In this document: positions 1 to 20,000 of the stretch, piece after piece
Layout of the letters: every line of letters begins with the position of its first letter
Numbering within the stretch: position 1 is the stretch's first letter
DNA from: an uncultured virus (IMG/VR IMGVR_UViG_3300046359_000084)
Taxonomy: Duplodnaviria; Heunggongvirae; Uroviricota; Caudoviricetes; Schitoviridae
Length of the DNA stretch: 20,000 bases
IMG/VR virus record: IMGVR_UViG_3300046359_000084
Strand: one strand, 5' to 3'
The notes under the pieces: generated by a model
What the model was told of the DNA's origin: nothing
The model's database searches: none
The model's input: only the letters and a program-made list of their open reading frames with translations
Position numbers and translations under genes: made by a program

Positions 1-195
1 GTACATATCTGCATCTAGTCTAACTTTCATTTCTTTCTTTATGTTCTTTGGATTATGGTCGTATAATTCCTCTTCAGAGATATAACCTGTAGAATAGAAT
101 GTACCTCCTTTTTTATTTTTACCGTAAAATAAATAAGGTGTGTTAATTTTTAAATCTTTAATAGATTTGTATTCTGTAAGTTTATTTGGTTTCAT
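1..195 (-). CDS. hypothetical phage protein, partial (runs off left edge)
   Basis: Read manually and absent from the ORF track. ATG at 195 overlaps the end of the 182..532 ORF. The frame is open for 65 codons to position 1 (MKPNKLTEYKSIKDLKINTPYLFYGKNKKGGTFYSTGYISEEELYDHNPK...). Confidence 0.65.
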   Translation of the reverse strand, partial: MKPNKLTEYKSIKDLKINTPYLFYGKNKKGGTFYSTGYISEEELYDHNPKNIKKEMKVRLDADMY

Positions 196-532
196 TAATG
201 AGATTCCTTATATATTCTATAAATGATAGTTTGATAAATCCTTGTCCATCAAATAATGATACCACTTTATCTTTATCTTTGTAAAATAAATTGTATGATG
301 TTATAACATTATTTAGTGAAAACAAATCAATGGGAATATTAAATAATAGTTTATCAGAATAAGTTTTTGTATCAGTATGTACTAAGGATAATGTCTTATT
401 GTTTGGTTCAAGAAAGATATATGTTATAATATCTTTTAGTTCTGGTTCATAAGCTAATTCTCTTAAGAAATGTGATACTCCATTTAAATAGTTACCTTGA
501 TATTTTATGAGTGTTTGTAAATCTACTTGCAT
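182..532 (-). CDS. hypothetical phage protein (116 aa)
   Basis: ORF track. AGGAAA Shine-Dalgarno-like sequence upstream on the minus strand, and a near-consensus promoter at 565-593. No family recognised. Confidence 0.75.
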   Translation of the reverse strand: MQVDLQTLIKYQGNYLNGVSHFLRELAYEPELKDIITYIFLEPNNKTLSLVHTDTKTYSDKLLFNIPIDLFSLNNVITSYNLFYKDKDKVVSLFDGQGFIKLSFIEYIRNLINETK

Positions 533-564
533 TATTTTTCCTGTTGAGTAATACTAACTTAAAT

Positions 565-593
565 AGTATAGGAAAATTATTATATGTTGTCAA
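565..593 (-). promoter_or_regulatory. sigma70-type promoter TTGACA-N17-TATACT driving the leftward genes
   Basis: 588-593 tgtcaa reads TTGACA on the minus strand and 565-570 agtata reads TATACT. The spacer 571-587 is exactly 17 nt. Confidence 0.7.
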
Positions 594-1264
594 AAGAAGA
601 TATTGAAAGATCTTTACCTACACAAGTTAAGTTACATATTAATGATGAGTTTGTAAGATTATTTAATGAAGTATCTGATAATCCTATTGTAGCAGAAGAA
701 ATTAGAAATAACTTTGTATCTTATTCAACAGTAGTAAGAGATGGTCAGTTTAAAGTATTAGATTATTTTAATGCTGTGAAATATGTTAGTTATAAGATAT
801 TAGGGTATAGTAATAAAGATAGTTATAAACTTACATTCCCAGAAAGATACCAGAATTTAATAGCAGAAGGTGTATCAGATAAAGATATATCTTCTTATGT
901 TGCTGCTTATAATAAAAATAAGTTAGTTAATCTTATTCTGGATCAAACACTAATACCTGTTCATGTTTTAAATGCTAATATATACCAGCAAGCTATTAAT
1001 GTTCAAGCTGATCTTATGTTTACAGCTAAGTCTGATAAAGTAAAATGTGATGCAGCTAATAGTTTATTAACACATTTAAAGAGACCAGAAACAAAACAGA
1101 TTGAATTACAGATCGGTACTAAAGATAGCAGTGATCTTAAAGATTTAAAAGAAACATTAAGACAATTAGCTTCTGCACAGATGCAACAAATTAATAATGG
1201 TAGTAGTGCTAAAGATGTAGCTAGACAATCTATTATTGATGTTACACCAAAAGAGATAAGTTGA
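584..1264 (+). CDS. N4 gp69-like protein (putative terminase small subunit)
   Basis: Motifs NFVSYSTV, YFNAVKYVSYK, TFPERYQ, ISSYVAAYNKNKLVNLI and KCDAANSLLTHLKRPE resemble the conserved N4-like gp69. It lies directly upstream of terL and has an AGGA RBS. Confidence 0.85.
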   Translation: MLSKEDIERSLPTQVKLHINDEFVRLFNEVSDNPIVAEEIRNNFVSYSTVVRDGQFKVLDYFNAVKYVSYKILGYSNKDSYKLTFPERYQNLIAEGVSDKDISSYVAAYNKNKLVNLILDQTLIPVHVLNANIYQQAINVQADLMFTAKSDKVKCDAANSLLTHLKRPETKQIELQIGTKDSSDLKDLKETLRQLASAQMQQINNGSSAKDVARQSIIDVTPKEIS

Positions 1265-1265
1265 T

Positions 1266-2861
1266 ATGATTAAACCAATAAGTGTTGATGAGTATTTAAA
1301 TAACATTGATTATCGAGATCTGAATGATAATTATATTCCTTCAGAATATGTACTTAAATATTTATCTTATATGAAATTAATTACTAAAGATAATCCTGAA
1401 TCGCACCCTACTCCAATAATACATTTAAAAATGTTAGATGCAATTATACAATCTAAAGGATTAGATATAATTAATTTAGTGTTTCGTGGTTCAGGTAAGA
1501 CATCATTGTTTTGTGAGTTCTTTTTACCTATCTTAGCAATAGAAGAAGAGTTACCTAACTTTGGAGAAGTTACTGGCGTATTATCTATTAATGATACTAT
1601 GGAGAATGGAGCTAAGTCTTTAAGAAAGAATATGGAATCACGTTATGATAAATCTCCATTCTTACAAGAGTGGTTACCTAAAGTTATATTTACTGATCCA
1701 TATATAGAGTTTACTAATAAAAGAGGACATCAATTAGGTATTAACTTGTTTGGTGTTACAAGCAGTATTCGTGGTAAAAAGATGTTTGGTAAACGCCCAC
1801 AGATTGCAATACTTGATGATTTGATTTCTGATAAGAACAGTCAATCAACTACAATTATGCAAGATATAAATGATACAGTTTATAAGAGTCTTGAACCAGC
1901 ATTAGATATGTCACAGAAAAAGATTATATGGAATGGTACTCCGTTTAATAAAGAAGATCCATTATATAAAGCAGCAGAATCTGGAGCATATTATGTTAAT
2001 GTGTTTCCTGTTTGTGAGAAGTTTCCTTGTGATAAACAAGACTTTAAAGGAGCATGGGAAGAAAGATTTAGTTATGATGCACTGTTAAAGACATATAATA
2101 AATTATCTTTAAATGGGCAATCAGGGGCATTTCAACAAGAAATGATGTTAAGAATATCATCACCAGAAGATAGATTGATCCAAGATAATGAGATTCGTTG
2201 GTTCAGTAGAGTGGATTTGTTAAAGCAAAAATATAATTTTAATTTTTATATAACAACAGACTTTGCTACATCGGAAAAGAAAACAGCAGATTATAATGTT
2301 ATATCTGTTTGGGCTTATAGTAATAATGGAGATTATTTCTGGGTAGATGGTATTTGTAAAAGACAGACTGTAGATGTTTCGATTGATCAGTTATTTGATT
2401 TTTGTCAGGAATATAAACCACAAACTGTAGGTATTGAGAGATCAGGACAACAAGGAGGATTTATATCTTGGATCGAAAAGGAACAGATGAGAAGAAATGT
2501 ATTTTTTAATATAGCTAGACAGAAGGGTAAAACAGAATTAGGTATTTACCCCACAGGGGATAAGTTAAGTAGGTTTAATTTAGTAGTACCATTGTTTAGA
2601 CAAGGTAAGATACATTTTCCTACTGAATTAAAAGAAACTACTACTGTATCAGAATTTCTAAGTGAAATTAATTTAGCTACAATTAATGGATTAAAGGGTA
2701 AAGATGATTGTTTAGATACAATATCTATGTTACAAGAAATGAATATGATTAAACCTTCATTAGATAGTAACACTAGAAAAAGTGATAATAGTAACAATAT
2801 TTATTTTGACAATAGTTTTGAAGATGAGTACAATCAAATAAATTCATATATAGTAGATTGA
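1266..2861 (+). CDS. terL: terminase large subunit (N4 gp68-like)
   Basis: Walker A-like FRGSGKTS, Walker B IAILDD, coupling motif NGTP, nuclease acidic motifs TTDFATSEKKTADY and DDCLD. Confidence 0.95.
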   Translation: MIKPISVDEYLNNIDYRDLNDNYIPSEYVLKYLSYMKLITKDNPESHPTPIIHLKMLDAIIQSKGLDIINLVFRGSGKTSLFCEFFLPILAIEEELPNFGEVTGVLSINDTMENGAKSLRKNMESRYDKSPFLQEWLPKVIFTDPYIEFTNKRGHQLGINLFGVTSSIRGKKMFGKRPQIAILDDLISDKNSQSTTIMQDINDTVYKSLEPALDMSQKKIIWNGTPFNKEDPLYKAAESGAYYVNVFPVCEKFPCDKQDFKGAWEERFSYDALLKTYNKLSLNGQSGAFQQEMMLRISSPEDRLIQDNEIRWFSRVDLLKQKYNFNFYITTDFATSEKKTADYNVISVWAYSNNGDYFWVDGICKRQTVDVSIDQLFDFCQEYKPQTVGIERSGQQGGFISWIEKEQMRRNVFFNIARQKGKTELGIYPTGDKLSRFNLVVPLFRQGKIHFPTELKETTTVSEFLSEINLATINGLKGKDDCLDTISMLQEMNMIKPSLDSNTRKSDNSNNIYFDNSFEDEYNQINSYIVD

Positions 2862-2863
2862 TA

Positions 2864-3559
2864 ATGTTAGCTAAAGACTTCTTAAAACAATTAGCTCTTA
2901 CACGATTAAAGAATACAGCTGCTGTAGATCTTAATCAAACTACTGGATTTAAAACAAATTTTATTGATCAATTAATTGTTTATACAAACGAAGCATTAAC
3001 AAACTTATATTCAGAATATTATTTGTTAAAGAAGTCTGTGTTGCTAAAGTTATTCCCTCCTTATACCGAATATTATTTACGCAAAGAATATGCTTTAAGT
3101 GATCCAACAGTTGTTACAAATAAATACATACAAGATACTGTTCATGCTCCATTTTATCCTTATATAATAAAGATAGTTAATATATTTGATCAGTATGGGT
3201 GTGACTTATTAATCAATGATAGATTAAATTGTTCATCTGTTCATACTATTTCATTTGACTGTGTTCAGTTTAGTCATTTAAATATTGGAGATTATTTCTC
3301 TGTAGTTTATTTAGCTGATCATATTCCTTTATCTCTTGGTTCAATAAATACAGATATTATATCACTACCTCCTATTATGTATGAGATGTTAAAATATTTA
3401 ATAGCTAGTAAATATTATTTAGACTTGGGTAAGAATAGTGCAGAAGCACAAAACAATTTAGTACAATACACTGAATTAGGTAATAAGATTATTCGTAGTA
3501 ATTTAACACCAGACTTTCAAGATAGTAATTATCATTTAGAACAAAAAGGATTTGTATAA
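2864..3559 (+). CDS. N4 gp67-like virion protein (head-to-tail adaptor)
   Basis: Follows terL. Motifs TNEALTNLYSEY, LPPIMYEMLKYLIASKYY and C-terminal LEQKGFV match my recollection of the gp67 family. ATG at 2864 is preferred over the TTG at 2858. Confidence 0.8.
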   Translation: MLAKDFLKQLALTRLKNTAAVDLNQTTGFKTNFIDQLIVYTNEALTNLYSEYYLLKKSVLLKLFPPYTEYYLRKEYALSDPTVVTNKYIQDTVHAPFYPYIIKIVNIFDQYGCDLLINDRLNCSSVHTISFDCVQFSHLNIGDYFSVVYLADHIPLSLGSINTDIISLPPIMYEMLKYLIASKYYLDLGKNSAEAQNNLVQYTELGNKIIRSNLTPDFQDSNYHLEQKGFV

Positions 3560-3828
3560 TGAGTTGGGAACGTACAAAAAGTTTATCATTAGTAAATGGA
3601 GTAGCTCAAGATACTCTAGTAGACGATTATGAATTGTACATACGAGCAGATCCAAATAATGCTGTTACAGTTTTATTAAAAATGAAACCTAATGATATAA
3701 ATGATACAGTGTTTGGTGTTATTTCAGCTGAAATTCCTGCTGGACAGTTATGGGTTGCTGGATCAAAATTAATTCGTGGTGATTTACAAGTTACTGGTGG
3801 TAATGCTTATGCAGTATTACGTTATTAA
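3559..3828 (+). CDS. small beta-rich virion protein (candidate spike/fibre base)
   Basis: 89 aa, coupled by a TAATG overlap. Alternating hydrophobic strands and LYIRADPNN...EIPAG are reminiscent of small capsid-decoration/spike-base proteins (inference). Confidence 0.6.
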   Translation: MSWERTKSLSLVNGVAQDTLVDDYELYIRADPNNAVTVLLKMKPNDINDTVFGVISAEIPAGQLWVAGSKLIRGDLQVTGGNAYAVLRY

Positions 3829-3840
3829 TATAGAGATAGT

Positions 3841-4038
3841 ATGTTTAAATTAGTTTTACAACCTGTATTAAGACTTCCTTTAAATAATGTGTTTGGTACT
3901 ATTATAGAAAGTACCTCTCCTTTATATTATTCTTTTAGTGATGGATTTTCTATAGGTTTTGAAGTTCTCGTTAATAGCCCACCACCTGAAGAAGGTAATA
4001 TTAGTTTTAGTAATGGATTCAGCGGAGGATTCGCATAA
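3841..4038 (+). CDS. 65-aa linker-like protein with two SFSxGFSxGF repeats
   Basis: AGAG RBS-like sequence. SFSDGFSIGF and SFSNGFSGGF are separated by a SPPPEEG spacer. Confidence 0.7.
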   Translation: MFKLVLQPVLRLPLNNVFGTIIESTSPLYYSFSDGFSIGFEVLVNSPPPEEGNISFSNGFSGGFA

Positions 4039-4500
4039 ATGACAGTTAAAGTAATTGCTACACTTAAAAGTGATATTGGAACATTTAAGACATTAGCAAC
4101 AAATAATATTAATGATAATACAAGTGGAGCAGTATCTCCTGCTGATGTACGAGTTCCTGTACAAAATGCTTTTGATAGTGTTGTTGATACTATTGATAGT
4201 GTTATTGATGTTAGTTGTCAAAAAGCAAGTAATCTATCTGATTTAGCTAGTGCTTCTACAGCAAGAACAAATTTAGGTTTAGCTATTGGTACGAATGTTC
4301 AAGCATATTCGAGTGTATTACAAGCAACTACTGCTTCATACACTACTGCATTAAATACAAAGTTAGGTATTACACCTACGTCAGATATTACTGGTATTAC
4401 TGGAGCTGATGCTATTACTAATATCGTTTCTTTGACCCAAGCAGAATATGACGCTATTGTAACAAAAAATCCTACAACATTTTATATTATAGTGGGTTAA
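4039..4500 (+). CDS. fibre arm/adaptor protein (153 aa)
   Basis: Contains fibre-shaft motifs ASNLSDLASASTARTNLGL and AIGTNVQAY, and the widespread phage fibre C-terminal motif LTQAEYDAIVTKNPTTFYII. GGAGG RBS at 4024-4028. Confidence 0.8.
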   Translation: MTVKVIATLKSDIGTFKTLATNNINDNTSGAVSPADVRVPVQNAFDSVVDTIDSVIDVSCQKASNLSDLASASTARTNLGLAIGTNVQAYSSVLQATTASYTTALNTKLGITPTSDITGITGADAITNIVSLTQAEYDAIVTKNPTTFYIIVG

Positions 4501-4501
4501 T

Positions 4502-6454
4502 ATGAAAATAGGTAATGGTGCTATTTCAGCTTGTTATGTAGGTAACACACAGATAGATAAAATTTATTTAGGTGCTGAGATTGCATACACAACATTAGTA
4601 ACACCGCCTTCTATGGTAAATCCTGTAGATGTTTCTCAAACATTTGCTACATATCATGCTGATAATGCAGCTAATACGGTTTATAATTATTCTAGTACGT
4701 TTACTGTAAATACAGCTACAAATGAAATTACTCCAGTAACTGACCCACAATTTGCAGCACCAGGATTACCTACGGGTTATCCTAAAGGTTTGGTTCAAGG
4801 AGCAATACCTGTAACATTTACAACAACAGGTACATTACCAGCACCATTACAGACTAATACAGAATATTTTTTATCACCTACAACTACAGGTGTTTATAAA
4901 GTTTATCCTAAAGCTACTGATGCTGACGCATCTTTGTTAGAAACTGTAATTACTGGTGAAAATATATTTCCTGCACAACATTATTTTCAAACACTTAATT
5001 CTATTGACATTACAACTTCTGGATCAGGTACACATACAGTTACACATGAGCAAACATTGTCACACCTTGTAGATGTGAAAAATGGTTATAATATGGTAAC
5101 ACCAAGTACAGTAAATAGACACGCATATATGATTCGTAAAACAGATGGTGATGGGGATAAATATTTATACACTGGTGGAGGATTATGTAAAAATGATCTT
5201 TCTGGTTGGTATAATATTTATGGTAAAACTTTACAGATGAATACAAATAAAGCAGCTGGTAGACTAGAGTGTGGATTGAAAAGATATGTTTGGTTAATGT
5301 TTGTTTGTAAAACAAGAAAGATTAAAACTAGAAATGTTAAAAAACATAAAGTAAATTTTTCTGACTTTAGTACATCAACAGGAGTAATTACTTTATCTGA
5401 AAGAAATAGTGAAGAAAAAGGTGTACATAAATTTACTACTGGAGATAAAGTAAGATTTAAATTAATTAATAGTTCTGTGTTACCGACAATTTTTGATACA
5501 ACAACAGATTATTTTATAAGAAAAATATCCTCTTATACTTTTACATTACATAATACATTAACAGATGCCCAAGCAAACTTACACATTATAATACCTAGTG
5601 CTATAGGTAGTGGTAGTTATATGTTGTATGCTCCTACACTTGTAGGACAAACACAAGTATTTAATGATTACATTGAATGGATTGAGCCAGATGGAGGAGG
5701 TAACACTTTAACTGTTAAAGATAATAATACTTTCTTACCATCTCCTAATGGTATTTTACTTGGTTCAGATTTCTATATTAGTGGTTCTACTCAAGGTGAA
5801 GTAACTCGTTTAGGTGCAGTAGATTTAGATAGATTAAGGTTATGGAGTCCACCTGGTACAACACTACCAGCTGAATTAACAAATGAAGGTTTATACTATA
5901 TTACTCGTAAACCTGGTCATGCTACAACTTGTCGATTACATAATACATTACAAGATGCTATTGATAGTGTAGGAGTAGCGACTAATAGTGTAAGTTTTAA
6001 GGGTATTAAGTTTACATCACAACCCACTGGATCAGTATATTTTCACCACGATGATGGTAAATCTCGTATTATTGCTTCGCTTGAAGCAGGATCTCCTAAT
6101 GGTAGTTCATCAACATTAGCAGAGATTCCTTATGATAGGAAACATATTGTTTTTGTAGCTATTGATTATAACCCGCCTGTAGGGTCAAACTCTATTGCTT
6201 TTATTAAAGTTAATAGAGGTCCTATTAACTCCGTTACATTAAATAGAGCTAAAGGCTTAACAAGAGCATCTACAAACACTGATGCAGATGGATCTCCTTG
6301 GACATTCTTTAATTCAGCACAAGGTCATGTTCCTGTTGATATGGATTTATATTCTTTATCTATGGGTTCTAGTAATACAACGGCATTAACAGAAACTGAA
6401 ATTGAGAATATGATGAATTGGTATGCAGATAAATATACTATTTCAAGTTATTAA
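4502..6454 (+). CDS. putative fibre tip/adhesin protein with three internal repeat domains and LamG-like segments
   Basis: N-terminal YVGNTQIDKIYLG motif. Three repeats of V-x-F...LP..L..(T)xY(F/Y)...L(H/Y)..xxDA. C-terminal ALTETEIENMMNWYADKY is typical of phage LamG-like domains. Confidence 0.75.
   Translation: MKIGNGAISACYVGNTQIDKIYLGAEIAYTTLVTPPSMVNPVDVSQTFATYHADNAANTVYNYSSTFTVNTATNEITPVTDPQFAAPGLPTGYPKGLVQGAIPVTFTTTGTLPAPLQTNTEYFLSPTTTGVYKVYPKATDADASLLETVITGENIFPAQHYFQTLNSIDITTSGSGTHTVTHEQTLSHLVDVKNGYNMVTPSTVNRHAYMIRKTDGDGDKYLYTGGGLCKNDLSGWYNIYGKTLQMNTNKAAGRLECGLKRYVWLMFVCKTRKIKTRNVKKHKVNFSDFSTSTGVITLSERNSEEKGVHKFTTGDKVRFKLINSSVLPTIFDTTTDYFIRKISSYTFTLHNTLTDAQANLHIIIPSAIGSGSYMLYAPTLVGQTQVFNDYIEWIEPDGGGNTLTVKDNNTFLPSPNGILLGSDFYISGSTQGEVTRLGAVDLDRLRLWSPPGTTLPAELTNEGLYYITRKPGHATTCRLHNTLQDAIDSVGVATNSVSFKGIKFTSQPTGSVYFHHDDGKSRIIASLEAGSPNGSSSTLAEIPYDRKHIVFVAIDYNPPVGSNSIAFIKVNRGPINSVTLNRAKGLTRASTNTDADGSPWTFFNSAQGHVPVDMDLYSLSMGSSNTTALTETEIENMMNWYADKYTISSY
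4700..6045 (+). repeat. three diverged intragenic domain repeats (~4700-5045, ~5350-5630, ~5770-6045)
   Basis: Protein-level repeats, plus an exact 16-nt repeat attacataatacatta at 5545-5560 and 5935-5950 (LHNTL). Unit boundaries are approximate. Confidence 0.75.
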
Positions 6455-6481
6455 AATAAAGTACAGTAGGTAATAAAGATT

Positions 6482-8680
6482 ATGAAATTAGGTATAAATA
6501 ATATTGCAAAATATTATGTTGGTAGTAATCAGGTGGATAAAATATATAAAGGTGTGAACCAAGTTTATACAAAAGCACCTTTCTTAGCTAATGATTTTAC
6601 TTATTGGTTTGATTTTAATTCTGGTTCAAATGTGTATGATGATTTTGCTTTTGACAGTTTATCTTATGCTCCTAATTTAGTTAGTGGTTATAGATTTTTT
6701 GAACAACCTGTAAAAGATTACCAACCATTTAAATTATCTGATGGTATTAATTTTGGTAATACTACGGATATAGCAGATAGGTTTATGGAATTATATCCTT
6801 TACCTGGATTTACAGAAAATAAAACTGGATTATTTTTTGCTTGTAATATTTTTACAAGTGGTAATGGTACATTACTTTCATTAAATACTTTTGAGATTCG
6901 TGGTGCTAGAGGTAAATTTTCTCTTAATGGATTAAAACCACAAATATCTATGAGTCCTAATGGAGCAGATACTGGAGCAATAACAGTTATTAAACTTGCA
7001 ACAAATGCCCTTGCTGCTGATACATGGTACACATTAGGATTTTTAATTGATAGAGAAAATGATATAGCAAAAATATATGTTAACGGTAATGTTGTTGATA
7101 CAAGTACGGTATCAGCACCTTATACCTCTACTGCTACATTCCCACTTAAACAAGTTATATTAGGGGCAGATGGGATTGAGGGAGCTTCTGGTTCAAAATT
7201 TGATGGTGTATTGTCTGAAATGATTATTCAAGATTCACTTGAATTAGCGTACATTACCAATCAATTAGCTTACTTACAAAGTACAAGATTAGATATTCCA
7301 GATGCTCCAGTAATTACAGCAACTACTGCTAATAATAGTGCTATTATATCTTTTACTGCTCCTAATGCACATAATAAAGCTATTACTGATTACTCGTATC
7401 AGTATAAATTAAATTCTAGTGGTACATGGTTAGATTTTACAGATAGTGTATCATCAACAGCTGGTATAACAATTACAGGATTAACTAATGATTTGTTGTA
7501 CAACTTTAGAGTTAAAGCAACAAATGTTATTGGTGTAGGTTTATGGTCTAATATTGCAGAAACTACACCTACTGCTAATCCAGGACCTCCAGATGCTATT
7601 GATGATTTACAAGTAGTTTCTGGTTCAAATAGTTTACTTGTTTTATGGACAGCACCTAATGTTAATGGTTATCCAATTACAACACATAAAGTTTATTATA
7701 GAATTGCTGGTTCAGGCAATGCTTACACATTATTTGCTAATATTCCTGCTGGATCAGGAACATTACAAACATTAATTACAAGTCTTACGAATAATGTTTC
7801 TTATGAAGTAAATGTTACATCTGTTAATTCTCAAGGTGAGAGTGCAGAAGCTACACCAACTGTAGCAGAAACTCCAGTTACTGCAAGAAACTTACAAACT
7901 GTATCAGGGTTAGAATCTTGTGTGATGGATATAGATTTAACAGTATTGGCTTCTTATAATGGAACAGGTACTGTATTAAAGAATTTAGTAACATCTCCTG
8001 CTGATGGTTCAGGACAAACTGCTTATAATATGCAATTTGGTGATGGATCTCTTGCTACAACATTCCCTGTATTTAGTGGAATTGCTGGTACAGCAAGTGG
8101 TAAAATAACTTTTGATGGTGGTGATCATTTAACGCTTGTTGGTGCTAATACAACATTTTTAAACAATATTCATAAAAGTTCTGGTGGATCAGCATTTACT
8201 ATTGTAGCATTTTTTGAAGCTATTAAAGATGGTGCAAGTTCTCAAATATTATTTACTACAAAAAATGGTTCTAATGAAGTTGGTATAGACGGTTATGTAA
8301 GTAGCTCAGAAGTATTAAGAATGGGTCAACGAGGGGGAACAACTAATGTTACTTCTCCAACAACAGCAGCAACGGCTGTATTAAATACTCCTACTTACAT
8401 AGGTTTTGGTTGTAATGTTAATGGTGGAACGAATACTTGTGCTTTCTGGAGTGATTCAACAACACAAGCTAACTCTACATTAAATTATAATAGTACAACA
8501 ACTAATGCTGCTCAAAAATTACACATGATGGGTCAAGGTAGTGGTACTGGTGCAGCAACAGGTCGGTTTGTAAACAATACAGTATTAAAAGCTGTAGCAT
8601 TATTTAACACTAGATTATCTAATTCACAAATGGCATTAGTAGTAGCAGAATATAACGCTAGACATGGGAATATTTATTAA
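6482..8680 (+). CDS. putative fibre tip/adhesin protein: LamG-like + 2x fibronectin type III + LamG-like
   Basis: N-terminal YVGSNQVDKIYKG. LamG hallmarks DTWYTLGF, AKIYVNG and FDGVLSEMII. FN3 motifs PDAP...ITGLTN..YNFRVKATN..G.G.WS and PDAI...WTAP...LTNNVSYEVNVTSVNSQGES. Second LamG-like domain from ASYNGTGT to ALFNTRLS. Confidence 0.85.
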   Translation: MKLGINNIAKYYVGSNQVDKIYKGVNQVYTKAPFLANDFTYWFDFNSGSNVYDDFAFDSLSYAPNLVSGYRFFEQPVKDYQPFKLSDGINFGNTTDIADRFMELYPLPGFTENKTGLFFACNIFTSGNGTLLSLNTFEIRGARGKFSLNGLKPQISMSPNGADTGAITVIKLATNALAADTWYTLGFLIDRENDIAKIYVNGNVVDTSTVSAPYTSTATFPLKQVILGADGIEGASGSKFDGVLSEMIIQDSLELAYITNQLAYLQSTRLDIPDAPVITATTANNSAIISFTAPNAHNKAITDYSYQYKLNSSGTWLDFTDSVSSTAGITITGLTNDLLYNFRVKATNVIGVGLWSNIAETTPTANPGPPDAIDDLQVVSGSNSLLVLWTAPNVNGYPITTHKVYYRIAGSGNAYTLFANIPAGSGTLQTLITSLTNNVSYEVNVTSVNSQGESAEATPTVAETPVTARNLQTVSGLESCVMDIDLTVLASYNGTGTVLKNLVTSPADGSGQTAYNMQFGDGSLATTFPVFSGIAGTASGKITFDGGDHLTLVGANTTFLNNIHKSSGGSAFTIVAFFEAIKDGASSQILFTTKNGSNEVGIDGYVSSSEVLRMGQRGGTTNVTSPTTAATAVLNTPTYIGFGCNVNGGTNTCAFWSDSTTQANSTLNYNSTTTNAAQKLHMMGQGSGTGAATGRFVNNTVLKAVALFNTRLSNSQMALVVAEYNARHGNIY

Positions 8681-10693
8681 ATGACAGAAGCTACAGAATT
8701 TTGGTATATTAAATGTAAAACAGATACTCTGAGATCTGTAAATGATAGTACGCCTATAGTTAATAGTACAGTAGGTGATAATGTTTATCCTACTACATTA
8801 ACTCAACGGCAAACTATTGAAGCTATTGGTACATTAGTTGGTAATAAAACTGTTGCTTTATGTAGGTCAGCAGATCTTGCTGAAGCTTATAGTAGTGCGT
8901 TACCTCCACCAAAAAGTACAGTATTAAAAGTATCAGCCGCATTAAAAAATGCTTTATTACCTTATTTAGATGATGCTGAAGAAGCTACTGCTTCAGCAAC
9001 TAATATTATTAGCGGTACTGGTAATGGTACTCCAAACCAACAACATATGCACCCTTCACTATTTAATGTTTATATAGCAGGAGACAGTATTGATTATGGT
9101 GTAGGAATTAAAACACCTACATCTACAGAAATTTATACGCTTAATTTTGATGGTATGGAGGAATTTCATTATTCAAGATTAGCTATAGAAGCTGTTGATA
9201 CAAATGTAAGATCAGAATCTTATTTTAATTCTAAAGAACCAGTGAGTCCTGAAGGTGATAGACTGTTTCTTGGTGATAAAATAGCAGTACATAAAATCGC
9301 TGTTGGTGGTGCAAGTTATGCAAATACTGTAGGTACAGAAGATCAAGTAGATTTTATCCATGTCTTTAATTTAAAATACAATCAGATATACAAGACTATG
9401 AATCTAAATACTAATAGTGCTATCTTAATAGGCTTTGGTACAAATGATACTGCTTATGATACATCACTAACTGCCCAAGAGTTATTTGATATAGAAAAAG
9501 ATGCTATATTAAAATTTAAAGAAGATCACCCGAATACAAAAATTATTGCAGTAACTGATATAAGACGAACAGATGATACTACTTTGAACCAACGAATACA
9601 TGATTTTAATCAAAAAAGAAGAGATCCTGCAACAGGTTGTTTAAGTTATGGTGTAGATTATCTTTGTGATTTTGCTGATCCTAGTAAAACACACGCTAAC
9701 TTTCACCCACTAACAGGTACAATTACTACTGGTGCTAATGGGTTATTCGCTGATGGCGATGTAGTTCACCCTAGTAAGTTAGGACATTATTATTTAAGTA
9801 AACCTTTAATACCTATACTTAGTGATTTATTAGGTGTACAAAGTGTTACATTAAAACGAGTACATATAACAAATAATATTGTACGAGAACATAGTTCTAT
9901 AGGTACGGTTGTTGGCACATTGTTTAATTTTCAAGATGGTTCAATAGTATCTCTTGTTAATGGTGCTGGCGGTAGATTTTCTCTATCTGGTAATAATATT
10001 TTAGTTAATGCTGATATAGATTTTAGTGAAGGGTACAAACATAATATTACTATCAGAGAAACATTAGCTTCTGTTAGTAATAGTCCAAAAGATACTGTTA
10101 TTAATATTTTAATTGGGAATCTTGCTCCTGTGTACCCAATAGCAAGATTCCCATTAGATCCAGCTTTATCAGCTACAGCTGCTGGCAGACCTCAAATTAC
10201 TGGATCTCCTTTTACTGGTTCAGTATTGACTGCTGATAATGGTACATGGTTTCATACTGTAGATTCTTACGTTGTACAATGGAAACGTGATGGTGTTAAT
10301 TTTACAGGTACAACAACATATACATATTTACTTACACCAACAGATGTAGGTTGTGAATTTACATTTGAAGTGGTAGCTATTAATAGTAATGGTTCAACTA
10401 CAAATGTTTCATTAGGTTTAATGATTGGACCTGTGTTAGATGTACCAACTGTTAGTGGTGAAAATGTAAGTTTATTATGGGCATTATACAATGACACTGG
10501 TGTAACTAATTATATTATTGAATATAAATTAGCAGCTGCTGATGATTGGATTGTATTTAATGATGGCGTATCTACAGTTAAATCAACTACAGTAACTGGA
10601 CTTACAACAGGTACATATAATTTTAGAGTTAAAGCTGTTAAAGGTAATAAAACGTCAACAGCATCAAATATACAAAATGCAATAGTTAATTAG
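8681..10693 (+). CDS. SGNH/GDSL esterase with cadherin-like, Ig-like and FN3 domains
   Basis: SGNH blocks IAGDS, AVGG, GFGTND and DVVHP are all intact. Cadherin-like VREHSSIGTVVGTL...FSLSGNNI..IDF. Ig-like PQITG...GSVLTADNGTW...QWKRDG. FN3 TVTGLTTGTYNFRVKAV. Confidence 0.85.
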   Translation: MTEATEFWYIKCKTDTLRSVNDSTPIVNSTVGDNVYPTTLTQRQTIEAIGTLVGNKTVALCRSADLAEAYSSALPPPKSTVLKVSAALKNALLPYLDDAEEATASATNIISGTGNGTPNQQHMHPSLFNVYIAGDSIDYGVGIKTPTSTEIYTLNFDGMEEFHYSRLAIEAVDTNVRSESYFNSKEPVSPEGDRLFLGDKIAVHKIAVGGASYANTVGTEDQVDFIHVFNLKYNQIYKTMNLNTNSAILIGFGTNDTAYDTSLTAQELFDIEKDAILKFKEDHPNTKIIAVTDIRRTDDTTLNQRIHDFNQKRRDPATGCLSYGVDYLCDFADPSKTHANFHPLTGTITTGANGLFADGDVVHPSKLGHYYLSKPLIPILSDLLGVQSVTLKRVHITNNIVREHSSIGTVVGTLFNFQDGSIVSLVNGAGGRFSLSGNNILVNADIDFSEGYKHNITIRETLASVSNSPKDTVINILIGNLAPVYPIARFPLDPALSATAAGRPQITGSPFTGSVLTADNGTWFHTVDSYVVQWKRDGVNFTGTTTYTYLLTPTDVGCEFTFEVVAINSNGSTTNVSLGLMIGPVLDVPTVSGENVSLLWALYNDTGVTNYIIEYKLAAADDWIVFNDGVSTVKSTTVTGLTTGTYNFRVKAVKGNKTSTASNIQNAIVN

Positions 10694-10702
10694 AGGTAAA
10701 TT

Positions 10703-11125
10703 ATGTCAACACAACAATCTATATATGAAGTAGCATTAAAAGAACGTAATGTAGCAGAAGTTATTGGTTTAGTTAATAATCCTAAAATTGTTGAGTACCA
10801 CTCTGCTACAACACTTAAAGCTAAAGATGATGAAACTTCATGGTGTAGTTCATTTGTTAATTGGTGCTGTAAACAAGTAAATGTTAAAGGTACTGGTTCA
10901 GCAGCTGCAAGATCATGGTTAAATTGGGGTAAAGAAGTTAAAGTTCTTTACCTTGGTTGTATTGTTGTATTAAAGCGTGGTAATTCAGTATGGCAAGGTC
11001 ATGTTGGATTTTATGCTGGCAAACAACGAGATACACATATATTAGTATATGGTGGAAACCAAAAAAATAAAGTATGTTATCTTTGGTTAAAGAAAGATAA
11101 TGTACTTGGTTATAGAGAAGTTTAA
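10703..11125 (+). CDS. TIGR02594-family (NlpC/P60/CHAP-like) peptidoglycan hydrolase, probable endolysin
   Basis: DDETSWCSSFVNWC (catalytic Cys), AARSWLNWG, GHVGF (catalytic His) and GGNQ. GAGG RBS. Sits in the lysis position. Confidence 0.88.
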   Translation: MSTQQSIYEVALKERNVAEVIGLVNNPKIVEYHSATTLKAKDDETSWCSSFVNWCCKQVNVKGTGSAAARSWLNWGKEVKVLYLGCIVVLKRGNSVWQGHVGFYAGKQRDTHILVYGGNQKNKVCYLWLKKDNVLGYREV

Positions 11126-11157
11126 ATACTATATCAAATTCAAGTAAGGACAATAAA

Positions 11158-11508
11158 TTGAATAAACAACCTATATCAGTATCTTTTTATCAACACTTGT
11201 GTGATATTACATTTTATATACAAACACACTATCAGTATTATTCAGGAGCAGTCATTGGAATGTTGTTAGATAATAAAAGATGGGAAAAATACGGTTTTTT
11301 AAAATATGTCTTTGTTAGTATTATTGTCGCTCATCTTACAGAAATTATTTTAAAAGATAATGGTACAAGTCTACATATTAGTATTTTAATTTGTACAGTA
11401 GTTGGTTTAGTAGGACATGCTACATTAAGATACACAACAGATGAAGCATTACCAAAAGTGTTAAAAGCAATTACTGATAGAATACTAGATAAGATTAATA
11501 AAAAATAA
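11158..11508 (+). CDS. probable holin
   Basis: TTG start with AAGGA RBS. Two to three hydrophobic segments (SGAVIGMLL, FLKYVFVSIIVAHL, ISILICTVVGLVG), basic C-terminus, adjacent to the endolysin. Confidence 0.65.
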   Translation: MNKQPISVSFYQHLCDITFYIQTHYQYYSGAVIGMLLDNKRWEKYGFLKYVFVSIIVAHLTEIILKDNGTSLHISILICTVVGLVGHATLRYTTDEALPKVLKAITDRILDKINKK

Positions 11509-11568
11509 TTATATATTTTTTATAAATTTACTGTATGATTAATTAAAATTAAAAGATAGGTTCATAGA

Positions 11569-12294
11569 ATGTTAAATCCTTATGCTAATGTTAATACATT
11601 ATTAAATGATCAGTTTAATAAATCATACGAAGTTGTAAAAACTGTGTATGATAATTTATCTGTTTTAATTTCAGTTAATAATAGAATTACTGTAATTAAT
11701 GATAATACTGTATTAAGAGCATTTACTTCTAGCTATAATGGACAAGTTATATTCTTAGCAGGTGTAAAAAATATAGAGTATAAGGTAGATTATAGTGATT
11801 CAGCATCACTTGATAATGGAGATACAGTCATTATTGGTGCTGATGGTAAACGATGGAAAAAAATTTTAGTTAAATTTACAGATATAGAAAATGTTGAAAA
11901 TAATGTTGGTTTTGTGCCTGAATTAAAAGGTACTGATGCAGTAGGTACAGCTACTTATACAAGAGCATTTGGTACATATAGCAGATTAAATAGTTTTGTT
12001 ACTGGTTCATTAGTGTTAGATTGGGATTTCTTTACAGGAGATGGTGATGCACAAATTCATGGATTACCTTATGTAGCACAAAGTTCCTCTAGTGATTTAA
12101 GATATGGTTGTAGTGTTGCTACTTATGATAGTTTATCGTTACCTCCTGGTAAAGTTTTAAGTGGTTATATTAAAGATAGTGAAGATTTTATACGTCTTAC
12201 CGCTGTAGATAATATAGCAGCAGTACACGTTCAATGTGCTAGTCAAGCAAGTGGTTCAGGTAAAATTTGGATTTCATTTACATACCAAGTTTAA
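11569..12294 (+). CDS. short N4 gp66-like tail appendage/fibre protein
   Basis: N-terminus LLNDQFNKSYEVVKTVYDNL resembles the N4-like appendage anchor. DSASLDNGDTVIIGADGKRWK is a tailspike N-terminal-type domain motif. FVPELKG...GTYSRLNSFV...IHGLPY is a common fibre C-terminal domain. Confidence 0.7.
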   Translation: MLNPYANVNTLLNDQFNKSYEVVKTVYDNLSVLISVNNRITVINDNTVLRAFTSSYNGQVIFLAGVKNIEYKVDYSDSASLDNGDTVIIGADGKRWKKILVKFTDIENVENNVGFVPELKGTDAVGTATYTRAFGTYSRLNSFVTGSLVLDWDFFTGDGDAQIHGLPYVAQSSSSDLRYGCSVATYDSLSLPPGKVLSGYIKDSEDFIRLTAVDNIAAVHVQCASQASGSGKIWISFTYQV

Positions 12295-12318
12295 AAATAA
12301 AAAAGGAATACATATATA

Positions 12319-14460
12319 ATGGTTGATGTGAAACAAAAGTTTACAAGTTGGAAACAAGAACCTTCTTTATTAGATTTAAAACAAGATTATAATAATTGCT
12401 TAAATAACCATAAACAGTTTGTTTCTATGATCCAAAAATGGGAAGATTTAAAGAATGTTGTAGGACAATATAAACCTACTAAAAGACAAGGTAAATCTTC
12501 TCTTCAACCTAAGACTATTCAGAAACAATTTGAATGGAGGTATCCTAGTTTAACTGAACCATTTTTAAATACACCTAATTTATTTAAAGCATTACCAATT
12601 ACATTTGAAGATGTTAAAGGTGCAAGACATAATGAATTAGTTTTAAATTGGCAATTCAATACAAAGATTAATAAAGTAAAATATTTTGATCAATTTGTAA
12701 GACGTAATGTTGATCAAGGAATATGTATTAAACAGGTTTGTTGGATCAGAGAAACTAAAGAAGTAGAAGTTGATGTACCTATCTATAGTTACACTGAAAT
12801 TGAAGATGAAGAAGCATTTAATCAGATCCAAGAACTAATACAGTTAAAAAATATTAATCCTAATGAGTTTAGTAATGTAGATCCTTTGTTACAAGAAAGT
12901 GTAAAATATTTTGAAGAAAATAATATTATCACTCAAGTTGTTATTGTTGATTATACAAAAGAAAAACAAGAAAAGATTATTAAGAACCAACCTGATATAA
13001 AGATTCATCACCCTAAGAATGTTTATTTTGATCCTTCTTGTGGAGGAGATTTTGAAAAGAGTAATTTTATAATTGTATCTTATGAAACATCTTTAGCAGA
13101 ATTAAAGAAAAAAGGTATTTATCAAAACTTAGAAAGCATTAATATTAGTAATGATGTCTTATCTGATACAGACCATAAATCAACAAATACAGATCAGAAC
13201 TTTAATTTTAAAGATAAAAGTAGAAGTAGATTAGTTGCTTATGAGTATTGGGGTAATTATGATATTAATGATTATGGTTATTTAGTACCTATTGTTGCTA
13301 CTTGGGTTGGAGAAACATTAATCCGCTTAGAAGAAAATCCATATCCAGAAGGAATGAATCCTTTTGTCATTACACAATATAGACCAATTCTTGATTCTAT
13401 TTATGGTGAATCAGATGCTGAGTTACTAGAAGATACACAGAAAACTATTGGTGCTTTAACAAGAGGTATTGTTGATACATTTGCTTCTGCATCAAATGGT
13501 CAAGTAGGTATTGCTCAAGGATTTATTGATGTACAAAATAAATTAAGAAAAAACCAAGGATTAGATTATGAGTTTACTGCTAATAGTATTCCTCAACAAG
13601 CTATCTATGAACATAAGTTTCCTGAAGTAAGTCAGAGTACAATAATATTTTTACAACAACAGAACCAAGAAGCTGAATCATTAACTGGTAAAAGTTCTTT
13701 TAATCAAGGTATTAATGGTAATGCTTTAGGTGATGTAGCTGCTGGTATTAAAGGTACATTGAAAGCTACTACTGAAAGAGAATCTGCTATATTAAGAAGG
13801 TTGGTTCAAGGTACAATAGAAGTTGCTAGAAAGATTACTATTCTTAATGCTGTATATTTATCAGAAAAAGAAGTTATTAGATTAACAAATGATTCTGAAT
13901 TTGTAACAGTTAGAAGAGAAGATCTTGTTGGTGAATTTGATATTGATATTAAAATTGCTGTACCAGAAATTAATGAAAAGAAAGCTAATGATTTAGCATT
14001 TATGTTACAAACAATAGGACCTAGTTTATTACAAACTATCGGACCTGAGGCTGGTATAGAGTTTAATAAATTAATACTAGGTGAGATTGCTTATCTTAAA
14101 CAAATGCCTGAATTAGAACAAAAGATTAAAGCATTTACATTACCACCTAAAGAACCAAGTCCAGAAGAACAACAAATGATGCAATTAGAACTTCAAATGA
14201 AACAGTTAGAAATAGCTAAGTTACAGTCTGAAGTTGCTGTTAATGAAGCTAAAGTTAAAGAATTAAATGCTAAAGCTGATGCTGTATCTATTGATAATGA
14301 AGAAACTTATACAGGTGTTAAACATAATAAAGAAGTTGTTAAACAACAAGCACAAGCTAAAGGTAATCAGAGTTTAGAGATCACTAAAGGATTAATGAAT
14401 AAAGATATTGATGGTAAAGATCTTGCTGCTGCAATACAATATAATGAAACTACAGAGTAA
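12319..14460 (+). CDS. portal protein (N4 gp59-like)
   Basis: WKQEPSLLDLKQD, QFEWRYPSLTEPF, VLNWQFNTKINKV, AYEYWG, IRLEENPYP and YGESDAELL. Gln-rich coiled-coil C-terminus. Confidence 0.95.
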   Translation: MVDVKQKFTSWKQEPSLLDLKQDYNNCLNNHKQFVSMIQKWEDLKNVVGQYKPTKRQGKSSLQPKTIQKQFEWRYPSLTEPFLNTPNLFKALPITFEDVKGARHNELVLNWQFNTKINKVKYFDQFVRRNVDQGICIKQVCWIRETKEVEVDVPIYSYTEIEDEEAFNQIQELIQLKNINPNEFSNVDPLLQESVKYFEENNIITQVVIVDYTKEKQEKIIKNQPDIKIHHPKNVYFDPSCGGDFEKSNFIIVSYETSLAELKKKGIYQNLESINISNDVLSDTDHKSTNTDQNFNFKDKSRSRLVAYEYWGNYDINDYGYLVPIVATWVGETLIRLEENPYPEGMNPFVITQYRPILDSIYGESDAELLEDTQKTIGALTRGIVDTFASASNGQVGIAQGFIDVQNKLRKNQGLDYEFTANSIPQQAIYEHKFPEVSQSTIIFLQQQNQEAESLTGKSSFNQGINGNALGDVAAGIKGTLKATTERESAILRRLVQGTIEVARKITILNAVYLSEKEVIRLTNDSEFVTVRREDLVGEFDIDIKIAVPEINEKKANDLAFMLQTIGPSLLQTIGPEAGIEFNKLILGEIAYLKQMPELEQKIKAFTLPPKEPSPEEQQMMQLELQMKQLEIAKLQSEVAVNEAKVKELNAKADAVSIDNEETYTGVKHNKEVVKQQAQAKGNQSLEITKGLMNKDIDGKDLAAAIQYNETTE

Positions 14461-14465
14461 TATTT

Positions 14466-14789
14466 ATGTTAAAAGAGTTACAACAATCTTTAATAAATAA
14501 AGAAAAAGATTTACAAATAGTAAATAGTTTAATATCATTAAAGAGTAATAAAGATTATCAGACAATTTTTGATAATTATTTATTTAAAGATAAGGTACTT
14601 GAAATAACATCTAAGTTGAGATTTGGTTCAGAAATTGAGAATGGTATTTATTTAAAACAATTAGAATCATTAACTGAATTGAAATTGTTAATTAATGGTA
14701 TGAGTACAAAACGTGAAGCAATACAACAGGATATTATAGAGATTAGAGATATGATTAATAATTATATGTTTAATGATTCTAATGAATAA
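14466..14789 (+). CDS. small coiled-coil protein (N4 gp58-like by position)
   Basis: 107 aa, helical, LKSNKDYQTIF motif, located between portal and scaffold. Confidence 0.7.
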   Translation: MLKELQQSLINKEKDLQIVNSLISLKSNKDYQTIFDNYLFKDKVLEITSKLRFGSEIENGIYLKQLESLTELKLLINGMSTKREAIQQDIIEIRDMINNYMFNDSNE

Positions 14790-14803
14790 AAATAGGAAAA
14801 ATT

Positions 14804-15793
14804 ATGATTGATGAAGAAATTGAAAAAAAAGATATATTTGATAATAGTGAACTAGAAACTATTGAACCAGATATAACAACAGAAAAAACTACAGAAACAA
14901 TACTTGATACAGTTGTTGAACCAGAAACAGAAACTACTGATGATATTTCTACAGAAGAAGTAACTGAACCAGAGATTGATGAGTTTGATTACAAAACAGC
15001 TTATAAAAATTTATTAAAATTTAAAGCTGATGGACAAGATATTGAATTAAATGATGTTAATGAATTAGTTTCGCTGGCTCAAAAAGGTGTTAATTATACT
15101 CGTAAAACTAAAGAGATTTCTCAATATAATAAGTATATTAAAACTTTAAAAGATAATGAATTACTAGATGATGATAAGATTAACTTTTTAATAGATTTAC
15201 ATAAAGGCGATAAACAAGCTATCACTAAACATTTAAAAGAATTAAATGTAAATCCTGTAGAATTAGACACTGATTCTGAAACTACATATAAAAGCAAAAG
15301 TTATGTACCTGATGATGTTACAATACAAAAACAATCTTATGTAGAGAACTTGTATAGTGATCCAGATGGTAAAGCTGTTATTGATGATATAAATAATTGG
15401 GACGATATTAGTATTAATTCTATTGCAGAGAATGTTGCTCAATTAGCGGATTTAACACAACATAAGAAATTAGGGTATTACGATATAATTATTAAAGAAA
15501 TCCACAGACAGGAACTTTTAGGTAATTTGAGTAATATTCCATACCTAGATGCTTATGCGTCTATTGGTAAACAACTTGTAGAACAAGGTAAATTAGGTAA
15601 TGTAACTCCTAATCCTCAACCTCAAAAAGTTGTAGATGTAAAGAAAGCCGTAACTGATATAAAACTAAATCAAACAAACATTCAGAAATTATCTCCTTTA
15701 TCTGGTAAGACAACCAGTAAACAAGAGTTAGATCCTGGTTCAATGAATGATGAAGAATTTGTCAAATACATGAAAACTAAATATAAATTTTAA
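14804..15793 (+). CDS. N4 gp57-like protein (probable capsid scaffolding protein)
   Basis: Acidic E/T-rich N-terminus. Motifs FKADGQDI, QKGVNYTRK, NFLIDLHKGDKQAI and C-terminal SMNDEEF. Immediately upstream of the major capsid gene. Confidence 0.85.
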   Translation: MIDEEIEKKDIFDNSELETIEPDITTEKTTETILDTVVEPETETTDDISTEEVTEPEIDEFDYKTAYKNLLKFKADGQDIELNDVNELVSLAQKGVNYTRKTKEISQYNKYIKTLKDNELLDDDKINFLIDLHKGDKQAITKHLKELNVNPVELDTDSETTYKSKSYVPDDVTIQKQSYVENLYSDPDGKAVIDDINNWDDISINSIAENVAQLADLTQHKKLGYYDIIIKEIHRQELLGNLSNIPYLDAYASIGKQLVEQGKLGNVTPNPQPQKVVDVKKAVTDIKLNQTNIQKLSPLSGKTTSKQELDPGSMNDEEFVKYMKTKYKF

Positions 15794-15817
15794 ACATTTT
15801 AAATAAGGATACCTTTT

Positions 15818-17014
15818 ATGGTAATGTCGTATAATGCACCTCCAGGATCAGCTTCTGATATTGGTAGTCAACTAACTACTTATGAGATTGCTCGCCAAGC
15901 AATCTATGATAATAAACATATTATGGTTTTTTCACAGTTGTCAACAACTATGGAAATGCCTAAGAATAAAGGTAAAACAATTAAAGTACGTCAATATTAT
16001 CCATTACTTGACTCTCGTAACGTCAATGATGAAGGTATTAATGCCGCAGGTACTACTATTGCTAACGGTAACTTGATTGGTTCATCAAAAGATATTGGTG
16101 TTATTCCTTCTTTAATGCCTGTTCTTGATGAAGCTGGTGGACGTAAAAACCGAGTTGGTTTTACTCGTGCTGATGTTCAAGGTACAATTAGCCAATATGG
16201 TTTCTTTTTTGAATATACCAATGAGTCGCTACAATTTGATTCTGATCCAGAATTGTTAATGCACATTACTCGTGAAGCAACAAATGCTGCTATGGAATTA
16301 GAAGAGCATTTGATTCAATTAGATTTGATTGATGGTGCTGGTGTTGAATCTTACTGTGGTGGTGCAACATCTGTTGTTACTATGAGTGGTAACTTAGGAC
16401 AATCAGCAGATATTGTATCGGTAGCTAAACTTCTTGAAGTTAATAAAATTCTTGATAAAAACCGTTTGTCAAAGAATACAACTATTATTACTGGTACTCG
16501 TTTAGTAGATACTAAAACTGTTCAAGCTGCTCGTTATGCGTATATTGGACATGATTTAGAAAATACAATTCGTGGATTAGTTGATAGACACAATAGACCT
16601 GCATTTATTGGTGTAGAACAGTATGCTTCTGGTTCAACTGTAGCGAATGGTGAAATTGGTGCAGTAGGTCCATTTAGATTTATTGTTGTTCATCAAATGC
16701 TTGCTTATCCAAATAGAGGTGCTTTAGTTGGTACTTCTGGAACAGCCAATGCTGGATACAAAGCTAGCGGTACACGTTATGATGTTTTCCCAATTCTTAT
16801 TGTTGGTGGAGATTCATTTGTTACTATCGGTTTCCAGGATAATGGTAAATCAAGTAAGTTTGTTCATATCCATAAAAAACCTGGTATGGAAACAGCTGAT
16901 GTAAACAATCCTTATGGCTTAAAAGGATTCCATTCTATTCGTTGGTGGCACGGTACTGTTATTAAACGTCCTGAGTGGATTGCTGTAATACACACTCTTG
17001 CAGAAGATTTATAA
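15818..17014 (+). CDS. major capsid protein (N4 gp56-like)
   Basis: MPKNKGKTIKV, PLLDSRNVNDEGINA, GSSKDIG, GGRKNRVGFTR, GEIGAVGPFRFI, YDVFPIL and PYGLKGF..IRWW match the N4 capsid. AAGGA RBS. Confidence 0.97.
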   Translation: MVMSYNAPPGSASDIGSQLTTYEIARQAIYDNKHIMVFSQLSTTMEMPKNKGKTIKVRQYYPLLDSRNVNDEGINAAGTTIANGNLIGSSKDIGVIPSLMPVLDEAGGRKNRVGFTRADVQGTISQYGFFFEYTNESLQFDSDPELLMHITREATNAAMELEEHLIQLDLIDGAGVESYCGGATSVVTMSGNLGQSADIVSVAKLLEVNKILDKNRLSKNTTIITGTRLVDTKTVQAARYAYIGHDLENTIRGLVDRHNRPAFIGVEQYASGSTVANGEIGAVGPFRFIVVHQMLAYPNRGALVGTSGTANAGYKASGTRYDVFPILIVGGDSFVTIGFQDNGKSSKFVHIHKKPGMETADVNNPYGLKGFHSIRWWHGTVIKRPEWIAVIHTLAEDL

Positions 17015-17023
17015 TTAAATTAA

Positions 17024-17057
17024 TTATAAACCAAGGATTAATTACCTTGGTTTATAA
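17024..17057 (+). terminator. stem-loop after the major capsid gene (probable intrinsic terminator/mRNA stabiliser)
   Basis: Perfect 13-bp inverted repeat TTATAAACCAAGG / CCTTGGTTTATAA with an 8-nt loop (ATTAATTA). The U-tract is short. Confidence 0.7.
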
Positions 17058-17089
17058 AATATTAACATACTAACTTAATAGGTAAAAAT

Positions 17090-17671
17090 ATGACTGAAGA
17101 AGATACAATCGTTGATACTACACCAAGTGTACAAGAACAATTTGAAACAGCTAAACAATTAGCAAAACTATTTAAAATTAAACATTCCCCCAATATTGCT
17201 TTATCTACGTTACAAGAAAAAATTACTACATATCTTAAAGACACTCAAGGTCTTGGATCAGTAAAAGATAAAATACAAGAACTTGATACTGAAGATTTAA
17301 GTGGATTAACTAACTTTCAAAAATTGAATAGATTAGTTAGAGTTATTGTTTATAATTTAGATTCATCAGAGTCTTATAAAAAAGGTGATATATTTACATT
17401 CAATAATGATTGGGGTACGGTTACAAAGTTTGTACCTTACGGTGATCAATGTGGTGAAGGTTATCATATACCAAAAGTATTTTTACCAATGTTACTTAAT
17501 AAAAAAATGGCATTGTATGGTCATGTTAAAAAAGGTAACATAGACACTACTGAAAGACGACAAGCACCAAAGTATAATGTTGTAATATGTGAACCATTAA
17601 CACTACAACAATTACATGAATTAACACAAAGACAAATAGCTACTAGAGCTATTGATAACCTTGAGGATTAA
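17090..17671 (+). CDS. N4 gp55-like protein
   Basis: IKHSPNIALSTLQEKI, LVRVIVYNLD, GDIFTFNN..GTVTKFVPYG, GYHIP and PLTLQQLHEL. Conserved position after the capsid gene. Confidence 0.85.
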   Translation: MTEEDTIVDTTPSVQEQFETAKQLAKLFKIKHSPNIALSTLQEKITTYLKDTQGLGSVKDKIQELDTEDLSGLTNFQKLNRLVRVIVYNLDSSESYKKGDIFTFNNDWGTVTKFVPYGDQCGEGYHIPKVFLPMLLNKKMALYGHVKKGNIDTTERRQAPKYNVVICEPLTLQQLHELTQRQIATRAIDNLED

Positions 17672-17674
17672 ATT

Positions 17675-18355
17675 ATGACTGCTATTGTTGCATCAACTAT
17701 TACTACTATAACAAATCCTGTTAGTAACCCTATTACAATTACTAATGCTGCATTGACAACTAAGATACCTGTAGAATCAGGTATCTTTGATGAGTTAATG
17801 ACATCTGTTAGAGAACATCTTGAAACACAGTATGACAAAGATAGAATTACTGGAGAAGAGTTTGGTAAGCTATATGTTACTGCAATGGGTCAAGCAATGC
17901 AAACAGCAGTTTCTTTTTTATTAGGGAGAGAAACTGCTAATTTACAAAATCTGTTATTAAAAGAACAGATTTATACAGCACAGTTAGAAAATGGTCGTAA
18001 GATTGAAGAGGTGTTTACACAACAAAAACAACAATCATTAATAGATAAACAATTAGATCTATATGATGAACAGATTGATTCTGAAAGAGCTAAGACTAAA
18101 AATACATTAGCTGGTGGAGGTACTATTGCTGGTACAATAGCTGTTGATAAACAAATTAAAGAAGCTCAAAAAGTAGTATATGAACAACAATCTGCATCAT
18201 TTATATTAGATGGTAAATATAAGACTGCACAGTTATATTCTTCTGCACATATTGCCTTTAAAGCACAAGATGAAGGATTAGCTGCAATTACACAGTTTGA
18301 GAATACAACAGTTAATAATGTTATGTCTTCATTAAAAACAGCATCAGGATTATAA
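17675..18355 (+). CDS. N4 gp54-like virion protein (probable tail tube)
   Basis: SGIFDELMTSVREHL, RITGEEFGKLY, AVSFLL and SERAKT motifs. GAGG RBS. Synteny. Confidence 0.85.
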   Translation: MTAIVASTITTITNPVSNPITITNAALTTKIPVESGIFDELMTSVREHLETQYDKDRITGEEFGKLYVTAMGQAMQTAVSFLLGRETANLQNLLLKEQIYTAQLENGRKIEEVFTQQKQQSLIDKQLDLYDEQIDSERAKTKNTLAGGGTIAGTIAVDKQIKEAQKVVYEQQSASFILDGKYKTAQLYSSAHIAFKAQDEGLAAITQFENTTVNNVMSSLKTASGL

Positions 18356-18356
18356 T

Positions 18357-20000
18357 GTGGGTTGGAATCCTTTTAAAAAATTATTTGGTACTAAAAAGAC
18401 TACTGTAGTATCTTCTACGATTTACAGTATGGCAGGAGGATATGAAGATAAAGATAATATTATTTCTTCTTTAATTCTTAATAACGTATTAAAGAATACA
18501 AATAACATAGCAGAAGATATTACAAACTCAGTTTTATATGGTCCTCATTACGATACTAAAAATTATTTAAAATGGTGCAATAAAACAAATTATAGAGGTA
18601 ATTTAATTACTAATGTGTTTAGACAAATACCTATTGAAAGTGATGTTGTTGAGCCATTTTTAAATACTCCAAGTGGTAAGATTGTCAATGTAATGAAAAC
18701 TTATATTGATACAGCTGATATAACTTTGTTTGCTGATGAATGGTTAGTTAATAATGATCCAGCAAGAAGATTTACTAATTGGGTAGCAGAGTTTTTTACA
18801 AATACATTTATTAAAATTACGTTTGAAGATTTATCAACACAAATTGTAGCATTACCTATTACTTATGATAGTGAGAATAATTATTTAGTTTGTTATTATA
18901 AAGTTTATGATCCAGGGACAGAAGATGCTTTAATAGAAGGTGCTACTGTAACTGATCCAGTATTACCAGATACTACAGAATATACGTTAGTATCAGATAC
19001 GGATCTTACACCAGTTAATGTTAGTTTAGATACAACAGTAGTTGTGTTAAGAGAATTTAGTAATTCTGATCCAGATACAACAACAAGTAGTACAACTTCT
19101 CATACAGAAGTTTTTACAGGCAATATAACTATTAAAAATAAAATAGAATATTTAGGGTTAATGACAGATACAACAACTTTATACATAGAACACACTTATA
19201 CACAAAATACAATTTATGTAATTGAAGAAAATATTGATGTAGATGTAAATATTATTGATCACGGTTCATACACAGAAACTATAACAACTACTACTACAAC
19301 AGAGATATTAACTGAAACTTATGAAACAAAGTTTGATGAACAAACATTTTATAATAATGTATTTATATCAGAGAATGTATTTATTTATCGTATTGGTTCA
19401 GGAGAAACTGAATTAGATACTTTAATGGATAGTGTAGCTCTTGGTTCAGAATTTTATCCTATCATGCCTTTAAGACTTAATAATACTAGCATAAAAGATT
19501 TACCAGATACAACAATTTATGATCAAGTTAAAAAAGCATATAAAAAACTTACTAGGGACTTAGAAATAGATGAATTATTGACTCAGATAGCAGATAATCC
19601 ACGAATAGGTGATATTGATTATGTTTTTATACATTCAGGCATTCCATTAAATACTACATCAAAATATGAATTAAGATATGTGTATGAATTTTTAAAAGGT
19701 TTAATTTCATACCAAAATTTTAATGAAACAGATTATACAGCATGGAGTAATTCCATGGATAGTAGTATTGATTTTAATGATTTTTACGCTTTATGGGTAG
19801 CTGCCCAAAGTAATCCAAGTGATATTTTATATGGTACACCTAGACCACATAATCCACCTTTGTCAAATAAAACACAGACACAAGTTACTACTCCAGTCAT
19901 AAATAAACTTATACTAAAGACAAATAAAACATTTACAGATAATTTCTATATGCAATTATCTTGGTTCAATATATCTGAAACTTTATATACAGGAATAGGT
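18357..20000 (+). CDS. N4 gp53-like virion protein, partial (runs off right edge)
   Basis: Absent from the ORF track. GTG at 18357 with AGGA RBS at 18346-18349 opens MGWNPFKKLFGTKKTTVVSSTIYSMAG, and I found no in-frame stop before the window end. Motifs FIYRIGSG, EFYPIMPLRLNN and DNPRIGDIDYVF. Confidence 0.85.
   Translation, partial: MGWNPFKKLFGTKKTTVVSSTIYSMAGGYEDKDNIISSLILNNVLKNTNNIAEDITNSVLYGPHYDTKNYLKWCNKTNYRGNLITNVFRQIPIESDVVEPFLNTPSGKIVNVMKTYIDTADITLFADEWLVNNDPARRFTNWVAEFFTNTFIKITFEDLSTQIVALPITYDSENNYLVCYYKVYDPGTEDALIEGATVTDPVLPDTTEYTLVSDTDLTPVNVSLDTTVVVLREFSNSDPDTTTSSTTSHTEVFTGNITIKNKIEYLGLMTDTTTLYIEHTYTQNTIYVIEENIDVDVNIIDHGSYTETITTTTTTEILTETYETKFDEQTFYNNVFISENVFIYRIGSGETELDTLMDSVALGSEFYPIMPLRLNNTSIKDLPDTTIYDQVKKAYKKLTRDLEIDELLTQIADNPRIGDIDYVFIHSGIPLNTTSKYELRYVYEFLKGLISYQNFNETDYTAWSNSMDSSIDFNDFYALWVAAQSNPSDILYGTPRPHNPPLSNKTQTQVTTPVINKLILKTNKTFTDNFYMQLSWFNISETLYTGIG

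Follow-up and report, generated by a model that had tools for sequence, protein, structure and literature searches.

A probable host-recognition module in a divergent N4-like phage, with a candidate socket-and-plug joint between a short fibre shaft and two lectin-type tips

What do the genes between the tail adaptor and the lysis genes encode in an N4-like phage that carries no recognisable gp64, gp65 or gp66, and how might their products be joined to one another? We addressed this question in a window of 20,000 nucleotides (the whole stretch of DNA analysed) from the uncultured virus IMGVR_UViG_3300046359_000084, together with its 46-kb contig, which is 63% complete and has a G+C content of 25-37%. 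PHROG and Pfam matches (terminase, adaptor, portal, capsid, and gp53/54/55/57-like genes) identify the phage as a distant, uncultured member of the N4-like Schitoviridae, with a capsid protein at most 49.7% identical to those of 482 Schitoviridae records. By tblastn, counterparts were found of N4 gp69 (49% identity), gp68 (53%), gp67 (28%, E 1.5e-18) and gp59 (45%), and N4 gp54, gp55 and gp57 were also matched; the homologues run collinearly, gp69-gp68-gp67 and then gp59 to gp53, as in the Schitoviridae structural operon. No tRNA genes were found, and a scan for promoters and terminators gave counts no higher than the shuffle expectation. The gene order adaptor, fibre genes, lysis genes is seen in N4, B2 and Pastis, and the block studied here, between a gp67-like adaptor and the lysis genes, lies in the slot of the family's exchangeable adsorption genes. 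The features are as follows.

2858..3559, plus strand: tail adaptor of 233 aa, gp67-like, bordering the module on its upstream side (phrog_2125, E 9e-46; N4 gp67 by tblastn)
3559..3828, plus strand: p89, 89-aa orphan (three homologues, own clade only)
3841..4038, plus strand: p65, 65 aa, peptide-like, with SFSDGFSIGF and SFSNGFSGGF; residues 1-19 resemble large-fibre N-termini
4039..4500, plus strand: p153, 153 aa, putative shaft of a short fibre, containing a single NLSDL..ARTNLGL fibre repeat (weak tail-fibre PHROG matches)
4417..4494, plus strand: C-terminal docking motif (putative socket) of p153, residues 127-152 (PF24243 Phage_tail_C, E 9e-12)
4502..6454, plus strand: p650, 650 aa, tip protein 1, a jelly roll of the ConA-like lectin type into which small domains are inserted (AlphaFold)
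4502..4591, plus strand: putative docking peptide (plug) at the p650 N-terminus, residues 1-30, a 10-residue repeat present three times, its glycines falling at 4, 14 and 24 (the motif opens the gene after the socket)
6482..8680, plus strand: p732, 732 aa, tip protein 2, with plug, LamG, two FN3 domains and a C-terminal ConA-like domain (Pfam)
6482..6571, plus strand: putative plug at the p732 N-terminus, residues 1-30 (E 5.5e-7 with a plug HMM from which p732 was left out)
8681..10693, plus strand: p670, 670 aa, SGNH-type esterase with Ig-like and FN3 domains (GDS at 134, GTND at 253, DVVH at 360)
10703-11125, plus strand: lysis gene, CHAP endolysin (CHAP 26.3 bits, cut-off 26)
11158-11508, plus strand: lysis gene, holin-like (weak LydA-holin match, E 3e-3)
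11569..12294, plus strand: p241, 241 aa, short fibre with the candidate adaptor-binding N-terminal motif SYEVVKTVYDNL at residues 19-30 (HMM)

In tblastn the adaptor also matches the gp50 region of Shigella phage B2. Downstream of it, the block (3559-10693) comprises six plus-strand open reading frames with intergenic gaps of -1 to 27 nt; the coordinates, strand and motifs given in the initial annotation, which described six tightly packed genes between gp67 and the lysis genes, all hold. A relative at 85-97% amino-acid identity keeps all six genes with lengths unchanged, and dN/dS was 0.09-0.24 in five of them, the value of 0.67 for p65 deriving from only 14 substitutions. The block occupies the same genome interval as the N4 appendage gp66, sheath gp65 and gp64, but contains no homologues of their bodies: the best tblastn E-value was at least 0.27 in the window and the 46-kb contig (63% complete), in agreement with the earlier statement that none of the three is recognisable. 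We consider it rather probable that the block, together with p241, forms the host-recognition module of this phage in place of gp64-gp66, with a socket-plug joint working as proposed below. The type of module is an ordinary one, though its components form an unusual set, and the proposal of a virion host-recognition cassette inside an N4-like structural operon is supported.

The fibre repeat of p153 matches the short tail fibre gp92 (PDB 9zd7), and the gene has a dN/dS of 0.09. The C-terminal end, TQAEYDAIVTKNPTTFYIIVG, which had been singled out as the ending of a 153-aa fibre arm, scores 44.6 bits with PF24243, whose gathering cut-off is 23.7. This Pfam family, the 'Phage tail tip domain', corresponds to p153 residues 127-152; it differs from the element described here in covering the C-terminal motif only and not the partner peptide of the next gene. 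All 17 aligned socket examples match PF24243, and the motif ends 1-2 residues ahead of the stop codon in 17 of 18 non-self matches. A PDB profile search with the socket returned only 9d93 gp4 (E 0.13), the same search with the plug returned nothing relevant, and a literature search found no paper naming PF24243. We propose for p153 the role of a short shaft, presumably a trimer, whose last ~40 residues would form the PF24243 docking domain.

The two large proteins that follow had been said to share an N-terminal peptide, and they do: 15 of their first 30 residues are identical (E 5e-5), the plug HMM recovers p732, and the proteins have no other likeness. Both tips are lectin-type, as judged by PF13385 (Laminin_G_3) in p732, at 30.7 bits against a cut-off of 27.6 and alongside fn3 (E 5e-18), and by the jelly-roll model of p650. 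That model, built with 57 sequences, has a pLDDT of 88.9 and a pTM of 0.88, with the plug below pLDDT 50 in the monomer. Its best VIA-align match is the tailspike of cyanopodophage Pan3 (9vyh_q; Z 17.9, rmsd 3.3, 218 residues aligned), followed by ConA-like lectin domains, the matches overall having Z of 15-18 over 200-237 residues at an rmsd of 3.3-3.6. Foldseek against the PDB gave nothing usable (TM at most 0.13), and a search of BFVD gave low-TM matches only, to phage lectin-type proteins. p650 has no Pfam or PHROG family and 122 relatives at E <=1e-3; its body belongs to a large unnamed lectin-type family found in phage fibres and secreted bacterial proteins.

We defined a socket-plug pair as an open reading frame ending in PF24243 followed by one that starts with one or more phi-phi-G decamer repeats. 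In the window, p153 adjoins p650 and p732 lies one gene further on, kept apart from the socket by p650. Elsewhere, a plug gene directly follows the socket gene in 16 of 17 non-self viral loci. The reciprocal scan, which used a degenerate DNA pattern of the plug, gave 37 matches, 31 of them plug N-termini; 29 of these 31 genes lie directly downstream of a socket gene and the other two are one small gene away. Both samples include close relatives (L020, L022 and L023 in the first; some ten loci that are nearly identical in the second), and independent lineages are fewer than these counts. By eye, the pair is also present in actinophages, namely Mycobacterium phage Pharaoh (gp7/gp8) and Gordonia phage Chidiebere (gp29/gp30), and the exceptions with no plug gene after the socket are one locus (L018) and gp053 of Cellulophaga phage phi17:2. 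None of 18 plug examples has a Pfam match, the joint was not seen in Schitoviridae records among the matches listed, and no other locus with long flanks carries two plugs for one socket. Prediction of a complex of p153 residues 94-153 and p650 residues 1-50, three copies of each, scored 0.24 against a mark of 0.32 in a run without controls, a result that weighs on neither side of the question of binding. The check suggested at the outset, co-occurrence of the terminal motifs in other gene neighbourhoods, came out in favour of the step from arm C-terminus to tip N-terminus. The best-supported link of the block is that between the p153 socket and the p650 plug, whose fit we predict from these sequence patterns.

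On the reading we favour, p650 and p732 would be unrelated lectin-type tips bearing the same 30-residue plug, each expected to fit the socket. Three repeats are present in one chain, so one monomeric tip per trimeric shaft is the most likely arrangement, assuming both oligomeric states. p650 and p732 would then be alternatives for the same shaft, giving two fibre types of different glycan specificity rather than a single branched fibre. T-even phages carry a monomeric adhesin at the tip of a trimeric fibre, in the manner of gp37/gp38. The present system would work in the same way if each trimeric shaft is capped by a single tip monomer that sets specificity, but it has two alternative tips, encoded by neighbouring genes. 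The geometry that we propose for p153 with p650 or p732 also resembles that of mycobacteriophage Mysterious, where, in the cryo-EM preprint's account, a three-strand triangular fold at the N-terminus of gp41, the product of the next gene, inserts into the trimer of the outer tail fibre gp40 (PMC13252515); this likeness is to the structure as described there, and Mysterious differs in being an actinophage siphovirus, with the two proteins in its baseplate and gp41 forming a hexameric ring.

If socket and plug do bind, the genes that make up one fibre can be recognised by a simple sequence criterion, usable in uncultured phages of several morphotypes, and the pair offers a natural place at which to exchange receptor-binding tips. 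A more far-reaching version, which we regard as possible and still doubtful, is that socket and plug are a portable docking standard extending from actinophages to marine podophages, that two unrelated lectin tips are encoded here for one shaft, and that p65 acts as an unattached adapter linking the virion to the shaft. A trimeric shaft would then take any monomeric tip that starts with a plug, each virion might carry mixed fibres or the phage might shift its host range through the ratio of tips, and p65 would be a 65-residue protein made up of docking peptides only.

The conserved junction might instead serve mainly as a recombination joint, at which tips are exchanged through homologous recombination with no need for the peptides to bind each other. 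The conserved stretch does cross the gene boundary into very different downstream bodies, and modules are evidently shuffled among the large proteins P0007, P0045 and P0083: P0007 is a single 1196-aa fusion of a p65-like N-terminus, a p670-like FN3 region, the p650 body and the C-terminal part of p732 (44% identical to p732 residues 273-732). Host-recognition modules also move between phage families, for example in the Alteromonas schitovirus A5, according to the available text of PMC10579305. However, the motifs are conserved as amino acids across phages that differ greatly in composition and host, beyond the reach of DNA homology, which argues for selection on the protein, and the position of the socket 1-2 residues from the C-terminus and of the plug at residue 1 fits free docking termini. 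We consider recombination as the main role improbable, while noting that it is compatible with docking.

How the favoured module would attach to the virion is suggested by p241. We built an anchor HMM from the N-terminal 60 residues encoded by the fibre gene that comes first after the adaptor in eight Schitoviridae; within the first ~45 residues, N4 gp66, B2 gp49 and six others carry the motif (I/L)Gx(A)Y.VVK.V. The HMM matches p241 at residues 19-41 (E 3.5e-3) and its orthologue (E 1.5e-4), the next match being at 0.47, and matches none of the six block proteins. The motif of p241 is identical to B2 gp49 residues 23-34 at 10 of 12 positions and resembles the IGNAYYVVK of the N4 gp66 N-terminus, whereas tblastn across phages with the N-terminal 45 residues of p241 gave no match. 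Further along, residues 47-98 match the tail fibre 5w5p (E 1e-3) and residues 115-210 match a fibre of Synechococcus phage S-CBP3. Cryo-EM models of the 234-aa adaptors of B2 and Moo19 have tailspike N-termini bound, as described in part of PMC11654681, and by analogy p241 may seat on the dodecameric gp67-like adaptor through the conserved motif. The lysis genes (10703..11508) divide the fibre genes into two groups; p241 lies outside the interval covered by the initial annotation, where the anchor feature was missed.

The same annotation had regarded a fibre of this kind, branched and bearing several binding and enzymatic modules, as something not known from N4-like phages. This does not stand: branched or two-protein fibres with an SGNH esterase are already described in G7C (gp63.1/gp66), Possum (gp66/gp67) and B2 (gp48/gp49), according to the accessible portions of PMC9569702 and PMC11654681. 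G7C gp66 with gp63.1 (PDB 4QNL), Possum gp67 with gp66 and B2 gp48/gp49 occupy the same slot after the adaptor and by the lysis genes, and likewise comprise several fibres or spikes assembled on one another, one with an SGNH esterase, and an N-terminal adaptor motif. The present phage differs in that the anchor is carried by a protein of its own, the 241-aa product of a gene displaced behind the lysis genes, and that the joint would be a PF24243 socket with a triple-decamer plug. PHROG, PDB sequence and tblastn searches found no sequence relation between the six block proteins and the G7C, Possum and B2 fibres. Branched esterase fibres are known in this group, then, and what is new is the socket-plug parts set of this block, which would represent a further route by which N4-like phages replace the gp64-gp66 apparatus, with the adaptor-binding fibre set apart from the remaining kit.

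The two small genes at the start of the block bear on whether all its products form one branched appendage, running from a p89 base through a p65 linker and the p153 arm to p650, p732 and p670 as tips, each step joined by terminal peptides. Tight packing and gene order speak for such a chain, as does the pairing at its arm-to-tip step. p89 (dN/dS 0.24) has no Pfam, PHROG or NCBIfam match and falls in unnamed ESM Atlas clusters only, at <=0.90. Its open reading frame is confirmed, and the protein is probably all-beta, as had been claimed, on an AlphaFold model made from three sequences with a pLDDT of 43. A relationship to the B2 head fibre gp45 was considered and rejected (hhalign probability 0.2). 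p65 does contain the two SFSxGFSxGF motifs ascribed to it, and its length and both motifs are kept in the diverged relative, with the open reading frame abutting the p153 start codon. An HMM of the N-termini of P0007, P0052 and P0039 matches p65 residues 1-19 at E 2e-3 and its orthologues at E 4e-4 to 9e-4, with the next match at 0.51 among 4500 sequences; pairwise, p65 and P0052 are 53% identical over residues 1-19 (E 1e-4). Neither IMG/VR nor a metagenome scan yielded the genomic context of P0007 or P0052. p65 homologues were found in the phage's own clade only, longer fused forms were not found, and a PHROG search at E <=10 returned nothing usable.

That the p65 N-terminal peptide opens large fibre proteins elsewhere favours the chain, and two loci (L074 and L076) have a similar three-tier order of a 77-81-aa open reading frame, an 80-89-aa socket gene and a plug tip, but their small open reading frames are not homologous to p65. 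Against it, SFSxGFSxGF occurs in none of 4373 open reading frames from about 80 fibre loci beyond the clade (a looser pattern gives 0-1 matches per shuffle of the same set), p89 and p65 are orphans without relatives outside it, p670 lacks a plug, and it is p241, not p89 or p65, that bears the adaptor-binding motif. We judge the single appendage unlikely: of the plug-and-socket fibre first proposed, the arm-to-tip joint is supported, and the steps from p89 through p65 to p153 are not. On the favoured reading, p65 would be a free-standing linker peptide with an N-terminus of a kind otherwise fused to large fibre proteins.

p670 had been described as an SGNH/cadherin/Ig/FN3 protein. The SGNH motif set (GDS, G, GxND, DxxH) is intact, with Lipase_GDSL_2 at E 5.5e-5 and 24.2 bits, below the cut-off of 32.9, and one FN3 domain is above its cut-off; the Ig-like part is matched by PHROG only (phrog_26223, E 9e-12; Hoc-like, E 3e-4), and no cadherin family matched at E <=0.01. 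Against PDB sequences at E <=0.1, p670 matched FN3 domains only and not G7C gp63.1, and its N-terminus had no usable match in the Atlas. p670 would most likely deacetylate a surface polysaccharide, in the manner of G7C gp63.1 and Possum gp66. That p670, and perhaps p732, are Hoc-type capsid decorations or free enzymes or adhesins, and p65 a 5' remnant of a P0007-like fibre gene, seems very unlikely to us: the Hoc-like match to the Ig-like and FN3 region, the lack of a plug or recognisable anchor on p670, and the dN/dS and P0007-type N-terminus of p65 point that way, but p732 has a plug at residue 1, p65 is preserved in the diverged relative directly ahead of p153, and the esterases of G7C, Possum, Moo19 and B2 are tail proteins in the parts of PMC9569702 and PMC11654681 that treat them.

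The window covers 20 kb of a viral record that has 46,356 bases and a completeness of 63%; its G+C content is 25-37% and its large genes all lie on the + strand. PHROG and Pfam assigned the genes flanking six ORFs (p89 to p670) to an N4-like structural operon:

584-1264, + strand, gp69-like protein
1266-2861, + strand, large terminase
2858-3559, + strand, gp67-like adaptor (phrog_2125)
3559-3828, + strand, p89
3841-4038, + strand, p65
4039-4500, + strand, p153
4502-6454, + strand, p650
6482-8680, + strand, p732
8681-10693, + strand, p670
11569-12294, + strand, p241, a 241-residue short fibre protein
12319-14460, + strand, portal (SU10_portal, E 3e-124)
then a gp57-like protein
15818-17014, + strand, major capsid protein
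also gp55-, gp54- and gp53-like proteins

The capsid protein matched 482 phage records, nearly all from Schitoviridae and at no more than 49.7% identity; identities to N4 proteins were 49% (gp69), 53% (gp68), 28% (gp67) and 45% (gp59). The phage is uncultured and belongs to the Schitoviridae as a distant member. In the cluster of p89 (P0001), the identical protein occurs on 18 contigs, the longest of 83,612 bases compared with 70 kb for N4, so the full genome may exceed the family's usual size.

The initial annotation had placed six ORFs with distinctive motifs at 3559..10693, and both the coordinates and the motifs were borne out. All six are kept at unchanged lengths in a relative with 85-97% identical proteins, with dN/dS values of 0.09-0.24 for five of them; by these comparisons they are real genes rather than chance frames. 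The value for p65 (0.67) carries little information because it reflects only 14 changes and the two p65 motifs show zero nucleotide changes.

Gene order relates this interval to known adsorption genes. In N4, the adaptor-like gp67 is followed by gp66, gp65 and gp64, then by holin and endolysin, and then by the portal. Shigella phage B2 has adaptor gp50, tailspike gp49 and fibre gp48, and Erwinia phage Pastis has an adaptor, a coiled-coil protein, two glycoside hydrolases and lysis genes. One report modelled the adaptors of Moo19 and B2, each of 234 residues, together with attached tailspike segments (the N-terminal 10-74 residues), and describes the B2 spike as a complex of two proteins that has esterase activity (PMC11654681); another describes branched gp63.1/gp66 fibres in G7C, with gp63.1 acting as an SGNH deacetylase, and a gp66/gp67 fibre pair in Possum (PMC9569702). 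Gene order and these fibres together identify 3559..10693 as the exchangeable adsorption module usual for the family. The earlier proposal of a plug-and-socket fibre was right in kind, but overstated its novelty, since esterase-bearing branched fibres were already known from Schitoviridae. It recognised none of N4's gp64, gp65 and gp66 here, and we found no counterpart of them in the window or the rest of the 63% complete contig. The lysis genes at 10703-11508 encode a CHAP-domain endolysin and a weak, putative LydA-type holin candidate, whereas the N4 set comprises muramidase, holin and spanin.

The clearest link within the module is between p153 and the proteins that follow it. The C-terminus of p153, here termed the socket, scores 44.6 bits for PF24243 (Phage_tail_C), whose cut-off is 23.7. 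A survey of 80 viral loci fetched with p153 yielded 18 non-self matches to the socket pattern, 17 ending 1-2 residues before the stop codon and one internal. After 16 of the 17 terminal sockets, the next ORF opens with a p650-type peptide and starts from 1 nt inside the stop codon to 12 nt beyond it; in the exception (L018), a small hydrophobic ORF follows. This N-terminal peptide, the plug, is a run of at most three 10-residue repeats with the pattern phi-phi-G-x-x-x-phi (three in 15 of 18 aligned examples, one in the other 3); in p650 as in p732, glycines occupy positions 4, 14 and 24. These two proteins are identical at 15 of 30 N-terminal residues and share no other similarity. An HMM of the plug built without p732 matched p732 residues 1-30 (E 5.5e-7 among 4373 ORFs) and, beyond it, only socket-following ORFs.

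In a reciprocal scan, a degenerate DNA pattern of the third plug repeat gave 37 matches in the viral collection, namely 31 plug N-termini and 6 chance hits. A socket-ending ORF lies directly upstream of 29 of the 31 plugs (21 by pattern, 8 by eye in three-frame print) and one 111-aa gene further upstream of the other two; both samples hold groups of near-identical loci, so independent lineages are fewer than these counts. Inspection by eye also showed the pair in two cultured actinophages, as gp7/gp8 of Pharaoh and gp29/gp30 of Chidiebere; the gene following Cellulophaga phi17:2 gp053 has no plug. All 17 socket examples match PF24243, and none of 18 plug examples matches any Pfam family. The peptides might only mark a recombination joint, but docking accounts better for their conservation as protein sequence in phages that differ widely in composition. 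We infer binding from this adjacency (16/17 and 29/31), which backs the arm-to-tip step proposed earlier.

No Pfam, PHROG or NCBIfam family matched p650, which has 122 relatives at E <= 1e-3 among 1.84 billion representatives. Its AlphaFold model (57 relatives; pLDDT 88.9, pTM 0.88) leaves residues 1-30 unstructured. When compared with 48,161 chains by VIA-align, it best matched a cyanopodophage tailspike (9vyh_q; Z 17.9, rmsd 3.3, 218 aligned, model range 39-647), followed at Z 12-17 by concanavalin-A-like lectin domains of glycosidases, toxin binding domains, CBM40s and pentraxins; Foldseek returned nothing usable from the PDB, and its BFVD hits were limited to phage lectin-type proteins of low TM. 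By eye, the relatives of p650 differ in their N-termini: P0045 has a plug, P0083 a socket-like motif fused in cis, and P0008, among others, signal peptides and a dockerin. Residues ~100-145, 320-375 and 455-500 of p650 are three copies of a ~45-65-residue element (LPxPL..T.YY....LH.T..DA) that matches no Pfam family; each of the unnamed proteins P0088-P0119, which are ~1000 aa long, contains it 5-7 times. In p732, the plug precedes LamG, two FN3 domains and a second ConA-like domain. p670 combines SGNH blocks GDS, GTND and DVVH with Ig-like and FN3 domains, and the plug HMM found no plug in it.

The proposed steps from p89 through p65 to p153 found no support: homologues of p89 (3 proteins) and p65 (2 proteins) are confined to their own clade, the SFSxGFSxGF motif was not found in other fibre loci, and a search for a longer fused form of p65 found none. 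Three p650 relatives (P0007, P0052 and P0039) have an N-terminal peptide resembling the start of p65. An HMM of their first 20-24 residues, searched against 4500 sequences, matched p65 residues 1-19 (E 2e-3) and its orthologues (4e-4 to 9e-4), with the next match at 0.51. On this basis p65 looks like a stand-alone docking peptide that is elsewhere fused to fibres; alternatively, it could be a remnant of a P0007-type fibre gene. P0007 itself (1196 aa), for which IMG/VR and a metagenome scan yielded no locus, carries the p65-like N-terminus together with counterparts of three window segments: the p670 FN3 (47% identity), the body of p650 (50%) and the last 460 residues of p732 (44%). It shows shuffling of the window's modules at FN3 linkers in a relative.

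An N-terminal motif, (I/L)GxAYxVVK, is common to N4 gp66 and to the products of the fibre genes that come first behind the adaptor in eight Schitoviridae. An HMM of these N-termini matched only p241 (E 3.5e-3; orthologue 1.5e-4; next match 0.47) and none of the six interval proteins. Further similarity links p241 to a cyanopodophage fibre and to the neck of a solved tail fibre (5w5p; E 1e-3); database-wide tblastn with its N-terminus gave no match. The motif match is short, and p241 is likely, not certainly, the adaptor-bound fibre. The motif gene lies between the lysis genes and portal here, but beside the adaptor gene in N4, B2, Pastis and five others; if this reading is true, the adaptor-bound fibre lies outside the interval and the lysis genes split the kit.

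In the likeliest working model, p241 would sit on the adaptor and p153 would form a short trimeric shaft bearing one tip, whose three decamers would match three sockets. p650 and p732 would then be alternative tips, giving two fibre types rather than one branched fibre, and p670 would deacetylate a surface glycan. The shaft-tip geometry is borrowed from a preprint on mycobacteriophage Mysterious (PMC13252515), in which gp41 places an N-terminal three-stranded fold into the trimer of gp40; the analogy is one of geometry.

Other layouts were observed. A 111-aa ORF separates a socket gene from its plug gene in L136 (1565-1900) and at the matching place in L135. In L074 (5624-6942) and L076 (5611-6905), an ORF of 77-81 aa whose N-terminus carries GxGLGM precedes an 80-89-aa socket protein and a plug tip, a three-tier layout that recalls p65/p153/p650 without sequence relation to p65. 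The 356-aa 'tail collar fibers, gp4' of PDB 9d93 ends in a motif resembling the socket, spanning residues 336-353 (profile E 0.13), so socket-bearing fibres may also occur at the collar.
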